IMG/VR virus record: IMGVR_UViG_3300031787_000054
Length of the DNA stretch: 64,000 nucleotides
Direction: 5' to 3' (one strand)
Origin: a virus
Lineage: Duplodnaviria; Heunggongvirae; Uroviricota; Caudoviricetes
The notes under the pieces were generated by a model. That model did no database searches. It saw only the letters and a list, made by a program, of their open reading frames with translations, and had not been told where the DNA came from. Each line of letters begins with the position of its first letter. Positions within the stretch are counted from its first letter, which is position 1. This document shows positions 1 to 64,000 of this stretch, in pieces. The translations under genes were made by a program, and so were the position numbers.

Positions 1-91
1 AGACCATGTAACAGGAATACAAGCTAATGTGCCGTATTCATTGAAGATTGTAGCCTTCAATTAACAACTATTATAGGTCTTTGGAGATTAG

Positions 92-1738
92 ATGGGTCCT
101 ATTATTGATAATAAAATTAAACAACCAGTACAAAATCCTCAACAAAAAAGAGGAACAGGCTTTACTAATTTAGGTAGAATTCTTGGCGCACAAACTGGAA
201 GTAAGGTAGGTTCTGCTGTTGCTGGTGGTATTAGTAATGTCGCTCAACAATCTAGACAAGGAACTGAGTCAGCAAAACAAGAGTTCCAACAAAAAGCACA
301 AGGAAGTAGAGTTGCTTCTTCTCAACAAGGTCAAGAAAAAGGACAAGGTATTGTTAGTCGATTTGGTGTTCAAGCACAACCAGCGACTACTGAACCTACT
401 GCTCAACCAACACAACAAAATGTTGCTCCACAAAATCAACAACAAAGAAAAGAAGCATCTTTAGGAACAGTAATTGGTCCAGCACAATACCAAGGTGATT
501 TTCAAGATTTTACCGATGAAGAAATAGCTGATTATCAAAAATTAGTTTCAGGACAATATTCAGGACCAAGAGACTTAGCAAATCAAGAAGCTCTTCTAGC
601 TAAAGCACAACAAGCTGAGACACTTGGAGGATTAACACAATCTTCTGGTGGTAGAGAAGAATTGCTTCGTCAATTTGTTGGTGGAGGTCAAGGATATACT
701 TCTGGTATGAGTAAGTTAGATCAACTTATTCTAGGTAAACAAGGTAATTTAACTGGTGCTAGAAGAGACACTAGAGGACAAATGAGAAACGTTAGTGAAG
801 CTGCTCAACAAGCACAAGGACTAGCTTCACAGATTAGTGCAGAAGAACAAGCTGCTGCTGATTTAATTAAAGGAAATGTATCTGGAATTGGTTCAACTAT
901 TTCAGGTGATATTGGAAAAAGATTTGAATCTGCTCAAAAGTTTGAAGAAAATAGAGGCAAAATAGCTAACGAGCTACAAAATTTTAAAGGTAACTCAGAC
1001 CAATTAGGCGATTACTTATTCAATAAAGGATTAATAGGTTCTGAAGAACTTAAACAAATAAAAGCTGTTGATCAAGCGAATAAATACGCAGCAGGTCTTG
1101 CTGATCATGAACATGGATTAAAAGATAAAAATGCATATACTGAATCTTATTATAAAAGTAAATTGAATGATTTTATAACAAAAGGTACACAAGCTTCTAG
1201 TGGTTTATCAGAAGCTGGTGTAACAACTGCTGAACAAGCTGCTAGATTACAAGCTTTACAAAAGTTAGGAGCAGGTCAATTTCAACAGTATTTAGGTGAT
1301 GATATAAATAAAGTCGGTTCTTTTCAACAAGGTAAAGTGGGGATTAGTGGTAATGATTTTAATAAGTATTCTGAAAACTTAGCTGAACAATTGTGGAAAG
1401 CTGAACAAAACAGAATTAAAGATCAAATGGGTAAGGCTGAATTTGCTAGAAAAGAAATACCGTCTGGTTATGATTTATATGGTAAGCCTAAATACGATGG
1501 TATAACAAATTATTCAACAATTGATTCAGGAAGAAAAGATATATATGCTGATTACTTAAATCAACTAAGAGGCGATGCTTGGAAACTAAATGGTGCACCA
1601 GATTTAGCTACTCTTAATAAATTAATTAGTTCAGGAAGAGCAGATACTAAAAAACAATTAGAAGCAAATTTAAAACGTTTACAAGAACAAGGTTATGATG
1701 TTAATGATGAACGTTATTTTGATTTTTATAATAAATAG
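92..1738 (+). CDS. Gln/Ala-rich virion-associated protein (putative internal/ejection or tail-associated protein)
   Basis: 548-aa ORF with an RBS-like GGAG upstream. Q/A/G-rich low-complexity composition. First of a co-directional block that ends at a holin. Confidence 0.35.
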   Translation: MGPIIDNKIKQPVQNPQQKRGTGFTNLGRILGAQTGSKVGSAVAGGISNVAQQSRQGTESAKQEFQQKAQGSRVASSQQGQEKGQGIVSRFGVQAQPATTEPTAQPTQQNVAPQNQQQRKEASLGTVIGPAQYQGDFQDFTDEEIADYQKLVSGQYSGPRDLANQEALLAKAQQAETLGGLTQSSGGREELLRQFVGGGQGYTSGMSKLDQLILGKQGNLTGARRDTRGQMRNVSEAAQQAQGLASQISAEEQAAADLIKGNVSGIGSTISGDIGKRFESAQKFEENRGKIANELQNFKGNSDQLGDYLFNKGLIGSEELKQIKAVDQANKYAAGLADHEHGLKDKNAYTESYYKSKLNDFITKGTQASSGLSEAGVTTAEQAARLQALQKLGAGQFQQYLGDDINKVGSFQQGKVGISGNDFNKYSENLAEQLWKAEQNRIKDQMGKAEFARKEIPSGYDLYGKPKYDGITNYSTIDSGRKDIYADYLNQLRGDAWKLNGAPDLATLNKLISSGRADTKKQLEANLKRLQEQGYDVNDERYFDFYNK

Positions 1739-1749
1739 GAGAATATAAT

Positions 1750-2730
1750 ATGGGTCCATTAGCAGCAGCAGGTGTATCAGTTGGTGCACAAGTCGTTGGA
1801 GGAATGTTAGCCAATAACGCTGCATCAGGTGATAGAGCTAGAGCAAATGAATTAGCTGGAGAAGCACTTAGTGTTTTAAAAGACTTAGGATTACCTCCTG
1901 ATTTATCTAGACAGATAATATTCGAACAGTTTACACAACAAGGAATGATGACTCCTGAATTGGAGCAAGAAATTTCTGCTGGTAAATCTGAGTTTGAAGA
2001 CTTCCAAGAAGCACCAGAAATGCGTACAGCACAACTGGAAGCACTACAAGCTCTACAACAAAGAGGTAGGACTGGATTAGGTGCTGAAGATAGAGCTGCT
2101 TTAAATCAAGCTCGTAGAGATGTTCAAAAAGATGCTGAAGCTAAGAGACAACAAATATTAATGGATATGCAAGCTAGAGGACAATCTGGTTCTGGAGCTG
2201 AATTAATTGCTCAATTATCAGGAGCACAAGCTGCACAGGAAACACAAGCAGCTGAATCTGATAGATTAATGTCACAAGCAGCACAAACTGCTCTTCAGTC
2301 AATTCAAAATGCTGGAACTTTAGGCGGTAATATTCGATCACAAGATTACGGTATTCAATCAGAGAAAATGTCAGCAGGTGATGCAATGAATAGATTTAAT
2401 ACTGAATTATCGGCTGGTAGACAACAACGTAATGTTGGTTCAATAAATGAAGCAAGAGCTTCTAATTTAGGTGAAAAACAAAGATTAGCTGATGCTAATA
2501 TTGCAGTAAGAAATGCTGAGAGACAAAGACAACGTGATGCTGAAGCTCAAGAATATGGTTTAAATATGGATAGAGCTAAGTTATTATCTGGTGGATATCA
2601 AGATGCTTCTAAAGTAGCACAAGCTAGAGGTGATACAACAGCTGCTCAAACAATGGCTGTTGCGAATGCTGTTGGTGGAGGAGTTAACTCTTATATGAAA
2701 TGGAACAAAAACGCAGCTAAAAAAGAATAA
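1750..2730 (+). CDS. Ala/Gln-rich helical structural-module protein
   Basis: 326 aa. Tightly spaced after the previous ORF (AGGAGA RBS). Repetitive AQ/EA-rich composition, predicted mostly helical. Confidence 0.3.
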   Translation: MGPLAAAGVSVGAQVVGGMLANNAASGDRARANELAGEALSVLKDLGLPPDLSRQIIFEQFTQQGMMTPELEQEISAGKSEFEDFQEAPEMRTAQLEALQALQQRGRTGLGAEDRAALNQARRDVQKDAEAKRQQILMDMQARGQSGSGAELIAQLSGAQAAQETQAAESDRLMSQAAQTALQSIQNAGTLGGNIRSQDYGIQSEKMSAGDAMNRFNTELSAGRQQRNVGSINEARASNLGEKQRLADANIAVRNAERQRQRDAEAQEYGLNMDRAKLLSGGYQDASKVAQARGDTTAAQTMAVANAVGGGVNSYMKWNKNAAKKE

Positions 2731-2749
2731 CAACCAAAAAGGATAAAAT

Positions 2750-3748
2750 ATGAAACAAAAAACAAAATTTGATGAAGAATTAGATATACCTAAAAATAAG
2801 TCATTAATTAAAACAAACGACGATCTAACTGATATAAGAAATAGATCATTAATTACAACAGACGATGATTTAACTGAATTAACAAAACAAGATATCTCTC
2901 GTAAAATAAGAGAGTTTGACCGAGATACAGACAATACAAAATTATTTCATGAAGTCAGAGAGATGTTAAATCCGATAAATAAAGAAAACGAAATGTATCC
3001 TGAAGGATTTGATACACGTAGTATGTCAGCTACAAAGAACAAAATTAATCCAGATAGGAGAGAACTAAATAAAGAAATGAATCGTATTAATGAATTATAT
3101 CAACAATATGATTTGGAAATGCGAAAAGCAGGGGCTAGTGATATCCAGCGTCAAAAAATGCGTGATATGATGAATGATAAAAAATCTGAGTTAATTGCTG
3201 AGAAAGGTGACGATTTACAGAAATTAAATAAGTTTGGTAAATTAATGAGTAAAGCAAAGAAAGCTCTGCCTGTCGTTGGAGGGATTGCAGCTGGAGTTGG
3301 TGCACTTCAATCAGGAGATGCAGCTGCTGCTGGTATTGATTTCTTAGTTCCCGGTGGGTTAGAGTCAGTTGATGCTGCTCCAGGGTTGGATACAGCGATT
3401 GAAAAGGGACAATTACCTTCTCGTGTTAAAGAATCCATGATGAAGCAACAAGAACAAGCATTAGAGCAATCATACCCAGAAGACACTGATCAAATTAAAC
3501 AAGCACGTCTTGCTGCTGCTAAAAAACTAAAAGAACAACAATTATCTGCTTTTAAAAGAAAAACAGAACAAAATCAAGAAGATGATATGAAAGCAGATAT
3601 TGAAGGTGGAGTAGATCAATATTTCGACCCAAGACAAGAATACTATCCTAGATCTGCTGAAGAAGTTCAAAGACAGTTAATGGAAAATGAACAAGATAGA
3701 AAATTCAGACAATTAATGGGTGAAAGAAGAGTTAATAAACAACTATAA
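2750..3748 (+). CDS. structural-module protein with central Gly/Ala-rich hydrophobic segment
   Basis: 332 aa. GGIAAGVGALQSGDAAAAGIDFLVPGG segment. Same operon as neighbours. Confidence 0.3.
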   Translation: MKQKTKFDEELDIPKNKSLIKTNDDLTDIRNRSLITTDDDLTELTKQDISRKIREFDRDTDNTKLFHEVREMLNPINKENEMYPEGFDTRSMSATKNKINPDRRELNKEMNRINELYQQYDLEMRKAGASDIQRQKMRDMMNDKKSELIAEKGDDLQKLNKFGKLMSKAKKALPVVGGIAAGVGALQSGDAAAAGIDFLVPGGLESVDAAPGLDTAIEKGQLPSRVKESMMKQQEQALEQSYPEDTDQIKQARLAAAKKLKEQQLSAFKRKTEQNQEDDMKADIEGGVDQYFDPRQEYYPRSAEEVQRQLMENEQDRKFRQLMGERRVNKQL

Positions 3749-3765
3749 TAGAAATAGGTTAATAC

Positions 3766-5727
3766 ATGGCTGGAAAAGTAATATCTGAGCTTATTGAAAG
3801 AGTAATGTCTAAAGGTGCTTCAAGAAATGAAGCAGTTGAAGCTGTTGCTAAAACAATGGGCAGAAATGCAGATGAAATCGACGAAGTACTAAAGTATTCA
3901 GATGATATACCTTCATCTCCTATGGGTCAAGGTAAGAACTTAGGTGCTTTACAAGAAGCTAAAGTTGGTGCTCCTGATATTGGTGAAGCTAACGTTGTTA
4001 AACCAGATGCTCCTAGTTATCCTTCGAATATTACACAAGATGAATTAGCTACACGTTCTCCTTTTAAATTAGAAGGCGAACCAGTGACTAAAGATTTTAC
4101 TATGCCAGACCCAGATGCTGGTTTACCTGTTGTTAGAGGCAATACACTTCCTGAAGTTGTAGATATGCCTAAATTACCTGAATACCAAACTAGTATTCCT
4201 AGTCGTCCTAAATTTGATGCACAAGATTATAAAGCACCAACTGGTCCAGATTTAACTCCTCCAAGAAAGGCTCAAGTAAACACTGTTGAATCTTTAGATA
4301 CAAAAACAAGAGATCAAATAGCATTGAATACTCCTTTCAGACCAGATGAAAAAGGTATGTCTGTTAAGAATATACTAACAGGTACTGCTGTAGGATTGGG
4401 AGGTTTATATGGTGCTAATGAATTGTTTGGTGATTCACCTCAACAACAAATACCTTTAGCTTCTAAACCAAATAAAGAAATAACTCCTCCTGTTACAGAA
4501 AATAAACCAGAAGATGCTACTGCACCGAAGAAACCTGTTGACTCTAAGAAAGGAAAACAGAATGTTCAAGGCGAAGTTACACCTCCTGTTGAACCTCCTA
4601 AAACAGAAGAAAAGACTGAACCTAAGTCCAAAGAAGAAGATGTTTTAGATAAATACATGAAGATGATGGACGAAGCTGAACAAAAGCGTCAAGATGGTGA
4701 ATTTATTAATGCTATGTATAGAGCTGGTATTATGGCGGGTTCTGCTATTGCAGGAGTGAAACCAGATTATGCTTTAGTAGATGCTTTAGATAAATTAGTA
4801 GATTCAGATGTTAAACGTGTAAAGAATATGATGGGTACTCAATCTGACGTTAATAAATTAAAACAAGCACGTAAATTAGAATTATTAGAAGAGAAGGCTA
4901 ATGACCCCAATAATGCTTTAGCTGTTAAAGCGACATTAATGATGAAATCTAGAATACCTAATTTTCCAGAAGGTCATTCTGTTGCTGAAATTGAGAAATT
5001 AACAGGACTTAAAGTTTCAACTATTCTAGGATACGAAGAAAATGAAAAGTCAGCGGAAAAAGCTTTTGATAGACAGAAAATGTTAAAACAATTAGAACTT
5101 GAATCAGCTCAGCGTGAAAAAGAAAATCGTTTAGATGAAAGACAAAGAAAGTATGTTTCAGAATTAAGGAAGGAAACAAGAAGCGGTGAACTTGGTAAAA
5201 AATATAGAGAATTTACTAAATTAAATATAATTGGTAAATCTTTAGATGAGTTTGCTAAAAACCCAACAGGGTATTCAGACTATGCAACATTAATGAGTGG
5301 GTTGAAAGGGTTACAAGGAGACGAATCAGTAGTAAGAGAGGCGGAGATTAGATTAGGTATGGAAGCTGGTTCATTTAAAGATCAAATGATGAATCGTATT
5401 GATAGACTTAGAACAGGTAAATCTTTACAACCTGGTCAAAGAGAAGCAATTTCTAATTCAATAAAAATACTTAGTACATTGAATAGACAGAGTTATTTAG
5501 ATTCGATTCAGCCTATTTTAACAAACGCTGAACAAGAAGGAATATCTAAAGATTTAATTATACCTCCAGATGTAATAGAAGCATTGGGCACTGAATACAA
5601 TAAAGATAAAAAAACACAACCAAGTCAAACTAAAACAAAGAAATACTCAACTGGTCAACAAGTTAGAATACGCGGAAAAGTATATAAAGTAGTGAATGAT
5701 AATGGTGACTTAGAGGAAGTTAAGTAA
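3766..5727 (+). CDS. large structural-module protein (Pro/Lys-rich linker, coiled-coil C-terminus)
   Basis: 653 aa. Pro-rich linker (PPVEPPKTEEKTEPK) followed by coiled coil. No recognisable catalytic motif. Confidence 0.3.
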   Translation: MAGKVISELIERVMSKGASRNEAVEAVAKTMGRNADEIDEVLKYSDDIPSSPMGQGKNLGALQEAKVGAPDIGEANVVKPDAPSYPSNITQDELATRSPFKLEGEPVTKDFTMPDPDAGLPVVRGNTLPEVVDMPKLPEYQTSIPSRPKFDAQDYKAPTGPDLTPPRKAQVNTVESLDTKTRDQIALNTPFRPDEKGMSVKNILTGTAVGLGGLYGANELFGDSPQQQIPLASKPNKEITPPVTENKPEDATAPKKPVDSKKGKQNVQGEVTPPVEPPKTEEKTEPKSKEEDVLDKYMKMMDEAEQKRQDGEFINAMYRAGIMAGSAIAGVKPDYALVDALDKLVDSDVKRVKNMMGTQSDVNKLKQARKLELLEEKANDPNNALAVKATLMMKSRIPNFPEGHSVAEIEKLTGLKVSTILGYEENEKSAEKAFDRQKMLKQLELESAQREKENRLDERQRKYVSELRKETRSGELGKKYREFTKLNIIGKSLDEFAKNPTGYSDYATLMSGLKGLQGDESVVREAEIRLGMEAGSFKDQMMNRIDRLRTGKSLQPGQREAISNSIKILSTLNRQSYLDSIQPILTNAEQEGISKDLIIPPDVIEALGTEYNKDKKTQPSQTKTKKYSTGQQVRIRGKVYKVVNDNGDLEEVK

Positions 5728-7811
5728 TGAATATTAATGATTTCAATCAAGATGAAATTGAAGTGATTGGTAACATCAATGATGTTTCAGAAGATGAAAT
5801 TGAACAAATACAACCAACAGCTAGTTCAGTATTAGCTAATAAAGTGTCTGATGTGGCTGGTGATGTTACATCTGGAACAAAAGGAATAACTTCTAGTGCA
5901 ATAGAAGGTGTTCAAGATTTAGGTATGGGGATAGCACAAGGAACCACTTTAGGTGGAGCAGAAGAAATCGGAGCAGGACTCCAAACTCTACTAGCTAAAA
6001 TACTGCCTAATAGTCCATTAGACGTTGATAAACAACTGGCTAAACAAGGATTCACTGGTGACATTACCTCTAGTGCTTCTGACTTTTATAGACAAGCTGA
6101 AAACGAAGAACAAGATCGATATAATAAATCAGAAGAAAGAAGTCCTTTTTTATATGGAGCCGGTGAGTTAGGTGGAGCAATAACTACTGGTGTTGCAACT
6201 GGTGGAGCAGCTTCTTCAATGACTGGTATTGGACAACAAGCTTTAAAAGAAGTAGTGAAACAAGGCGGTAAACAAGCATTAGGTAAAGAAATACTTAAGC
6301 GTGGAGCATTACTAGGTGGAACTGGTGCTATAGAAGGTGGAATCGCTGGTGCTTTAGGTTCTGAGAAAGGTGAACTAATTGGTGCAACTCCTGAAGAAAA
6401 AGAAGCATTAAAAGCAGACACAATTGGTGGAGCAGTAATGGGTGGAACTCTCGGTTTCGGTGGAGGGTTAATAAGTGATATCGGTTCAACTTCTGCTGGT
6501 AAAGCATTAGAAAAAGCAAAACAAGCAACAGGTGAGTTTATTGAAGAAAGACCTTTTCTTCGTAAAATTAAAGAACAATATCAAATGGGTAAAGAAGGAA
6601 TAGACCCATCAAGTGAAAAAGACTTAGGTATCAGAACTCAATTTGATGAAGCTGGTAATGAAATAGTTGGACCTAAGATTTCACAGTATGCACAGAATGA
6701 AGCAACTAAATTAACAAATGAAATTATTGAAGCAAGAAATAAGATAGGTAAAACTGTAGGAGATGCTCTTGATAATGCAGATAAAGCTGGAGTGTCTATT
6801 GACTTAACTAATGAAGTTAAGAACGCAGGTCAACGTATAATGAGTGCTTATGATTTAGCACCGAACATTCTAGTGAACCCTAAAGGTAGAGCTGCATATG
6901 AAAGAATGGTACAAGTTGGACAATCGTCTGTAACTGAAATTAGAGCAGTATTAGATGATATGGATGCTATCTATAATCAATTAGACTCAATTAAAAATAA
7001 AGACACAGCAACTGAATTAACAATGAAAAACATTGCTGATTTCAGAAAACAAGTATCTAATAAATTAAAAGAATCAATACCAGCATATAAACAAGCCGCT
7101 GAGAGATTCCAACGATTCAATGAATTAGTTCCTGAAACAATTATATCTAAAGATAAACCTAGAGAAATATCTGGAGTGTTCTTTGGTAATTTAAAGTCTG
7201 AACAAAAAGATAATAAACTATATGATGCAATAATGGACTTACTAGACAAAGGTACAGCACCTGGTACATCTAGTTTAAAAGCTAAAACAGCATTTACTAA
7301 CATCCTTGATGGATTAAAACAATTCGAAAAAGAAGAGCTACTAAGATTTGGTAAAGGTGAAATATCTGAGCCAGCCTTTAAAAAGAAAGCATTAGACTTT
7401 GAAAAAGAAATTCAGGGTGTTTCTGATAAACTAGGCTCTATTAAATTGGGTATGTTTGAAAGAGCTGACTCTGGTCAACAAGCCAAAGGACTTAATGTTT
7501 TATTTGGTTTAGGTGAAGGATTGGCTGGTACTTCAATGAGAACTGCTAATATCGTAGGTAGAAAAATGGATAAAGTAGCTGATGTTACTAAAGCTATTTA
7601 TAAAATGCCACACAATAAAATGATGGAATTATCTCAGAAGTTAAAAGGAATACCAGGACTGAAAACATACGGTGAATATCTAGAAGAAGGTTTAAACTCT
7701 AATGATTTAAGTAAGAGAAACGCAGCATTATTTACTATTGTTCAAAATCCACAATCAAGAATGTTAATATCAGCAGAAGACTTAGAACAAAGTCCAGTAG
7801 AAGAGGAATAA
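5727..7811 (+). CDS. large Gly-rich protein (putative internal core / tape-measure-like)
   Basis: 694 aa. Start overlaps the upstream stop (TAATG). Gly-rich amphipathic repeats (GGAITTGVATGGAASS, LLGGTGAIEGGIAGALG). Confidence 0.3.
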   Translation: MNINDFNQDEIEVIGNINDVSEDEIEQIQPTASSVLANKVSDVAGDVTSGTKGITSSAIEGVQDLGMGIAQGTTLGGAEEIGAGLQTLLAKILPNSPLDVDKQLAKQGFTGDITSSASDFYRQAENEEQDRYNKSEERSPFLYGAGELGGAITTGVATGGAASSMTGIGQQALKEVVKQGGKQALGKEILKRGALLGGTGAIEGGIAGALGSEKGELIGATPEEKEALKADTIGGAVMGGTLGFGGGLISDIGSTSAGKALEKAKQATGEFIEERPFLRKIKEQYQMGKEGIDPSSEKDLGIRTQFDEAGNEIVGPKISQYAQNEATKLTNEIIEARNKIGKTVGDALDNADKAGVSIDLTNEVKNAGQRIMSAYDLAPNILVNPKGRAAYERMVQVGQSSVTEIRAVLDDMDAIYNQLDSIKNKDTATELTMKNIADFRKQVSNKLKESIPAYKQAAERFQRFNELVPETIISKDKPREISGVFFGNLKSEQKDNKLYDAIMDLLDKGTAPGTSSLKAKTAFTNILDGLKQFEKEELLRFGKGEISEPAFKKKALDFEKEIQGVSDKLGSIKLGMFERADSGQQAKGLNVLFGLGEGLAGTSMRTANIVGRKMDKVADVTKAIYKMPHNKMMELSQKLKGIPGLKTYGEYLEEGLNSNDLSKRNAALFTIVQNPQSRMLISAEDLEQSPVEEE

Positions 7812-7812
7812 A

Positions 7813-8205
7813 ATGAAAGAATGGTTACAAGCGTCAACAATCAGTATACTAGCCGTATTTGCTCCAATTAAAGCAATACTTATAACAGTTGGCTTTCTAA
7901 TATTTATGGATTGTATTACTGGTATGCTTGCATCTCGTAAACGTGGAGAAAAGATAACTAGTGCAGCTTTAAGAAGAACAGTGACTAAAGCTTTCGTGTA
8001 TCAATCTGCTGTAATCACCGGTTTCTTAGTTGAGACATATCTAATCGATAAAGCTATTCCAATTAATAAAATTGTAGCAGGATTAATAGGTGTTGTAGAA
8101 TTTAAGTCAATACTAGAAAACCTAAACACTATTCACGGTGATGACCTATTTAAGAAACTTATTGAGAAATTAGGCAGTATTAATGATAAATCTAAAGAAG
8201 ATTAG
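7813..8205 (+). CDS. holin-like small membrane protein
   Basis: 130 aa with two to three predicted TM segments and a charged C-terminal tail. Overall architecture resembles phi29-type holins. Lies at the end of the structural block. Confidence 0.5.
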   Translation: MKEWLQASTISILAVFAPIKAILITVGFLIFMDCITGMLASRKRGEKITSAALRRTVTKAFVYQSAVITGFLVETYLIDKAIPINKIVAGLIGVVEFKSILENLNTIHGDDLFKKLIEKLGSINDKSKED

Positions 8206-8654
8206 TCTGTATCTATCTTATCGAATAACTCTACTACTTCACTCATTATCGTTGAATCTTCATCGTTATTTTCCGTAATTTCAAACTCTTTCTTTTTCAT
8301 ATCCTCTAAGTAATCCATATTATGATCACCTTGTGCTTTCTGTTTAGTGTACACGCATCTATTTCTTTGATTATTTCTTCTATAACATTCTAGTTCACCT
8401 TGTTTGTCTTTGATGACTTTAACGCCTTTATGATTGAAATTAGCACATACAGTTTCTTCCATAAACGAATTAAGCCATTCTTTAGGGTTCATCTTAACTG
8501 TTGTACCATCGGCTAGTGTAACATCCATTAACTTATCTGGTATCTTTTTTGCGTAAGAAGCAACGTCTTCAATTTCTTCGTATCTAGTTTTTAGATTTAA
8601 CTCGGGTTCTAATGCTTTATATTTAACTTTATCACGTTTAGTTTTCTTTTTCAT
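8202..8654 (-). CDS. hypothetical protein
   Basis: 150 aa. Cys-containing (CANFNH...C..C) C-terminal half. Convergent with the holin. Confidence 0.4.
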   Translation of the reverse strand: MKKKTKRDKVKYKALEPELNLKTRYEEIEDVASYAKKIPDKLMDVTLADGTTVKMNPKEWLNSFMEETVCANFNHKGVKVIKDKQGELECYRRNNQRNRCVYTKQKAQGDHNMDYLEDMKKKEFEITENNDEDSTIMSEVVELFDKIDTD

Positions 8655-9312
8655 TCTTGCTCCTAGCTTCTCGTATTTGTTGTCTTTGTTCTTTAGTGAA
8701 CATCTTACTAATAAACTCTGGATTTATCTGGAACCATAGTGCACGATTAGAACCTCTTCTAGCTTTAGGGAAATATAACTTAAGCATATTTATAAAACTA
8801 GGATATGAAAATAATGATTTCTTTCCTCGTAGCTTACGTAATTCATTATAAGCTTCGTATATTAAGAATCCTTCACACCATACTTTACCTCCTAATAACT
8901 TTGTTTCATTTAAAAAGTATTCAAATGCGTTCTTTTGTGCAGAACTTTTCATTCTTCTTGATTTATTCTGTTTCAAATACTCAAATAATAACTTGGATAA
9001 ATTCATTGAATCAAAGTTAATACGATAAAACATACCGTTATGATTAGAGTAATGAGGTAAGTACTTATTGACCTCTAACGCAAATTGTATTTTATTTACA
9101 GGGTTATTAGAGTATGCTTTGTATAAGTCATATATTATCTTAGTATTTACTGCATTTGGACCAGGATTAATCTCAAACCTACTTAAAAAAGGAACAATGT
9201 CATTATAATACTCAGTTAGTACTTGTTCTGTTTCTATAACCTCTAAATCATTCTCTAAAGCGTCTAGGAGCGATTCTGTGTCGATCTGGTGGGGTAGCTT
9301 AGGGTTAGTCAT
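8638..9312 (-). CDS. hypothetical protein
   Basis: 224-aa ORF with overlapping start/stop coupling to its neighbours. Confidence 0.4.
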   Translation of the reverse strand: MTNPKLPHQIDTESLLDALENDLEVIETEQVLTEYYNDIVPFLSRFEINPGPNAVNTKIIYDLYKAYSNNPVNKIQFALEVNKYLPHYSNHNGMFYRINFDSMNLSKLLFEYLKQNKSRRMKSSAQKNAFEYFLNETKLLGGKVWCEGFLIYEAYNELRKLRGKKSLFSYPSFINMLKLYFPKARRGSNRALWFQINPEFISKMFTKEQRQQIREARSKNEKEN

Positions 9313-9695
9313 TATCTTAATTCCTGTGCCCCTTTAATCGCTAAACTAGTGGCTAGTACACCCAAAACGAACCACCCTGCTCTTTCATAGTTATTAACTC
9401 GTTTAATAGAGTCGATGTCTGTATGTAGTTGGTGATTACGTGCTCTATAATAATCAATCTGTTCTTCTCTAAGCTTAATCTTCTTAACCTGTAAATCAAT
9501 CTTTTTTCTGTAGTTCTGGTTTAACTTCTTTTGTGTTTCAAGATCAATTAGATCATTCTTAACTTCGATTGTTTTTTCTGGAGTGAATAGGTAACCAGTA
9601 TATGGGGCTGGCTTATTCTTCTCTATATAAGTTACCTGAGCAAAACTATTTAGGCTTATTGAAGAAATCAAGAATATCTTTAACATCGTTTTCAT
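9312..9695 (-). CDS. secreted/membrane coiled-coil protein (signal peptide + C-terminal TM)
   Basis: N-terminal signal peptide (LISSISLNSFA-Q), central coiled coil, C-terminal hydrophobic anchor. No lipobox Cys. Confidence 0.4.
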   Translation of the reverse strand: MKTMLKIFLISSISLNSFAQVTYIEKNKPAPYTGYLFTPEKTIEVKNDLIDLETQKKLNQNYRKKIDLQVKKIKLREEQIDYYRARNHQLHTDIDSIKRVNNYERAGWFVLGVLATSLAIKGAQELR

Positions 9696-9903
9696 TTTTC
9701 TTCTTCTCTCCTTCTTCGATTATTTGTTTCTCTTGTTTGTCAGTATCTTTTATGTCTTCATCGATCTTATCTATAACTTTTTCAATCTTTTCTACCTGTT
9801 CTTTAAGTTTTTTATCTGTTTCAACTATGTTTTTATTAACAAAGAACCTGTATAAGACGAGTCCGATAGTTGAACCCAAGACAGCAATAATTAACTCATT
9901 CAT
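9646..9903 (-). CDS. N-terminal TM, highly charged coiled-coil protein (Rz/i-spanin-like architecture)
   Basis: 85 aa. One N-terminal TM helix followed by a K/E-rich helix. Overlaps the previous gene by 50 nt. Confidence 0.35.
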   Translation of the reverse strand: MNELIIAVLGSTIGLVLYRFFVNKNIVETDKKLKEQVEKIEKVIDKIDEDIKDTDKQEKQIIEEGEKKKNENDVKDILDFFNKPK

Positions 9904-10071
9904 TTTTTCTCCGTTAATACTAAAATTATTTGTGATATAGTAAAGAATAATAAGAACTTAATACATTGAGAGGAAATATTTTCTTGTTGTTGCCAATCAG
10001 AAAAGATGATATTACCGATTGTTCCAAGAACAAGATTACTAAGAATCATTAATCTGGTTAATTCTTGAAGT

Positions 10072-10440
10072 TTACTGTTCATTCTTCTTCCTTTTCTTCT
10101 CTTTACGCTTCTCTTCTCTGTACTTCTTTCTGAATTCGTCTTCAATCATTGTTTTAGTTTCATGACAAGTCACACAACAAATTTGAAAAGCATTTGGGTC
10201 TTCAGGAAGTAACCTTTCAATGTATGCATCAAAGGTAGTGAAACCTTCTTTAATATCTATTACTGGAAGAATATGGTCGATTTGTACGTCTTTTCTTTTG
10301 AAGTTTTCACCACAGATAGCACATTTATATAATCCTCGTTCAACACGAGCATTTACTAGTGCTTGATTTCTTGGTTGCCAACGTAGTGACGCTGATCTTA
10401 ATACATGTTTAACAAATGCTATTCGGTTTTGTTTCTTCAT
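10072..10440 (-). CDS. HNH-like endonuclease
   Basis: CxxC...DHILP...CxxCH arrangement consistent with an HNH or zinc-finger nuclease fold. Confidence 0.5.
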   Translation of the reverse strand: MKKQNRIAFVKHVLRSASLRWQPRNQALVNARVERGLYKCAICGENFKRKDVQIDHILPVIDIKEGFTTFDAYIERLLPEDPNAFQICCVTCHETKTMIEDEFRKKYREEKRKEKKRKKNEQ

Positions 10441-10444
10441 CTAT

Positions 10445-10480
10445 TATACTATATCATACTTTTATGATTTTGTCAAGAAC
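10445..10480 (-). promoter_or_regulatory. conserved sigma70-like promoter (AGTTCTTGACAAA-N17-TATAGT)
   Basis: -35 TTGACA at 10476-10471. -10 TATAGT at 10453-10448. Confidence 0.6.
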
Positions 10481-10483
10481 TTT

Positions 10484-10816
10484 TTATACTCTAATTGTTC
10501 CATCTTTTAGAAAGCAAACAGTATTTGATTTTTCAATTTTTGAATTATCTATCTTATTAACAAAACAATCTCTTTTATATGGATTATATCCTGCTGGTGT
10601 GTTACATATTGTTGTGTCTGTTATATCAGTTAACTCTCCACAAACATAAGCATGTACGTTCTTTCTTTTTTCTCTAAGTACTTTTGCCCTTCCAGCCTTT
10701 TGAACTCTAAATACACAATTAATTAGAACTAATTCATCTAGGTGTTTTATTACTTTACCTTTATATTTAATAGACCATTTATTTTTGTGTAAATTTCTAT
10801 AAACGTGCACAATCAT
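10484..10816 (-). CDS. hypothetical protein
   Basis: 110-aa ORF in operon context. Confidence 0.4.
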   Translation of the reverse strand: MIVHVYRNLHKNKWSIKYKGKVIKHLDELVLINCVFRVQKAGRAKVLREKRKNVHAYVCGELTDITDTTICNTPAGYNPYKRDCFVNKIDNSKIEKSNTVCFLKDGTIRV

Positions 10817-11175
10817 TCTTTTCTCCTTAACTCATGATGTTTACACTCTTCATTTAAACAAAACACCATACTACCAAAAGGTAGCTTATCCACCCTAATC
10901 TCTCCTCCACATTTGGGACAAAAATTAGTATATTGTGTCTTCATTTCTTTTAATGTTTTATCTTTCTTGGCAGCTTCGATTGCATCTTCAACGCTAAATT
11001 CATTCATTGAACCTTTTAGAAATCTCTTTGTCTTATCAAATGCAGATTCTAGTGTTCTTATTTCTGATTTTAGTTGGTTATTTTCTTTCTCTAGTTTTCG
11101 TATCCTTTCTTTTAATTTACTTACTTCTCCATCTTTATCTTCTTTTTCATATGCTCTATGCTTTGATTTACCCAA
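10813..11175 (-). CDS. zinc-ribbon coiled-coil protein
   Basis: CPKCGG...C..EC motif plus a basic coiled-coil N-terminus. Confidence 0.45.
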   Translation of the reverse strand: MGKSKHRAYEKEDKDGEVSKLKERIRKLEKENNQLKSEIRTLESAFDKTKRFLKGSMNEFSVEDAIEAAKKDKTLKEMKTQYTNFCPKCGGEIRVDKLPFGSMVFCLNEECKHHELRRKE

Positions 11176-11185
11176 TTTAAACTCC

Positions 11186-11638
11186 TTATGAGCCTGTTGA
11201 ACCGAACCCTCCAGTACCTCTTTCTGTTGAACTTAATTCAGTGACCTCATTAAATTCTATTTTAGGATAAGGTACTATTATTAACTGTGCAATCCTGTCT
11301 CCTACTTTATATACTTTATTTTCGTTATAAAAAGGATCATTGCTTGTGATTCTAAATTTTAATAATACTTCTGCTCGATATCCACTATCAATAACTCCAA
11401 CATGATTACATAAAATCAAGTCGGTTTTACTTAAACTAGAACGTGGATAAAGTAATCCTGTATACCCTTCTGGTATTTCAAAAACTAATCCTGTTCCATA
11501 TGTTATAATACCTTCATCATTTATAGTTCTACTGGTTGCGACTAAATCTAACCCTGCGTCTCCATTTTTCGCATAACTAGGAATTACGGCTTCTTTTACT
11601 AATTTCTTAATGTTTACTATCATCTTTAATTTCTCCAT
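11186..11638 (-). CDS. dut: dUTP diphosphatase
   Basis: dUTPase motifs present: GDAGLDL, RSS, GxIDxGYRG-like (VIDSGYRAE) and C-terminal GTGGFGSTG. Confidence 0.85.
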   Translation of the reverse strand: MEKLKMIVNIKKLVKEAVIPSYAKNGDAGLDLVATSRTINDEGIITYGTGLVFEIPEGYTGLLYPRSSLSKTDLILCNHVGVIDSGYRAEVLLKFRITSNDPFYNENKVYKVGDRIAQLIIVPYPKIEFNEVTELSSTERGTGGFGSTGS

Positions 11639-12281
11639 ATAAATATGCTCTTTGTCCTAACTTCTCTAATTGTCTAACAGATGATCTTAACTCGCTCATA
11701 GAACCGTTATTTAATAAAACAAAATCATATTCACTATCTTCACCTAGATCATTCTCACTACTATGGGAATCACCTGAACCATCTGCTTCTTCTCTTTTGA
11801 TTCTACAAGTTATTCCACCTAGTTCTTTAATAAACTTACGTTCATGTGAGAATCTCATGTCAGCAATCACTACTGGTGTTTCAATTTGTTTAATCTTATT
11901 ACTAAGAAAAGTAATCCAAAAATTATTATCAAATAATGTTTTTCTAACAATGTCAGTTCCAATTACTTGCATTATTTCTCTTGGAGAAGAAAATGCTATC
12001 TTTTCATCAGTTGGTTGAAACAATGATTCAGTTTTATTAAAGTAATCTAAAATATTATTGTATAAATCTGTTTTATTTAATACTAAAGGTGAACTGAACT
12101 TAGTATCTTTTAATGATTCTTCATAGAAGTTTTTCAATGGAATTCCTGTCATTGCTTGACATAAATGTTTTAAGTCGTCACCAAAACTTAATTTAGTATA
12201 CCCGAATTCCTTTACTAAAATATCAGCAGATGTATCTTTTCCTGAACGTTTTTTACCACCTAAACCAAGAACAAATCCCAT
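11607..12281 (-). CDS. deoxynucleoside monophosphate kinase
   Basis: N-terminal P-loop GLGGKKRSGKDT. Size and layout match T4 gp1-type dNMP kinases. Confidence 0.65.
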   Translation of the reverse strand: MGFVLGLGGKKRSGKDTSADILVKEFGYTKLSFGDDLKHLCQAMTGIPLKNFYEESLKDTKFSSPLVLNKTDLYNNILDYFNKTESLFQPTDEKIAFSSPREIMQVIGTDIVRKTLFDNNFWITFLSNKIKQIETPVVIADMRFSHERKFIKELGGITCRIKREEADGSGDSHSSENDLGEDSEYDFVLLNNGSMSELRSSVRQLEKLGQRAYLYGEIKDDSKH

Positions 12282-12288
12282 ACCCCTC

Positions 12289-13095
12289 CTATTTGTTTTT
12301 AATTTTATTGTAAGAATCCATTGCTCTTTTTACTAACTTAGACTTATCGAATTTAGATAAAGTATCAACAAACAATTCTTCCGTCGCTAATACGTCTAAT
12401 CTATTATATTTATCCATACTATTAAATGCTCTAATGTTGCCATTCATACACTCTCTATGTAAAGCAAATCCGCTGAATTCTGGGTGATTAGATTTAAAAT
12501 ATTTTTTATTAAATCTTTGACTCATATACTCTAAACTATAACTTGGTAATTTCATATGACGTTTAGCTATTACTTTAGTATCTAGTTTACCAAAAGAGTT
12601 TAATTCTGGAAGCCTATGAACTCCTATTCTAAAATTAATAACCTTAATATCAAAAGAATTTGAATTTTGTCCCAAAACTATATCAGCTTCATTGATTAGT
12701 TTCAATAACTTTTTAACTAATGTTTTATCATTCATCAATGCTTTACCTTTCTTATTTCTCTGATCAGCATATAATACTTCATCAGACCCTAACCATTTGG
12801 CTGACCAAGATAGAATAAAGGAATCTTCAATCATTTGATTGATACTAAAGTTCTGATCATAAAGACCAAATCCATATAATGACATTGGTGCTGTCTCAAT
12901 ATCAAATACTAGAACCTTTGGTGTGTATTCTGGAACTTCTGAACAATGATTGTCAATACAGTGTTTAATAGAGTCAACTGAACGATACGACCCAAATCTT
13001 TCACGATAAGCCTTAGCTATGCTAAATCTAGTCATACCTTTTTCTAAACATCTTTGTACGAAATTAATTTGTACTTTTTTCCATTCTTCTTTCAT
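12289..13095 (-). CDS. DEDD-type 3'-5' exonuclease
   Basis: Exo I-like FDIETAP and Exo II-like GQNSNSFD motifs. Confidence 0.5.
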   Translation of the reverse strand: MKEEWKKVQINFVQRCLEKGMTRFSIAKAYRERFGSYRSVDSIKHCIDNHCSEVPEYTPKVLVFDIETAPMSLYGFGLYDQNFSINQMIEDSFILSWSAKWLGSDEVLYADQRNKKGKALMNDKTLVKKLLKLINEADIVLGQNSNSFDIKVINFRIGVHRLPELNSFGKLDTKVIAKRHMKLPSYSLEYMSQRFNKKYFKSNHPEFSGFALHRECMNGNIRAFNSMDKYNRLDVLATEELFVDTLSKFDKSKLVKRAMDSYNKIKNK

Positions 13096-13346
13096 TCAAT
13101 ACTCTCTTTTTCTATTAAATCATTAATTCTATCTATTTCATCTCTAAAGCTTTTCATTCGACTTGAATACTCTGATCTAATATAGTTTAATTCGTTTGCT
13201 ATATACTTTAACCTTGAATCCTTTGTGTCTGGTCTATTTAGAATTTGTAAACACGTTTGTATATTCTTTAAACTAACTTCCATTGCTTTTATACTTCTAA
13301 TAAGTTCTTTCTTTCTTTTTCTGGTTGCTAGATTGTGAACACCCAT
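13092..13346 (-). CDS. hypothetical protein
   Basis: 84-aa ORF immediately downstream of a conserved promoter. Confidence 0.4.
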   Translation of the reverse strand: MGVHNLATRKRKKELIRSIKAMEVSLKNIQTCLQILNRPDTKDSRLKYIANELNYIRSEYSSRMKSFRDEIDRINDLIEKESIE

Positions 13347-13360
13347 TAAAACTCCTAGAG

Positions 13361-13396
13361 TTTACTATACCATACTTTTGTTTATTTGTCAAGCAA
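13361..13396 (-). promoter_or_regulatory. conserved promoter copy
   Basis: TTGACA (13392-13387), 17-nt spacer, TATAGT (13369-13364). Confidence 0.6.
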
Positions 13397-15542
13397 TATT
13401 TAATACCTGATCAATAACTTTTAAATTCTTTTTAAGTGAGTAGTTAGGAAAATGTGTTTTAATATCAAAAATTGTATCGAATACTGAAATTGTATCGTAT
13501 ATGTTTTTATATAGTCTGGATTTATTATATTCACCTTTAAAGTCTTCAACTAGACACAGAGTGTCGTCTTCTTTGTAGAAAACAAAAAACCTATCGCCTT
13601 CCACATAGTTTGATTCTTTAATAGCGTCTAATACTTTGGTCTCGTTTGTTCTTTCAGATTCCATCATAGTACTTGATAATGTTTTTCTTGCTGCCCATCT
13701 TTTGATATCTGTAACATTAGAAGCTTCTTTAATATAATTAATATATAGTTGTTTAAGTTCTTCGAATGGACCACCGTAAAGTATGTGTTTTATAATAATT
13801 TTAATCATTTCTTTTAGGGCAGAACATTTAGTTGAAGCTTTTAATGCTGAACCTTTAACTGTTATTTTATCACCTTCACGATAAGCATAATTTTTTGCTT
13901 TTACAACCATAATCGAATCATATACTGAATCTAATTCAAACTTAATTTCTTTAGGTAATAACTCATTAATTTCAGTAATTAGTTTATCTATTTCTTGTTT
14001 ATTAAATTCTTGTCCATTTTTCCATATAGTTATAGAATCTGTGTCTACTTTAGGAACACTAAATCCTTTTGATTCTGCCCAATTAATGGAATATGTTAGT
14101 ATTTCTCGTCCACGTCTGGTTACTTCTGCTGCACCCGCTGGGAAGTTAAAATTTAGTCCTTGTGCACCCATGAATCCATACAGAGAATTTATCAGAATTT
14201 TCTGGCTGGTATCTAGGTGTTTATATAAATTATTGCCTGTCTCTTTTGCTAATTTTTTATTCTTTAATCTTTCAGCCCTTAAATATTCCAATAGTTTGAG
14301 CATGTGACAATTAGGGTCTTTTTCTTTACTATATATTTGATATTCAAGCATCACAGATGGATATAGTGAAGCAATATCGAAAGACACAGCGTTTTGATAC
14401 ACACCAGGATTTCCGTATGAGATTGCTCCTTCGTATTCGACAGGACCATCTTCTTTAGGAATACTATGTTTGTTTTGTAAATAACTTCTAACCATTAGCG
14501 AATTTAATTGACTACCGCTGGCACTTTCAACAATTAATTGAAAAGTTTTAGGAATCATTTGAGTCATATAAAAGAAAGGGGCAGACATTAAATCATATAA
14601 TGCTAAAGAATCGTCACTGTCGTCTTCACAATATACTTTTATTTTTTCCCATTCTTCAGGAATTAAATAATTATGTCTTATTTGACTAGCATCATAATGT
14701 ACTCTTTTTTCTTTCTCTAGACCTTCGACTTTAATAATAGATTTTAACGCATATGACTCATATTTTTTAGTTGCAGTATCATATCTGTAAGCTAAAAACA
14801 TTGTATCAATTAGGTCTCTTCCATGTATTTTACATTTATTGTAATGTAAATCTCTACTACCATCTACTCTGAATTTAGATTCACGTTTAGCTCTAGTCAT
14901 CGCTGAACCGTCTCTACCTAGATTAAGTTCATATCCGTGTCTTTCTGAACAGAATAACATATACGGTAAGTCATATCCAAAGATATTGTGACCAATTATT
15001 ATTGCTGGGTCCATTGAACAAACCCAAGAACACCAATCTGCAACCATTTCACCACAATTATTATAATCAGTGTAACTGAACAATTTTTTAATTACAATTC
15101 CGTTTTTTCTGAATGTATTAGAAATTAATAATACTTTCGAGTCGTGATTGTGTTCCAACCCTGTGCCTTCTATATCGAAGCTTAACATAGGTAATTCAGT
15201 GTTTGTTAGACCTTTGTAATACGTTAATCCGTCTTTCAACATAAACGCTTCTTGGTCATTATAAACACTATATATATCTTCGTTACGATATTTAATTCTT
15301 GCTTCTTCTAACTCTGATTTATTTTTAAATTGTTTTCCAAACTTATAATGTAAATCACCATCTAATCTAACAAAGTCATTTCCTATCTTCCTATCACTAA
15401 GAAGCCAGAAACGATTAGACATATACTGTAAATGAGTTTTGAAGTTCTCGTCTACAGTATACACTAACGCTTTATCATTTTGAATTTCAATTGAAACAAT
15501 TCTTTCTAGAGAATTCTTTCCATAGATTAATGACTGTGACAT
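13389..15542 (-). CDS. family B DNA polymerase
   Basis: Exo I FDIEGTG. Motif A DIASLYPSVM. Motif B KILINSLYGFMG. Motif C KVDTDSITI. Confidence 0.9.
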   Translation of the reverse strand: MSQSLIYGKNSLERIVSIEIQNDKALVYTVDENFKTHLQYMSNRFWLLSDRKIGNDFVRLDGDLHYKFGKQFKNKSELEEARIKYRNEDIYSVYNDQEAFMLKDGLTYYKGLTNTELPMLSFDIEGTGLEHNHDSKVLLISNTFRKNGIVIKKLFSYTDYNNCGEMVADWCSWVCSMDPAIIIGHNIFGYDLPYMLFCSERHGYELNLGRDGSAMTRAKRESKFRVDGSRDLHYNKCKIHGRDLIDTMFLAYRYDTATKKYESYALKSIIKVEGLEKEKRVHYDASQIRHNYLIPEEWEKIKVYCEDDSDDSLALYDLMSAPFFYMTQMIPKTFQLIVESASGSQLNSLMVRSYLQNKHSIPKEDGPVEYEGAISYGNPGVYQNAVSFDIASLYPSVMLEYQIYSKEKDPNCHMLKLLEYLRAERLKNKKLAKETGNNLYKHLDTSQKILINSLYGFMGAQGLNFNFPAGAAEVTRRGREILTYSINWAESKGFSVPKVDTDSITIWKNGQEFNKQEIDKLITEINELLPKEIKFELDSVYDSIMVVKAKNYAYREGDKITVKGSALKASTKCSALKEMIKIIIKHILYGGPFEELKQLYINYIKEASNVTDIKRWAARKTLSSTMMESERTNETKVLDAIKESNYVEGDRFFVFYKEDDTLCLVEDFKGEYNKSRLYKNIYDTISVFDTIFDIKTHFPNYSLKKNLKVIDQVLNIA

Positions 15543-15661
15543 TAATTCTCTTTAGTTTGTTCTTTTTCTAGTTCTTCTAAAGCTAATTCAAACCATGATT
15601 TTTCATCCGTTGGTTTTCTTAAAATAATGTCGAATAAAGGCATTGGGTTTTGATCTTTCAT
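15542..15661 (-). CDS. small leader ORF translationally coupled to the DNA polymerase gene
   Basis: 39-aa ORF, not in the supplied track. Preceded by a GGAGG RBS. Its stop overlaps the polymerase start (TAATG). Located just downstream of the promoter at 15680-15708. Confidence 0.3.
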   Translation of the reverse strand: MKDQNPMPLFDIILRKPTDEKSWFELALEELEKEQTKEN

Positions 15662-15676
15662 AGGTCCTCCTAATAT

Positions 15677-15712
15677 GGTACTATATCATAAAACATGATT
15701 TTTGTCAAGTGT
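15677..15712 (-). promoter_or_regulatory. conserved promoter copy upstream of the DNA polymerase operon
   Basis: TTGACA (15708-15703), 17-nt spacer, TATAGT (15685-15680). Confidence 0.6.
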
Positions 15713-15716
15713 TATT

Positions 15717-17672
15717 TTAGTCCCATCCTGAATCATTGTCTTTGTTTTCTTTTTTGAGCTTTAATAATTCTTTTAATTCTTGTCTTTCAACATCTTCAAG
15801 TTCACTAATTTCTCCTGTTTTACCTTTCCACCCGAACTCTAGTCTATCTAATTCACCTAGATCATTCTTTAAAATATTCATTACCATATACTTATCTAAC
15901 TCTTTAGTTGATGGAGTATAAAATGGTCTAGATAAACTTATAATACCTCTGAATGATTGATACAAGAATGAACTACCTTTAATTGATGTATAGCTCGTTA
16001 TCTCTGTGTCTGGTCCACTTCCCAAGCTAAATTTATTAGGTTGACAAAGAACAATAGCTGCGACATCTAAATCATTCACTAAGTCTTGAATTTCATTTGC
16101 TATTTTCTTAGAAGCAGCAGTATCGTCTGATACGTCAGTATTTACTCTCTCGAAGTAGTCTAACATAACAAATCGGACTTTCTCGCCCGTTGTTTGTTCA
16201 ACCTCTTGAATATAATTTCGGATACTAGCAATAGTAGCTGAGCTTCTGTCGTAAAACCAAACGTTTCCATATCGTTCTCTGATCAAGTTCATTAATTCTT
16301 TTTGTCTAGGATTGTTTGTTTTGAAAATGTGGTATACTTCTTCTCTAGGTAATCCTGTTACTTTGTATAATAGCTTTTCAAATAACCTATTTCTGTGCAT
16401 ATCTAACGATGCAAACACACTAGTTATACCTTGTTTAGACGTATTCTCTAGTATATTCAAGGCGAGTGCAGTTTTTCCCGCACCAGGGGCAGCTACAATA
16501 CCGACATTAGAACCAACCGTAATAGGCATTGTTCTATCTAAGCTTTTAATACCTGTTTTGATTGTATTCTTTTCTATGTTTTGAACAAACGAAACGAATT
16601 GTGATTCAATTTCACTAATTTTCATTGGTTCAACATCTAAATCAATCTTATTCTTAACACCCATACTAGAAGCATATATTGCTAACCAATTAGTAGGGTC
16701 TTTGGTTGTGAATTGTCCACCTTTCCATGTTTCAGAAAACACTTGACTAATGATTAAATCGATTTCAGAATCAGGAAATTCTTCTTCTCCTGTTCTTTTA
16801 GATTGGATTTCAGCAACACCAGTTAGTAGATTTTTTACATGTTCTTCTGCGTATCCGACATTTCGATATGTAGCAGCTAGGCATAACATAGCGTGATTTC
16901 TTTGACCTGTTTTAAAGAAACCATTAGCTAATAACCATCTAGCTTCATCTAGATATTTAGGTTTTGTTTTCATGTCGATAGTTGTGTGATCAAAACTATA
17001 CTCAGCTTCTGTTTCTTTCTTCTTTTCAGGTACTTTAATATTTTTCATATCATCTGGTAAGTCGACTTGTGTACTTTCAACTTGAATGTTTCTTTGATTT
17101 TTAGCTAGTTCAGTTATCTGAGTGATTGGTAGTTCATCTAACTCATATAAATGAAGTGGAATCTTGTATAATCCAGATTTCTGATGTTTAGTGTTCGGTA
17201 AACGAATAATTCTATTAGGGTCGTTCACCACCTTATCAAACGTTTTCAAGTCCCCTGCAACATCAAACACAATAGCTTTAAATGTTGACGGAGTAATACT
17301 ATCATTCAACTGTACTTCCAAAGAGAATCCCTTGTTTCCAGTGAAGTGAGCTACAATAGATTGCTCTGGAATACCTCTATCAATCAATCTATGTGCTGTA
17401 ACAATAGCATCTTGTCGAGCAAGTTCTAAACTATCTTTACTATCAAAGTCGAAGTATAATATATTGGTTACAGTATCTTCAATCCCTGAAACAGTTCCAG
17501 TAGTAGATACTATTTTTTTATGATTTTGATTATATAAAAACAAACTACGATACCAATCTTTAGATTTATCTTTGATTAAATTCTGATACTCATTAGCTGC
17601 GACTAGATTAGCTTTACTAGTTAATCCCTCACGGAGATTTACAAACTTCATTTCTTCCTCCAAATTATTCAT
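15717..17672 (-). CDS. bifunctional primase-polymerase (AEP) / DnaB-like helicase
   Basis: N-terminal AEP motifs YFDFDSKD, FTGNKGFS and RLPNTKHQK. C-terminal Walker A GIVAAPGAGKTALALN as in SF4 DnaB-like helicases. Confidence 0.8.
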   Translation of the reverse strand: MNNLEEEMKFVNLREGLTSKANLVAANEYQNLIKDKSKDWYRSLFLYNQNHKKIVSTTGTVSGIEDTVTNILYFDFDSKDSLELARQDAIVTAHRLIDRGIPEQSIVAHFTGNKGFSLEVQLNDSITPSTFKAIVFDVAGDLKTFDKVVNDPNRIIRLPNTKHQKSGLYKIPLHLYELDELPITQITELAKNQRNIQVESTQVDLPDDMKNIKVPEKKKETEAEYSFDHTTIDMKTKPKYLDEARWLLANGFFKTGQRNHAMLCLAATYRNVGYAEEHVKNLLTGVAEIQSKRTGEEEFPDSEIDLIISQVFSETWKGGQFTTKDPTNWLAIYASSMGVKNKIDLDVEPMKISEIESQFVSFVQNIEKNTIKTGIKSLDRTMPITVGSNVGIVAAPGAGKTALALNILENTSKQGITSVFASLDMHRNRLFEKLLYKVTGLPREEVYHIFKTNNPRQKELMNLIRERYGNVWFYDRSSATIASIRNYIQEVEQTTGEKVRFVMLDYFERVNTDVSDDTAASKKIANEIQDLVNDLDVAAIVLCQPNKFSLGSGPDTEITSYTSIKGSSFLYQSFRGIISLSRPFYTPSTKELDKYMVMNILKNDLGELDRLEFGWKGKTGEISELEDVERQELKELLKLKKENKDNDSGWD

Positions 17673-17692
17673 AATAGTCCTCCCTTTTAATA

Positions 17693-17760
17693 AGCTCCTT
17701 AAAGCGTAATTACTGCCTTAAGGAGCACTCGATTCGTAGTAGGTGGAGGTATCCTACTAA
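17693..17760. other. two adjacent hairpins between the primase-helicase start and the upstream gene
   Basis: GCTCCTTAA...TTAAGGAGC (9 bp) and GTAGTAGG...CCTACTA (7 bp). Confidence 0.4.
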
Positions 17761-18023
17761 TCCTTTGTTACTTGTATAATTTCAAACCTAACGTAATCTT
17801 TCATTTCATTAGCGTAACTAATCTGTTTTTTGGCATAATCTTCTGTTATCTTACCATCATTTAAAGCTTTAGTAATGCCTTCAATTTTTGATTTCTTACT
17901 TTCTAACTGTAAGAATACTTTCTTAGAACCTTCGGGAATTTTAATATCTCTAAAGATTTCAACATAATCTGATTCACCTGCGTTCTTTGATTTCTTAATT
18001 TCTCCAACTTTTCTTCTAGCCAT
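17757..18023 (-). CDS. hypothetical protein
   Basis: 88-aa ORF. Confidence 0.4.
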   Translation of the reverse strand: MARRKVGEIKKSKNAGESDYVEIFRDIKIPEGSKKVFLQLESKKSKIEGITKALNDGKITEDYAKKQISYANEMKDYVRFEIIQVTKD

Positions 18024-18468
18024 TGTTTTCTCCTTCGTTTATAATTTCCAGGTCTTTCTTTTCTTGTTCTGTTAGTTCGACATTAGGGTCTGCTGCTTTT
18101 TGTAATAAGTCTCTTGCTTCGTTATATGTCTGCATCATCATTAAGAACTTACATTCTAAAGCATAGTTACCTAGTTCTAATAACATTTTTTCTGTTTTAT
18201 TTAACTTGTAGGCAGCGTCTGTTAAGTCTTTATCTACTAGAGCCTTAAGTAATCTTTTTGCTCCTCTTGACGATAAAAAATCAACACCTTGTCTGAATTT
18301 TGTTGAGTATAATCCATAACCTAAACTAGCGGTAGCTAATGGGTCATTTGCTCTAGCTTCTGCTTCCTGTAAAAGCTTTTCTTCTTCTACTTTAACGTCT
18401 AACTGTTGCAATTGTTGCTCTTCTGTTACATTATTTTCTTCTGACATATAATTCCTTTTTATTGCCAA
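18016..18468 (-). CDS. hypothetical protein
   Basis: 150-aa ORF, acidic and helical. Confidence 0.4.
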   Translation of the reverse strand: MAIKRNYMSEENNVTEEQQLQQLDVKVEEEKLLQEAEARANDPLATASLGYGLYSTKFRQGVDFLSSRGAKRLLKALVDKDLTDAAYKLNKTEKMLLELGNYALECKFLMMMQTYNEARDLLQKAADPNVELTEQEKKDLEIINEGENNG

Positions 18469-18965
18469 CCATCATCATTTGTTTGTGTTTCTTTAGCTGG
18501 CGTAGCTGGTGGAGATTTACTTGGTTTAGAAAACCCAGAAGGTTTAGGTTGGGCTTCTTGTTGAGGAGGTTTACTAGCTTGTGTATCAGCTAGGGGTGAG
18601 TCTACGATTCTTTCACCCTCATCCAAATCAGCTAAAGCAAATGCTGTTCCATAATTACAAAGAGCTAAACATCTACCAATTGAACCTGTTTCAGCTTTCT
18701 CTGTGTGATCTGAAAAATCTTTCTTTGTTTCACGCTTTGTTGCTGAAACTTGTTTGATAATATTACCGTCTTTATCTTTGATTTTGATTGTACTTTTTGC
18801 TACAGTTTGATCTTCTGTTAATAGCAAGAACTCAGTACTGATTTCAAAATTATCTACTTCCTCGTTGAACCACACTAGACGATGTGCAACAAGCATGTAG
18901 CTTTTACCTTTAAGATTAACAAGAGGTAGGTCTGTCCCTTTCTTTGTTTTTACAATCTTACTCAT
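18459..18965 (-). CDS. hypothetical protein (possible ssDNA-binding protein)
   Basis: 168 aa. Pro/Gln-rich C-terminal tail ending in an acidic DDGWQ. Lies in the replication module. Function is a guess. Confidence 0.3.
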   Translation of the reverse strand: MSKIVKTKKGTDLPLVNLKGKSYMLVAHRLVWFNEEVDNFEISTEFLLLTEDQTVAKSTIKIKDKDGNIIKQVSATKRETKKDFSDHTEKAETGSIGRCLALCNYGTAFALADLDEGERIVDSPLADTQASKPPQQEAQPKPSGFSKPSKSPPATPAKETQTNDDGWQ

Positions 18966-18976
18966 ATCTCTCCTTA

Positions 18977-19213
18977 TTAAAATAACCCTTCACGAATTAC
19001 TGACATTTTAAATCTTTCAACGGCTACCTGCTTTTCAACATCTTCACCTAAAACTTCTGGTACACCAGCTATACCTGCGTCAATACTAAACGGAACTTTA
19101 ATAGTTTTAAAAACGCCGTTATGTTTCACTAAACCAATAGCAACATTACTAAGTTCTGTTAGTTGTTCTGATTCTTGTTCTGTTTCAATTGTTTGTTCTT
19201 TCTTTTTTGACAT
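18977..19213 (-). CDS. hypothetical protein
   Basis: 78-aa ORF directly downstream of a conserved promoter. Confidence 0.4.
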   Translation of the reverse strand: MSKKKEQTIETEQESEQLTELSNVAIGLVKHNGVFKTIKVPFSIDAGIAGVPEVLGEDVEKQVAVERFKMSVIREGLF

Positions 19214-19230
19214 ATTCGTCCTTTGTTAAA

Positions 19231-19266
19231 ATTACTATATCATACTTTTGTTTATTTGTCAAGAAC
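19231..19266 (-). promoter_or_regulatory. conserved promoter copy
   Basis: TTGACA (19262-19257), 17-nt spacer, TATAGT (19239-19234). Confidence 0.6.
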
Positions 19267-19433
19267 TATTTACATTAAAAAATATGCTATTAAAAATACC
19301 CACCCAGCTAAAGTATATGGTCTTCCTTCTGATTGTTGTTCTTTTGATTTAGGGAAAATACCACCTTGTTTAATCATTGCTATAATAAAGAAAACTAAAG
19401 CGGTTGCATTTAGTAACATTTTGTAATTAGTCA

Positions 19434-20417
19434 TTATATCTCCTCTTTAATAACTTTTCTATATATATCTAAAATAATATGGTTTATTTCTATACTATCT
19501 GGTAAATTTGAATGTTGTTTAATTTCAAGTAGTTCTTTTAATCCTTTTTCTATTTCAGGTTGAACTATTGTTGTGAAATCTAATTCTCCTTTTTTAACCA
19601 ATAATATAAAGTCTCTTTGTTCTTTTTCTAACGGAAAAGCTAAAGAACCTGTTGTCAATAATACCTTTCCTTGGTGTATAACACGTAAGGCATGACTGAC
19701 AGCTTTCCAATCTACGCCTTGGTTCATTTTAGCTAATTTACTTCTTGTACCAAATTCATCGTACGCTTTTTGTAAAGAATTGATAACGTAATCAATCGTT
19801 GAAAACATTGGATACTTTTTACCAATAACTTCAAAATGTTCGTCATATCCTTCATTTAAATCATTTTTAACTTTAGGAACTTGAACAATATGAACATATT
19901 CTAATTTAGTTAGTTCTAATAATTGATTTCTAAAATTAAATAACTTATTAGAATAAGGATAAGTTTCTTTATAATTCTTTAAAGTTTCAAGTACCTTCTC
20001 TACTGAACCCATTCTAGTCCCACGAATACCGTATTTAGCTGCTTGTTGTTTAGCATATCCAATAAAACTAACTACATTCTTATGTACTAATTCATTTCTT
20101 TTTGAAACAATCTCATCCCATAGTGGGTGTTTCTCTAGAATAAATTCATCGGGAGTAAACAATAATTCGATTGCTACTGTTTGTCCTTCTTTTAGCATGT
20201 TCATAAACTTATCTAATGAAAATAATTCAGTGTCTATATCAGAGCTGTTATTTTTATTATTTGAATTATTAGTACTTTGATTAATACTTTTATTAAATTT
20301 ACCTAGTAATATGTCGTCAGCAGATGGTAAGTACACGCCTTTATAATCTTTGTCTGATTTCTCGGTATTTAGTCCAAATAAATGTGACCCAGCTATAGCT
20401 TTCATTATTATTTTCAT
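19434..20417 (-). CDS. Pol-beta-superfamily nucleotidyltransferase-fold protein
   Basis: N-terminal GS-x11-DxD (AGSHLFGLNTEKSDKD) plus a downstream acidic DTE, typical of the minimal NTase fold. Interrupted by an Asn/Ser-rich low-complexity insert. Confidence 0.5.
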   Translation of the reverse strand: MKIIMKAIAGSHLFGLNTEKSDKDYKGVYLPSADDILLGKFNKSINQSTNNSNNKNNSSDIDTELFSLDKFMNMLKEGQTVAIELLFTPDEFILEKHPLWDEIVSKRNELVHKNVVSFIGYAKQQAAKYGIRGTRMGSVEKVLETLKNYKETYPYSNKLFNFRNQLLELTKLEYVHIVQVPKVKNDLNEGYDEHFEVIGKKYPMFSTIDYVINSLQKAYDEFGTRSKLAKMNQGVDWKAVSHALRVIHQGKVLLTTGSLAFPLEKEQRDFILLVKKGELDFTTIVQPEIEKGLKELLEIKQHSNLPDSIEINHIILDIYRKVIKEEI

Positions 20418-20705
20418 CTAGTTATTCTCCTTCTGGCTCCCATCTACCATCAATTCTACTTGCAGCTCTAGCTCCTCCAATTCCTTTATTTTTATGGAAT
20501 ATAGTATATAACTTGGAGGTAACATACCAATTTGTTCTAATCTATTTAAAATTTTATCAGCATCTTGTATATCTCTACCGTCATTGCAATAATGATTTCC
20601 TGTAAGTCTTAATACATTAACTATATTTTGTATAGCTTCACTTCTTTTCACAAACTCTCCCATAATACAAAGAGTCGTATACAACTTCTTTCCCATAGCT
20701 CGCAT
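20418..20705 (-). CDS. hypothetical protein
   Basis: 95-aa ORF. Confidence 0.35.
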   Translation of the reverse strand: MRAMGKKLYTTLCIMGEFVKRSEAIQNIVNVLRLTGNHYCNDGRDIQDADKILNRLEQIGMLPPSYILYSIKIKELEELELQVELMVDGSQKENN

Positions 20706-20859
20706 TGTCTCTACACCTAAAAGTAAAACTTTCTTCAGTAAAATGTATACTATCTAATCCTCTATTACAACTACAAAAATTCTTTGCGAATTTAACTGCT
20801 AATTCTTTTTTATCTACACCACACGATACTAACAACAATAAAATAATTAATTTATACAA
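20638..20859 (-). CDS. small lipoprotein
   Basis: Signal peptide with a lipobox-like LLVSCG. 73 aa. Confidence 0.4.
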   Translation of the reverse strand: MYKLIILLLLVSCGVDKKELAVKFAKNFCSCNRGLDSIHFTEESFTFRCRDNASYGKEVVYDSLYYGRVCEKK

Positions 20860-21106
20860 ACAAACCTCCTATTAGACCTGCTAATAAAATTATTAAAGGA
20901 ATTATTGTAAGATAAAAGTACAGGATTAACATAAATAAGTTAACGAAAGGAATAAAAGATAGACCAAATAGGTATCTCAAAGCATCTTCTTTATAATCGA
21001 ATCCATATTTCAATACCAAAACACAAAGTAAATTTAGAAGCACAGCAAAGACATAGGCAGTTAAGTTTTCTTTAATGTCTTTCTTTTGTTTCTTTGTTAA
21101 TTTCAT
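20852..21106 (-). CDS. membrane protein
   Basis: 84 aa, two to three TM helices. Confidence 0.4.
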   Translation of the reverse strand: MKLTKKQKKDIKENLTAYVFAVLLNLLCVLVLKYGFDYKEDALRYLFGLSFIPFVNLFMLILYFYLTIIPLIILLAGLIGGLFV

Positions 21107-21369
21107 TTAAAATCCTCTACTGTATCTAATATTATTGCATCTTTTGGTTGATTCTTTATAAAATCGTCAATCTTATGAAGAGGTATTAATATACTAGGTT
21201 GTGTAGCATTATCTAACCCTATCAAAAAGAAAGCATAATTATTTATCATACTAACTGATGTTATTGTTTTGTATCCGATAATGTTATTAGTTCCTGCTTC
21301 CGTAATTGGATATAATAGTCCTAGTAAGCTGTATCCGTTCATAATTATTCCTCCATAAAAGCATAGCAA
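21103..21369 (-). CDS. hypothetical protein
   Basis: 88-aa ORF. Confidence 0.35.
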   Translation of the reverse strand: MLCFYGGIIMNGYSLLGLLYPITEAGTNNIIGYKTITSVSMINNYAFFLIGLDNATQPSILIPLHKIDDFIKNQPKDAIILDTVEDFK

Positions 21370-21620
21370 TTATACAAACAGTTTTTCTGTTTATCTGTAA
21401 TATTATATCCTTTAATTACTTTATTTGCAATATCTAAATTCATCTGTCTGTATACTTTTGTTATTTTATCTTGATTATCTAATATATGTTTAGCTAGATC
21501 GTTTATGCTCCAAGCTTCTTTAGCTTCAATATATCTATCAGCTAATGATGCTTGGTATTCTAATGATGATTGGTATTCTATGTAATATTCTGCATCTATT
21601 AAGTCTCTAAAAATACTCAT
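21345..21620 (-). CDS. hypothetical protein
   Basis: 91-aa ORF. Confidence 0.35.
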   Translation of the reverse strand: MSIFRDLIDAEYYIEYQSSLEYQASLADRYIEAKEAWSINDLAKHILDNQDKITKVYRQMNLDIANKVIKGYNITDKQKNCLYNCYAFMEE

Positions 21621-21621
21621 T

Positions 21622-21870
21622 TTATTTCCTTTTAAATGGTTTGTAGTTTAGTATCTTATATAGTAGTCCATTTTCAAATATAGCAGAATCCCATATCATG
21701 ATAATTATAGCAACAATGGATACAAATAAAACTGCTGGTAAACATGTTAAAGAGAATAAAATATGCTTCATAGCTATACCTTGTATTCCTTCTTCAGTTA
21801 AGAATTCTAGTACTAAGGATGTAGACCAAAAATTATAAGCAAAATAAATAATACTAAGTATAGTAATCAT
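21622..21870 (-). CDS. membrane protein
   Basis: 82 aa, two TM helices. Confidence 0.4.
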   Translation of the reverse strand: MITILSIIYFAYNFWSTSLVLEFLTEEGIQGIAMKHILFSLTCLPAVLFVSIVAIIIMIWDSAIFENGLLYKILNYKPFKRK

Positions 21871-21946
21871 AATTTCCTATTTAACCACACAAGAAGCTTT
21901 AACTCTAATCTTATCTGGTTTATTGTTATTAGTTTCATGTTCCATT

Positions 21947-22147
21947 TTAACTATCCTTAGGATAAACCAATCCGATGAAGAAAGACGCTACACTAAATAG
22001 ACCCAAAAACCAAGCACTTGATAATTTTGTTATCAGGTTTAATTCATCTCCTAGTGTTACATTATTGATCTGATAGATACTAATACCAGTAGCTAATACT
22101 GCTGACGTTAGGCTTGTTAGTAGAACTTTTTGTTTAATGTTTTTCAT
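21947..22147 (-). CDS. membrane protein
   Basis: 66 aa, two TM helices. Confidence 0.4.
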   Translation of the reverse strand: MKNIKQKVLLTSLTSAVLATGISIYQINNVTLGDELNLITKLSSAWFLGLFSVASFFIGLVYPKDS

Positions 22148-22157
22148 AAATTCTCCT

Positions 22158-23234
22158 TTATTCTTCTTTTTTGATTACTTGACTATAATCATCTTTGTGA
22201 CATATTTCATAGAAAGCACACTTACCATATGGTTTTATGCACGATTGTAAGTTTCTAGGAAATATACCTGTTTTAATTGCTGAATTAACCATATTCATAT
22301 TTTCAATAACTATCTCTTCTAACTTCTCTGGTATCTCATTAATTATAATTTGTGTGAATATACTAGGATTAAGCTTCTCGTTCCATTCACCCTCACAACG
22401 TTCACCTTCAATGATATTACTGCAAGTTTTATGTCTTCCACCTGTACCATCAAATCCACACTTAGAACATATTTTAATCTTGTTCTTTCTAATGTGTTTA
22501 TTTAGTACAAAGAATCCAGCGTGTCTTGTATGACCGAAGTCTGAGCTTAGTCCATGCACATATAAACTTAATTGTGGGCTAGTTATTACAGCATTATCCT
22601 CGTACATTTTGCTTGATGTTTTAAAGTCTAGAATAATAGGAGCATCGTATCCTTTCCATTTAACGACAGCATCTGCATAACCAATGATACTATCACCTTC
22701 ACTATTAGCTAGTTCAACTTTAACTTGCGTACCTAGTACTTCTGTTACATTATTTTTTATCTGTTTAATTGCTTCTTCCACCATCAGAAGCCCTTTAATA
22801 CGCATTACATGCCAGTTAATGAAGTTTAGTTCTTTCTTCCTAGCTTCTGGTAGGTTGTCATATCCTACTGTGTCTTTAAGCTCATAAAGCTTGTCTACTT
22901 GTTCTTTAGAAGGTAAGTCGTCACCTAGTCCAGATAACTGTTCTAATACTTCATAATCGAAATCAGAATTAGCATATACTATATTAGTTGCAGATATTAA
23001 TTGAGTTGATACACCATTTAGTTTTTGTTCAGTCCAAGTATCCATAAACATTTTCTTAGTTTGGTCTTCGTCTTTTGTTTTAAGAAATGTTTCTAGTGCC
23101 TTATCTAAGGCTGTACCGAATAACAAAGCTGATGAGTGCAAGTTGCCCCTATATCCTTTTTTGTAATGAAGTTCCCAAGCTTTAGAACAATCAGTGTATT
23201 TAGTTACTGATGAGTGAGATAGTTTATTATTCAT
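22158..23234 (-). CDS. PD-(D/E)XK nuclease with Cys cluster (Cas4/RecB-like exonuclease)
   Basis: N-terminal Cys (CSKAW). PD-(D/E)XK-like D...ILDFK motif. C-terminal CSKCG...C...C cluster consistent with a 4Fe-4S Cas4-like nuclease. Confidence 0.5.
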   Translation of the reverse strand: MNNKLSHSSVTKYTDCSKAWELHYKKGYRGNLHSSALLFGTALDKALETFLKTKDEDQTKKMFMDTWTEQKLNGVSTQLISATNIVYANSDFDYEVLEQLSGLGDDLPSKEQVDKLYELKDTVGYDNLPEARKKELNFINWHVMRIKGLLMVEEAIKQIKNNVTEVLGTQVKVELANSEGDSIIGYADAVVKWKGYDAPIILDFKTSSKMYEDNAVITSPQLSLYVHGLSSDFGHTRHAGFFVLNKHIRKNKIKICSKCGFDGTGGRHKTCSNIIEGERCEGEWNEKLNPSIFTQIIINEIPEKLEEIVIENMNMVNSAIKTGIFPRNLQSCIKPYGKCAFYEICHKDDYSQVIKKEE

Positions 23235-23316
23235 TGTATTCCTGTTTTAGTTATTGTAATAAGCACACCAACTAGAAAACCTAAGATAAATATAATTCCA
23301 GCATTAATTATTTTTT

Positions 23317-23598
23317 CTAACATGCTTGTTTCTTTTTAAGAAAGAATTCTAAAATACTTAAATCTGCTTTTGTATGATTGCACTCATTGCAACAAACTAC
23401 TAGATTATCAATTCTATTTGAACCACCGTTAGATAAGGGAACTAAGTGATCAATAGTTACGTAATCTTTTTCTTTTGAATTATGGAATTGCATATTCTTG
23501 GAACAATATTCACAAACATACTTACCGTTTAATTGAAGATTTCTTTTAATTAGATTTCTTCTGTTCCTTTGATACTGACCGTTTCCACGAGATGCCAT
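23317..23598 (-). CDS. HNH endonuclease
   Basis: CEYC...DHLVPLSNGGSNRIDNLVVCCNECNHTK is the classic HNH motif. Confidence 0.8.
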   Translation of the reverse strand: MASRGNGQYQRNRRNLIKRNLQLNGKYVCEYCSKNMQFHNSKEKDYVTIDHLVPLSNGGSNRIDNLVVCCNECNHTKADLSILEFFLKKKQAC

Positions 23599-23618
23599 TA
23601 ATACCTCCTAATGACATC

Positions 23619-23654
23619 TCCACTATACCACATTTTCTTTATTTTGTCAAGAAC
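23619..23654 (-). promoter_or_regulatory. conserved promoter copy upstream of the HNH/nuclease operon
   Basis: TTGACA (23650-23645), 17-nt spacer, TATAGT (23627-23622). Confidence 0.6.
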
Positions 23655-23824
23655 TTTTTTACGTCTGAATAAGATATGAAGGCTGGAAGGAATTCACCTT
23701 CCAGTGTTAGAGAATAACCAGCTACAGATTCTATTGCTTTAACTTCAATTATCTTTTTATAATCAAGTATGTTGCCGTCTATATCTTTAATTGGGAATTT
23801 TTTACCGATTAAATGTTCTAACAT
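23639..23824 (-). CDS. hypothetical protein
   Basis: 61-aa ORF. Confidence 0.35.
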   Translation of the reverse strand: MLEHLIGKKFPIKDIDGNILDYKKIIEVKAIESVAGYSLTLEGEFLPAFISYSDVKKFLTK

Positions 23825-23831
23825 ATTCCTC

Positions 23832-24281
23832 CTAAAAATCTAATCCTAAGCCTAACATTAAAGTACCGTTGCTAATTGCTTGACCGTTGATTGACATTTT
23901 ATCATCTAATAATCTATCAAAGCCGATACCGATTAATTCTTCTTGTTCTGTTCTAACTTTAACAGTGTCTTTCTTTCTATTCACAGAAAACCCGTTAGGT
24001 CCAACACCAGCCATCACTCTAACTCTATTTTTATTTGATTCTTTTTGTTTTTCTTTAAAAATCAGAGGTTTGTCTTTTTTATTATCTTCAGTTAAAATTG
24101 CGGAAATATTCACTTTGGCTTTTCTTTTAACTACCATGTATTTATTACCATCAAAATTATATGTCTCACCATTCTTTAATGTGACAGTGATTTTTGAATC
24201 CTTAAATAATTTAGGAACTTCAATTTCTTCAGCAAAACAATTCACAGTAAATACTAATAATATCAATATGATTAATTTCAT
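23832..24281 (-). CDS. secreted protein
   Basis: N-terminal signal peptide (MKLIILILLVFTVNCFAEE). 149 aa. Confidence 0.45.
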   Translation of the reverse strand: MKLIILILLVFTVNCFAEEIEVPKLFKDSKITVTLKNGETYNFDGNKYMVVKRKAKVNISAILTEDNKKDKPLIFKEKQKESNKNRVRVMAGVGPNGFSVNRKKDTVKVRTEQEELIGIGFDRLLDDKMSINGQAISNGTLMLGLGLDF

Positions 24282-24291
24282 TTCAAACTCC

Positions 24292-24912
24292 TTAGTTAAA
24301 TGTTACAATTCTAATACCAGAACTACCTAAGCTAAATCCTATCTTATTTCCTGAGAACCAAAAACTTTCTCCGTTTGATAATTCATCAACTTTATGCGAG
24401 TTACTACAACTAGAAGAAGTAAACACTCCTACGTTATTACCATTCACTTTTGTATAATATGATGTGCCAGAAACTTGAGTACATGAACTAGATGAACTTG
24501 AATTAATTGTTACTAACGTACCTGCGTCACCTTCTGCACCTTGAGGACCAACAGGACCTTGTTCTCCATTTTGACCAGCAGGACCTTGTGGACCCACTTC
24601 ACCTTCTGGACCTTGCTCTCCTTGCAGACCTTGTTCACCTTGTAAACCATTTAATCCGTTACAAATAATAATACTGTTTTGATATATGTCACCTTCAGAT
24701 GCAGTTAAGCTATCATCTGTGTCTAAGTAAATGTCTGTACTTTTGCCACCAGTTGGACATAATAATCCCTCATCAATAATACTAATTTCAGATACCAATG
24801 AATGTGCTGATTTACCGTTTTCACCGTTGATACCACTTGAACCTTTTTGTAAAGTTAGTTTTCTTTCTTTTCCACAACTAATAACTAAAAACAGTAACAT
24901 TAATAATTTCAT
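24292..24912 (-). CDS. collagen-triple-helix-repeat lipoprotein
   Basis: Lipobox-like LFLVISCG signal. About 20 G-x-y triplets ([43 protein letters not shown]). Ser-rich C-terminal domain. Confidence 0.6.
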
Positions 24913-24921
24913 CGTTTCTCC

Positions 24922-25110
24922 TTATTTTTCTACACAAATAGCTTTTATTTGTAGTTTTTCTTTGTTTTTACTATTCGATTCTTCTTCCATTCTAATTAAT
25001 TCACTTATTGCTTTTTGACAAAGAGCCGTTTCTTTGAACTCTTGTGTTCCAGATGTTATACTACCACCAGCGTAAAGTATGTAATAAATTAATACTATAG
25101 TTGCTTGCAT
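24922..25110 (-). CDS. hypothetical protein
   Basis: 62-aa ORF. Confidence 0.3.
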   Translation of the reverse strand: MQATIVLIYYILYAGGSITSGTQEFKETALCQKAISELIRMEEESNSKNKEKLQIKAICVEK

Positions 25111-25159
25111 TTAATCCTTTCCAAGTTCTTCCTTTACTAATATTGTAGAAGGATTAACT

Positions 25160-25468
25160 TTATAATTTTTCCAACTTATCTACTTCTTCTTGTACTTTCT
25201 TAACCTGCTTAGTATAACTGGATACTATGCTATTAAGTATATCTATGCCATATCCTTTATTTTGCGCTTTTTCATTTCTTCTTTTTGTAAAATGTTCTAG
25301 CTTACCTGTTAAATGTTTTAGTTTACTTCTTAGTGATTTCAATTTCTTATTCTTCCCACTAATCTTAGAAGGAGCTGACTCCCTATACTGGTCACCTTGA
25401 ACTAATTCTAATTCTTGTTGTATCTGATCTTTTGTCTTCTTCACTCTTTGTTTTCTTCCAGATTTCAT
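25160..25468 (-). CDS. Lys-rich basic protein
   Basis: 102-aa highly basic helical ORF. Confidence 0.35.
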   Translation of the reverse strand: MKSGRKQRVKKTKDQIQQELELVQGDQYRESAPSKISGKNKKLKSLRSKLKHLTGKLEHFTKRRNEKAQNKGYGIDILNSIVSSYTKQVKKVQEEVDKLEKL

Positions 25469-25613
25469 AGAACTTCTTTTCTCCTAATACTTTCTTTGCT
25501 TTTTGTAAAACAATAGGTAATGTTATTGGTTTGTTTTCATTCTCACGTAAAGTTGGCAACACTATTGCTCTAACAAAGAATTTAACTGCGTTCTTAGCTT
25601 CTTTTCTTGTCAT
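25392..25613 (-). CDS. hypothetical protein
   Basis: 73-aa ORF overlapping the previous one in another frame. Confidence 0.3.
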   Translation of the reverse strand: MTRKEAKNAVKFFVRAIVLPTLRENENKPITLPIVLQKAKKVLGEKKFYEIWKKTKSEEDKRSDTTRIRISSR

Positions 25614-25620
25614 ATAATCC

Positions 25621-26832
25621 TTAATGAAAGTCTGAGTTATCTTTATCTAAGTATGCTTCTGAAATCCATTTTAATGACTTCCTGTTGTTTGGACAGAACT
25701 TATCATTGTATGATTCAATAGATTTAATAACTACACCTTCTCTGATTTTTTGTTCTGGACAATATACTGAATCACCTTTAGTTAATTCATATACTTTTTC
25801 TTTATTAAAAGGACCTTCGTATAATACTGGAACAACATCAAATCCTCTTTCTTCTGCATACTGACGAACTTCTTTAGGACTTAACCATACGTGTTCACTG
25901 TTATCTAATGTTTTTTTAACATCAAATAAAACAAAATGATGTCTGTCTTTAAATCCATAATCGTAATTCTTTTGGATTCCTTGACCAATTAGCTCACCAT
26001 AAATAGTTTCACCTTCTTTAATCTTATCTTTAGCCTTAACACCTTTTAAAACATTACCATATACATCTTCACCATAGAAACCAGAGTATCCGACTCTGTT
26101 AGTAAGTTCTACGTTATTAGACCCATAACAGAACTCGTATTTAGGTAATAGACCTAGCTTTCCAGAAACGATTCTTTTTAGCATATTTAAGCTCGAAAGA
26201 AGAATGGTCTTAGTATCTCCTTTCCTTGTTTTAAGTTGATTTAAGCACCCAAAGAATTCGTTTAAAGACGGAATTACTGTTGGTAACATAGATGCTCTAC
26301 AGTTACTTCCATGCAATTTTTCCTCAACTACAACTAACTCTCCTTCAGTGAATAGGTTTGGAAACCATTTTACGTTTTCTAGTCCGTTATATTTATGAAA
26401 TAATGGGTTCTCTAGTGGTTTGTTTCTAGATGTTTTAAGTCTAGGAGTAAACTCAGGAGCAGGTGGTTCGTATTTAATAATACCTAACGATTCAGATAAA
26501 TCATCCTCTAGTGAAAACTTAGATACATCAGTAAATTCTGATATTTCTTCTTTAGATATCAGCATACCCTGAGAAGCAAATCCTCTAATACGAATTTGTC
26601 TAACTCTTGAATTATGTAGCTTGATCTTACTTCCTTCTGGAAATAATTTAGATTCTAAGTTATTAGGTAATACTGAATCAATTGGAACGTAGATAATCTC
26701 ATCTCCCACAACGTATTTGTTTTTTGGAATTACCACATGAAATCCATATACGATTGCAATTTCTAATCGTTCAGCGTTTGAGTGAGGATATATCTCTAAT
26801 ATTTGAGTCAGTGGTGTTTTAAATAATGACAT
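25621..26832 (-). CDS. ATP-dependent RNA ligase (Rnl2/Rnl5-like nucleotidyltransferase with N-terminal extension)
   Basis: Motif I lysine in EEKLHGSN at about residue 172, resembling the KxHGxN of the Rnl2 family. About 160 aa of OB-like sequence precede it, as in Deinococcus/Naegleria-type Rnl5. Confidence 0.65.
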   Translation of the reverse strand: MSLFKTPLTQILEIYPHSNAERLEIAIVYGFHVVIPKNKYVVGDEIIYVPIDSVLPNNLESKLFPEGSKIKLHNSRVRQIRIRGFASQGMLISKEEISEFTDVSKFSLEDDLSESLGIIKYEPPAPEFTPRLKTSRNKPLENPLFHKYNGLENVKWFPNLFTEGELVVVEEKLHGSNCRASMLPTVIPSLNEFFGCLNQLKTRKGDTKTILLSSLNMLKRIVSGKLGLLPKYEFCYGSNNVELTNRVGYSGFYGEDVYGNVLKGVKAKDKIKEGETIYGELIGQGIQKNYDYGFKDRHHFVLFDVKKTLDNSEHVWLSPKEVRQYAEERGFDVVPVLYEGPFNKEKVYELTKGDSVYCPEQKIREGVVIKSIESYNDKFCPNNRKSLKWISEAYLDKDNSDFH

Positions 26833-26851
26833 AACCCTCCAGTTATAAAAT

Positions 26852-26939
26852 GAAGTTAGGTAGCGAGTTAAATACTGTCCGAAGTAACTTTAGACGCATT
26901 TTGGTTCGAATCCATAACTAACAGTCTGGACCTAACTTC
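26852..26939 (+). other. tRNA-like T-loop element enclosed by a 10-bp inverted repeat
   Basis: Canonical GGTTCGAATCC at 26903-26913. GAAGTTAGGT (26852-61) pairs perfectly with ACCTAACTTC (26930-39). No canonical cloverleaf could be folded by hand. Confidence 0.3.
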
Positions 26940-26942
26940 AAA

Positions 26943-26978
26943 TTCACTATATCACATTTTTTGATTTTTGTCAAGAAC
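26943..26978 (-). promoter_or_regulatory. conserved promoter copy upstream of the RNA ligase
   Basis: TTGACA (26974-26969), 17-nt spacer, TATAGT (26951-26946). Confidence 0.6.
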
Positions 26979-27439
26979 TATTTCACGTAAATTAAAATTT
27001 CACTATCACCTGTTACTTTATTGATTATTTCTTCAATCTTAGTCCAATCTCCTCCACCTAATCCACTGCCAATTTTAGGCATAGCTACAATCTTACCTTT
27101 ATCCAAGTACTTTCTTTTAATTTCATTCATACATTGTTCAATAGCATCATAGTCGATATATTGTTTTCCATCATATCCGTATTTATCCTGTGTGAAACAG
27201 TTTAGTATTGTTAGTTTATCGGAAACTTTAACAGGTTGAACCATGCCTAGTAATAAGCCTGTTCCAAAGTTCAACAATTTGTAATGTTCACATAATCCGT
27301 GATAGTTTTCCTTCACAACGGGGTATTTTTCTAACATTGTTTTAGCTACACCTGAGCCAAACTTACTCTGACAGTTTACACCATGAGCGATTACTCCCTC
27401 TGTTACATCAAATAAATCACCTTGTACGTATTTAATCAT
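26978..27439 (-). CDS. macro-domain protein (ADP-ribose binding/hydrolase)
   Basis: GDLF...GVIAHGVNC...GSGVA... and GGGDW fit the macro / Appr-1''-p processing fold. Confidence 0.65.
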   Translation of the reverse strand: MIKYVQGDLFDVTEGVIAHGVNCQSKFGSGVAKTMLEKYPVVKENYHGLCEHYKLLNFGTGLLLGMVQPVKVSDKLTILNCFTQDKYGYDGKQYIDYDAIEQCMNEIKRKYLDKGKIVAMPKIGSGLGGGDWTKIEEIINKVTGDSEILIYVK

Positions 27440-28308
27440 TAGAAATCTCCTTTGGCTACTTGTAGTACTTTCAATCCTTTACTTCTTAACATGTCTACTA
27501 CCTGTTGTCTATCATCTAGAGCAAAGAATATATTATACTTAGGTAGTATTTCGTATTCTAATAAAACTTCTTTAGTGATATTGTCTTGTCTAAAGTCTCC
27601 ACTGTATCGCATAAATAATTCATCATAAGGTATATCATGTTTGTTTAACCATTCTTCTGTTTGTTTTCTGTAATCGTCTGGACGACCTGAACACAATACT
27701 ATTTTCATTCCTGTTTCTTTGTATGTTCTAAGTATATGAATTATTTCCATTATAGGTTTATCTTCTGGCATTGTACTAAAGAATAGTTTCCAATCTTTCT
27801 TTCCTTCTCCACGAACAAAGTTTAATCTATGGCTTAAATCCGCGATAGTACCATCAATATCGCAATATATTGCTTGTTCTTTATCTTTAAGTAATCCCTT
27901 TTCAGTAATGATTATGTCAGCTTCTTCTGAACTAATAGGTTGAAACTTAGACAGGAAAGTATCAAGTGCAGACCTTGCTTCTTTATAACAGGTAATAGTT
28001 GGGTGATTTGTTCTTTGTTCCATTCTTCTTAGACATTCTTTTGTTTGAACAATAAAAGAAAAGATAGCTGTTTCATAACCGTGTTCCTTTGCAACAGAAA
28101 GGTATCTATTTCGTTGTTCTTTACTAAAGTTCATACGATCTACAACAATCTTCTGTCCTGCTTCTATTGCGTCTTTAAACGCTTTTAAATGCCCATCTTT
28201 ACCTTGATCGTCTTGAGATATACGAACATATCCTGTTAACTCCAACTTAGAAGCAAATGTTGACTTACCAGAACCAGGAGGACCAACTAATACAATACAA
28301 TGTTTCAT
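27439..28308 (-). CDS. polynucleotide 5'-kinase / 3'-phosphatase
   Basis: N-terminal P-loop VLVGPPGSGKST. C-terminal HAD phosphatase motif YCDIDGTIAD. Layout matches T4 Pnk. Confidence 0.85.
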   Translation of the reverse strand: MKHCIVLVGPPGSGKSTFASKLELTGYVRISQDDQGKDGHLKAFKDAIEAGQKIVVDRMNFSKEQRNRYLSVAKEHGYETAIFSFIVQTKECLRRMEQRTNHPTITCYKEARSALDTFLSKFQPISSEEADIIITEKGLLKDKEQAIYCDIDGTIADLSHRLNFVRGEGKKDWKLFFSTMPEDKPIMEIIHILRTYKETGMKIVLCSGRPDDYRKQTEEWLNKHDIPYDELFMRYSGDFRQDNITKEVLLEYEILPKYNIFFALDDRQQVVDMLRSKGLKVLQVAKGDF

Positions 28309-28309
28309 A

Positions 28310-28537
28310 CTAATCCTTTTTAAATGAATCTATTTTATCACCTAGTATTTCGAATAATTCTGTTATTAGCATTATAATCATAAATAGAAACGCAACAATG
28401 TTGACGAGAGGAATTAAAGCAAACTCTCTTAACTCTTCGCTTTCATAATAATAAGAACCTAATATTACTGATATACTAGGAATTATGTAAACAATAGTCA
28501 ATGCTGAAATGTAAATAAATATGAAATAATCAATCAT
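28310..28537 (-). CDS. small membrane protein
   Basis: 75 aa, two TM helices. Confidence 0.4.
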   Translation of the reverse strand: MIDYFIFIYISALTIVYIIPSISVILGSYYYESEELREFALIPLVNIVAFLFMIIMLITELFEILGDKIDSFKKD

Positions 28538-28681
28538 ATTATTTCCTTTTTCTTAGTTCCTCAATTGTTTTGTTTCTTAGCTGATTGCTGAGCTGATCTC
28601 CGAGCTGACTGTAGAGCTGTATGTTGAGCTGACTAGCTTTTATTATTTTACTTCTTTTCATATTATTCTCCTTAAATAAAG

Positions 28682-28759
28682 TGAGATAGCTGAGAATCGA
28701 ACCCAGTCTTTCCTCTACCCAACGGGTCATCAAGGATGTTTACCAATCACCACTATCTC
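28682..28759 (-). tRNA. tRNA-like gene (perfect acceptor stem and canonical T-arm; anticodon arm not resolved)
   Basis: The minus strand reads GAGATAG...CTGGG-TTCGATT-CTCAG-CTATCTC-A. That gives a perfect 7-bp acceptor stem, a T-stem with a canonical TTCGATT T-loop, and a plausible D-arm (GGTG/CATC with GG in the loop). I could not fold a canonical anticodon stem by eye. No encoded CCA. Confidence 0.4.
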
Positions 28760-28803
28760 ATAAACAGCGAAACTCGCCACTCTCACAACTTCGTATGTGA
28801 CAC

Positions 28804-29091
28804 CTATTTATCTAATTTAAATTCATATTCTCCAAACAAGAAATCACTGATATTTATTTCAATCTTGTTGCATGACCAATATTCTCTTCTAACAAAAACC
28901 CAACCATGTCCATTCTTAGACGTGTCTTTGGTACAGTTTTTTACTAGTATTTTAGACAAAGGAGTGGTAGGGAATATAATCCAGTAATCGCTAAGGTCTT
29001 TCTTTGTATATTCTTCAACTATACGGATTGTATCGTTATAAATATAGAAAGATAAAATACCTAATAAAAATGCACCAATAAACGTTTTCAT
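28804..29091 (-). CDS. membrane-anchored protein
   Basis: N-terminal TM or signal-anchor segment. 95 aa. Confidence 0.4.
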   Translation of the reverse strand: MKTFIGAFLLGILSFYIYNDTIRIVEEYTKKDLSDYWIIFPTTPLSKILVKNCTKDTSKNGHGWVFVRREYWSCNKIEINISDFLFGEYEFKLDK

Positions 29092-29106
29092 TTTATATTC
29101 CTTTGA

Positions 29107-29451
29107 TCACTTCATTTTGGGTGATAATAATTGTTTTATTTCAAGCTCTACTTTTATTTTTAAAGCTTCACATATTTCATTCTTCACTAAGATATAGTCT
29201 TCATCAAGTAAAAAGAAAGGATATACTCTAGTGTAGCTTTCAAGTTTCGGATCTTTAAATTTATAATTTTCTTTTCCAACTGCGATTATTTTATATACTA
29301 AAGTATAAGTTTCTGGTGATTCAAATTCATTGCCTTTTGTAGTATCGCTTTTTAATACACAATCACCTACCTTAAACTTAGGTTTGATTACTTCAGTCTT
29401 TGGTTCTACTGTACAAGACATTAGCAATAATAGTAACAGTATTCTAATCAT
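29107..29451 (-). CDS. lipoprotein
   Basis: Signal peptide with lipobox-like LLLMSCT. 114 aa. Confidence 0.45.
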   Translation of the reverse strand: MIRILLLLLLMSCTVEPKTEVIKPKFKVGDCVLKSDTTKGNEFESPETYTLVYKIIAVGKENYKFKDPKLESYTRVYPFFLLDEDYILVKNEICEALKIKVELEIKQLLSPKMK

Positions 29452-29825
29452 TATTTACTCCTCTCAATAATACGTTCCATGTTAATCTTAATTGCTTCTT
29501 CAGTTGGAACATAGTCATTGTAAAACTGTACGTTATCTGGTACAAATATTGAGCTATCTCTAAAGTTAGGATTATATCCACGTCTTAACATCTCAGTAAC
29601 TAATTGTTCAAACCTAGTTTCTAAGAACTTCATCTTATTGTAGAAGAACTTAACATGACCTTTACCTAACGTGTAGGTATTAGGAATCTCATCAAAGCTA
29701 AATGACTTACCTTTACGATTAAGTGAGGTACGCAAGTTATTAGGTAGCCTAGCAATCTCACGATACTCAGCTACTAGGTGCTTCGTTGACAATTCTGTAA
29801 CAGGTACTACGTTAATACGTGTCAT
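29451..29825 (-). CDS. denV: pyrimidine-dimer DNA glycosylase (T4 endonuclease V family)
   Basis: Near co-linear similarity to T4 DenV throughout: MTRIN..V.EL...HL.AEYRE, GHV.FFY.K..FL..R, YxPxEA.I. Confidence 0.9.
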   Translation of the reverse strand: MTRINVVPVTELSTKHLVAEYREIARLPNNLRTSLNRKGKSFSFDEIPNTYTLGKGHVKFFYNKMKFLETRFEQLVTEMLRRGYNPNFRDSSIFVPDNVQFYNDYVPTEEAIKINMERIIERSK

Positions 29826-29840
29826 ATTACTTCTCCTTGT

Positions 29841-29876
29841 GTGAGCATATCACATTTAGATAAATTTGTCAAGAAC
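29841..29876 (-). promoter_or_regulatory. conserved promoter copy (variant -10 TATGCT) upstream of denV
   Basis: TTGACA (29872-29867), 17-nt spacer, TATGCT (29849-29844). Confidence 0.5.
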
Positions 29877-30650
29877 TTTTTTTGTAATGTCGTAAATAGG
29901 AGGGTCGTACTTTGCTCTTGAGTAATATCTTAGTGCTGAAATAACTCCGTTATCCCCTTCTTCTTGAAAATCATTGAAGATACGATGGAAACGAAAATAG
30001 AAACTAAACCCTAATCTACTAAACACTGTTTCTTTTGTTAGCTTTGTTTGAATTAAAGCTGAAACTTGATGATATACGGTTGATGTTTGAAAATACTTAG
30101 TGTGTGATTTGATTACGTGTACAATTAAATGTAGTAGCCAGAAAAAGTCTAGCAAAAATAGAAACAGAACTAAACTCTTCTTCTGAAACAACGCACGATA
30201 TATAATAGACCATGTACTAAGTCCACAAAAATCAGGTAAAAACTTACGCTTGCCTTTTGTTGTGTGAGTATTCTGAAAAAAACTACCACGCTTTAGTATA
30301 TCTTTCGTTATTTGTTTAACTCTTTCTTTTTCACCAAGAAAACCTGCCAGTATTATGTAGCCGATGCTGTTATCTCTTGATACTGTTCTGCTGTCTGTCC
30401 ACAATCTACCTTCTTCTGTGTCTTGAATACTATGATATCTACGTAATTTACCGTCTTTCATAAAACGATACATAGCTAAAGCTGAAACAGCGGACGCAGA
30501 CATTGTGCTGTTCCATGTATTATCACCCGATACTAATTTTTGGTACACAGAGTTTGTTGTTAAGAAGTTAGAATCAACAGCATTGAAATGATCTGGTGTT
30601 TTTTGCACCAGAAAACCAAGGTCGTCCATAAATCTATCTAACTTTTTCAT
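29856..30650 (-). CDS. hypothetical protein with central hydrophobic segment
   Basis: 264-aa ORF downstream of a promoter. Confidence 0.4.
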   Translation of the reverse strand: MKKLDRFMDDLGFLVQKTPDHFNAVDSNFLTTNSVYQKLVSGDNTWNSTMSASAVSALAMYRFMKDGKLRRYHSIQDTEEGRLWTDSRTVSRDNSIGYIILAGFLGEKERVKQITKDILKRGSFFQNTHTTKGKRKFLPDFCGLSTWSIIYRALFQKKSLVLFLFLLDFFWLLHLIVHVIKSHTKYFQTSTVYHQVSALIQTKLTKETVFSRLGFSFYFRFHRIFNDFQEEGDNGVISALRYYSRAKYDPPIYDITKKVLDKFI

Positions 30651-30661
30651 ATAACCTCATT

Positions 30662-32284
30662 TTATATACCACATACTCCACCAACACACTGAACTTCGTT
30701 TTCTTCAAACACCATTCCTTCGTTGGCTAGTGCTTCTTCTAGTGAAACTCTAGTAAGGGGTTGACCTCCTCGGCATCCATCTGGATAACAAGTAAATCCT
30801 CTTAGTCTTTTTGCATATTTCAATAATGTATTTGAATTCTTATCTAATGAACTTTCATTATTGTCGTCTGTTCCCCATGAAGACATATTACATGTTGAAC
30901 TGATAGACATATCAACGTAGTTCTGAATGTCAGCTTGAAACTTAACACGTTGTCTAAACGAAAGATCGTATGAATCTTTTATGTTCTCAATTTTAACTCC
31001 ACGTTCAAGAAGTCTTTTAACTGAACCATCGACAACGTATTGAAATAACCATTTACCTTCTTTAAAGTATCTGCGTTTATATGCTTTACAAAATAAAGGT
31101 TCAATTCCTGTTGTTGTTTCAGCAAGTATCCCTATTGTTCCAGTTGGTGCAATCGCTCTGACACCTTTAGGCACAGACACTCCTAATTCTTTAGCAAACG
31201 TGTATGCTGTATCATTTGATTGTTCTTCATATATAGCTAACCATTTATGTAACTCTGGAGTGCATACGTAGTCTTCGCCACGCATCATTAACCACTCATG
31301 AATACCACCTAAACCTAATCCAATTCTGTTGTTTTTTAATCCAACTTCTTTTATTTTATCATTAGGTACATCGGAATATATTCCTCCACAAATTAAAAAC
31401 TTTGTTGACATTTCAATATCTTTTCTTAATTGCTTAGTGTCTTTTATTCTGTTTAACCAAATAGTGCCCAGGTTACATTTATCTGAATCGTCTTCACTCA
31501 CTACTTCACAACAAGCGTTGCGTAGTGACTCGTTATCTTTTCTAAAGTTAAAGCTAAATCCTGGTTCTGCTGTACTAAATGCTTGTGAACAATTTCTTCT
31601 CCATACTTCTTTAGCGTGTAAATATAATGGGTGTTCTTTGTTTTCAATTGCCATGAAAAATTCAGTGTCATATATAACTGATATGTTTGTTAACTCCATG
31701 TCTAATTTGAAATTAAAATCTTGTTCTTTTAGTTTCTTTAAATCTTCTGTGTGATTTTTTAAATCAAGAAATTTAAATATGTCAGCATGTTTCCAATTTA
31801 ATCCTGCCCAAATAGCTGAACGACGCTGACCTCCTTGCATTATATTTCTTCCAGCTTCATTGACCATTCGCATTAAAGCAATAGGACCTGTACTAAATCC
31901 TCCTGTTCTTTTTACTAAAGCACCTTCATGTCTCAAAGCTGAATAATCAACACCGATTCCTCCACCAGTCATTAGTGCTGAAGTAATTCGATACATTAAC
32001 TCAGCCCATTCTTCACGAGAATCACCTGCTCTAAATAAAAAACAATTATTAACCTGATGGAATGGTCTACCTGCTGAATATAAATATCTACCACCAGGAA
32101 TAAATCTTCTATCTTCAATCATGTTTACAATATATTTTTTATCTTCAGGAGAGAGTCTTTGACCACAAACTGCTTCAACTATTCTGTTTGACATGTCAGA
32201 CCAGTTCTCTTGACCATTCATTGAATACTTTTGAATAAAAACATCTTGACTAAACTTATTTGAAAATACATCGTACTTTGACAT
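30662..32284 (-). CDS. ribonucleotide reductase (large, monomeric; class II-like)
   Basis: RNR signature GGGIGVDYSALRHEGALVKRTGGFSTGPIALMRMVNEAGRNIMQGGQRRSAIW. NxCxE-like NACCE. C-terminal Cys pair CVGGVC. Confidence 0.75.
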   Translation of the reverse strand: MSKYDVFSNKFSQDVFIQKYSMNGQENWSDMSNRIVEAVCGQRLSPEDKKYIVNMIEDRRFIPGGRYLYSAGRPFHQVNNCFLFRAGDSREEWAELMYRITSALMTGGGIGVDYSALRHEGALVKRTGGFSTGPIALMRMVNEAGRNIMQGGQRRSAIWAGLNWKHADIFKFLDLKNHTEDLKKLKEQDFNFKLDMELTNISVIYDTEFFMAIENKEHPLYLHAKEVWRRNCSQAFSTAEPGFSFNFRKDNESLRNACCEVVSEDDSDKCNLGTIWLNRIKDTKQLRKDIEMSTKFLICGGIYSDVPNDKIKEVGLKNNRIGLGLGGIHEWLMMRGEDYVCTPELHKWLAIYEEQSNDTAYTFAKELGVSVPKGVRAIAPTGTIGILAETTTGIEPLFCKAYKRRYFKEGKWLFQYVVDGSVKRLLERGVKIENIKDSYDLSFRQRVKFQADIQNYVDMSISSTCNMSSWGTDDNNESSLDKNSNTLLKYAKRLRGFTCYPDGCRGGQPLTRVSLEEALANEGMVFEENEVQCVGGVCGI

Positions 32285-32354
32285 TAGTTAAACCTTTATT
32301 AATAGAGGAGGAAGTGAATTCTTCCTCCTTAGACTAATATAGTTGTTTACGAAA

Positions 32355-33839
32355 TTATGAAGCAGATAATCTTTTTCGAATATCATTTAAAGATTCTTCA
32401 ATTAAAAAGTTACCATTTTCAAAAACTGTTTTCAATAAATTCTCTTTAGAGATATTAGAACTTGTATCATCGGAATATTCTAATACACCAGAATTATTTT
32501 TGAATACTGTCACTTTACCTAACGCTGAATTTTTTGTACCGTCGTCTGTCTTAGGTGCTTTGAATATTGCTTTCTCTGTTCCATTAATTGTAACAGATGT
32601 TGCTTTCATTGCAAAACCTAAAGTGTCTCTTGTGATAAATTGATATGTGTATGAACCGATTCCTAGTACAACATTAGTAGAAGCGAATCCTTTTTGTTTT
32701 AATCTCTCACAAATTTCTTTACATCTTTCAAGTGTAATCGAGTCACCGTAAATAGCTCCGATTTTAGGATTAAGTATTTTGTATCCTTGTGATGATACTG
32801 TTCCACCGAATGTTTCATATAATAATTCAATAACACCTTTGTTCTCAGGTGAACCTAGAGGAGCTTCAGGGTCTCCACATAGAATGTCAGCAGGGTCTCC
32901 ACTATCAGGACGAACCACTACTTTATCTAATGAACCTGCTCCACCATCACGAGCTAGAATTGATTCTTTTAATGAAGGTAAAATGTTTGTTACAACATTA
33001 AATAAATCCCAAGTATCTGACACAATACTAACAATACCTGTTGGATATAGTTCTTCAATGAATCTTCTATATGTTTCTCGTTCGTCTTCATATCCTCCTG
33101 CACACATTACTGAATGTTCGCTTGCTGGAACTGAACAACCAACTAATTCTTTAGTAACATCTGCATTGTAGTATTGTTCTGCATAATTAATTGCGGGTAA
33201 TGTATCTGTTCCAACGAATGATAGTAGGTGTCCAACACCAGATCGTGCTGAGTCTTCAGGTCCACTCTGTCCTCTCATAGAGAAATCGTGTCCTTGAAAT
33301 TCAACGCCAGCAGTAGAGCCTGTTGTCTCCAGTGCGTAATTATCTAATACTGAGCGGTAAGCTTTAGCAATACTTGCTGTTGTCGCTGGTTTCCATAGTA
33401 GTGATGAAAGAATAGTTTCAAGATAATTTGTTAACCAAAAGAATTCATCTTTAGTATTCTCGATTGTCATTACTGGAACTCGAAATGGTACTAACGTTCC
33501 TTCAGCTAATGCTGTTACTTTTAACGGTAAATAACCTAAATCATGTAAGTCTTCTAAGTGTTTTGTTTCAACATTTGGATTAAATAAATAAGCAGATACT
33601 TGACGCTTGTATTCATTAATAATTTCTTCTTTCTGTTTACTAAAGAACTGTGAATTAAATAATTCGTTTAATTCTTTTAATGCACCTTGTGTTCCAAAAG
33701 CTACAACGTTCTCAATTCCGTTGGCATGTTTACCTGAACGTGGTGTCCATGTACTGTATACCTTTGATGTGTTCTTTGGATACTGTACTCTATGACTAAG
33801 CTTGTAACCGTCACATGCTAATGTTGCAATTAAATTCAT
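32355..33839 (-). CDS. nadV: nicotinamide phosphoribosyltransferase family protein (NadV/Nampt-like)
   Basis: 494 aa. N-terminal LACDGYKLSHRVQYP and overall Nampt-like organisation. Confidence 0.8.
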   Translation of the reverse strand: MNLIATLACDGYKLSHRVQYPKNTSKVYSTWTPRSGKHANGIENVVAFGTQGALKELNELFNSQFFSKQKEEIINEYKRQVSAYLFNPNVETKHLEDLHDLGYLPLKVTALAEGTLVPFRVPVMTIENTKDEFFWLTNYLETILSSLLWKPATTASIAKAYRSVLDNYALETTGSTAGVEFQGHDFSMRGQSGPEDSARSGVGHLLSFVGTDTLPAINYAEQYYNADVTKELVGCSVPASEHSVMCAGGYEDERETYRRFIEELYPTGIVSIVSDTWDLFNVVTNILPSLKESILARDGGAGSLDKVVVRPDSGDPADILCGDPEAPLGSPENKGVIELLYETFGGTVSSQGYKILNPKIGAIYGDSITLERCKEICERLKQKGFASTNVVLGIGSYTYQFITRDTLGFAMKATSVTINGTEKAIFKAPKTDDGTKNSALGKVTVFKNNSGVLEYSDDTSSNISKENLLKTVFENGNFLIEESLNDIRKRLSAS

Positions 33840-34060
33840 TATTTATCTCCTTTGGTAAAATCTTTACCTGTTAATTTCTTTGACGCTTTACTAAAAAACG
33901 GAATACCAAATGCAACAATAGCACATATTATATGTACTGTAATACCTATTACTCTAAATTCTTCATGAGTCATAGGAGTTAGTATCAATAGTAGACCAAA
34001 GAAAAACAAACTACTAGCTATTGTTATTCCTAATTTTAGTTCTCTTTTAACTTCTTTCAT
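33839..34060 (-). CDS. small membrane protein
   Basis: 73 aa, two TM helices. Start overlaps the nadV stop. Confidence 0.4.
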   Translation of the reverse strand: MKEVKRELKLGITIASSLFFFGLLLILTPMTHEEFRVIGITVHIICAIVAFGIPFFSKASKKLTGKDFTKGDK

Positions 34061-34212
34061 TTTTCTCTTTTATTAATCTATTAAATCCTTTAAATAAAAG
34101 ATACAATAAAGATACTATCCCTAGTATCGGGAGTTCGTTTGATTTATGGCTTAACATAAAAGGTAAGATAAAACCAAAGTACGCTCCTAAAAATAAAATT
34201 ATAATAAATAGT

Positions 34213-34422
34213 TTATTCATTATGTTTACTCCAATGTTTTATATTATCTAAATACAATTTATAGTTTTGATTTAGTTCATAGACTATACCATTGTGTTTA
34301 TTACTTAATGATAATTTAACTTTAATATATCTATTGTTTACATCACGATAAGTTACTCTATGTATATGTACAAATAAGTCGCTCTTTTCGTTTGTATATG
34401 TTCCAGGATATATCATAATCAC
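34213..34422 (-). CDS. hypothetical protein
   Basis: 69-aa ORF. Confidence 0.3.
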   Translation of the reverse strand: MIMIYPGTYTNEKSDLFVHIHRVTYRDVNNRYIKVKLSLSNKHNGIVYELNQNYKLYLDNIKHWSKHNE

Positions 34423-34487
34423 CTTTTGTTAGATGACGATAGCTCGTCAACCCGACAACTCCTAGATGGTATGTCGCACCATATTAA

Positions 34488-35342
34488 TTACTTAATGTTA
34501 ATAAAGGGAATAGCGTTACTTCCTGTCATAGTTGGAAGTCTTCCGTCCCAACGTTGGATAGCTTCGTACTGGATTAATTCAGATGTTAGTGTTTTTAATT
34601 TTAAAGCATTAGACTTTGCCTCTGCTTCAGCTATTGCTAACATTGATTTAGCTTTACCTTCAGCTTCTGCAATTTGTTTTTTAGCTTGTGCTTCAGCTTC
34701 TCTTAGTTCGTTCTCTCTTTGTTGTGCTCTTTGTGTTGCTTCAATCTTAGAGTTAAGAGCAGATACAACGTTGTCTGGTAATCTAATAGAACCAATTAAA
34801 TATACTTTCTCAATAATAATACCATGCGGTTTTAAACTCTCTCTAACTAATCCTTCAACCTTTAGAAATAAGTCTGTCTTACCAGAACCATAAACAGATT
34901 CAACAGTCATTGTAGATGCTACAGTATTTAGTGCATCTCTTAAAGCGTTCTTTACTACAACAGCTTTTATTTCATCAATACCTTTCCTATACTTTTGGAA
35001 TAGTTTGCTGATCTTAGAATCATCAACAGTGAATGTTACACCCATATCAATGTTACAAGATAGACCTTCTGACGTTTGAAAAGTAAAAGATTCATCTGTT
35101 TCAGAGTCTTCCATTTCGTCTCTCGTGTAGATTTTTGTTTGTTGGAAAGTAGGGAAGATGTATAGTTCCTCATTGATCCCAACCCAATATCTACCTACAC
35201 CTAGTACTTCGTGGTCAACACCCTTACTACCGCCTAGTAGGTAAATCTTAACACCAACATTACCTGCTGGAACTTTAGAACAAGACGTTGTGAATAACGT
35301 CAGTAACAATACAATAAAAAAACCCTTCAGAAAATTAATCAT
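34488..35342 (-). CDS. SPFH/band-7 (stomatin/prohibitin-like) membrane protein
   Basis: N-terminal TM, SPFH-like core, Ala/Glu-rich coiled-coil tail (EAEAQAKKQIAEAEGKAKSMLAIAEAEAK). Confidence 0.55.
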   Translation of the reverse strand: MINFLKGFFIVLLLTLFTTSCSKVPAGNVGVKIYLLGGSKGVDHEVLGVGRYWVGINEELYIFPTFQQTKIYTRDEMEDSETDESFTFQTSEGLSCNIDMGVTFTVDDSKISKLFQKYRKGIDEIKAVVVKNALRDALNTVASTMTVESVYGSGKTDLFLKVEGLVRESLKPHGIIIEKVYLIGSIRLPDNVVSALNSKIEATQRAQQRENELREAEAQAKKQIAEAEGKAKSMLAIAEAEAKSNALKLKTLTSELIQYEAIQRWDGRLPTMTGSNAIPFINIK

Positions 35343-36106
35343 TCAACTTCTCCTTTGAAATTAAATACTCGTTTAATGCCTTCTTCAAATAATACAAGAG
35401 AACCTCTAGAATAAATACCATGTGTTGTGTATAGATATACTTCGGAAGCTCCCATTTTATATAACTGTTTAGCACATTGAATAAAGGTAGCTCCTCCATC
35501 ACAAATGTCGTCCACTATTAAACACTTTTTATTTGTTATAGGATATAGTGAGTCGGCTTCTAATGAAAGAATCTTACCTGTTGATTGTTCTCTTACCTTG
35601 TTGAAATAAATACTAGGTATATTAGTTAATGAATTTAACTTACTATAACGAACACTAGCTCCTTTGTCTGGATAGATAAGTACATCTGTTCCAGTTAATA
35701 AAGTAACAGTTTGAATGTATTTGTAAGGTATTTCATTTATACAATTAGCTATACCATGTTTATCGGAATGAGCATCAATCAAATACACAGTACTAAAGTT
35801 AAGTGAATTAATCAAATGAGCAAATGGGTGAATACCGAATGTCGAATCATTACTTACCTCCTTATCCTGTCTTCCGTATGGAAGATAGTTAATACGTAGT
35901 GTTCCTAGTTTTTCTGAAACAGAGCCAATCATAAATCGTAATTGAGCGATTGTTATAAGCTCTGACTCTTTATCAAAGTCCCATTCAATTACGTTATTAA
36001 ACGTTATTTTCATTTTGTTATACACATCTTCTGGGAGTTTCCAGACTTGTGTACAAGTATCAGGGAATGTTGTTGGAGTTACGTTGTAACCGTTTAGTGT
36101 TATCAT
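35339..36106 (-). CDS. phosphoribosyl-diphosphate synthetase-like (Prs/PRTase-fold) protein
   Basis: PRPP-binding motif CLIVDDICDGGATF. Shorter (255 aa) than housekeeping Prs. Confidence 0.65.
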   Translation of the reverse strand: MITLNGYNVTPTTFPDTCTQVWKLPEDVYNKMKITFNNVIEWDFDKESELITIAQLRFMIGSVSEKLGTLRINYLPYGRQDKEVSNDSTFGIHPFAHLINSLNFSTVYLIDAHSDKHGIANCINEIPYKYIQTVTLLTGTDVLIYPDKGASVRYSKLNSLTNIPSIYFNKVREQSTGKILSLEADSLYPITNKKCLIVDDICDGGATFIQCAKQLYKMGASEVYLYTTHGIYSRGSLVLFEEGIKRVFNFKGEVE

Positions 36107-36114
36107 TTTACCTT

Positions 36115-36306
36115 TTATTCACAAGGAGCAATAAATTCTATTTTGTTAGATGGATAACTTGTACTATTATAATACAAAGTTAATTCTGTAAAACTGGCAT
36201 CAAATCCATATTTAATATGGTCTTCATTTATTTTGCTGATAAAGATACGATATATTTTTCCTGCATAATTAATTAAATTATAACTATTCTCCATAAGAAA
36301 CCTCAA
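36115..36306 (-). CDS. hypothetical protein
   Basis: 63-aa ORF. Confidence 0.3.
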   Translation of the reverse strand: MRFLMENSYNLINYAGKIYRIFISKINEDHIKYGFDASFTELTLYYNSTSYPSNKIEFIAPCE

Positions 36307-36535
36307 TACTATTAAATTGAGTTTGTGAAATGTTCACATTATCTTGTGCTGTCAAGTTCTGATTATTGAAAGCTTGTAGGTCTTCTAACGCTGTCTTAAG
36401 AGCTTCAATGGGTATAGCAACATTACCAGTTGGTGAACGAAAAATAACCATTGATGGATCTCCGTGCATCAATCTCACTTCACATTCTACTTCACGTTCG
36501 TTTGTTGGTAAATAAATAAGTAATTCTTTTCTCAT
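36284..36535 (-). CDS. hypothetical protein
   Basis: 83 aa. First gene after the promoter at 36547-36575. Confidence 0.35.
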   Translation of the reverse strand: MRKELLIYLPTNEREVECEVRLMHGDPSMVIFRSPTGNVAIPIEALKTALEDLQAFNNQNLTAQDNVNISQTQFNSIEVSYGE

Positions 36536-36543
36536 AATACTCC

Positions 36544-36579
36544 TTTAGTATATCACATATTGTTTAATTTGTCAAGTGT
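36544..36579 (-). promoter_or_regulatory. conserved promoter copy (-10 TATACT)
   Basis: TTGACA (36575-36570), 17-nt spacer, TATACT (36552-36547). Confidence 0.55.
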
Positions 36580-36646
36580 TATTTTATATCTAAGTCCTTA
36601 ATACAATAAAGGAAACCTAAATAACATATAGCCATTATAATAAATA

Positions 36647-37051
36647 TTAAGGGCATACACTTTCTCCGATTAATGTTAAGTCTCTGTCAAAGAATATACG
36701 AGGATATATCTCATCGAATATATCACCTTGTCTTAATAGACAAACTTCATATTTAGTATCTTCTATTGTTCCAACGAATTCATCAAGACATGTTCCTTTT
36801 ATTTGAAAAACAAAACCAACGTATGGTGTGTTAGTGATCTCCATACCATCACTATTATAATCTTTTATAACTTGTACTATGTCTCCTGGTTTAAATTTTG
36901 TAGCCATTTTTATCTGTCTCCTTCTTACAAGATCGACACACATAAAACATATGTCCACCTGCTGTGTTACTAATAATATTAGGACTACCACAACAATGAT
37001 TCTTTGTTTCAATATATGATTCGTATTTAAAGAATGGAGGAGGTAAGTCAT
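36647..37051 (-). CDS. hypothetical protein (true start may be the internal Met near 36907)
   Basis: ORF overlaps the next gene by 160 nt unless it starts at MATKFKPGDIV. Confidence 0.3.
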   Translation of the reverse strand: MTYLLHSLNTNHILKQRIIVVVVLILLVTQQVDICFMCVDLVRRRQIKMATKFKPGDIVQVIKDYNSDGMEITNTPYVGFVFQIKGTCLDEFVGTIEDTKYEVCLLRQGDIFDEIYPRIFFDRDLTLIGESVCP

Positions 37052-37256
37052 CTGTTATTTCTTCACAATCACCAATTGAAACCATGAATGATGCACCGAA
37101 ATCGTAAGGATCTAATACATCATAATGAGGGAAAGGATATGAATATAATCTTCCTTCTAGTTCAGCACCGAAGCATCTCATTATTGGTGTCATGTGAAAC
37201 CCTAACTTAGATGATTCATCATACTTAACTATTCTAATCTTCTTTAGAGTAGACAT
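36891..37256 (-). CDS. Cys-rich small protein
   Basis: 121 aa with HCCGSP...CRSC cysteines. Confidence 0.35.
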   Translation of the reverse strand: MSTLKKIRIVKYDESSKLGFHMTPIMRCFGAELEGRLYSYPFPHYDVLDPYDFGASFMVSIGDCEEITDDLPPPFFKYESYIETKNHCCGSPNIISNTAGGHMFYVCRSCKKETDKNGYKI

Positions 37257-37257
37257 A

Positions 37258-37830
37258 TTACCTCCTTAGTTCATATTCAAATCTTAGTTTTCTTTTTTGT
37301 TTTAGTAATTTAGCAACACCATTCTTGATAAGTTCTTGCAACTTAAGTGCTGTCTTTGTGTACTGATTATCTTTCTTAGCGTATAACTGTCTTAAGTGTA
37401 TCTTCTTTCCATTAAGCTCAACAACTCTTGGATTGCTGTTATTCTCTTCACCAACATACTTAAAGTTACTAGCTTTATATATTGTTCCTATGTGTCCAAC
37501 GTTGGGGTCTGTATATGAAAGAATAATAGGTGGGCAGTCTTTATTCTTTAATATGTTTAATGTCTTTGCTAAGAAGAATGATTCAGTATTCTTTTCTGTG
37601 TTATCAATTAAACAAAATCTTCTTAGTTCAATATACTTATCGCTATCTATATTCTTACCCATTGGTTTACCATATAAAGCAACACCTATTAGGTTATTAT
37701 TTAGGTCACGTAAAGTAAATATAAACTTCTGTTGTAGTGATCTATATGATTTTGAATAGTGCCATGTGATAATGAAGTCCATAATTTCTTTAGTTAATGT
37801 TTCTTCTTTTACAATGTATTTAGACTTCAT
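37258..37830 (-). CDS. hypothetical protein
   Basis: 190-aa ORF. Confidence 0.4.
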   Translation of the reverse strand: MKSKYIVKEETLTKEIMDFIITWHYSKSYRSLQQKFIFTLRDLNNNLIGVALYGKPMGKNIDSDKYIELRRFCLIDNTEKNTESFFLAKTLNILKNKDCPPIILSYTDPNVGHIGTIYKASNFKYVGEENNSNPRVVELNGKKIHLRQLYAKKDNQYTKTALKLQELIKNGVAKLLKQKRKLRFEYELRR

Positions 37831-38057
37831 ATTAAAACTGCTTCCTTTTGTCTAATAATAAAGTGATCTCTATCTCCTCCTTTTGTACTTTTTGCTAGAA
37901 AACGAACACGTACGTCTCTTTCTTTAAAGGGAACGTTAGTACATACGACAACACAGATGTCACCAACAAAATATAAACCAGCACAACCTTCTTCTTCATC
38001 GTCTTGCAAATTTGGATTAACGTTCTGTATCTGTAAAACATCTCCTATTTTAAACAT
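37827..38057 (-). CDS. small beta-rich protein (KIGDV family)
   Basis: 76 aa. N-terminal MFKIGDVLQIQ, shared with several other small ORFs. Confidence 0.35.
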   Translation of the reverse strand: MFKIGDVLQIQNVNPNLQDDEEEGCAGLYFVGDICVVVCTNVPFKERDVRVRFLAKSTKGGDRDHFIIRQKEAVLI

Positions 38058-38347
38058 AAAAATCTCCTATGTAATAAACATCAACACTTACCTTTCTAGT
38101 AAACCATAAATTATTAGTGTCTCTAAACATGATTAAATAATAAATACCTGATTGGTACACATGGACAAAGTGCATAGAATACCATCTATTAAATAAAATT
38201 TATAGATATCTAAAGTATTTAAATCGTTGACTTTTTGCATTTTGTTCTCACTTTTTACTTGACAAATAAAAGAAAGTATGGTAACAACTGTTATGGGACA
38301 GAGACGAATCTACAAATTCGTCGATGATGTTATGTGAACTGTTTCAT

Positions 38348-38629
38348 TTAAGGAATGGTCTGTTTAAAGTTACCTTTGAATTTAACACCTAAAGATTCTA
38401 AGTACTCTCTTACTTCTTCTTTAGCTTTACGCAATGATTTATACGATGTCTTGTGTACTGTAGTAAATTGATCATCGTTTAATGTCTCTCTTACTGAATA
38501 TGTTCTATTTGATAAGTTAATACAAACATAATATAAGTTACCATTTGCTGAGAAATATTTACTAAGTAAACAATCACCAGCCTTGGTGTATGTTATCTTT
38601 GTTGGAAATAAATCTAAAGTCATAAACAT
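38348..38629 (-). CDS. hypothetical protein
   Basis: 93-aa ORF. Confidence 0.35.
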   Translation of the reverse strand: MFMTLDLFPTKITYTKAGDCLLSKYFSANGNLYYVCINLSNRTYSVRETLNDDQFTTVHKTSYKSLRKAKEEVREYLESLGVKFKGNFKQTIP

Positions 38630-38862
38630 TCTCCTACTTCATAAAGGAAATCTTTATAAAATGAAGTACCATCTATCATCTCTTGTCTGGTTACTTGTAT
38701 ATAAGAATCATTAAATGATTTAAATTCAACGTCACCGTCGGAGTGAATATCTTTAAGTAAACAATATAAAATAATGTAAGTACTGTTTGTATTATACATG
38801 TAACACATGTAACAGTAAAATTTATCTTCTCTTATGTCTTTAATGTTTGTTATTCTTTTCAT
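38620..38862 (-). CDS. hypothetical protein
   Basis: 80-aa ORF. Confidence 0.35.
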   Translation of the reverse strand: MKRITNIKDIREDKFYCYMCYMYNTNSTYIILYCLLKDIHSDGDVEFKSFNDSYIQVTRQEMIDGTSFYKDFLYEVGECL

Positions 38863-39059
38863 ACTACCTCACCCACTTTATTTAACATTATATCTTTGAA
38901 ATCACCAAATGATCTATCTGATTTAATATCTGTACCAATATAATAATAAGATATATAGCTTCCCACTATGGATTCAATTAATACTAAAGCTAATTGAAAC
39001 TTATCTCTTAGAGCATCTGTTTCGCTCATTTGTACAATATCTCCAACTTTAATATTCAT
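38859..39059 (-). CDS. small beta-rich protein (KVGDI family)
   Basis: 66 aa. MNIKVGDIVQM N-terminus. Confidence 0.35.
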   Translation of the reverse strand: MNIKVGDIVQMSETDALRDKFQLALVLIESIVGSYISYYYIGTDIKSDRSFGDFKDIMLNKVGEVV

Positions 39060-39438
39060 TTAATACCTTCCTATAATATAAATCATTTAATGGGTTATCT
39101 ATTCTTGAACCACCTACAACACCACGATTATAACAAACAACGAATGTTTTATTTTGTTTGTGTTTACATCTTTTACTAAAATAACTAAGTAATTGTATAC
39201 CTCTGTGTACATTAGTACATGGGTCTAGTAGTTGTTCGTGTGTCTCGATAACAAATTCGGGGCGTATTTGCATCAGACCAACTTCGCCTATACTACCTAT
39301 TACCTGTGAATTAAAACGTGACTCAACGCTAATTAAAGCGTACACAAGACGTTCATTAACATTATACTTTTCTGAATACATTTGAATACAAGAAGAAAGA
39401 AACCAAGAATTAATCAGACTCACCAAAGACTGCATCAT
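39049..39438 (-). CDS. lytic transglycosylase (SLT domain)
   Basis: SLT signature LISVESRFNSQVIGSIGEVGLMQI with catalytic Glu, downstream Y-rich region. Confidence 0.7.
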   Translation of the reverse strand: MMQSLVSLINSWFLSSCIQMYSEKYNVNERLVYALISVESRFNSQVIGSIGEVGLMQIRPEFVIETHEQLLDPCTNVHRGIQLLSYFSKRCKHKQNKTFVVCYNRGVVGGSRIDNPLNDLYYRKVLNEY

Positions 39439-39595
39439 ATACCTCCTGTAATGTATCGTAATCTATCTGACCTCCACCGATATTTATTATCAGTTCATCA
39501 GGTAATACTACCATTACATTTGATCTATCTAACTCAGCAATTAATGAATTCGAGTTAAATACTGTGTGCTTATCTTTAAGGAATTGAATGACCAT
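39410..39595 (-). CDS. hypothetical protein
   Basis: 61-aa ORF. Confidence 0.3.
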   Translation of the reverse strand: MVIQFLKDKHTVFNSNSLIAELDRSNVMVVLPDELIINIGGGQIDYDTLQEVYDAVFGESD

Positions 39596-39900
39596 AAGAC
39601 CTCACACACAGTTGTTAAGTTAATAATTTCAAGCTCTTAGAAGCTTGCTTAGAATTAGAGCTACGAATACAAAAACCAACAAACCATTTGACAGTAAACT
39701 TAATACAGCTATACCAGACAAACGTAATAATAGTTTAGTAATGTCGCTCATTAAAATGAATGTTGCTAGAATCCCTAGCAGGAATAAAATACTAGTCGAT
39801 TTGTACCTCCCTATTGTAAAAGATTTTACTTAGCGTATTAGCTAGCTTTAAAAATAGAAACAAAACTACACCTATAACTAATACCTTTTGCATATACCTC

Positions 39901-40317
39901 CTATTGTACTGTGTCTTTTTTACCAAATGGAATAACATTACTAATGTCGTCGAATGTTCCGTTATCACCTTCTGTTAAGATTGATTCGTTCAGTAGTGCT
40001 TCTTCAATCTGTTCAATTTGTTCTGGAGTATCAGCAACCATTAACTGTAATGCTGTTGACTCGATCACTTTGTATTCTTCTGGAGTTAACTGTGACTTCA
40101 TTTGATTTAAGTAATCGGTTTGAACATCAAGTAAACACTGTAGTAATACAATGAACGGACCTTGTTCTTCAATTAGTTGAGGCGTTGTCAGTGACACTTC
40201 ATTTGCTTTATGTTTAATCATACTAAGCAATGAATTTAAAACGATCTGGTATTGATTCATAATCCTCCTTTGTTGGATTAAGCTATTAAGTCTACTTCTA
40301 ATGGGTGAACCCACCAA
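39901..40317 (-). CDS. hypothetical acidic helical protein
   Basis: 138 aa. Real start possibly the internal MNQYQ. Confidence 0.35.
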   Translation of the reverse strand: MVGSPIRSRLNSLIQQRRIMNQYQIVLNSLLSMIKHKANEVSLTTPQLIEEQGPFIVLLQCLLDVQTDYLNQMKSQLTPEEYKVIESTALQLMVADTPEQIEQIEEALLNESILTEGDNGTFDDISNVIPFGKKDTVQ

Positions 40318-40532
40318 TATTCAGTAGTTTGTGTTACTCTCTTAACTCTTAATGTATGTGTATCAGGATTTGCAATAACTATTAACACATCACCTAACTT
40401 AAATCTGTTATAAATACTAAGTACTGATCTTTCATTATTAAACTCTACTGTATCAAATGTATTATCTAGGTCATCATAATCCTTAACACACCTTTTCACT
40501 TGAACTATACTACCTTTTTTAAATGTTCTCAT
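40278..40532 (-). CDS. small beta-rich protein (KKGSIV family)
   Basis: 84-aa ORF. Confidence 0.35.
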   Translation of the reverse strand: MRTFKKGSIVQVKRCVKDYDDLDNTFDTVEFNNERSVLSIYNRFKLGDVLIVIANPDTHTLRVKRVTQTTEYWWVHPLEVDLIA

Positions 40533-41089
40533 ATTGTTACACCCTTCATAATTTTTTGTACATTTCTCAACACCTTCTTATCGAAGTCACTACACAAATA
40601 CTCACATACATCAGTTAAATCTTGAATGATGTTATCCTCTAAGTATAATGTTGTATCTAGTATTGGGATATCCTTCAAGCTTCTTATGTCACGTTTAAGA
40701 AGAAAGAATAAGTCTGACCTCTTAGATTGATCTAAAACATTCCACAACAATACTAGACAACCAGCGTGTGCTAGTATCTCTTCGTGTAATATATCTACTC
40801 TATCTTGTACTTTATGTTTGATATTATAAAGAGATGGTCTATCTAATCTATCCTTGTGACCAGTTGAATGTATTAACTCGTGCATCAGTGTCACATAACC
40901 CCAATTCTTATTAGAAGAAAGCTTCTCGTTTATTACTATAATATCAAGTGGAATCATATACTTACCAAATGAATCTATCTTATCACTGTTAAATATCTTA
41001 GGGAAAACAAAGTCATCATAGTTTAATGAACCACCTATTAGTTTATCCAATGCGTGTAGTTGAATGTTCATTTGTTCTCCTTTGTTCAT
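40529..41089 (-). CDS. HExxH zinc-metallopeptidase-like protein
   Basis: LMHELIHSTGH motif. 186 aa. Overlaps the ATP-grasp gene by 47 nt (translational coupling). Confidence 0.5.
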   Translation of the reverse strand: MNKGEQMNIQLHALDKLIGGSLNYDDFVFPKIFNSDKIDSFGKYMIPLDIIVINEKLSSNKNWGYVTLMHELIHSTGHKDRLDRPSLYNIKHKVQDRVDILHEEILAHAGCLVLLWNVLDQSKRSDLFFLLKRDIRSLKDIPILDTTLYLEDNIIQDLTDVCEYLCSDFDKKVLRNVQKIMKGVTI

Positions 41090-41843
41090 TGATGTATTGT
41101 ATGATATTGTTAACCCATATATCTAAGTTAAGTGAGTTAAGTCCTGGACTAGAATTAACTTCAATAACATAGAACCGTTTCTTATCCCTATCAAATATAA
41201 TATCAACTCCACCGAATAATAAACCCAAACCTTGTACAGCTTTAATACACATTTGTTGTGCATTTAAATTACATGTTGATATCTCTGGATTACATTTTCT
41301 GAATTGACAGTTATGTGATTTATATATCTTAACACTAGAATCATTAGGTATCTTCTCATACACACCTAGAATCTTACCATTGAATACATGTACTCTATAC
41401 TCTTTCTTATTAACAATAGGTCTTGTAATATATAAATCAGTATCTCTTATTGTGTTGTCATATCTAACAACCATATCTCTACCACGTACATAGAAATATC
41501 CGTTAGTATCTTTGTATCTGTTAATATCAAATGTTGATCTATCACCTTCAATTAAATCAAAGTATTTAGGTGTTCTAACTCCTTCGATCTGTTTTAGATT
41601 CTTAATCATATCGTGTTTGTTAGATGCTTTACGCACAGCTTGTTTATCATTAAGTGTTAATGTCTGGTTGCTGTCATTGGTTCTACTCTCGCCCCATCTA
41701 ACGAATACATTGCTATGTTTAGGAGTCATGTATTCTCTAACCCTGCGTACTTTCCTAAAGGCTCTTGAATTTTTTAATTTAAGATACAATAACTTACCTG
41801 TCTTACATGATTTATTTGAGTAAGAAAAGTTTAATGTTGTCAT
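41043..41843 (-). CDS. ATP-grasp family ligase (RimK/GshB-like)
   Basis: C-terminal ATP-grasp signature EYRVHVFNGKILGV ... GLLFGGVDIIFDRDKKRFYVIEVNSSPGL. Confidence 0.6.
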   Translation of the reverse strand: MTTLNFSYSNKSCKTGKLLYLKLKNSRAFRKVRRVREYMTPKHSNVFVRWGESRTNDSNQTLTLNDKQAVRKASNKHDMIKNLKQIEGVRTPKYFDLIEGDRSTFDINRYKDTNGYFYVRGRDMVVRYDNTIRDTDLYITRPIVNKKEYRVHVFNGKILGVYEKIPNDSSVKIYKSHNCQFRKCNPEISTCNLNAQQMCIKAVQGLGLLFGGVDIIFDRDKKRFYVIEVNSSPGLNSLNLDIWVNNIIQYINEQRRTNEHSTTRIG

Positions 41844-42073
41844 ACAGCATCTCCTAATTTTATAAATAGTTCTTGAGAGTATATTGATATACTGCCACGT
41901 AATAATCTATTTTCGTATCCTTTTATTGGACAAAGTTTAAATATTCTTATATTGGTTGGTAATATATTATACACTAAAAAAATCCTCCCTTGAAGAAGTG
42001 AACCAAAACTTGTTGGTGAAACCTTAATATATAAACAACCTTTCACTAATTCATTTACCTTAAGTACTTTCAT
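41840..42073 (-). CDS. 77-aa small protein, paralog family member A
   Basis: Tandem 77-aa ORF related to the next two (MKVLKVNELVKGCLYIKV / ...LFIKLGDAV). Confidence 0.45.
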   Translation of the reverse strand: MKVLKVNELVKGCLYIKVSPTSFGSLLQGRIFLVYNILPTNIRIFKLCPIKGYENRLLRGSISIYSQELFIKLGDAV

Positions 42074-42303
42074 TCTACACTCCCTATTTCAATGAACTCA
42101 GGAAGTTTATCACCTGGTATATAGTGTGTTCTAGTAAATCCTCTGATTATATAAGGTCTTAACACAATTATTTTCTTTTGTTCAGGGTTAGATGTAATCT
42201 CTGTAACTATAAATATTTCACCTGACATAAGATAACCATTACCATTTACCTTCATATATACTTTGTTTACTAGTAGTTCTGGATATTTAATTACTTTCTT
42301 CAT
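42070..42303 (-). CDS. 77-aa small protein, paralog B (C-terminal EFIEIGSVE)
   Basis: Shares its N-terminus with paralog A and its C-terminal nine residues with paralog C. Confidence 0.45.
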   Translation of the reverse strand: MKKVIKYPELLVNKVYMKVNGNGYLMSGEIFIVTEITSNPEQKKIIVLRPYIIRGFTRTHYIPGDKLPEFIEIGSVE

Positions 42304-42533
42304 TCTACACTCCCTATTTCAATGAACTCTGCTCTAGTATCAGCTGGAACATAATAACAATCCTCTATTTTATTACCAACATAACTTCTTGTTTTTTTGC
42401 GATAAGGAGTGATTTCTCTAATGTAAAAATAATTAGTTAGACAAAGGTAATGATCACTATTTAATTTCATATACAGTTTACCCATACACAAATCTTCGTA
42501 TTTAAGAATCTTCATTACTACCTCCACACTCAC
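42300..42533 (-). CDS. 77-aa small protein, paralog C (C-terminal EFIEIGSVE)
   Basis: C-terminus identical to paralog B. Tandem arrangement with ATGA overlaps. Confidence 0.45.
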   Translation of the reverse strand: MSVEVVMKILKYEDLCMGKLYMKLNSDHYLCLTNYFYIREITPYRKKTRSYVGNKIEDCYYVPADTRAEFIEIGSVE

Positions 42534-42735
42534 ATACTAGTTTTAATAATTGTCTTTCTTTGAAGTTTGAGTATGATCTTTGAAAGGTTTCACCTTCTCC
42601 TCCTAAGTATATATATTCAACTTTGTCACTCCAAGGATTAGAGTATGTTACATAAATTAATCTGTAAGTATTACTTCGACTGAAGTAAGGATTAGTACCT
42701 TCCGTGGTAAGATAAATACTATTTGATTTAATCAT
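42502..42735 (-). CDS. 77-aa small protein (unrelated sequence, same length)
   Basis: Fourth consecutive 77-aa ORF. Y/S-rich, C-terminal CECGGSNEDS. Confidence 0.4.
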   Translation of the reverse strand: MIKSNSIYLTTEGTNPYFSRSNTYRLIYVTYSNPWSDKVEYIYLGGEGETFQRSYSNFKERQLLKLVCECGGSNEDS

Positions 42736-42736
42736 A

Positions 42737-43018
42737 CTAAGCCCTTTGTTTAAACTTCAATCTCTTCTTTGTCTTTCTAATCCTATCTTTAATAATCTCT
42801 AATACATTACCTATAGATTCATATTCTGCTGGATTATAGAAGTCCCATTGTTCATCAGGTATTACACCTGTTTCTTGGAACTCATACATTGTATCACTGA
42901 GTGAATACATGTCTTCAATAGCTGAGTCTAAAGCCTCCAACAAATCATCATCTGTTAGATGTTCTACGTCCCTTGCTTTCAAGGGAGTATCTTCTGTTTG
43001 ATGTTCTTGTTTTATCAT
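42737..43018 (-). CDS. strongly acidic small protein
   Basis: 93 aa. D/E-rich over the first 75 residues, basic tail. Confidence 0.4.
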   Translation of the reverse strand: MIKQEHQTEDTPLKARDVEHLTDDDLLEALDSAIEDMYSLSDTMYEFQETGVIPDEQWDFYNPAEYESIGNVLEIIKDRIRKTKKRLKFKQRA

Positions 43019-43033
43019 ACAATCCTCCTTTAA

Positions 43034-44107
43034 TTAAGCATAAGAAACACTGTCGTCATTGTTATAAGCATCATACAATAGCTTAAGTTTAGTATCGTAA
43101 TCCATACTGTTTAATACATCTTGTTCATCTTTAGATAAGGTTAAACAATATTGCAACAAAACAGATGACATAGCACTCACTACTGTCATGTCGATCTCAC
43201 TAGCTTTAGATGTCGAAGACGTTGACGATTCCTCTCTTCCGTTCGAGTAAAGCCAGTTCGAACACGAGCTTGATTGTTGACTGGCAAACCTTCTTGAAGA
43301 AGAATATGATTGACGATGAACAAATGTTCTATTAATATCTGTAACACTAATAGGTTCACCTGTGATAGCATCAACTCTCAATAGTTTATTATCGAATAAA
43401 GGGAAGCATAATGGCTTCTTCCATTTCAATTTCTCACAAGTATTCTTAATGATATCATCACTTGTACAAATAATAAAGCCACCGATCTCTTCAACTTGAG
43501 CAATAAAAAGTGGAGCATTGTATTTAAACACATCAAGAATTCTTCTACCATCTGATTGTTTACTAAGAGTAGCAACACCCCAATAACCCTCTAGAGCATC
43601 AGTTGTTTCCTGAATCTTACTTGAGTTATTAGCAACATCATTCTTTAGGTACTCATTCAAGATTGTTTCAGAATCACACGTTGAAATAATATTAGTTAAC
43701 TTATGTGAGTTATTGATAACTCCATTATGAATCAATGCTGTGTCATCAATAATAAAAGGGTGAACATTCTGAAATGTTCTAGCACAAGTAGCCCATCTTG
43801 TATGGAATATAATTGATTTAACATTCTCGAAATTAATATTTCCTGTAGATGAATACTCTGTTTCATCAAGAGCTGTAGGAACTTTATCTTTAATGACACC
43901 CTGATACTTAGCTAACTCAGTCAGTGGTTTTAAGAAAGCTTTAGACACATCAAGAAATCTTTCAGAAAACATATTCCCGTCACCATCAATAGCCGCATAA
44001 CCTAATCCGTGATTATCAGATTTAGTCATGTCAGCTTTAGATGCGAACATAAATTGTTTTGCTTTCAAACCATTTTGAATACCAAACATCACCATTACTT
44101 TACACAT
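43034..44107 (-). CDS. class-II (Ntn) glutamine amidotransferase domain protein
   Basis: Cys at position 2 (MCKV...) as the Ntn nucleophile. HTRWATCARTFQNVHPF...ALIHNGVINN resembles GATase-2 / AsnB N-terminal motifs. Confidence 0.6.
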   Translation of the reverse strand: MCKVMVMFGIQNGLKAKQFMFASKADMTKSDNHGLGYAAIDGDGNMFSERFLDVSKAFLKPLTELAKYQGVIKDKVPTALDETEYSSTGNINFENVKSIIFHTRWATCARTFQNVHPFIIDDTALIHNGVINNSHKLTNIISTCDSETILNEYLKNDVANNSSKIQETTDALEGYWGVATLSKQSDGRRILDVFKYNAPLFIAQVEEIGGFIICTSDDIIKNTCEKLKWKKPLCFPLFDNKLLRVDAITGEPISVTDINRTFVHRQSYSSSRRFASQQSSSCSNWLYSNGREESSTSSTSKASEIDMTVVSAMSSVLLQYCLTLSKDEQDVLNSMDYDTKLKLLYDAYNNDDSVSYA

Positions 44108-44116
44108 ACTTACTCC

Positions 44117-45607
44117 TTATGCAAATTTTAAAATACGGTTATTAATATAATCTAAAGATTGACTTGGGATACCTTCGATATAATTAGGAATCGTTTCAAC
44201 TTTTCTAGGAGAAGATTCTAATTTAGAAGTAGCATTAACAATAGGTAAAATAAAGTTAATCCAATTTAACATATCATCAGTATCTACTGTGCCCTCATGA
44301 ACTCTAATCTCTAATGTTTTATGTCGAGCATAAGACATAGGATTGATAACTAAGTATCTGTCAGATCGTCTACCTCCTGATGTCATGTTTGCTTTGTATT
44401 GATAGTCTTCAATGTTCGGTGACTCAGTTGGTCTACAATAAGTGTTTGATCTTCTTTGTTCTGGTTGTGACTCAACTAAAAACTTTTGAAGCTTAACTAG
44501 ATTATGAAATGCAATTGCTACATCTCTCTTTCTCATATCAAAATGAACATGCAATCCACAACTATTATTTACTGAACACTGTGCTTCTTGTAATGCAACA
44601 CCTAATCTATTTAGGATTTCGATACGATTGTTTTCTGGAACTAATACTCTGATTTCGTGAGTGAAAGGGTATCCATCTGAAGTTCTAAGTGAACCATCTG
44701 ATGTAACATTAGTCCATTTCTGTAACTTGTTTTTAATTAACACCTCTTTTAATTTACCAACGTCAGACTTAGAAATTAATTCAATCTCAATACCAATGAA
44801 TGAATCGTTGTTGTATGGTTTCTTTTCATCATTGATTAGATTCTTTTGAATGTGTTCATACATTTTTAAATACTGTCCATTAGTTTGAGCAACACCATTG
44901 TACAATTCAATAGCACCAAACCTAGTTTCTTTCTTTGTCGGACTAGACTTAACTGCTAATCTTTGTTCACGAAGTTTTTTATTAAGAGCTTGATGTGCTT
45001 TTAATTTAATAGCCTTCAAATCTTTCTTAACGATAGTCACACCATTCTGAACTACTTCAACAGTAGGCATTGGAATTTCTACTTCCAATAGTTTCTTCCC
45101 TACTGTACGTGATGCTCTAACTTTAAGTTCTTGATTCATTAACTTACTTAGCTTCTCACGATTCTCTTTAATCTTTTTAGATAAAGTATTTTCTTTATCA
45201 GTTTTACCTTTAACACCTAGTCGTTGTTGTTCCTTATCAAGAGCTTCTAACTTCTTAGTTTCTTTTAGTAAAGTGAAGAACATTGTGTTCTTATTTTCTT
45301 TAACACTAAATACTTTAATCTTTAAGTCTTTAGGAAATATAACTTTCTTGTATCTTTCAAATACTAAGTTATCTTTCAACACAATGAACTCTGTTCCTTC
45401 TTTAATTAATATCTTTTTACTATCTAACGTAAATGAAATATCTTCGTTCAATATACAACGAACATATTTATTGTTCTTATCAAACTCACCAATGTATTCA
45501 ATCTCTTTTCCAACAAAATAAGGTCCGAGTTTATTCTCTTTGTCCTTATTAATTTTGTAGATAGCACCTAACTCAAATACTTTTGTTTCCATATTACTTA
45601 CCTCCAA
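44117..45607 (-). CDS. glutamine-synthetase-like amidoligase (carboxylate-amine ligase fold) with N-terminal Lys-rich domain
   Basis: C-terminal half carries FIGIEIELIS, CGLHVHFD and LEIRVHEG. These resemble the GxExE / HxH / ExR signatures of the GCS2/YbdK/PafA-type amidoligases. Confidence 0.5.
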   Translation of the reverse strand: MEVSNMETKVFELGAIYKINKDKENKLGPYFVGKEIEYIGEFDKNNKYVRCILNEDISFTLDSKKILIKEGTEFIVLKDNLVFERYKKVIFPKDLKIKVFSVKENKNTMFFTLLKETKKLEALDKEQQRLGVKGKTDKENTLSKKIKENREKLSKLMNQELKVRASRTVGKKLLEVEIPMPTVEVVQNGVTIVKKDLKAIKLKAHQALNKKLREQRLAVKSSPTKKETRFGAIELYNGVAQTNGQYLKMYEHIQKNLINDEKKPYNNDSFIGIEIELISKSDVGKLKEVLIKNKLQKWTNVTSDGSLRTSDGYPFTHEIRVLVPENNRIEILNRLGVALQEAQCSVNNSCGLHVHFDMRKRDVAIAFHNLVKLQKFLVESQPEQRRSNTYCRPTESPNIEDYQYKANMTSGGRRSDRYLVINPMSYARHKTLEIRVHEGTVDTDDMLNWINFILPIVNATSKLESSPRKVETIPNYIEGIPSQSLDYINNRILKFA

Positions 45608-45797
45608 TATTTAATGAAACATCTTCATGTTCCATTAGTTTAGTTTTAATATCTTCGTTCTTTGATTCATAAACTCTGTGTAATCTTGACTGCCAATCAA
45701 TTGCTTCTTCTAATGTTAATCGCTTCGGACATCTATCATAAACTTTCCACCCTTTATTGTTTAGATTGTAACTAATATAGTACTTAGTGTTATCCAT
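45594..45797 (-). CDS. hypothetical protein
   Basis: 67-aa ORF. Confidence 0.35.
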   Translation of the reverse strand: MDNTKYYISYNLNNKGWKVYDRCPKRLTLEEAIDWQSRLHRVYESKNEDIKTKLMEHEDVSLNIGGK

Positions 45798-45805
45798 GTT
45801 GCCTC

Positions 45806-45991
45806 CTAATATTTAATAACTTCTACTATTTCATCATCTATACAATATAAATTAGTATCAAAGTTAATAATATCTACCTTGGTACTATTACCGTTAGGTG
45901 ATATCCATTTAATAATAGCTAGTCTAGTGATGTGAATACCTCTGAAATATCCTTTTACTTTAATAACTGAACCTTCTTTATATAGTTTCAT
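45806..45991 (-). CDS. small beta-rich protein (KEGSVIKV family)
   Basis: 61-aa ORF. Confidence 0.35.
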   Translation of the reverse strand: MKLYKEGSVIKVKGYFRGIHITRLAIIKWISPNGNSTKVDIINFDTNLYCIDDEIVEVIKY

Positions 45992-46182
45992 GATACCTCC
46001 TCTACGTCTTCATATGTCAACCATATTTCTTGCTTACCAATAACAAGAACCTTAACCCAAGAAACTTCACGTCCAGTAAACGTAACGTGTTTTACAACAC
46101 CTAAACGATTAATAAAATCTTTAGGGTTTAGTTTAGTGTAAGTTTCTGGAATCTTAAGAATCTTCACTACTTTGTTTTTCAT
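45988..46182 (-). CDS. hypothetical protein
   Basis: 64-aa ORF. Confidence 0.35.
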   Translation of the reverse strand: MKNKVVKILKIPETYTKLNPKDFINRLGVVKHVTFTGREVSWVKVLVIGKQEIWLTYEDVEEVS

Positions 46183-46427
46183 TCTTTCCTCCTATATACG
46201 TTTATTTTGTTATGTAGATACCATTGATAATCTTGGTTTAAATAATCCATTAATTTTTGTTTATAACCATGACTACCTGTGTTTAAATTATAACTATTAT
46301 AATACGTGTTATTGTAACAACATTCAATCAATGTAGACTCAGGTCGTTTAGTAATTAAAAATCCTTTATTTTGTAATGCTAACATGTGACAATAATTATA
46401 ACATTGTATATCAGTTAATTCCCACAT
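46179..46427 (-). CDS. hypothetical protein
   Basis: 82-aa ORF. Confidence 0.35.
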   Translation of the reverse strand: MWELTDIQCYNYCHMLALQNKGFLITKRPESTLIECCYNNTYYNSYNLNTGSHGYKQKLMDYLNQDYQWYLHNKINVYRRKE

Positions 46428-46711
46428 ACAGCTTCTCCTATTTTTTTAAGCTTTATAATGAAAAATGAATGTTCAGTGAACGTGAACCACTGACGGATAC
46501 CTAACATCTCTACCTTGTAAAATCTATTTGATCCATATACATAACATTTTATTACAATAATTATATCGTAATCTTGATCTATTAAAACATCACCTTCGTA
46601 ATACTTAAAACCTTTAATCTTCGTAAAGTAAAACTTCTTCAAGAGAAACATCTTCCAAGCTAGATAAGTTAGCATATAGTTGACGTAACTTTTTAATCTT
46701 ATCACGTTCAT
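46415..46711 (-). CDS. hypothetical protein
   Basis: 98-aa ORF. Overlaps the next ORF in another frame, so its start is uncertain. Confidence 0.3.
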   Translation of the reverse strand: MNVIRLKSYVNYMLTYLAWKMFLLKKFYFTKIKGFKYYEGDVLIDQDYDIIIVIKCYVYGSNRFYKVEMLGIRQWFTFTEHSFFIIKLKKIGEAVCGN

Positions 46712-46838
46712 GTTTACCTCTGTTTGATAAAATAGACTGAGCTTGTTGATGTGTTAAGTTTGGTTTATACAAATTGTATTTAATTAATAATCGTTTTTGC
46801 TTTGTCGTTAAAAGTTTTTCACGCATTGTCACCTCCAA
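46614..46838 (-). CDS. hypothetical basic protein
   Basis: 74-aa ORF. Confidence 0.3.
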   Translation of the reverse strand: MEVTMREKLLTTKQKRLLIKYNLYKPNLTHQQAQSILSNRGKHERDKIKKLRQLYANLSSLEDVSLEEVLLYED

Positions 46839-46960
46839 AATAGAAACAAAACTAACATCTACTCACCAACGCATCACCTATATAGTACCCAAACATAAAT
46901 ACTTTATAGATAAAATAAACAGTTAGTAATCCTAATAATAAACTTAATCCTTTTAATATG

Positions 46961-47143
46961 TTAACCATCTATTACCTCCAATGGTATCATGAATAAAATA
47001 GTATCATACAATGAAACCTGTTCATAAGTTCTAATTTTAGATTCAGTGACTGATTGAAAGTAACCATATACACCATATTTGTCTCGTCTATTAAATTTAC
47101 AATACATACCATCATATCCCTTATGTATAACTAAGTAGTACAT
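46961..47143 (-). CDS. MYYL-family small protein, paralog 1
   Basis: MYYLVIHKGYDGMYCKF...ILFMIPLEVIDG. Confidence 0.45.
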   Translation of the reverse strand: MYYLVIHKGYDGMYCKFNRRDKYGVYGYFQSVTESKIRTYEQVSLYDTILFMIPLEVIDG

Positions 47144-47334
47144 GTTACCTCCATTGGTATCATGAATAAAATATTTTCTTTAAAACTGAATTGACATAAA
47201 TCTCCTAATGGTATATTATTCACTGTTGCTTTAACAGTGACAGGTCGGAAGTACCCACTTAAAGTATAATTATTTTCACCAATTACTTTACAGTACATAG
47301 CTTCACATGTATCATGTATAATTAAATAGTACAT
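47131..47334 (-). CDS. MYYL-family small protein, paralog 2
   Basis: MYYLIIHDTCEAMYCKV...ILFMIPMEVTCTT. Confidence 0.45.
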   Translation of the reverse strand: MYYLIIHDTCEAMYCKVIGENNYTLSGYFRPVTVKATVNNIPLGDLCQFSFKENILFMIPMEVTCTT

Positions 47335-47555
47335 ACAACCTTCATTGGTATGACATAACTAATAAATTGTTTTCGTATAAATGAAATACCTATTAGGTGT
47401 TCATTTAAATAACAACCGACACTATACATACCAGAATATTTATCATGTGTAACTACGAGGTCTTTACAAAAACTATAGCCTATACTATCATCATTAGAAC
47501 TTCGCCATATCACTATGTAATACATCTTTACTCTCCTCTGATAAAGGGAATTCAA
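47322..47555 (-). CDS. MYYL-family small protein, paralog 3
   Basis: MYYIVIWRSS...ISYVIPMKVVCTI. Confidence 0.45.
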   Translation of the reverse strand: MNSLYQRRVKMYYIVIWRSSNDDSIGYSFCKDLVVTHDKYSGMYSVGCYLNEHLIGISFIRKQFISYVIPMKVVCTI

Positions 47556-47688
47556 TCAAAGCTATATACCTAACACCTATCTCTTTTAACTTAATAGATG
47601 TGTCAGTGAACTCCTTTAAATATGAGTCGTTGTTCACAATGTATGGATATACTATCTTTGTTTTATCTGGACGTTGTTCTAAAATCAT
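47494..47688 (-). CDS. hypothetical protein
   Basis: 64-aa ORF. Confidence 0.3.
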   Translation of the reverse strand: MILEQRPDKTKIVYPYIVNNDSYLKEFTDTSIKLKEIGVRYIALIEFPLSEESKDVLHSDMAKF

Positions 47689-47899
47689 TTATCTCTCCTA
47701 TTATAGAATAGTATTCAATATTTTTTATTCTGTAATCAACCCAAGAGTAACATTTAGAACCATCTAATCCAAAAAAATAACCTCTAACAAACCAATCATT
47801 GATACATGAGTCCTCAAATGTTGTATTAAATGGAATAAATATATATGAAACAAACCAATGATCACTGTTCATAAAATAAACTGTTTTCATATTAACCAA
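47663..47899 (-). CDS. hypothetical protein
   Basis: 78-aa ORF. Confidence 0.3.
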   Translation of the reverse strand: MVNMKTVYFMNSDHWFVSYIFIPFNTTFEDSCINDWFVRGYFFGLDGSKCYSWVDYRIKNIEYYSIIGEINDFRTTSR

Positions 47900-48080
47900 C
47901 GTTTGTTATTTCAATTAAGTCTCCATCTACTTCAAGTAATAACTTATCTTTCTGCCAATCACGTTCACTTATAGTGTACTGATATGAGTCCCATAATTCT
48001 TGTTTTAATTCTGTAACATTACAAATAAATTCAAATGGTTTCTCAAGCATTTCAGTTACAATAACAATTTTCTTTTTCAT
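47892..48080 (-). CDS. hypothetical protein
   Basis: 62-aa ORF. Confidence 0.3.
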   Translation of the reverse strand: MKKKIVIVTEMLEKPFEFICNVTELKQELWDSYQYTISERDWQKDKLLLEVDGDLIEITNVG

Positions 48081-48093
48081 TTAAAACTCCTTA

Positions 48094-48282
48094 TTACCAA
48101 AGGTTTCCATATCTACCTTGTTTAATGTTACGTTGAATCTCGTATTCACTTACTATATTCTTAAGTCTTTCTACTTCTTTTTGTAGTTTAACTATTTCTT
48201 TTCTCAATTGAATTACTTCATCATTACAGTTACATTCGGTATAATGTAATCCACATTCATTACAAAAACCACTCATCTTCAT
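48094..48282 (-). CDS. small Cys-containing coiled-coil protein
   Basis: CNECGLHYTECNCN motif plus coiled coil. Confidence 0.35.
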   Translation of the reverse strand: MKMSGFCNECGLHYTECNCNDEVIQLRKEIVKLQKEVERLKNIVSEYEIQRNIKQGRYGNLW

Positions 48283-48631
48283 CTCCGTAATTAGGGTTAA
48301 TAATCTTTTGTATCTCGCTTAATTTAACTGTTTGGTAATTGAGCTTATTCCTAGCATCTTCTAAGTATAATATCAAACTACTTATTAAACCATTGTATGA
48401 GTTCTCAATGGTGCTTCCACAACCTGAATGAATATAATTACCTTTGCTATCATAAACTCTAACGAAAAAAGGATTATACACATCACACGAGTGATCATAA
48501 CCTTGATTAAATAATAGTTCTTCATACACCCCATTGTGTTTCATATATCTAACTTTATAAGAGTTAATTCTCTTATTCTTTTCTTTATTTTTTCTTAGTT
48601 CTTTTAGAATATTTTCATCATTAATCCTCAT
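48260..48631 (-). CDS. hypothetical protein
   Basis: 123-aa ORF. Confidence 0.35.
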   Translation of the reverse strand: MRINDENILKELRKNKEKNKRINSYKVRYMKHNGVYEELLFNQGYDHSCDVYNPFFVRVYDSKGNYIHSGCGSTIENSYNGLISSLILYLEDARNKLNYQTVKLSEIQKIINPNYGDEDEWFL

Positions 48632-48639
48632 CTAATCTC

Positions 48640-49515
48640 CTATAAATCATTAACATTTCTGAACCCTTTATAAACAGGAAACCTAGGCTTCTCCTTCATA
48701 CCAGAAGGTTGAAATGTATAAGTTATTATTTGGTTAATGCAACCACTTCGTTGTTCCCATATTAGTTTACGTTGCTCATCATTAAACCCTGTACCAATAT
48801 CAAACACCACATCAGTATTAATATCCTTAACTGTTATCGAACCTAGCGTGTTGGCAGGAATTAAATTCTCTTTATGTGAGCTACGTTTAGTGTTACCTAA
48901 CTCATCTATCGTTGCTTCATTGTTATTAATCATCTTCTCATTGAATGATATGATCGTTGCCTCACTATCTTCAAAGCGTTTAATCTTTAATAGATACTGT
49001 TCTTTAACTGTTGATCTACCACATTTATATGGAGAGTTAATTGATCTAACCATTACACCTTCATATCCTGCTGATATCCATACTTCTTCTGTTACATTTA
49101 AGTCATTAATATTTTTAACCATCATTGGTTCGAGAGACACGACATTCTTAATACCTAACTCCTTAACTTTACTAATATATTGTTCAACACGTTGTTGATA
49201 TGGTGTGTTGATTGAATCCTTAACCCAATCAAATACAAAGTAAGCGAACTCTGGTTCACCATCTTCACTCATAACAAGTGATTGTGTTTCATTGAATGTT
49301 TTATTAGGACATATAATCTCACCATCAAATCCGTCTGGTAGCTGTGATAATTTTTGTTGAATATATTTATTTGGAATCTCAATAAACTTACGAGACAAAG
49401 CTCTACCATTAATTATTAAACAACGAATACCATCTAGCTTAGGTGTAGCCAATACAGGAAACTGTAAGTTATTAATATCACCTACGTTACAAGCGAGCAT
49501 TGGTTTAGTTATCAT
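48640..49515 (-). CDS. ATP-dependent DNA ligase (minimal type)
   Basis: Motif I PKLDGIRCL. Motif III FDGEIICP. Motif IV EGVMVRS. Motif V LLKIKRF. Confidence 0.85.
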   Translation of the reverse strand: MITKPMLACNVGDINNLQFPVLATPKLDGIRCLIINGRALSRKFIEIPNKYIQQKLSQLPDGFDGEIICPNKTFNETQSLVMSEDGEPEFAYFVFDWVKDSINTPYQQRVEQYISKVKELGIKNVVSLEPMMVKNINDLNVTEEVWISAGYEGVMVRSINSPYKCGRSTVKEQYLLKIKRFEDSEATIISFNEKMINNNEATIDELGNTKRSSHKENLIPANTLGSITVKDINTDVVFDIGTGFNDEQRKLIWEQRSGCINQIITYTFQPSGMKEKPRFPVYKGFRNVNDL

Positions 49516-49817
49516 TAGTCTCTCCTTCTAGTGTGTCCTTGAACAGCACGGACAAGTCCATTTGATTTAGCCATACTTGAATTAACCTTGAGATTATTAC
49601 CCAAGTTAGAACCCTTGTTCCTTAGCTTAGTTGCATTGATAATGTATTGTGTTAGTCTAGGGTCAGAGTTAATCTGTATATCACACCCTGTCTTATGATC
49701 GTAGATCATGTTACCAGTGTAACAATCTACATCACTAGCACAGTCCGAACACTCGTCAATCTTACCCTTCTTATTCTTACTAACTTCAATCTCACCATCA
49801 CAATGACGACAATACAT
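49515..49817 (-). CDS. Cys-rich zinc-binding protein
   Basis: CRHCDGE...CSDC...C...C pattern. Confidence 0.4.
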   Translation of the reverse strand: MYCRHCDGEIEVSKNKKGKIDECSDCASDVDCYTGNMIYDHKTGCDIQINSDPRLTQYIINATKLRNKGSNLGNNLKVNSSMAKSNGLVRAVQGHTRRRD

Positions 49818-49956
49818 ATTACCTCCTTAGTTAAATAAGGAAAGAATATCCTTAATGATTTGTTGCTTAACATCTCTATCTTTTTTCTTACTAACCTTTA
49901 ATCTTCTATCATATAATTTAAGAGCTTCAATAATAACACTAGCTTCAACTGTACCC

Positions 49957-50172
49957 TTAACAATCTCTTTTCTTTTTGTTTGTTGCATACTCATTCCTTT
50001 GTTTATTAAAGTTTAAATAACTTCTCTCTCCAATATTCATTTATATAATTAATACAACATCTTAAATCTTGTTTATACATTCCATGTACTGAAAATATTC
50101 CTTTTCTTTTTATAGATATATTAATCCCTTGATAATAAGTTTGATATATACCATTAACACATTGCCACTTTA
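49957..50172 (-). CDS. unlisted 71-aa ORF (MITLKWQCVNGIYQTYYQG...)
   Basis: Found by manual translation of the 49.8-50.27 kb gap, which the supplied track leaves empty. GGAG RBS 5 nt upstream of the ATG. A 53-55-aa ORF (49827-49994) also exists in another frame. Confidence 0.35.
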
Positions 50173-50270
50173 ATGTAATCATATAACTCCTTAGAATGTT
50201 GATGCTGATAGTTGTATTAAGCTGATGAATCCGTGAAGAAAAAGAAACCAGAATACAATGTATATTTGTG

Positions 50271-50483
50271 TCATGTTATCTCTCCTAGTTTACAGTGTAT
50301 ATAAGAATCAAATGTATTTTTATATCTTGTCCAATTACAAAAACCCACTAAGTTTACATAGCTATATACAAATTTTATAGGTGTTTCATCTTGTATAACA
50401 ATAATGGTTGCTTTAAATACAGGATCCCAATCTTCTTCACCCATATTAGTTAGTAAAATATCACCCACTTTATACTTATTCAT
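50271..50483 (-). CDS. small beta-rich protein (KVGDIL family)
   Basis: 70-aa ORF. Confidence 0.35.
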   Translation of the reverse strand: MNKYKVGDILLTNMGEEDWDPVFKATIIVIQDETPIKFVYSYVNLVGFCNWTRYKNTFDSYIHCKLGEIT

Positions 50484-50673
50484 ATGTAACTCCTACCTTC
50501 ATAATAACATACGAACCGAAATTATTTATACTTTTCATTTGTATATTATCTTTCTTAGCTATATATTTATATGTTACAATATTATCTCTTATATTAGTTA
50601 TTACTATAAGAGACATTTCATAACTACAATCTACCTTTGTTCCCATTAAATATAACTCACCTACCTCATACAT
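50476..50673 (-). CDS. small beta-rich protein
   Basis: 65-aa ORF. Confidence 0.35.
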   Translation of the reverse strand: MYEVGELYLMGTKVDCSYEMSLIVITNIRDNIVTYKYIAKKDNIQMKSINNFGSYVIMKVGVTYE

Positions 50674-50787
50674 AACATAACCTTATGTTTCAATAACTTC
50701 AAGCGTAGAGACACATCTATGTTATGTTCTTTTAATAACTTAAGCAACATAAGCTCTGAGCGTAGTGCTTTAATATAAGTTTCCATA

Positions 50788-51102
50788 TTACACCTCCTGT
50801 TTACAGTCGGGACATACCCATATCATGAAGTTAGTTAACACTTTGTTATGATATTTTCTTGGGTGTGTACAGGTTGTTTGTTGTACTTGAGGGACGGACG
50901 TTGGTTCTTTAAACAGTTCATATAACTTATCAATTGTTTCAAGAAAAAATAAAAATTTTTCACCTACTTGTTTTGTTTTACTATTGTAGTGAATTCTCTG
51001 AACTTTATATATATTATTAACTTCTATAATTTCATAGATTGAATTATATAATTTGTTTTTATGAATAATTATATCCCCAACTTTAAACTTTGGCGTTGTC
51101 AT
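50788..51102 (-). CDS. small protein with C-terminal Cys pairs (KVGDIII family)
   Basis: 104 aa. C...HPRKYH...CPDC. Confidence 0.4.
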   Translation of the reverse strand: MTTPKFKVGDIIIHKNKLYNSIYEIIEVNNIYKVQRIHYNSKTKQVGEKFLFFLETIDKLYELFKEPTSVPQVQQTTCTHPRKYHNKVLTNFMIWVCPDCKQEV

Positions 51103-51255
51103 TCAATCCTCCTATGGACTCGTCAGGTTACACATAATGTAACGACGACCGACTAATTCTAGTCAGGTCGTTTCGTCCTTAATTATATTTAGATACCACT
51201 AGATGTACTAAAGGTAAACAAATAAACACTACCCCTAATAATAAATCCTCCACTA

Positions 51256-51579
51256 TTATCCTACCTTCTTATCCATATCTTGTGGATTAAATGCTTTGAT
51301 TTCTTTTCTTGATAACTTATCATTGTTATCTTGAACGAATTGTTGGATTGTTGCTAGGTTCTCAATAAACTTTTCAAATTGTTGAACATACATATTGATT
51401 GGAAACCTACCACCTAACCCATAGATAGTTAATCCACCACCTTTGTTAATCTCAACCCTTACAGTGTTACCCACTAGGTTGTTAAGAATCTTTAATTGTT
51501 CTTGTTGCTTCTTTAACTGCTCGATAAGAGCTTGTTTTTCTTCAAGTAATTGTTTCGCTGTTTTTGTTGCAGTTGTCAT
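51256..51579 (-). CDS. hypothetical coiled-coil protein
   Basis: 107-aa ORF. Confidence 0.4.
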   Translation of the reverse strand: MTTATKTAKQLLEEKQALIEQLKKQQEQLKILNNLVGNTVRVEINKGGGLTIYGLGGRFPINMYVQQFEKFIENLATIQQFVQDNNDKLSRKEIKAFNPQDMDKKVG

Positions 51580-51974
51580 AATAGTTCTCCTTTGTAGCGT
51601 AATGCTACGTTGTTAATTAGTTAAGCTGTTTCGGTGTGACATTACACCTCGTCAGTCAGACTTATAGCCTGAGACAGCTTAGGGAATAGTGTTTGCGATC
51701 ACTACTCCCACTACTGTATGTTATCAGCTCGACGTTATCCTCCCATAGGTACATTAATCCTATGGTTCTTATATCGAACCGACTAGCTAGACTCTTCACT
51801 GTTTTACAGCTTATACCATATAGGTAGTCTAGATGCAAAGACGTTGCTTCTCGGTAATGTAGTTCTCGCTACAAAACTCCACAACACCCAACGGGTTATG
51901 TCTAATAACAGTTACTAGCCGTCTAGCCAAGTGTTAAGGTACACCTGCCCTTTTCTAGTAACCTATAGTTTATA

Positions 51975-52259
51975 CTAGATAAAACTTATGCCATTTTCTA
52001 CCTTTACAAGGTTAACGCTTTGCTTCGTTAAGAGCTTTTTTAAGCGTTTAATTTCAGACATAAGTCTATCTTTAGAGGATTTTCCTTTGACAAAAAATCC
52101 ACGTTGAAACAAGTTTATATCGTTCGGGCAGTTGGTTATAACATACCCCGAATGAAACACTTTTTTAGTTGCGTTTACAGCTTGACGCTTCAACGCTTGT
52201 TGTTTATAACCTGTATTAGCTCTTTTACAAGCCAACGCAGTTTTACTTAATGTTCTCAT
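51975..52259 (-). CDS. basic protein (possible nucleic-acid binding)
   Basis: 94 aa, K/R-rich. Confidence 0.35.
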   Translation of the reverse strand: MRTLSKTALACKRANTGYKQQALKRQAVNATKKVFHSGYVITNCPNDINLFQRGFFVKGKSSKDRLMSEIKRLKKLLTKQSVNLVKVENGISFI

Positions 52260-52393
52260 AAGACGTTATACTCCTATTTCGGGTGACAACACCCATCATC
52301 AGTAGGGACTCAATTATCCCTAGATAGGGAGCGAGTGGTTAACTCGCCCAAAGATTCATGGCTAGGATAAATACTAGAGAGAGTTTTATAATA

Positions 52394-52576
52394 TTAACTA
52401 GCATGGTTATACTCATTCATTTTAGCATAAGCTTCACTTAGAGTCTTGAATGTTATTTCTTCTTTTTCAGACTCATGATTCTTGAAGTAATGTAATATAT
52501 ATACATTAAGTTCTTGATTATATACTAGTTTACATAAGAAGCCACTAATAGGGTTACTTAACATTTTGATAATCAT
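52394..52576 (-). CDS. hypothetical protein
   Basis: 60-aa ORF. First ORF of the leftward block. Confidence 0.3.
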   Translation of the reverse strand: MIIKMLSNPISGFLCKLVYNQELNVYILHYFKNHESEKEEITFKTLSEAYAKMNEYNHAS

Positions 52577-52819
52577 GTGATTCTCCTAGTTTAAGTATAT
52601 ATTTAATTATATATACAAGAATTTAATTTTAATCTCGACTTGTCAGGTCGATGCCGAGCTATCATTCAAGCCCCATGCCAACTCATTTTCTGAACAAAAT
52701 CAAGCACTTAGCTGTGGTTCACAATGACACCAGTATCGAAAAGTCACCAAAAACAGAGCCAAAATGCCACCAAAGCCAGTATCAAAACAACACCATCTCA
52801 ACAAATTCAAGCACTTAGA

Positions 52820-52856
52820 GCTAAGTACCTGAAATCTCGTAGCATGGTATAATAAG
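52820..52856 (+). promoter_or_regulatory. candidate extended -10 promoter (TGgTATAAT) pointing rightward
   Basis: TGGTATAAT at 52845-52853. Weak -35. Lies immediately before the alternating purine-pyrimidine tract. Confidence 0.3.
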
Positions 52857-52858
52857 AA

Positions 52859-53050
52859 CCCGTGCGTGTGTATTAATACCCGTATGCGTGTGCATATGCC
52901 CCTGCGTGTGTTTTTATATACCTGCGTGAGCGTACGTGCGAGCGTGTGCGTGCATGGGTGTGCAGGTGCGTGTAGGCGTGAGCGTGTGTGTGCATGATGC
53001 GTAGGCGTGTGTGCGAGCGTGTGCGTGCGTATGTGTGCTAGGGGGGGGGT
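52859..53050. repeat. GC-rich alternating purine-pyrimidine (GCGTGTG)n-like tract ending in G9
   Basis: Degenerate CGTG/TGCG repeats over about 190 nt in an otherwise AT-rich genome. G9 run at 53041-53049. The ORF 52700-53089 across it is a translation artefact. Confidence 0.7.
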
Positions 53051-53280
53051 ACACCCTTCGTGGTTCAGGGTGACATTGACCGAGTACATTCACTCACTTT
53101 ACCCTCTCAACTATAGAAACCAGTAACCCTTCACCCTACTACTCATTCACAACCTTTATAACAACTCTTAGTATAATAGCCTCTAAAACGAACAAAAACA
53201 GGGTTATTTGATACTTTAGTATATAGACCTAATAGTTAGTATTAAAGCTTCTAAAACCTCTTTAAAAGGATATTAAGCTT

Positions 53281-53865
53281 ATGTTTAGTATATTTGATTT
53301 AAGTAATCTAGACAATGTTCCATTACAGGGTATAATAGCTCTTATAAACGATTCTGATAAGAAGGTATACCTAACACAGGGTTCTAACATTCCAGTGCTT
53401 CTAGGCAAGATTATAAGCGAAATAAAGCAGGGTATTCATACTCACCAAGAATTATGTGATGATTATAAGAAATTAAAAGCTATGGTTATAGAAACACAAA
53501 CCGACATTACACATAGGTACTTACACATGTCTTACTGGTATGATTACTTTGAAGCTAATGGATATAAGCTATATACTAAAAAGAATCATTTGAGTTATAA
53601 GGTTAGTAAAGGTTTAGTACATGTAGGAAGAAGTAGTACAAAGCTAGTCGTTGAAGTTTATTTAGTAAATAGTAGATGTGAAAAGACAGTAGTAGGAGTA
53701 TTCGAAACAATACAACAAGCTGATGAGTTTATAGAAACTTACTACACACAGGACAATAAATATAAGCTACCAATACTAGCTAACAACAAGTTGACTATGG
53801 CACACTATCTATCAAAAACGAGTCGAAGGAGCGAAGCGACTGACGCAGTTACTATGGATAGGTAG
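53281..53865 (+). CDS. hypothetical protein
   Basis: 194 aa. First gene of the rightward block. Confidence 0.45.
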   Translation: MFSIFDLSNLDNVPLQGIIALINDSDKKVYLTQGSNIPVLLGKIISEIKQGIHTHQELCDDYKKLKAMVIETQTDITHRYLHMSYWYDYFEANGYKLYTKKNHLSYKVSKGLVHVGRSSTKLVVEVYLVNSRCEKTVVGVFETIQQADEFIETYYTQDNKYKLPILANNKLTMAHYLSKTSRRSEATDAVTMDR

Positions 53866-53955
53866 ATAGTTAGTAATTAAAAACTAAACACCAACCAAGT
53901 TGTTATTTAGGTACATATTTACTTATATTATATTATTATATGTATAGGTAATATT

Positions 53956-54011
53956 TTGACCCACCTACTGGTTCTGGATTGACCCACCTCTGGGTCTAGT
54001 TTGACCCACCT
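53956..54011. repeat. three direct repeats of TTGACCCACCT spaced 22-23 nt apart
   Basis: Copies at 53956-53966, 53979-53989 and 54001-54011. An AT-rich stretch lies upstream and a promoter downstream. Confidence 0.7.
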
Positions 54012-54027
54012 AAAGTGAATGTTTTTG

Positions 54028-54070
54028 AAAAAAGTTCTTGACAAAAATATAAAAGTGTGGTATTGTAGAA
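54028..54070 (+). promoter_or_regulatory. same promoter family on the plus strand (AAGTTCTTGACAAA-N17-TATTGT)
   Basis: TTGACA at 54038-54043. TATTGT at 54061-54066. Located 60 nt upstream of the gene at 54128. Confidence 0.55.
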
Positions 54071-54127
54071 ACAACTATTAGCAACAAACTATGCCTAGAA
54101 ATAAGGGTAGTTTCTATAAGGAGATTT

Positions 54128-54556
54128 ATGAGTCCAGAAGTTAAAACAGTTTTAATTAGTTTAGTAACATTATTAGTTTATAGATCAATTGAACAAATGG
54201 TTAACAGTTATTTGTTTAGAAAACAGATGAACGGGTTTACAGCTAGGTTAGCTGAACAAAGCGGATTAAGCAATTACGTTGGTGGAGATGTTAACTTATC
54301 TGTTAAAGAAAGAGCTATTAAACGTATCAATGCTTTAGGTACGGATAATAGTGGTATTGTTTTAAATAAGGATAAAGCTTATCTAGGAAAGAACACAGAA
54401 CATGGACCAGTTTATGAGGACGTAGATGTTGCTTTCTTTGAAGGAGTTGAATTACCCTTAAGTCATGAAGAACATGAGGAAGTAGCCAAAGCTTTTAATA
54501 ATCAAGCATTTAGAGAAAGAAAAGAACAAGAAAAACAAACCCTGACAAGGCTGTAG
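54128..54556 (+). CDS. membrane-anchored hypothetical protein
   Basis: 142 aa. N-terminal TM. Preceded by a sigma70-like promoter. Confidence 0.45.
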   Translation: MSPEVKTVLISLVTLLVYRSIEQMVNSYLFRKQMNGFTARLAEQSGLSNYVGGDVNLSVKERAIKRINALGTDNSGIVLNKDKAYLGKNTEHGPVYEDVDVAFFEGVELPLSHEEHEEVAKAFNNQAFRERKEQEKQTLTRL

Positions 54557-54660
54557 TATGTTGTTTGTTATATTCGTATATGCAATAATAACAGCTAGTT
54601 TGGAACGTTCACAGATTCAAACTAACGCCGTAAATAACGAAGAGTTAATCAGGAGACAAC

Positions 54661-55032
54661 ATGAAGAGCAAAGACTTAGAATCCTCAACAGAGACAGGTA
54701 CTAGTATTTCTGGGACGGTATATAAATCACTAACCGAAGTGTGTATTAATTTACTTGGAACAGAACTAACTGTGAAAAAGATATCACTAGATTTAGATTA
54801 TGATTCGTTTTGTACATTTTTAAGAGATGATCAAACTATAAATGGAAGCCCATTTCTTTACTTGCGTGAAGGGTCATCAACAAACAAGATAAGGCTAAAT
54901 TATTACAACCTTTATGGTGTATGTGAAGTCATTATACAATGTGATGTAGATTCTGAAAAAAAGAGAATTAAAGAAGAGATGACTAGACTATCTGAACAAT
55001 TGAAAAAACTAGATAAGGACTTTAATGATTAA
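54661..55032 (+). CDS. hypothetical protein
   Basis: 123-aa ORF. Confidence 0.4.
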   Translation: MKSKDLESSTETGTSISGTVYKSLTEVCINLLGTELTVKKISLDLDYDSFCTFLRDDQTINGSPFLYLREGSSTNKIRLNYYNLYGVCEVIIQCDVDSEKKRIKEEMTRLSEQLKKLDKDFND

Positions 55033-55318
55033 ACCTGACTATAAACTTATTTATGGTATTATTAAAGGGTTAGAAGCGTTAGAAGAAACCCACGGTATAG
55101 ACTTATATGCTAATGAGATAGTTGAAATGACTAGTATATTGACTCCGTTGATTAGTGTGGACATGCCTGACTCACTAAGTAATTGGAATGATTATTTTAA
55201 TATGGCTTTTAAAAAAGCTTTAAACGAAGACAGGTATTTAAAAAGAGATGAAATACAAACGTTTATAATTCATTGTTTTGACATTGACGTTAGTATTAGA
55301 CTTTTAGAGGATTTATAG
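55025..55318 (+). CDS. acidic hypothetical protein
   Basis: 97-aa ORF. Confidence 0.4.
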   Translation: MIKPDYKLIYGIIKGLEALEETHGIDLYANEIVEMTSILTPLISVDMPDSLSNWNDYFNMAFKKALNEDRYLKRDEIQTFIIHCFDIDVSIRLLEDL

Positions 55319-55470
55319 TGTATTTATTAATTATTTTAGCAACAGTTGGGTTTATAACATCAGCAATAGGGGCAAGCATGTTACAAAAAACACCAGTTAA
55401 GGGACTCCAACTTATTATACTAGGTCATGTGATAATGGCTACAACTATTGTTTTTAAAGGACTTGTATGA
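55318..55470 (+). CDS. unlisted 50-aa two-TM membrane peptide (GTG start)
   Basis: Manual translation: VYLLIILATVGFITSAIGASMLQKTPVKGLQLIILGHVIMATTIVFKGLV. The GTG overlaps the upstream TAG. The stop overlaps the next ATG. Confidence 0.3.
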   Translation: MYLLIILATVGFITSAIGASMLQKTPVKGLQLIILGHVIMATTIVFKGLV

Positions 55471-55811
55471 AGATTAAAGGTATTAAAAAAATACATTTTC
55501 ATCCTTTTGATTATAAACTCAAGTTCACAAAAGATAAAAGGTTTATTAAACGCGACTACGGTGAAACTAATTTAACTGATAAATGGATTAAAATAGGTGA
55601 CGTTAACGACGAAAAGATCATTAAACACTTCATATTACACGAAGCATTACATGTATTATTAGAAGAAGTTATTGAAAATACAGCAAAAATTAAAGATTTA
55701 GAAGACAGGGAAGAGGCAATAGTTAGAATGGTATCGCCTAGATTACAGCAATTTATTGAATCTAACCCTGATTTAATTAAATGTTACTTACCAGAGGACG
55801 ACAATGAGTAA
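55467..55811 (+). CDS. small HExxH-motif protein
   Basis: FILHEALHVLLEEV. 114 aa. Confidence 0.4.
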   Translation: MKIKGIKKIHFHPFDYKLKFTKDKRFIKRDYGETNLTDKWIKIGDVNDEKIIKHFILHEALHVLLEEVIENTAKIKDLEDREEAIVRMVSPRLQQFIESNPDLIKCYLPEDDNE

Positions 55812-55992
55812 ATCTAGAACTTGTTCTTGTCCATATTGCGGGTTTACAGTTGAGATTCCTGAAGATCACGAAAAGGAACATGATAAAATTTGTTGCATGA
55901 ACTGTAATAAAGCGTTTCCTGTTCCACCAAAGAAAACTAATTATGGTTTTCCTATGAGCTTTGATATTGATAATAAAGACTGGAATGAATGA
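55804..55992 (+). CDS. zinc-ribbon protein
   Basis: CSCPYCG...CCMNCN. Confidence 0.4.
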   Translation: MSKSRTCSCPYCGFTVEIPEDHEKEHDKICCMNCNKAFPVPPKKTNYGFPMSFDIDNKDWNE

Positions 55993-56303
55993 AGGGAAAG
56001 ACATATTTAAACAGTTTAAGAAAAGGATATTTTAAAGTACCTTTTCAAATAAAATCAATGGGTTTAAGTAGCAAAGCTCTTATGGTTTACTTTTATTTAT
56101 GTTCATACAGTGAAGATTTTAATCCTTCTGTTCGTTATCTAGCTTCGGAGTTAGGTATTTCTAAGGTGACGGTTAAAGATTGTTTAGATGAATTAGTTAC
56201 TAAACAGATAATAGTATTACTTAAACAAGGAAATAGAACCAAACCGAATGAATATATGTTTAACTCACCGAAAAAATGGAGAAAAGATGGGAATAATATC
56301 TAA
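55989..56303 (+). CDS. winged helix-turn-helix DNA-binding protein
   Basis: LSSKALMVYFYLCSYS...VRYLASELGISKVTVKDCLDELVTKQII is a typical wHTH (replication-initiator or regulator N-terminal-domain-like). Confidence 0.5.
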   Translation: MKGKTYLNSLRKGYFKVPFQIKSMGLSSKALMVYFYLCSYSEDFNPSVRYLASELGISKVTVKDCLDELVTKQIIVLLKQGNRTKPNEYMFNSPKKWRKDGNNI

Positions 56304-56466
56304 TATATTGAGATCAGTTATTGTTGTTATATGTGCTTTAATGGTTTTAACTGGTTTAAGACAAAGACATGATAATATAATTAAAATAATGAAGGCATCA
56401 GATGAAAAAAATAAGAGAAAAACTTGTATTCAAAGCCCCGAAAACAAGAAAGCCAATTGCGAATAA
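56248..56466 (+). CDS. small membrane protein
   Basis: 72 aa with one TM. Overlaps the previous ORF by 56 nt. Confidence 0.3.
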   Translation: MNICLTHRKNGEKMGIISNILRSVIVVICALMVLTGLRQRHDNIIKIMKASDEKNKRKTCIQSPENKKANCE

Positions 56467-56594
56467 AACAAATTCGTCTCATAAATCTAAAAAAGACTAT
56501 AAACGCTTAAAATTTCGTAACAGTAAGCTCAGAACTACTTTGACTGATATAGATAATTAACAACTGTTTCTATATAACTAGGGAAAGGAAGTTT

Positions 56595-56816
56595 ATGGCT
56601 GAAGAAATCAACATGTCAACATGTAGGGTGTGTGGCGAGATTAAGACTCGGATTCAAGATGGTGAATTCGATTCGAAGAATAAGAGGTGGGTAGATGAAA
56701 CAGGAAAACAATGGAACGGAAGAAAGTGTCCAGACTGTGTTGTCCAAATCCAAAGAGAAAAACAAAAACAAAGAAGAGCCAAAGCAAAAGAAAGGCTCAA
56801 AAAACTCTTTGAATAA
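56595..56816 (+). CDS. zinc-ribbon protein
   Basis: CRVCG...CPDC. Confidence 0.4.
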   Translation: MAEEINMSTCRVCGEIKTRIQDGEFDSKNKRWVDETGKQWNGRKCPDCVVQIQREKQKQRRAKAKERLKKLFE

Positions 56817-56879
56817 GTGTCCATTTTGTGAAGTATCTTGTGGTTATGCTCATTGTTCTTTCAACAATAAGGATTAAAG

Positions 56880-57185
56880 ATGTCAGAAGACTTAGAGTAT
56901 TCAACCGCAGAACTAATAATTGCTCATATAGAAGAAACAAACGATATTATTGGAAACATTCGGGAATTTCAAGAACTGATCAACAACGTGTCCGATCCAT
57001 CGTTGAAGATTTTATACGAGGAAGACATAACCTCAGAATCAAAGCAACTAATGAAAGTGTGTCAGAACCTAAAGTTCCTATTGACTAATTACTTGGTTGA
57101 ATGTAAGAACAATAATAGACCAGTAGATATTAATTTTTATCGTGTTTTTAAAGAGTTAGATAAGCTAGGAGATTTAAATGAATAG
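56880..57185 (+). CDS. hypothetical protein
   Basis: 101-aa ORF. Confidence 0.4.
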   Translation: MSEDLEYSTAELIIAHIEETNDIIGNIREFQELINNVSDPSLKILYEEDITSESKQLMKVCQNLKFLLTNYLVECKNNNRPVDINFYRVFKELDKLGDLNE

Positions 57186-57600
57186 TAATAAGTACTTCAT
57201 TTGGAATAAAGGCGATGATATTCAATTAAGTAAGAACTTTAATTCAAAAGAATTCGATTGTCAGTGTTCTAGACCTGCTTGTATTGAACAAAGAATATCA
57301 ATAGACCTAATCGATAAACTAGAATTTATCAGGAAAGAGGTAAATCAACCTCTAACTGTAACATCTGGATTTCGTTGTTTTAATCACCAACAAGATTTAA
57401 AAGACAAAGGAACTGTTAGTACTGTTATTGCTCAGAAATCAACTCACGTATTAGGTGATGCTGTTGATATTAAGATACCGAAGAATAATACAGTTGAAAC
57501 GTTTCTAGAAAGATGTGAAAAACATTTCGAAAGTATCGGTTTAGCTAAAACATTTTTACATTTAGATTTGAGAAAGGGTAAAAGACGTTGGAATTATTAA
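57178..57600 (+). CDS. peptidase M15 (L-Ala-D-Glu / D-Ala-D-Ala metallopeptidase; endolysin candidate)
   Basis: SGFRCFNHQ...STHVLGDAVDIKIP...HLDL matches the zinc-binding H/D/H layout of M15 cell-wall peptidases. Confidence 0.6.
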   Translation: MNSNKYFIWNKGDDIQLSKNFNSKEFDCQCSRPACIEQRISIDLIDKLEFIRKEVNQPLTVTSGFRCFNHQQDLKDKGTVSTVIAQKSTHVLGDAVDIKIPKNNTVETFLERCEKHFESIGLAKTFLHLDLRKGKRRWNY

Positions 57601-57705
57601 CAACTTTCTATAAGATTCGACGTTTAGCAATGCCGAATGTTCCTATTGGAACGATTAATAATAAAGCGGTTCACGCAACCCACGGGTCTTAAAAATTAGG
57701 TAGTT

Positions 57706-57990
57706 ATGGAAAAAATCAAATCATTGATACCAGGAACTCTTTTCGTCTTATTTTGCATAAAGTCATTATTTATCTCTCCAAGTGCTTCAGAAGTAGCAAT
57801 TTGTTTCATTTTAGCAGCAATTACTGCTATATTTACGTATATAGAGAAGATAACTACTGTTAAAAGTTTAGAATTAAAAATTGAAGAAAATAATAAAAAA
57901 GTTGATGAGTATCTAGAATCAGTTAATGCTTTAAGAAATAGTGTTGACTCTGTAAAGATGTCAATTGGTATGAGGAATAACCGTGGCTAA
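57706..57990 (+). CDS. two-TM small membrane protein (holin candidate)
   Basis: 94 aa. Two TM helices followed by a charged coiled-coil tail. Immediately downstream of the M15 peptidase. Confidence 0.4.
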   Translation: MEKIKSLIPGTLFVLFCIKSLFISPSASEVAICFILAAITAIFTYIEKITTVKSLELKIEENNKKVDEYLESVNALRNSVDSVKMSIGMRNNRG

Positions 57991-58435
57991 TAACACATTA
58001 GATCAGTTATCTAAGAAATTCTCTACAGTTGAAGAATTACAAACATATTGTGATTCTCAATTCAAAATTATCCAGAAATTAACTAAACAATTAAATGATT
58101 CTAAGAAAGAAATTGACGAGTTAAAAGAAAAATATATTAAGTTAAAGGAAGCAAAGCCTTCACCTGAAGCTATTAAGTTAAGTAATGGGTCATTAGGTCA
58201 ATTAGGTGTAACAGACGAAGAAGCTATATGTGTTATGCAGTTAAACTTCCTAAAACAAATAGCGGTTGTTAGAGAATTGACACTAGAAGAATCTAAGAAA
58301 GTTGAGATTTACGTTAAAACACTTAATACTATTAGAAATGTACCTAAAAAGATAGAGTTAGAAACTAAAGACATGAGTAATGAACAATTAATTAAGCTCA
58401 TTGAAGCATCGGTTGATAGTTTTGATAAACAATAA
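57983..58435 (+). CDS. coiled-coil protein (terminase small subunit candidate)
   Basis: 150 aa. Directly upstream of, and overlapping, the terminase large subunit start. Confidence 0.35.
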   Translation: MANNTLDQLSKKFSTVEELQTYCDSQFKIIQKLTKQLNDSKKEIDELKEKYIKLKEAKPSPEAIKLSNGSLGQLGVTDEEAICVMQLNFLKQIAVVRELTLEESKKVEIYVKTLNTIRNVPKKIELETKDMSNEQLIKLIEASVDSFDKQ

Positions 58436-59919
58436 TGGAACAAACCAAACTTCCTAAGATATCTAAGCAACAAGCTAAATACGAGCTTTGGCGAAGAGGG
58501 GAATTATCTTGGAAGATGCACTCAGTTCAAAAAGAACTACATAATCTATACAAAAATTCAGGTGAAAATCAGATAATGGTGTGGTTACTATCTAGACAAA
58601 CAGGTAAGTCTTTTTGTTTAGCATTACTTGCTTGTATGGAATGTGTCACAAAACCAAATGCTATCGTAAAACTACTAACAGACACCAAAGTACATGCTCA
58701 AACTATATTTGAACCTTTATTCCGTGAGATTCTAGAGGATTGTCCTGAAGATATTAAGCCTGAATATAATAAAAGTTCCTATATTTACTACTTTCCAAAT
58801 GGCTCCCAGATACAACTAGCTGGTTCAGATGGTGGACACGCAGAAAGACTAAGAGGTCAGAAATCTACACTAGTTCTTATTGACGAAGCTGGTTTCTGTG
58901 ATAAATTAAAGTATAACGTTCTATCTATTCTATTACCAACTACAACACATACTGGCGGTAGAATCATAATGGCTTCAACTCCACCAGAAGACCCTGAACA
59001 TGAGTTTCTTGATTTCATTGAAAAAGCAGAAATGGAAGAAACCTTAATTAAAAAGACAGTATTCGATAATCCTCTTTTAAGTAAGGAACAAATAGACACT
59101 ATTATATCTAGATTCCCGTTAGGAATTAATGACCCTCAGTTTAGACGTGAGTATATGTGTGAAATTCTTAGAAGTGAGGAGAAGTCTGTATTTCCTGAAT
59201 TAAATGAGGAAAAAATGCAAAGGATAGTTGGTGAATGGGATAAGCCTGTGTTCTTTAATTCATATGTTGGTATGGATTTAGGATTTGATGACTTTACTGC
59301 TGTTATATTCCTGTATTATGATTTTATGAAAGACAAGATAGTGGTAGAAGATGAGATAGTAATTGAAGGTAAGAACTTGAAATTAGACGAGTTTGGTCAA
59401 ACTATTTTAGATAAAGAAAAACAGTTGTGGACAAATCCTTTAACTAACGAACTAATAGCTCCAGATGTCAGATGTAGTGATATCAATAAGATAGTGACAA
59501 ATGAGATAGCTAGACACACAGGGTATAAAGTATATTTTGGTGTTCCAAAAGGTAAATTTGATGAGAAAGGTTCTTCTACTAACAAACTAAGAGTATTATT
59601 AGCTAATGAAAAGGTAATAATTAATCCTAGATGTAAGACATTAATCAGACATCTAAAGAATGTACAGTGGAAGAAAAGAACATCAAATAACACTAAATTA
59701 GAGTTTAAAAGATCAATAGATGACGGACATTATGATACAGTAGATGCTTTAATTTATGCGGTTAATTCTATATCATATACAAAGAATCCATACCCTGCTG
59801 GATATAACGTAAATATGCAGAATCTTTATGTTTATGATAAGGATTCGTTTGAGGCAAGAAACGGTAATTATCAAACTAATAATATCCAAGTGTTAAAGAA
59901 ACTATTCAATAGAAAATAA
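58435..59919 (+). CDS. terminase large subunit
   Basis: Walker A WLLSRQTGKSF. Walker B VLIDEAGF. C-terminal nuclease-like acidic residues. Confidence 0.85.
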   Translation: MEQTKLPKISKQQAKYELWRRGELSWKMHSVQKELHNLYKNSGENQIMVWLLSRQTGKSFCLALLACMECVTKPNAIVKLLTDTKVHAQTIFEPLFREILEDCPEDIKPEYNKSSYIYYFPNGSQIQLAGSDGGHAERLRGQKSTLVLIDEAGFCDKLKYNVLSILLPTTTHTGGRIIMASTPPEDPEHEFLDFIEKAEMEETLIKKTVFDNPLLSKEQIDTIISRFPLGINDPQFRREYMCEILRSEEKSVFPELNEEKMQRIVGEWDKPVFFNSYVGMDLGFDDFTAVIFLYYDFMKDKIVVEDEIVIEGKNLKLDEFGQTILDKEKQLWTNPLTNELIAPDVRCSDINKIVTNEIARHTGYKVYFGVPKGKFDEKGSSTNKLRVLLANEKVIINPRCKTLIRHLKNVQWKKRTSNNTKLEFKRSIDDGHYDTVDALIYAVNSISYTKNPYPAGYNVNMQNLYVYDKDSFEARNGNYQTNNIQVLKKLFNRK

Positions 59920-59967
59920 TTCTATACTTAACAACTATAAAAAGCAATTTAAACAAAAGGTTAAGTT

Positions 59968-60708
59968 ATGTTAAAGTTACTAGGCAGCTCATTAAAATGG
60001 TTAAGTCTGTCATTATTGGTTCTTTTTATTTCAGTTAATGCTAATAGATTACACGAATCTTATTTGTTAGATTATATTGGAAACCAAGTAGTTATGGTTA
60101 CAAATGGTAATGGAGGAGGAACTGGATTTCATGTTGAAGCTCCTTCAGGAGATGTTTATATTTTAAGCAATAGACATGTGTGTGCTGTAAAGGATGATAA
60201 TAACTTTGTAACTATCATTACACAAGATGGTAGATCACATAAGAAAAAAGTAATTAAGGAATATAAAAAACACGACTTATGTTTAATTGAACCTGTTCGT
60301 GGATACTCTGGATTGGAATTAACTGAACAAAATGATTTACATTCTAAATTATATATTGTAGGTCATCCAGGATTAAGACCACTTACTTTATCTAGTGGAC
60401 ATTATATTGGAGACGACACAATTTCAATTTCTTCTCCTAATGTTGAAAAGAAAAACTGTAATGGTAAATTTGAAAAGATTCCAGAAAACTCACTTGAATA
60501 CTTCTTTTTTGGATTACAATCAATATGTGTTAATTATTTTGATAGTTATATGACAGATGCTCCTGTTTATGGTGGAAATAGCGGTTCACCGATGGTTGAT
60601 GCTAGAGGTAACGTTTGGGGAGTAGTATTCGCTAAATCAATGAACGCTGTTCACAATGGTTATATTGTTCCTATTGATTTTGTTAAGGATTTTTTAAAGA
60701 AATATTAA
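59968..60708 (+). CDS. secreted trypsin-fold serine protease (S1B/glutamyl-endopeptidase-like)
   Basis: Signal peptide. His in SNRHVC, Asp in KHDLCLIE, Ser in GGNSGSPMV (the GNSGSP variant typical of V8/Spl/exfoliative-toxin-type S1B enzymes). Confidence 0.65.
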   Translation: MLKLLGSSLKWLSLSLLVLFISVNANRLHESYLLDYIGNQVVMVTNGNGGGTGFHVEAPSGDVYILSNRHVCAVKDDNNFVTIITQDGRSHKKKVIKEYKKHDLCLIEPVRGYSGLELTEQNDLHSKLYIVGHPGLRPLTLSSGHYIGDDTISISSPNVEKKNCNGKFEKIPENSLEYFFFGLQSICVNYFDSYMTDAPVYGGNSGSPMVDARGNVWGVVFAKSMNAVHNGYIVPIDFVKDFLKKY

Positions 60709-60720
60709 TTAGGATTCCAA

Positions 60721-62760
60721 ATGGACGATAATAAAAATAATCCAATGGACCAATATTTTGCTCGTAAAAAAGCAGAAGAATGTGCCCACGCATTATTACA
60801 GAAAGGAAGAACCTTCTTTAATATATTAGAAGGTAATTCTTACATCTATAAAATTCAAAATATGTGGAGAGCATACTCTGGTTCATATAGCACAGAGAAC
60901 GGTGAAGGTCATCAAATATCATTTACTGGTGAACAAGGTGAGTTAGTTAAACTACCTGTTAATCACTTTTCTAATCTAGCAAGACATACATATAATATGG
61001 TTACAGCTAATCGTCCTATTATGGAAGCTAGAGCAATCAATACTGATTATAAATCATTATCCCAAACATATTTAGCTAATGGTATATTAGACTACTATAT
61101 GCGTGAAAAGGGATTAGAAGATGTTCTAAATAAAGCAGTAGAGTATGCCATCGTTTTAGGTTCTGGTTATGTTAAACTAGAATGGAACGCTACTTCAGGA
61201 GAAGCAGTAGATGTTGACCCTGAAACAGGTGAATTACATTATACAGGTGAAATTGAATTTAAACCAGTTGACCCTCTTAACGTTATATTTGATGGAACAA
61301 AAGAAACATGGAACCATGAATGGATTGTTATTAGATCATTTCAAAATAAGTTCAATCTAATGGCTAAGTTCCCAGAATATGCACAGAAGATTTCAGAACT
61401 GGATACTAAAAACGCAAATTCTTTATATCGTTTATCTTTGTGGTCAAACGATGACACAGTTGATGTCCCTGTATATGAATTCTATCATAAGAAAACAGAA
61501 GCTATGCCTGAAGGTAGATACATGTTATTCTGTTCAGATGATATCGTTCTTTTAGACACACCAATGCCATACAATAATATTCCAGTACATAGAATTGTTC
61601 CAAGAGAAATACTAGGAACTTGTTACGGATATTCAGACATGTTTGATGTTTTCCCTATTCAAGAAATGATCAACGCTACTTATTCAGCTATAGCTACAAA
61701 TCAAAACGCTTTTGCTGTTCAGAATGTTTATATACCAAGAGAAGCAGATATCAATATCACTTCCATTGCTGGTGGTATGCAAGTATTTGAAGGTAATGCT
61801 AAACCTGAATCATTAAATCTAACAGAAACACCTGCTGAAGTTTATAAATTCTTAGAAATTTTAATTCAATCAGCTGAAACTATGTCTGGTATTAGTTCTG
61901 TCACTAGAGGAAATCCAGAAGCATCTTTAGAATCAGGTGCTGCATTAGCATTGGTTCAATCTATGTCTTTACAGTTCATTAATGGATTACAACAAAGTTA
62001 TGTTAAGATGGTTGAATCTGTTGGTACAGCTCTAATACAAATTTTAAAAGATTATGCTCATACACCGAAGTTAGTTGCTTTAGTTGGTAGAAATAATAGA
62101 TCGTTACTAAAACAATTTACAGGTAAAGAAATAGCTAACATTAATAGAGTTGTAGTTGATATTGGTAACCCTTTATCAAGAACAATTGCTGGTCGTGTTC
62201 AAATGGCAGATCAGTTAGCACAAATGAAACTATTAAAGAATCCTCAACAATATTTCCAAGTAATGAATACTGGTAAAATTGACGTTCTTTTTGAGGGAGA
62301 AATTAGTGAATTATTACTAATTAAATCTGAGAACGAAAGCTTGTTGTCTGGAGAAAAAGTATACGCTTCTATTTTAGATCAACATAGAGCACATATATTA
62401 GAACATAAATCAGTCATGGCTGACCCTGATTTAAGAAAAGACCAAACGTTGGTACAGAATGTACAAGAACATATTAAAGAGCATATTGATTTATTAAGAA
62501 ATGGAGATGCAGATTTGTTACAATTGATTGGTGAACAACCTCTTAATCCTCCACAACAAGCAGGTAATCCTGAACTTCCTCCAGGTCCAATGAATAATCA
62601 AGAAGTAATTGAAGGAAGTCCTATACCAGGTGTACAACAAGCACCTAATCAAACAAAACAAATGGATGACATGGGACAATCTAGTCCTCCAGCGGTAGAT
62701 GCTTCATTATTGCCTAATCCAGATATCCAAGCAAATCAAGCACCAGGAGGAGTTAAATAA
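60721..62760 (+). CDS. portal protein (putative)
   Basis: 679 aa in the position after terminase. Q/P-rich C-terminal tail. No motif confirmation possible by eye. Confidence 0.5.
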   Translation: MDDNKNNPMDQYFARKKAEECAHALLQKGRTFFNILEGNSYIYKIQNMWRAYSGSYSTENGEGHQISFTGEQGELVKLPVNHFSNLARHTYNMVTANRPIMEARAINTDYKSLSQTYLANGILDYYMREKGLEDVLNKAVEYAIVLGSGYVKLEWNATSGEAVDVDPETGELHYTGEIEFKPVDPLNVIFDGTKETWNHEWIVIRSFQNKFNLMAKFPEYAQKISELDTKNANSLYRLSLWSNDDTVDVPVYEFYHKKTEAMPEGRYMLFCSDDIVLLDTPMPYNNIPVHRIVPREILGTCYGYSDMFDVFPIQEMINATYSAIATNQNAFAVQNVYIPREADINITSIAGGMQVFEGNAKPESLNLTETPAEVYKFLEILIQSAETMSGISSVTRGNPEASLESGAALALVQSMSLQFINGLQQSYVKMVESVGTALIQILKDYAHTPKLVALVGRNNRSLLKQFTGKEIANINRVVVDIGNPLSRTIAGRVQMADQLAQMKLLKNPQQYFQVMNTGKIDVLFEGEISELLLIKSENESLLSGEKVYASILDQHRAHILEHKSVMADPDLRKDQTLVQNVQEHIKEHIDLLRNGDADLLQLIGEQPLNPPQQAGNPELPPGPMNNQEVIEGSPIPGVQQAPNQTKQMDDMGQSSPPAVDASLLPNPDIQANQAPGGVK

Positions 62761-63488
62761 TGAGTAATCCTCGTTCTTTATTAGACCCAGGTCAGATTAT
62801 TCAACATTCTTATGATGAAGCTGCTCAACGTATTAGGGTTGATTCTGAAGCAACTGTAGTAAACGCTGACATAGATATACAATTAGATGCTAGTGAAGAT
62901 AATGTTGCTATTCAAGACACAGATGGTGATCAGTTAGAAATTAATGCTGACGGGTCGATTAATGTTAAATCACCAGAAATAGAAGGTAAATTAGACGATG
63001 TAATAAATGAATTACAAGATATTAACTCAGAACTTAATACACAGAGTTCTTTGTTAACTAGTTTAGATTCAAAAGATTTTGCAACATCAGCTAAACAAGA
63101 TACAGGTAACAATAGTTTAAATAGTATAGATTCTAAAATGAATTCTCTTGGTCAAAAAACAATGGCAGGTTCAATGCCTGTTGTTCTTCCGTCTGATCAA
63201 ACAATTAATGTTCAAACACAAAATCCAATGATAATGGCTGGAACTATTGATGGTCAACCAAACGGAACATCATATGTTACAGTTAATAATTTATTTGAAC
63301 AAATACTAAAAACACATGACAGAGATCAACAAATTACTTATGCTGATTTCGGAACAAAAGACCAAAGAATAACTGAGATAGAATACACAAGTTCTACTTT
63401 TCCTGGTGTAACAGCTAAAAAAACAATAAGTTATACACTAGTTAGTGGAAAATATAGAAGAGATAGTATCACACGATCTGTAGTTTAA
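62760..63488 (+). CDS. scaffold-like / head-assembly protein (putative)
   Basis: 242 aa. Acidic and helical. Start overlaps the portal stop. Confidence 0.35.
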   Translation: MSNPRSLLDPGQIIQHSYDEAAQRIRVDSEATVVNADIDIQLDASEDNVAIQDTDGDQLEINADGSINVKSPEIEGKLDDVINELQDINSELNTQSSLLTSLDSKDFATSAKQDTGNNSLNSIDSKMNSLGQKTMAGSMPVVLPSDQTINVQTQNPMIMAGTIDGQPNGTSYVTVNNLFEQILKTHDRDQQITYADFGTKDQRITEIEYTSSTFPGVTAKKTISYTLVSGKYRRDSITRSVV

Positions 63489-63499
63489 GGAGAATATAT

Positions 63500-64000
63500 A
63501 ATGAAGTTAATTAAAGCAGGATTACTTGACAACGTAGTTGGTTCATATGACCAAACAAAAACTACAACTCAAGGAAGAGTTTCACAAAAGACAATAAGCG
63601 GAGATGATTATTTAGGTCCTCCATTATCTAAATTCAATGATTTAATTACAGACCTAGCTCTAACTCCTTCTGGTCCAATATTTAAAACATCAAATAATAG
63701 AGTATTCGTTCCATTCTTAGTAGTAGCTGGTACATTTGGTGTAGCACTATATAATCATAATGCAACAACAAATTCTAATACCTACATTGGACAAATAAGA
63801 TTCAGTATTCCAAATACAGCAGCAACAACTCATACTATTAGAGCATTTAAAGTTATAGATACAGGAACTACTGGATGGAAAATATTCATTAGTACAACTG
63901 GTTCTGTATTATTTAATGGTGCTACATTTCTAGTTAATTCAGTGGATTTAGCTGACTTTATAGCATCTCCTCCTACTTTTGGATTTGCAACAGGAAATGA
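63500..64000 (+). CDS. major capsid-like protein, N-terminal part (runs off window)
   Basis: ATG at 63500 with an AGGAGA RBS. Open to the window end. Position after the scaffold-like gene. Confidence 0.35.

Follow-up and report, generated by a model that had tools for sequence, protein, structure and literature searches.

The GC-rich tract between the divergent gene blocks of this phage (52859-53049/53050, ~190 nt) is real and stable and, on sequence comparison, is a fast-evolving GCGTG-core repeat array at the DNA level. The reading we favour, at a probability of roughly one in three, is that the tract serves as a duplex-DNA repeat or structure element, i.e. a Z-prone, high-melting GCGTG array that would buffer or gate torsional stress, or bind a regulator, between divergent promoters. 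Explanations of the tract as a gene, an RNA or an artefact were all set aside in favour of such an element. As judged from alignments, the truly conserved part of the region is a poly-G module beside the tract, not the tract.

The window, i.e. the whole stretch of 64,000 nucleotides that was analysed, comes from an uncultured tailed phage. It carries a rightward gene block (1-7811), a leftward block (8638-52576) with genes for DNA polymerase, primase-helicase, RNR, NAMPT, ligase and amidoligase, and a second rightward block from 53281, in which about 12 small genes precede those for TerL (at 58435), a protease and the portal. No tRNA or tmRNA was found in the window, INPHARED gave no nucleotide match to it in near or distant mode, and its TerL is at most 27% identical to that of any cultured phage. 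The tract lies inside the ~704-705-nt non-coding spacer that separates the divergent blocks (52576 / 53281), in agreement with the initial annotation, which had placed it at the divergence point of two transcription blocks and downstream of an extended -10 element; the latter is indeed present, 5 nt before the tract. The exact 60-aa protein encoded by the first leftward gene is present on 14 contigs. The features of the region are listed in Table 1.

Table 1. Features in and around the non-coding spacer between the divergent gene blocks (window positions).
Feature	Position	Strand	Basis and remarks
First gene of leftward block (60 aa)	52394..52576	-	ORF list; left edge of non-coding region
Very AT-rich zone	52585..52632		from sequence; poorly kept in L001 (50% identity)
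Most conserved left non-coding block	52633..52745		alignment to L001
Hairpin TCGAC-ttgtcag-GTCGA	52635..52651		alignment; kept in L001 via two compensatory changes (TCAGC/GCTGA)
Degenerate sigma-54-like site TGGCATGGGGCTTGAA	52665-52680	-	from sequence; fails GC core
Iteron-like direct repeat, unit ACCAGTATCAAAAAGCCACCAAA (23 nt), 2.6 copies	52729..52787		TRF; repeat D7
Terminator-like 12-bp hairpin + TTTGTTG	52806..52833	-	terminator scan; two G-U pairs form on - strand only
Extended -10 TGGTATAAT, reading rightward into tract	52845..52853	+	sequence
Tract part 1	52858-52918		three ~20-nt units ACC(C)GTGCGTGTG + AT-rich spacer
Tract part 2	52919-53040		degenerate GCGTGY core, GC 0.63, alternation 0.86; computed to be the most Z-DNA-prone DNA of the window
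Poly-G (G9)	53041..53049		of all features here, the one best conserved across the phage family
Conserved right block ending in CTATAGAAAC (53111-53120)	53071..53121	+	alignment to L001
Predicted sigma-70-like promoter TTCACA-17-TAGTAT/TATAAT, proximal to gene 1	53146..53177	+	promoter scan
Gene 1 (194 aa), first of rightward block	53281..53865	+	GIY-YIG-fold N-terminal domain

The base composition of the tract (G78 T56 C35 A23 over 192 nt) sets it apart from its surroundings. In 120-nt sliding windows across the 64 kb, GC content reached its maximum of 0.64 in the tract, which owns the top eight values, compared with a mean of 0.321 (sd 0.05); purine/pyrimidine alternation likewise peaked there, at 0.83 against a mean of 0.472 (sd 0.053). 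The description of a GC-rich tract in an AT-rich genome therefore holds (0.64 vs 0.32 mean GC), as does its ending in nine G, a run that is the only one of six or more G or C in the 64 kb. A scan of the whole window that scored alternating CG/TG steps returned one segment, 52930-53038 (109 nt, alternation 0.86), consistent with the statement that no similar tract was seen elsewhere in the window. The alternation had been called almost perfect; it is the strongest of the window, but this wording was too strong, since alternation amounts to 0.77 across the full 192 nt (0.86 in the core), with ~15 breaks. The description of the tract as degenerate repeat units throughout needs a second correction, as two parts can be told apart. 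The unit of part 1, ACCCGTGCGTGTG plus an AT spacer, was detected by TRF with period 20 and 2.8 copies (52858-52911) and again as repeat D5, and its GCGTG motifs are spaced at 22, 18, 20 and 18 nt. Part 2 has a TRF period of 6 with 13.8 copies, followed by CTA and then G9, and GCGTG spacing in the right two thirds of the tract is irregular (6-23 nt).

Six contigs from six independent samples (the read-through contigs L006, L007, L008/L030, L031, L034 and L035) were 100% identical over the intergenic region (705 nt) or over 52301-53400 (1,100 nt). Partial contigs of further samples were also identical to the window, and the exact genotype was present in ENA, Logan and JGI assemblies of at least 10 samples, spread over many JGI, ENA and SRA projects. 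The sole difference among contigs of this genotype was a G10 in place of G9 in L037. The initial annotation had named an assembly artefact as an outcome that would overturn it; with the identical tract in many independent assemblies, six of them agreeing base for base, and a homologous tract in the relative L001, this explanation was ruled out.

Relatives were gathered from IMG/VR, JGI, ENA and Logan by TerL, by a profile of gene 1 (53281-53865) and by scanning for the poly-G pattern, the route by which L145 was added; a search of metagenomes with the gene-1 profile contributed no more than three loci. In L001, whose TerL is 89% identical, a homologous tract lies at the same place and ends in GGGGGGTAGGG, with indels. 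Alignable identity between the window and L001 was 53% in the tract, 83.5% in the non-coding block at 52633-52745, 92% in that at 53071-53121 and 60-68% in the flanking coding sequences. Hence, the non-coding flank blocks are more conserved than the adjacent coding sequences (83-92% vs 60-68%). In more distant relatives, gene 1 is 28-35% identical. The tract measured 109 nt in the window, 106 nt in L001, 48 nt in L013 and 43 nt in L024, all G-rich on the + strand, and 39 nt in L014 and 21 nt in L025, both C-rich on the + strand; its length was 0 nt, with no strand bias, in L003 and in L012, which is close to L025. For each of the six lineages with a tract, the sole high-scoring alternating CG/TG segment of the locus was located 3-254 nt upstream of the poly-G, and perfect alternating runs of 21-29 nt occur in relatives. 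The concern that the tract might be absent from related genomes thus applies to L003/L022 and L011/L012, which retain the poly-G, and not to L001, L013, L014, L024 and L025, where a tract is present. Since these two lineages keep the rest of the region, the tract would be dispensable for whatever the region does. By sequence comparison, alternating GC richness is conserved at this spot, whereas sequence, length, exact position and strand are not. Composition and alternation that are kept on either strand favour a duplex property or a degenerate binding array, not an RNA.

The distant relatives invariably share a run of 6-10 G, in most cases with TAGGG right behind it. Its conserved setting is a non-coding region of 0.7-1.4 kb in which lineage-specific repeats are followed by G6-G10, a TATAGAAAC box and a GIY-YIG-like first gene, and gene 1 is syntenic with the poly-G in all relatives. 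The poly-G lies 190-240 nt upstream of gene 1 in L011-L014, L024-L029 and L145, and upstream of a few inserted genes in L003/L022. The (C/G)TATAGAAAC box is found 47-65 nt past the poly-G in all relatives (61 nt in the window), this first phage family shares CACGCAAATT ~45 nt past the poly-G, and the ~190 nt between poly-G and gene 1 are mostly invariant among five lineages. The run is shorter in L001 (G6) and L014 (G7). In two clades, contigs differ in nothing but a G9 or G10 length of the run (G10 in L037; G10 vs G9 in the L025-L029 clade), where sequencing error is possible. TAGGG was not a general follower of long G runs (0/47 internal runs of at least 14 G).

To the right of the poly-G, CTATAGAAAC has a single exact copy in the window; a role as phage promoter throughout the genome was rejected for lack of enrichment (10 matches vs 9.1 expected). 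At 53955-54068, three 22-nt TGACCCACCT repeats are followed by a consensus TTGACA-17-TATTGT promoter (54039-54068) and by AGAAAC, an arrangement conserved in L001, and the same TA(T/G)AGAAAC as in the CTATAGAAAC box follows this consensus promoter. Since the same design is seen here at small scale, CTATAGAAAC would by analogy be promoter-like, and at 53111-53120 it probably represents the -10/start region of a rightward promoter. With CTATAGAAAC as the promoter, the poly-G would be positioned at ~-65 to -75 and the tract at ~-70/-75 to -260. The 18-22 nt phasing of the first third of the tract is similar to that of the three 22-nt iterons before the 54039-54068 promoter.

On the left side, the very AT-rich zone probably houses a sigma-70-type leftward promoter and is a candidate unwinding element. 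The adjoining conserved block carries one copy of the 23-nt repeat TCTGAACAAAATCAAGCACTTAG (pair D2). An equivalent of the extended -10 element, TATAAT(GTAAC), immediately precedes the GC tract in L013 and L025. What look like iterons upstream of the poly-G in L012, L013 and L025 are perfect matches to the sigma-54 consensus (TGGCAY-N5-TTGCW), five or six in number and for the most part leftward, which are found nowhere else in these loci; the background is 11 sites in 2.0 Mb. The window has only the one degenerate sigma-54-like copy, inside its most conserved block. The perfect consensus repeats of the relatives suggest a zone packed with promoter or protein-binding elements. In relatives, the surroundings of the tract thus gave one lead in these sigma-54 arrays, and a second in a large candidate non-coding RNA with covariation.

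The pattern scan for G9TAGGG returned at least 120 loci, and among the matches listed at least 22 share flanks. In this second family, G9-10 TAGGGCC is followed by ~35 variable nt, CC(A/G)CG(A/C)AA and a T-rich run, all 90-130 nt upstream of terL. Short repeats that differ between lineages immediately precede the poly-G; (GT)n-GCGCAC comes right after the poly-G in L060, L061 and L124, and GC-rich repeats stand before it in L117. The second family and the window have unrelated TerL proteins, and the module is therefore wider than one family. A degenerate G-rich version was found upstream of terS in DSL-LC05, a metagenome-assembled phage, and between terS and terL in the cultured Ralstonia phages RpY1 and DU_RP_II. 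For the related phage PBa1, the SPAdes contig of virion DNA starts with terL and ends with terS (PMC13452375). Together, these facts keep a packaging or late-promoter role of the module alive.

Z-DNA potential was estimated with a simplified two-state, single-run model of the B-Z transition in a 5-kb domain, using the dinucleotide energies of Zhabinskaya and Benham (Table 1 in PMC3024258). The five most Z-prone segments of the 64-kb window all fell inside the tract, with critical sigma values of -0.042 to -0.048, which supports by computation the Z-DNA-forming potential proposed from the letters. The 109-nt core is composed of alternating CG and CA/TG steps, of which ~12 bp or more mark Z-DNA-forming sequence. 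In L013, L014, L024 and L025 the tract was the top Z site of the locus, at sigma -0.036 to -0.039. Chance sites of 8-12 bp elsewhere reach sigma -0.050, so that the onset of the tract at -0.042 is only slightly better; according to the model, its advantage would mainly be one of capacity (~120 bp), not of ease of transition. G-quadruplex potential, also raised initially, comes down to a single G run and gained no further support.

In the twin-domain model, transcription-driven negative supercoiling arises between divergent promoters. Such supercoiling would put the computed B-Z onset of the tract within reach, and on this modelling Z-formation by the tract is plausible. Rahmouni and Wells reportedly observed in 1989 that Z-forming tracts flip under transcription-driven negative supercoiling between divergent promoters. 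With known Z-forming (CG)n/(TG)n tracts, the present one shares the dinucleotide class, a position upstream of or between divergent promoters, and the rank of best predicted B-Z site, both in the window and in the locus of each relative. Unlike them, it is natural and imperfect with many phase breaks, and its predicted onset in the window is no better than ~-0.042. We know of no phage role for Z-DNA.

Under the favoured reading of a duplex-DNA element, the tract would be the GC-rich alternating component of a compound control region from which both genome halves are transcribed away. The skeleton of this region would run from lineage-specific direct repeats (putative protein-binding iterons) through the poly-G (usually with TAGGG) and the TATAGAAAC box ~60 nt further on to the first rightward gene. 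With the leftward promoters on its left and the rightward promoter ~70-260 nt downstream, the tract may act via its physical properties and/or as a dense binding array for protein. Divergent transcription would build up negative supercoiling at the tract, which in vivo may then flip to Z-DNA and resist melting; in this way it would buffer or gate torsional stress for the early promoters, which it may thereby couple, and for the adjacent AT-rich, iteron-flanked DNA.

We infer that this adjacent DNA is the best candidate for the replication origin; in this phage family, the divergent early control region probably doubles as the origin. Cumulative GC skew has its minimum at 52-53 kb, at the tract, a signal confounded by the switch in gene orientation with which it coincides. 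Direct repeats of the iteron type (three or more of ~17-23 bp) are represented by the 20-nt unit (2.8 copies), the 23-nt unit (2.6 copies) and the 23-nt pair D2, and the extremely AT-rich zone that must also house the leftward promoter lies beside them. No DnaA box with up to one mismatch was found in 52300-53500, and no initiator gene was recognised among the neighbouring ORFs. The iteron origins of lambda (ori), RK2 (oriV) and pPS10 (oriV) likewise combine ~20-nt repeats with an AT-rich stretch and a GC-rich block, have lineage-specific repeats with shared structural parts, and compare with the present site between divergent blocks at a GC-skew minimum. The GC block here differs from theirs in being an alternating CG/TG microsatellite with a homopolymer, in addition to the lack of a recognised initiator or DnaA box. 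The presence of the poly-G module next to terS/terL in the second family points to a packaging or late-promoter function rather than to replication.

At the RNA level, Rfam gave no match at the gathering threshold, the only match at E<=1 being a chance one to mir-297. Folding of the tract RNA was no better than that of shuffled sequence (z = -0.02 and +0.35, + strand), alignments around the poly-G yielded no consensus structure and no covariation, and no signal of RNA structure was obtained for the tract, the left block or the poly-G leader. These results, together with the lack of strand conservation, speak strongly against an RNA explanation. The ORFs across the tract (129, 59, 43 and 40 aa), one of which is called as a gene in public annotations, consist of low-complexity His/Thr/Arg/Cys strings on both strands; they were treated as spurious and a coding role was rejected.

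Other readings were weighed against the duplex element. A transcription-primed (R-loop) origin, or a functional GU-rich leader RNA, would have the extended -10 element transcribe the tract and the RNA stay hybridised up to the G run. This would fit the promoter directly upstream, the G excess of the + strand (G78 vs C35), the TATAAT-then-tract order that recurs in L013 and L025, and the coincidence of the site with the GC-skew minimum; it also resembles the priming at mitochondrial CSBII and ColE1, where the non-template strand downstream of a promoter is likewise G-rich up to a terminal G run. In contrast to those systems, the strand bias of the tract is not conserved among relatives, so that a G-rich non-template strand of constant orientation downstream of the promoter is not maintained (+ strand G-rich in the window, L001, L013 and L024, C-rich in L014 and L025), and L012 and L003 have no tract. 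As folding was also no better than shuffled and covariation was absent, we regard this reading as very unlikely. Neutral, microsatellite-like slippage expansion in a region free of coding constraint, with the tract as a functionless by-product, would account for its variable length (0-109 nt), for gain or loss between close relatives (21 nt in L025, none in L012) and for the poor identity to L001. It is an unlikely explanation for a tract that six lineages carry at one and the same place, and only there, in up to 64 kb, whose 64% GC should be worn down by mutation pressure in a genome of 32% GC, and which is identical in samples across many JGI, ENA and SRA projects. An upstream regulatory array with a slippage-prone spacer is rather unlikely. 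Its operator or activator sites would be the GCGTG repeats, whose helical phase would be set by the poly-G, ~-65 to -75 relative to the TATAGAAAC promoter, and slippage between G9 and G10 would make early rightward expression vary heritably. Phase-variable poly-G tracts are typically ~9-10 G long, the range in which the run of these phages clusters, although it is only G6 in L001 and G7 in L014. The constant distance of 47-65 nt to the TATAGAAAC box in all relatives and the 18-22 nt phasing of the first third of the tract, like that of the three 22-nt iterons before the 54039-54068 promoter, argue in the same direction; spacing in the right two thirds is irregular (6-23 nt), however, the tract switches strand and position between lineages, and no regulator was identified. 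The poly-G contingency tracts in promoters of Neisseria, Haemophilus and Campylobacter are similarly intergenic, G9-G10 in length, upstream of the promoter and polymorphic between G9 and G10. Here, by comparison, the phage looks lytic, the run lies outside the -35/-10 spacer, and the polymorphism, the only variation in otherwise identical contigs of two clades, may stem from sequencing or assembly error.

If the poly-G (with TAGGG) were a cos- or pac-like terminase site, i.e. a packaging signal or physical genome end, the repeats and the GC tract would be its binding or structural flanks. In sample SRR31534951, one contig (L032) ends at the last G (53049) and another (L009) starts at the first (53041), and the long contigs L004 and L002 begin inside this spacer. 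Both abutting contigs nevertheless retain the full G9, as a de Bruijn branch from G9/G10 heterogeneity would give (G10 in L037 and L025), six assemblies read through the site, and other contig breaks are scattered (L033 at 52952, L036 at 52759, L028, L019). Poly-G breaks assemblies generally: of 132 IMG/VR runs with at least 14 G, 85 are found within 150 nt of a locus end. Moreover, the 84.9-kb contig of L001 is without a terminal repeat (no repeat of its first 40 nt) and starts at an ordinary gene start, corresponding to window position 46832. Contig breaks at the poly-G are thus explained at least as well by homopolymer assembly failure, and a terminus is not favoured. For packaging speak the module upstream of terL in at least 22 IMG/VR contigs of the second family, its degenerate version at terS in DSL-LC05 and the Ralstonia phages, and the contig ends of PBa1. 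An invariant core with lineage-specific repeats also resembles lambda cosN/cosB; in lambda cos and HK97-type cos a GC-rich invariant core is likewise joined by lineage-specific repeats and AT-rich flanks, and the module of the second family adjoins terS/terL as cos regions do. The window site differs from cos in lying 5.4 kb and ~12 genes upstream of terL (58435), in offering a homopolymer, which makes a poor cohesive end, in place of a unique overhang, and in being read through by assemblies; its occurrence in phages with unrelated TerL would be unexpected for a terminase-specific site. Comparison of TerL with the PDB gave no pointer to the packaging type. On balance, we consider a packaging signal or genome end somewhat unlikely.

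Our literature search found no paper describing the poly-G motif and nothing relevant on phage Z-DNA origins, and for phage control regions there is practically no documented case of a functional switch based on Z-DNA or a homopolymer. For these genomes, the poly-G accounts for recurrent contig breaks and should not be read as a genome end without read-level evidence. As a speculative wider reading, to which we attach a low probability, the poly-G(9-10)-TAGGG core with lineage-specific repeats, often joined by a Z-prone CG/TG microsatellite, may be a previously undescribed, widely shared cis-module of environmental phages, present in at least two families with unrelated terminases and acting, through a B-Z transition that senses supercoiling or through slippage of the homopolymer, as a DNA-structure switch at the launch point of early divergent transcription, replication initiation or packaging. 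The module is conserved in position across a family of ~84-kb uncultured phages and occurs in an apparently related form in a second family of ~36-42 kb, and its presence in both opens it to comparative and wet-lab testing.

A poly-G module was also found upstream of terL in a second phage family. The GC content of this family is 46–60%, and its TerL is not related to the one encoded in the window. The module was seen in at least 22 IMG/VR loci (L127 together with L040, L042, L060–L062, L066, L068, L074 and others), 90–130 nt upstream of terL. It consists of an invariant G9-10 TAGGGCC, with a T-rich run about 45 nt further on, and is preceded by short repeats that are particular to each lineage. 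Contig ends coincided with poly-G runs, both for the run in the window (53041–53049) and in IMG/VR in general: an IMG/VR sample contained 132 runs of G14 or more, of which 85 were no more than 150 nt from the end of a locus, and one 57-kb contig (L107/L149) carried the G-run motif at both ends. Contig ends at poly-G should therefore be taken as genome termini only with caution.

Gene 1, the first rightward gene (window 53281–53865), was syntenic with the poly-G without exception. Searches of Pfam and PHROG with gene 1 gave no match. In a structure model with a pLDDT of 78.6, the N-terminal domain of its product adopts a GIY-YIG fold, matching I-TevI in Foldseek with a target TM of 0.68–0.77 and a probability of 1.0. 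Conservation does not extend to the first Tyr of GIY or to the catalytic Arg, and the product may therefore be a non-catalytic DNA binder. The 129-aa ORF that spans the GC-rich tract itself is annotated as a gene in public records of the same contigs (L006 9420–9809 and others), but is almost certainly spurious, because its translation is a low-complexity string of His, Thr and Arg.

Further into the rightward block, three 22-nt direct repeats (TTGACCCACCT...) are directly followed by a consensus promoter, TTGACA-17(TG)-TATTGT, and then AGAAAC. Repeats and promoter are kept in the close relative L001 (5864–5975), and the core of the repeat is similar to the GACCCACTGGGT iterons found in phage DSL-LC05. 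In the same block, a trypsin-like serine protease gene (PF13365; 59968–60708) is flanked by terL and the portal gene, which is an unusual position. In the leftward block, an amidoligase gene (PF12224) adjoins a glutamine amidotransferase-like gene (43034–45607), and in relatives alliinase-like/aminotransferase and HD-domain genes were observed close to the control region; together, these genes hint at nucleotide or DNA modification.

Coordinates of features in the window, its relatives and the second phage family.
Feature	Location	Strand	Remark
Poly-G module	L127:4884-4971	-	second family
129-aa ORF spanning tract	window 52700-53089	-	
Three direct repeats and promoter	window 53955-54068		
Sigma-54 consensus array	L012:5610-5777		relative; absent from window
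Sigma-54 consensus array	L013:3839-4070		relative; absent from window
Sigma-54 consensus array	L025:3581-3763		relative; absent from window
Sigma-54 consensus array	L145:2423-2548		relative; absent from window
GC-rich segment, candidate RNA	L025:2800-3470	-	relative
Equivalent GC-rich segment	L012:4832-5500		relative
Equivalent GC-rich segment	L014:4736-5400		relative
Equivalent GC-rich segment	L024:2640-3420		relative

In four of the more distant relatives, a GC-rich segment about 650 nt long separates the control region from the leftward genes; this segment is not present in the window. It contains no credible ORF and had no match in Rfam. On the - strand, RNAalifold predicted 107 pairs, 41 of which were preserved by changes on both sides; some hairpins had fully covarying stems and conserved loops, and several G-U pairs are possible on this strand only. 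Judged from these sequence comparisons, the segment is a candidate for a new large structured RNA.

The sigma-54 arrays each hold five or six perfect promoter consensus sites (TGGCAY-N5-TTGCW, with canonical GG-N10-GC spacing), the majority on the - strand, and lie at most 245 nt upstream of the poly-G. No further perfect sites were present outside the arrays in the same loci, and unrelated viral contigs totalling 2.0 Mb gave a background of 11 sites. Such arrays could represent tandem sigma-54 promoters or a phage-borne sigma-54 sink.

Follow-up and report, generated by a model that had tools for sequence, protein, structure and literature searches.

Most of what is understood about how phages lyse and leave their hosts concerns holins, endolysins and spanins. 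Late proteins working outside the cytoplasm include the spanins Rz/Rz1, T7 gp18.5/18.7, the disruptin gp28 of phiKT and LysB of mycobacteriophages. In about 15% of the phages that infect Gram-negative hosts, a spanin cannot be recognised (10.1101/515445). Precedents for last-step effectors other than spanins exist (10.1101/515445, PMC5707550), and LysB provides one in which an outer-layer tether is cut enzymatically (PMC5707550). In T4, the antiholin RI is degraded by the host protease DegP (Tran 2007, as cited in PMC8385771). In the literature searched, a phage-encoded periplasmic protease with a defined role or a role in lysis was not found. Among cellular proteins, MarP (Rv3671c) is a membrane-anchored periplasmic S1 protease of M. 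tuberculosis, and DegS and the HtrA proteins (S1C) carry at least one C-terminal PDZ domain, assemble as trimers or larger and prefer aliphatic residues at P1. Enzymes of the S1B type are soluble and released, with a processed N-terminus that completes the active site and with Glu or another defined specificity at P1. Phage-encoded serine proteases are also found near the portal gene, namely the prohead proteases HK97 gp4 (S78), T4 gp21 (S77) and those of the ClpP (S14) and S49 types.

Here, we looked at a stretch of 64,000 nucleotides from a member of the Caudoviricetes (IMG/VR record IMGVR_UViG_3300031787_000054), called the window below, in which a trypsin-like protease gene lies among the packaging genes. 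On balance, we favour a late, exported and probably membrane-tethered accessory protease that would act on envelope proteins, for lysis and egress or for exclusion.

A trypsin-fold protease gene between terminase and portal

A first-pass annotation had placed a protease gene between those of the terminase large subunit (TerL) and the portal. The open reading frame was recovered with exactly the same limits (Table 1), and the identity of both neighbours was borne out by Pfam and PHROG matches. The gaps on its two sides are 48 nt after TerL and 12 nt before the portal gene. Between positions 56800 and 63600, terminator-like sites were absent (0), and promoter-like sites, including those in both flanking gaps, were in no excess over shuffled sequence. 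Since neither a terminator nor an excess of promoter-like sites is found from TerL to the gene after the portal, the protease gene is most simply part of the late transcript, and it would be co-transcribed late with TerL and portal. Its GC content is 0.308 vs 0.321 for the window, and a search for flanking direct or inverted repeats as an insertion mark returned only short AT-rich chance matches.

Table 1. Positions of the protease gene, its neighbours and its protein features in the window
Feature	Position	Strand	Details
Single-domain M15 endolysin	57178..57600	+	lysis block, 2-3 genes upstream; Peptidase_M15_3 3.8e-10; phrog_894 endolysin 7.5e-25
Two-TM holin-like protein	57706..57990	+	same lysis block; 94 aa; TM scan
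Terminase large subunit	58435..59919	+	directly upstream; Terminase_6N 1.5e-16; phrog_2 1.6e-38
Ribosome-binding site AAAGG	59956..59960	+	7 nt 5' of ATG; read in the sequence
Protease gene	59968..60708	+	ATG at 59968, stop codon ending at 60708; 246 aa; predicted N-terminal export signal/anchor and Trypsin_2 catalytic domain, no PDZ
N-terminal residues 1-26	59968..60045	+	K3/K10 n-region; hydrophobic core W11-V23; candidate signal-peptidase site VNA/N after A25
Conserved helix, residues 26-40	60043..60087	+	consensus HxxYxRxxVG (alignment A1); leads from hydrophobic segment to first beta-strand
Catalytic His70 and invariant Cys72 (N-x-H-V-C)	60175..60183	+	His codon (cat) 60175-60177; Cys codon tgt
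Catalytic Asp103 and invariant Cys105 (H-D-L-C-L)	60274..60282	+	Asp codon (gac) 60274-60276; Cys codon tgt
Variable insertion loop, Cys164 to Cys187	60457..60528	+	Cys164 60457-60459; Cys187 60526-60528
G202-G203-N204-S205-G206-S207-P208	60571..60591	+	oxyanion-hole glycine and nucleophile; Ser205 codon (agc) 60580-60582; whole GGNSGSPMV motif 60571-60597
Portal, P22/SU10 type	60721..62760	+	directly downstream; P22_portal 4.9e-10; phrog_156 1.1e-25

A scan of all window ORFs for TM segments and lipoboxes detected no spanin-like pair in the late operon. A second holin candidate, of 130 aa and three TM segments, is encoded at 7813-8205 (+), where the plus-strand structural block ends; its matches to the NCBIfam models holin_1 (2.8e-6) and TIGR01593 (1e-3) are both under the cut-off. 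As this ORF is far from the M15 endolysin and its two-TM neighbour, the phage may carry two holin-type genes. Small HExxH proteins recur 5' of the lysis/terminase block and may be metallopeptidases, with no Pfam match. They are found at 55467-55811 (+) in the window (HEALH), at L065:157-537 in clade B2, described below (HEVTH; phrog_1233, unknown function), and at L172:1059-1577 in protease-less sisters (172 aa, HEMTH, hydrophobic N-terminal segment).

The H/D/S triad read earlier in SNRHVC, KHDLCLIE and GGNSGSPMV is complete, corresponding to H70, D103 and S205, and the three residues follow in the His-Asp-Ser order on a double beta-barrel. The nucleophile is S205, the first serine of GNSGSP and not the second, which aligns to the GNS of HtrA, within the GNSGG of DegQ/HtrA, in HMMER alignments. 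To count conservation, 73 distinct members from the fetched loci were used. H70 was present in 69 of 69 aligned sequences and D103 and S205 in 73/73. In the GNSGSP motif, G203, G206 and S207 were likewise kept in all 73, N204 in 70 and P208 in 72. Two cysteines placed at His+2 and Asp+2 were likewise conserved (C72, 69/69 aligned; C105, 72/73). A second pair was kept in the closer subfamily only: C164 was found in 45/73 and C187 in 48/73, the remainder being mostly gapped, and both are at least 90% conserved in alignment A1. We propose that C72 and C105 may form a disulfide, which would limit activity to an oxidising compartment. Judged on its residues, the product is an intact trypsin-fold serine peptidase that is predicted to be active.

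In the first-pass annotation, the enzyme was typed as S1B, alike V8, Spl and exfoliative toxins. Pfam Trypsin_2 (PF13365; PA clan) matched residues 51-219 over the full model, 1-144, with E=8e-16 and 59.5 bits vs a cut-off of 27.6. An AlphaFold (AF2) model built from the 43-member alignment A1 reached a mean pLDDT of 95.1 and shows a single continuous N-terminal helix (residues 2-40) followed by a double beta-barrel. When this model was compared with the PDB by Foldseek, M. tuberculosis Rv3671c/MarP came first (E 4e-12), then DegS-deltaPDZ, DegP, DegQ and HtrA1, and no S1B enzyme was among the top 50 matches. Among viral structures (BFVD), nothing was nearer than generic trypsin-like proteins. 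The gap was narrower when the family profile was run against PDB sequences, with Deg2/Deg9/HTRA1 at about 3e-14, SplA at 1.7e-13 and SplB at 1e-11. The best NCBIfam matches were MarP, HtrA, DegP and DegS, at only 25-49 bits vs cut-offs of 250-470, and none of the curated models was passed: TIGR02037 (DegP/HtrA) gave 44.7 vs 416, TIGR02038 (DegS) 24.7 vs 423, the DegS/HtrA models together 25-46 vs 416-470, and NF033740 (MarP) 48.7 vs 250, so that the protein is no member of the MarP family. A PDZ domain had no Pfam match, and the protein stops 41 residues past S205. The GNSGSP motif on which the S1B typing relied is thus present, whereas the nearest relatives by structure and by curated models are S1C domains, which lead both structure searches as well as the NCBIfam matches. 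S1B membership as the best fit was rejected on these grounds, with Spl close behind HtrA in the sequence profile. By its modelled fold, the protein is a divergent S1/Trypsin_2 peptidase whose domain is structurally nearest to HtrA/DegS/MarP (S1C), carries an S1B-like GNSGSP and stands outside every curated subfamily.

Predicted export and membrane anchoring

The signal peptide noticed at first reading holds as a prediction, the lysine-rich hydrophobic N-terminus being present and family-wide. In the window protein, the N-terminus reads MLKLLGSSLK, then WLSLSLLVLFISV, then NA/N (the slash marks the candidate cut), where a positive n-region leads into a hydrophobic core of 13 residues and then a V-x-A site. 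Every full-length member has a K/R-rich start and a hydrophobic segment, with a charge of +1 to +6 on the N-terminal flank and about 0 on the C-terminal flank. The positive N-flank and the neutral C-flank predict an N-in/C-out topology. Export is well supported as a prediction, and both export and topology are read from these sequence patterns.

We then looked at whether the segment is kept or removed. The median length of the uncharged stretch is 18 aa, and 63/107 sequences reach or exceed that length. Signal peptidase I does not cut before proline. In 29/111 sequences a small-x-small site is followed by Pro at +1, and many have no such site at all; in most relatives, a usable signal-peptidase site is missing. 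Moreover, nearly all members place the catalytic His motif about 35-47 aa past the segment's end. Taken together, blocked or missing sites and a near-constant spacing fit an uncleaved type II anchor holding the domain near the membrane. The window protein has a shorter core and a plausible VNA/N site, and could be cleaved. Canonical lipoboxes were seen in two homologues, ITGC in L074 and LVGC in L045, one syntenic and one non-syntenic; 2-3 lipobox matches in about 100 sequences are modestly above chance and consistent with an extracytoplasmic site. An anchor of the SAR-like or Cys-regulated kind was rejected, since the fraction of small residues (0.33 vs a background of 0.28) and the Cys frequency (0.027, equal to that of other TM-like segments of the same contigs) gave no sign of it.

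Distribution among related phages

A first search returned 65 homologues of 194-271 aa, which JGI, where it gives a name, calls 'S1-C subfamily serine protease'. An exhaustive profile search then gave 925 representatives (50% identity) at E<=1e-30. Each of the best 150 has a single domain and a length of 203-302 aa, and in most of them the profile match begins within the first 25 positions or so, so that the N-terminal segment is included. No homologue was found in cultured phages when five diverse members were run by tblastn against 50,697 phage records, which returned nothing or only weak staphylococcal matches. Bacterial genomes yielded a single close copy; the 55 kb contig that carries it was binned in a MAG and is probably of phage origin. 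The remaining matches are cellular Trypsin_2 proteins of at most 30% identity, which give no clue to the host. Close relatives are on environmental-metagenome phage contigs only. This is a large, phage-specific, metagenome-only family with no cultured-phage member. As far as sequence tells, its members are HtrA-like proteases without a PDZ domain and with a predicted N-terminal anchor, and they are specific to uncultivated phages; their enzyme class is ordinary and already labelled by pipelines.

We retrieved 80 IMG/VR loci with the protease and 8 more from exact-protein look-ups. In about 70 of these 88 loci, TerL and portal homologues are adjacent or within a few kb. Three gene orders were seen. 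In group A, that of the window, the order is endolysin, two-TM protein, TerS-like, TerL, protease, portal. In group B1, a GNAT gene, a ClpP-type head-maturation protease (CLP_protease 9e-28, phrog_94 5.5e-35), a three-TM protein and a small gene precede the protease, which is followed by a small gene, TerL, portal, scaffold and an SU10-type capsid. In group B2, an HTH/TerS-like gene is followed by the protease, which often overlaps the TerL start, then TerL, a small TM protein, portal, scaffold and capsid. Elsewhere, T7-like contigs have the protease between DNA polymerase A and the 5'-3' exonuclease, and other contigs have it near GroES/GroEL or ligase genes. The ClpP-type protease of B1 loci (e.g. 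L008:2184-2765) lies 5' of TerL beside the GNAT gene and not in the portal-capsid gap, with a separate scaffold. The TerL ORF has about 840 aa in L012, L029, L077, L078 and L178 vs about 490 aa elsewhere, suggesting an intein or another in-frame insertion. In L001, the product of a downstream gene (165 aa; phrog_1128, 9e-6) was weighed as a possible ClpP-like protease and set aside, since neither the PDB nor Pfam backed it.

Decisive here was a search for relatives that used the portal and nothing else. It gave 38 informative loci, with portals 34-66% identical to that of the window. In 37 of the 38, TerL directly abuts the portal gene and the protease is absent within 6 kb. None of the non-carrier contigs, seven of them of 68-86 kb, was among the 80 protease contigs kept from a motif scan of the whole collection, which could miss divergent copies. 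In a neighbour-joining tree of portals, the carriers of the TerL-protease-portal order form one clade; sister lineages are without the protease at the junction, three of them (L044, L049, L050) having it elsewhere. The non-carriers keep the same backbone of endolysin, two-TM protein, TerS-like, TerL and portal, and L202 also keeps the window's downstream structural genes. In clade B2, the protease was found in 8/10 informative portal-retrieved loci and is near-universal. The view of the protease as a universal core gene of the packaging module was overturned by this portal-based retrieval. Protease-less sisters have at L172:2198-3136, beside the endolysin, a gene for an alliinase-like PLP enzyme (Alliinase_C 2.7e-36), unusual for a phage.

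Given this distribution, the protease cannot be essential for assembling the capsid or for packaging, and it is unlikely to be an essential ejection protein. The gene is accessory and long-lived; one sub-lineage acquired it at the TerL-portal junction, where purifying selection has retained it. Relative to the 76%-identical L046, dN/dS was 0.22 for the protease vs 0.07 for each of TerL and portal, so it evolves about three times faster than its neighbours while under purifying selection. With the Pfam score and the number of homologues, this puts the reading frame far above what chance would give. Among the possibilities first listed for it, the moron stands in one part, presence and absence at the same junction among relatives, and fails in another, as no promoter or terminator of its own and no deviant GC content were found. 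A virion protein is not supported, given sister phages with the same portal and TerL that lack the gene and its position in the replication block of T7-like contigs.

As for the phage itself, it has genes for a DNA polymerase, a primase-helicase, RNR, ligases and NAMPT of its own, and the ORFs that were scanned showed no integrase. It thus looks virulent, and a virulence factor of lysogenic conversion is unlikely. The nearest cultured relative is a Silvanigrella phage (TerL 27% and portal 29% identical). Together with the small single-domain M15 endolysin, this relative suggests that the host is probably Gram-negative, in which case N-in/C-out would put the catalytic domain at the periplasmic face of the inner membrane. 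Elsewhere in the window, a GC-rich island at 52860-53040 (up to 58% vs a background of 32%), made of degenerate (GCGTGT)n and 10-20 nt repeats, is located exactly at the switch from the minus-strand early block to the plus-strand late block and is a candidate origin or regulatory region; a His/Thr-rich ORF of 129 aa lying over it, 52700-53089 (-), is probably an artefact. Four minus-strand early/middle proteins are predicted to be exported: one with a lipobox and collagen-like repeats (24292-24912), a 73-aa lipobox protein (20638-20859), an HflK/SPFH-like protein with a lipobox-like N-terminus (34488-35342) and a 149-aa signal-peptide protein (23832-24281). An amidoligase (43034-45607), a nicotinamide phosphoribosyltransferase (32355-33839; phrog_448, E 8e-196) and an RNA ligase (25621-26832) are encoded on the minus strand; the amidoligase adjoins a glutamine-amidotransferase-like gene, possibly as a DNA or metabolite modification module.

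Possible roles and comparison with known systems

The earlier idea of an exported, accessory enzyme acting on the cell envelope holds up as a prediction, based on the family-wide N-terminal segment and the accessory distribution. An HtrA/DegS/MarP-like trypsin-fold endopeptidase, reduced to its protease domain, would be made late with the TerL-portal transcript. Its positive, hydrophobic N-terminus would direct it to the Sec pathway in an N-in/C-out orientation, with the catalytic domain outside the cytoplasm. It would either stay tethered through a signal anchor that is not cleaved, which appears to be the case in most relatives, or be freed by a cut at VNA/N. The most likely job would be to cut host envelope proteins late in infection. 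Lysis and release could be helped if, for example, membrane or wall tethers or regulators of lysis are cut; another possibility is that the protease removes receptors or keeps out superinfecting phages. The two are comparably likely and are not separated by the evidence. The absence of a spanin-like pair from the late operon and the lysis genes lying 2-3 genes upstream point toward lysis and egress. Receptor removal or exclusion fits with the accessory distribution and the faster evolution. Sisters without the protease keep the endolysin and the two-TM protein with no obvious replacement, indicating that no essential lysis step depends on it.

A more far-reaching form of this role, which we regard as rather doubtful, is that the tethered periplasmic serine protease would be a new egress or envelope effector switched by a disulfide, which would add to or replace the spanin step or prevent re-adsorption and superinfection. 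It would then cut trans-envelope tethers, lysis regulators or receptors late and near the inner membrane, in a large group of uncultivated aquatic phages, and the disulfide of the Cys on the His and Asp sides would allow activation only in the oxidising periplasm. As a candidate for an unrecognised class of phage enzymes that act on the envelope, the family can be put to the test; its members are compact, HtrA-like and PDZ-less, and have an unusual, invariant pair of cysteines beside the catalytic residues. If it proves only a generic accessory protease, its annotation is still corrected to S1C-like, exported and not a prohead protease.

Other roles were weighed against action on the host envelope late in infection. 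One is that the protein is internal to the virion, packaged near the portal, injected with the DNA and inserted in the membrane to clear periplasmic obstacles at the start of infection. Podovirus internal-core and ejection sets are T7 gp14-16 and P22 gp7/16/20. The gene adjoins that of the portal in the window clade, and a gene set resembling these is found after the portal in most carriers, where c12 encodes a transglycosylase-like protein with a hydrophobic N-terminus and is followed by a gene for a Gly/Ala-rich membrane-like protein; moreover, a trypsin-fold domain is part of a baseplate-hub protein of Agrobacterium phage Atu_ph07. We nevertheless consider this role unlikely. The portal and TerL are shared with sisters that do without the protease, one of which, L202, also has the window's downstream structural genes, and in T7-like contigs the protease gene is placed in the replication block and not among structural genes. 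So hydrophobic an N-terminus with a positive n-region would route the protein to the membrane during its synthesis, two homologues have lipoboxes, and the window phage lacks c12, c24 and c31. The post-portal genes of most carriers are, in order, c12 (about 200 aa, e.g. L021:7328-7954; phrog_4067, 2e-6), c24 and c31, that is, the transglycosylase-like protein, a basic 100-aa protein and the Gly/Ala-rich one; they are absent from both the window and L046.

Very unlikely, in our view, is a secreted S1B glutamyl endopeptidase of the V8/Spl/exfoliative-toxin type carried as virulence or lysogenic-conversion cargo that aids the host, an idea of the first-pass annotation that found no support: S1C domains come first, the phage looks virulent, with its own replication genes and no integrase seen among the scanned ORFs, the gene lies inside the late operon with no promoter or terminator of its own, and close relatives are on phage contigs only, with bacterial relatives at 30% identity or less, bar the one probable phage contig. 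Finally, a head-maturation or scaffold-processing protease of unusual fold has its place in the packaging/morphogenesis block, next to TerL and portal in about 70/88 loci, in its favour, and it is scarcely credible, as was already judged at first reading, since the catalytic domain is predicted outside the cytoplasm, no prohead protease family, be it S78/U35, S77, S14 (ClpP) or S49, is matched, scaffold and SU10-type capsid genes are separate, clade B1 has a ClpP-type maturation protease as well, and the same TerL/portal module does without the gene in 37/38 sister loci.

Coming back to an exported accessory protease acting on the envelope, the prohead proteases resemble it as phage-encoded serine proteases near the portal gene but have other folds and act in the cytoplasm, whereas this one has a trypsin fold. 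MarP, to which the phage protein is 22% identical, has four TM helices. The phage protease has one hydrophobic segment, unlike MarP, its cysteines are at different positions (here His+2 and Asp+2), and it is an accessory phage gene product whereas MarP is a cellular stress protease. DegS and HtrA have a PDZ domain and GNSGG where the phage protein has no PDZ and GNSGSP, and HtrA proteins are without the invariant Cys pair of the phage family. The anchor that would hold the barrel near the membrane, a pattern across the family, is a likeness to DegS.

With the spanins, the disruptin and LysB, the phage protease would share late production and work outside the cytoplasm; unlike these lysis-accessory effectors, it is dispensable in sister phages. 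Its predicted topology is alike that of an i-spanin, with an N-terminal TM segment and the bulk in the periplasm. However, the periplasmic part is a protease barrel and not a coiled-coil domain, no partner lipoprotein accompanies it (no lipobox ORF was found in the late operon of the window), and it would be enzymatic and not fusogenic. The spanin genes of T7 sit in the slot between TerS and TerL. In clade B2, it is this very slot, between a TerS-like gene and TerL, that the protease occupies.
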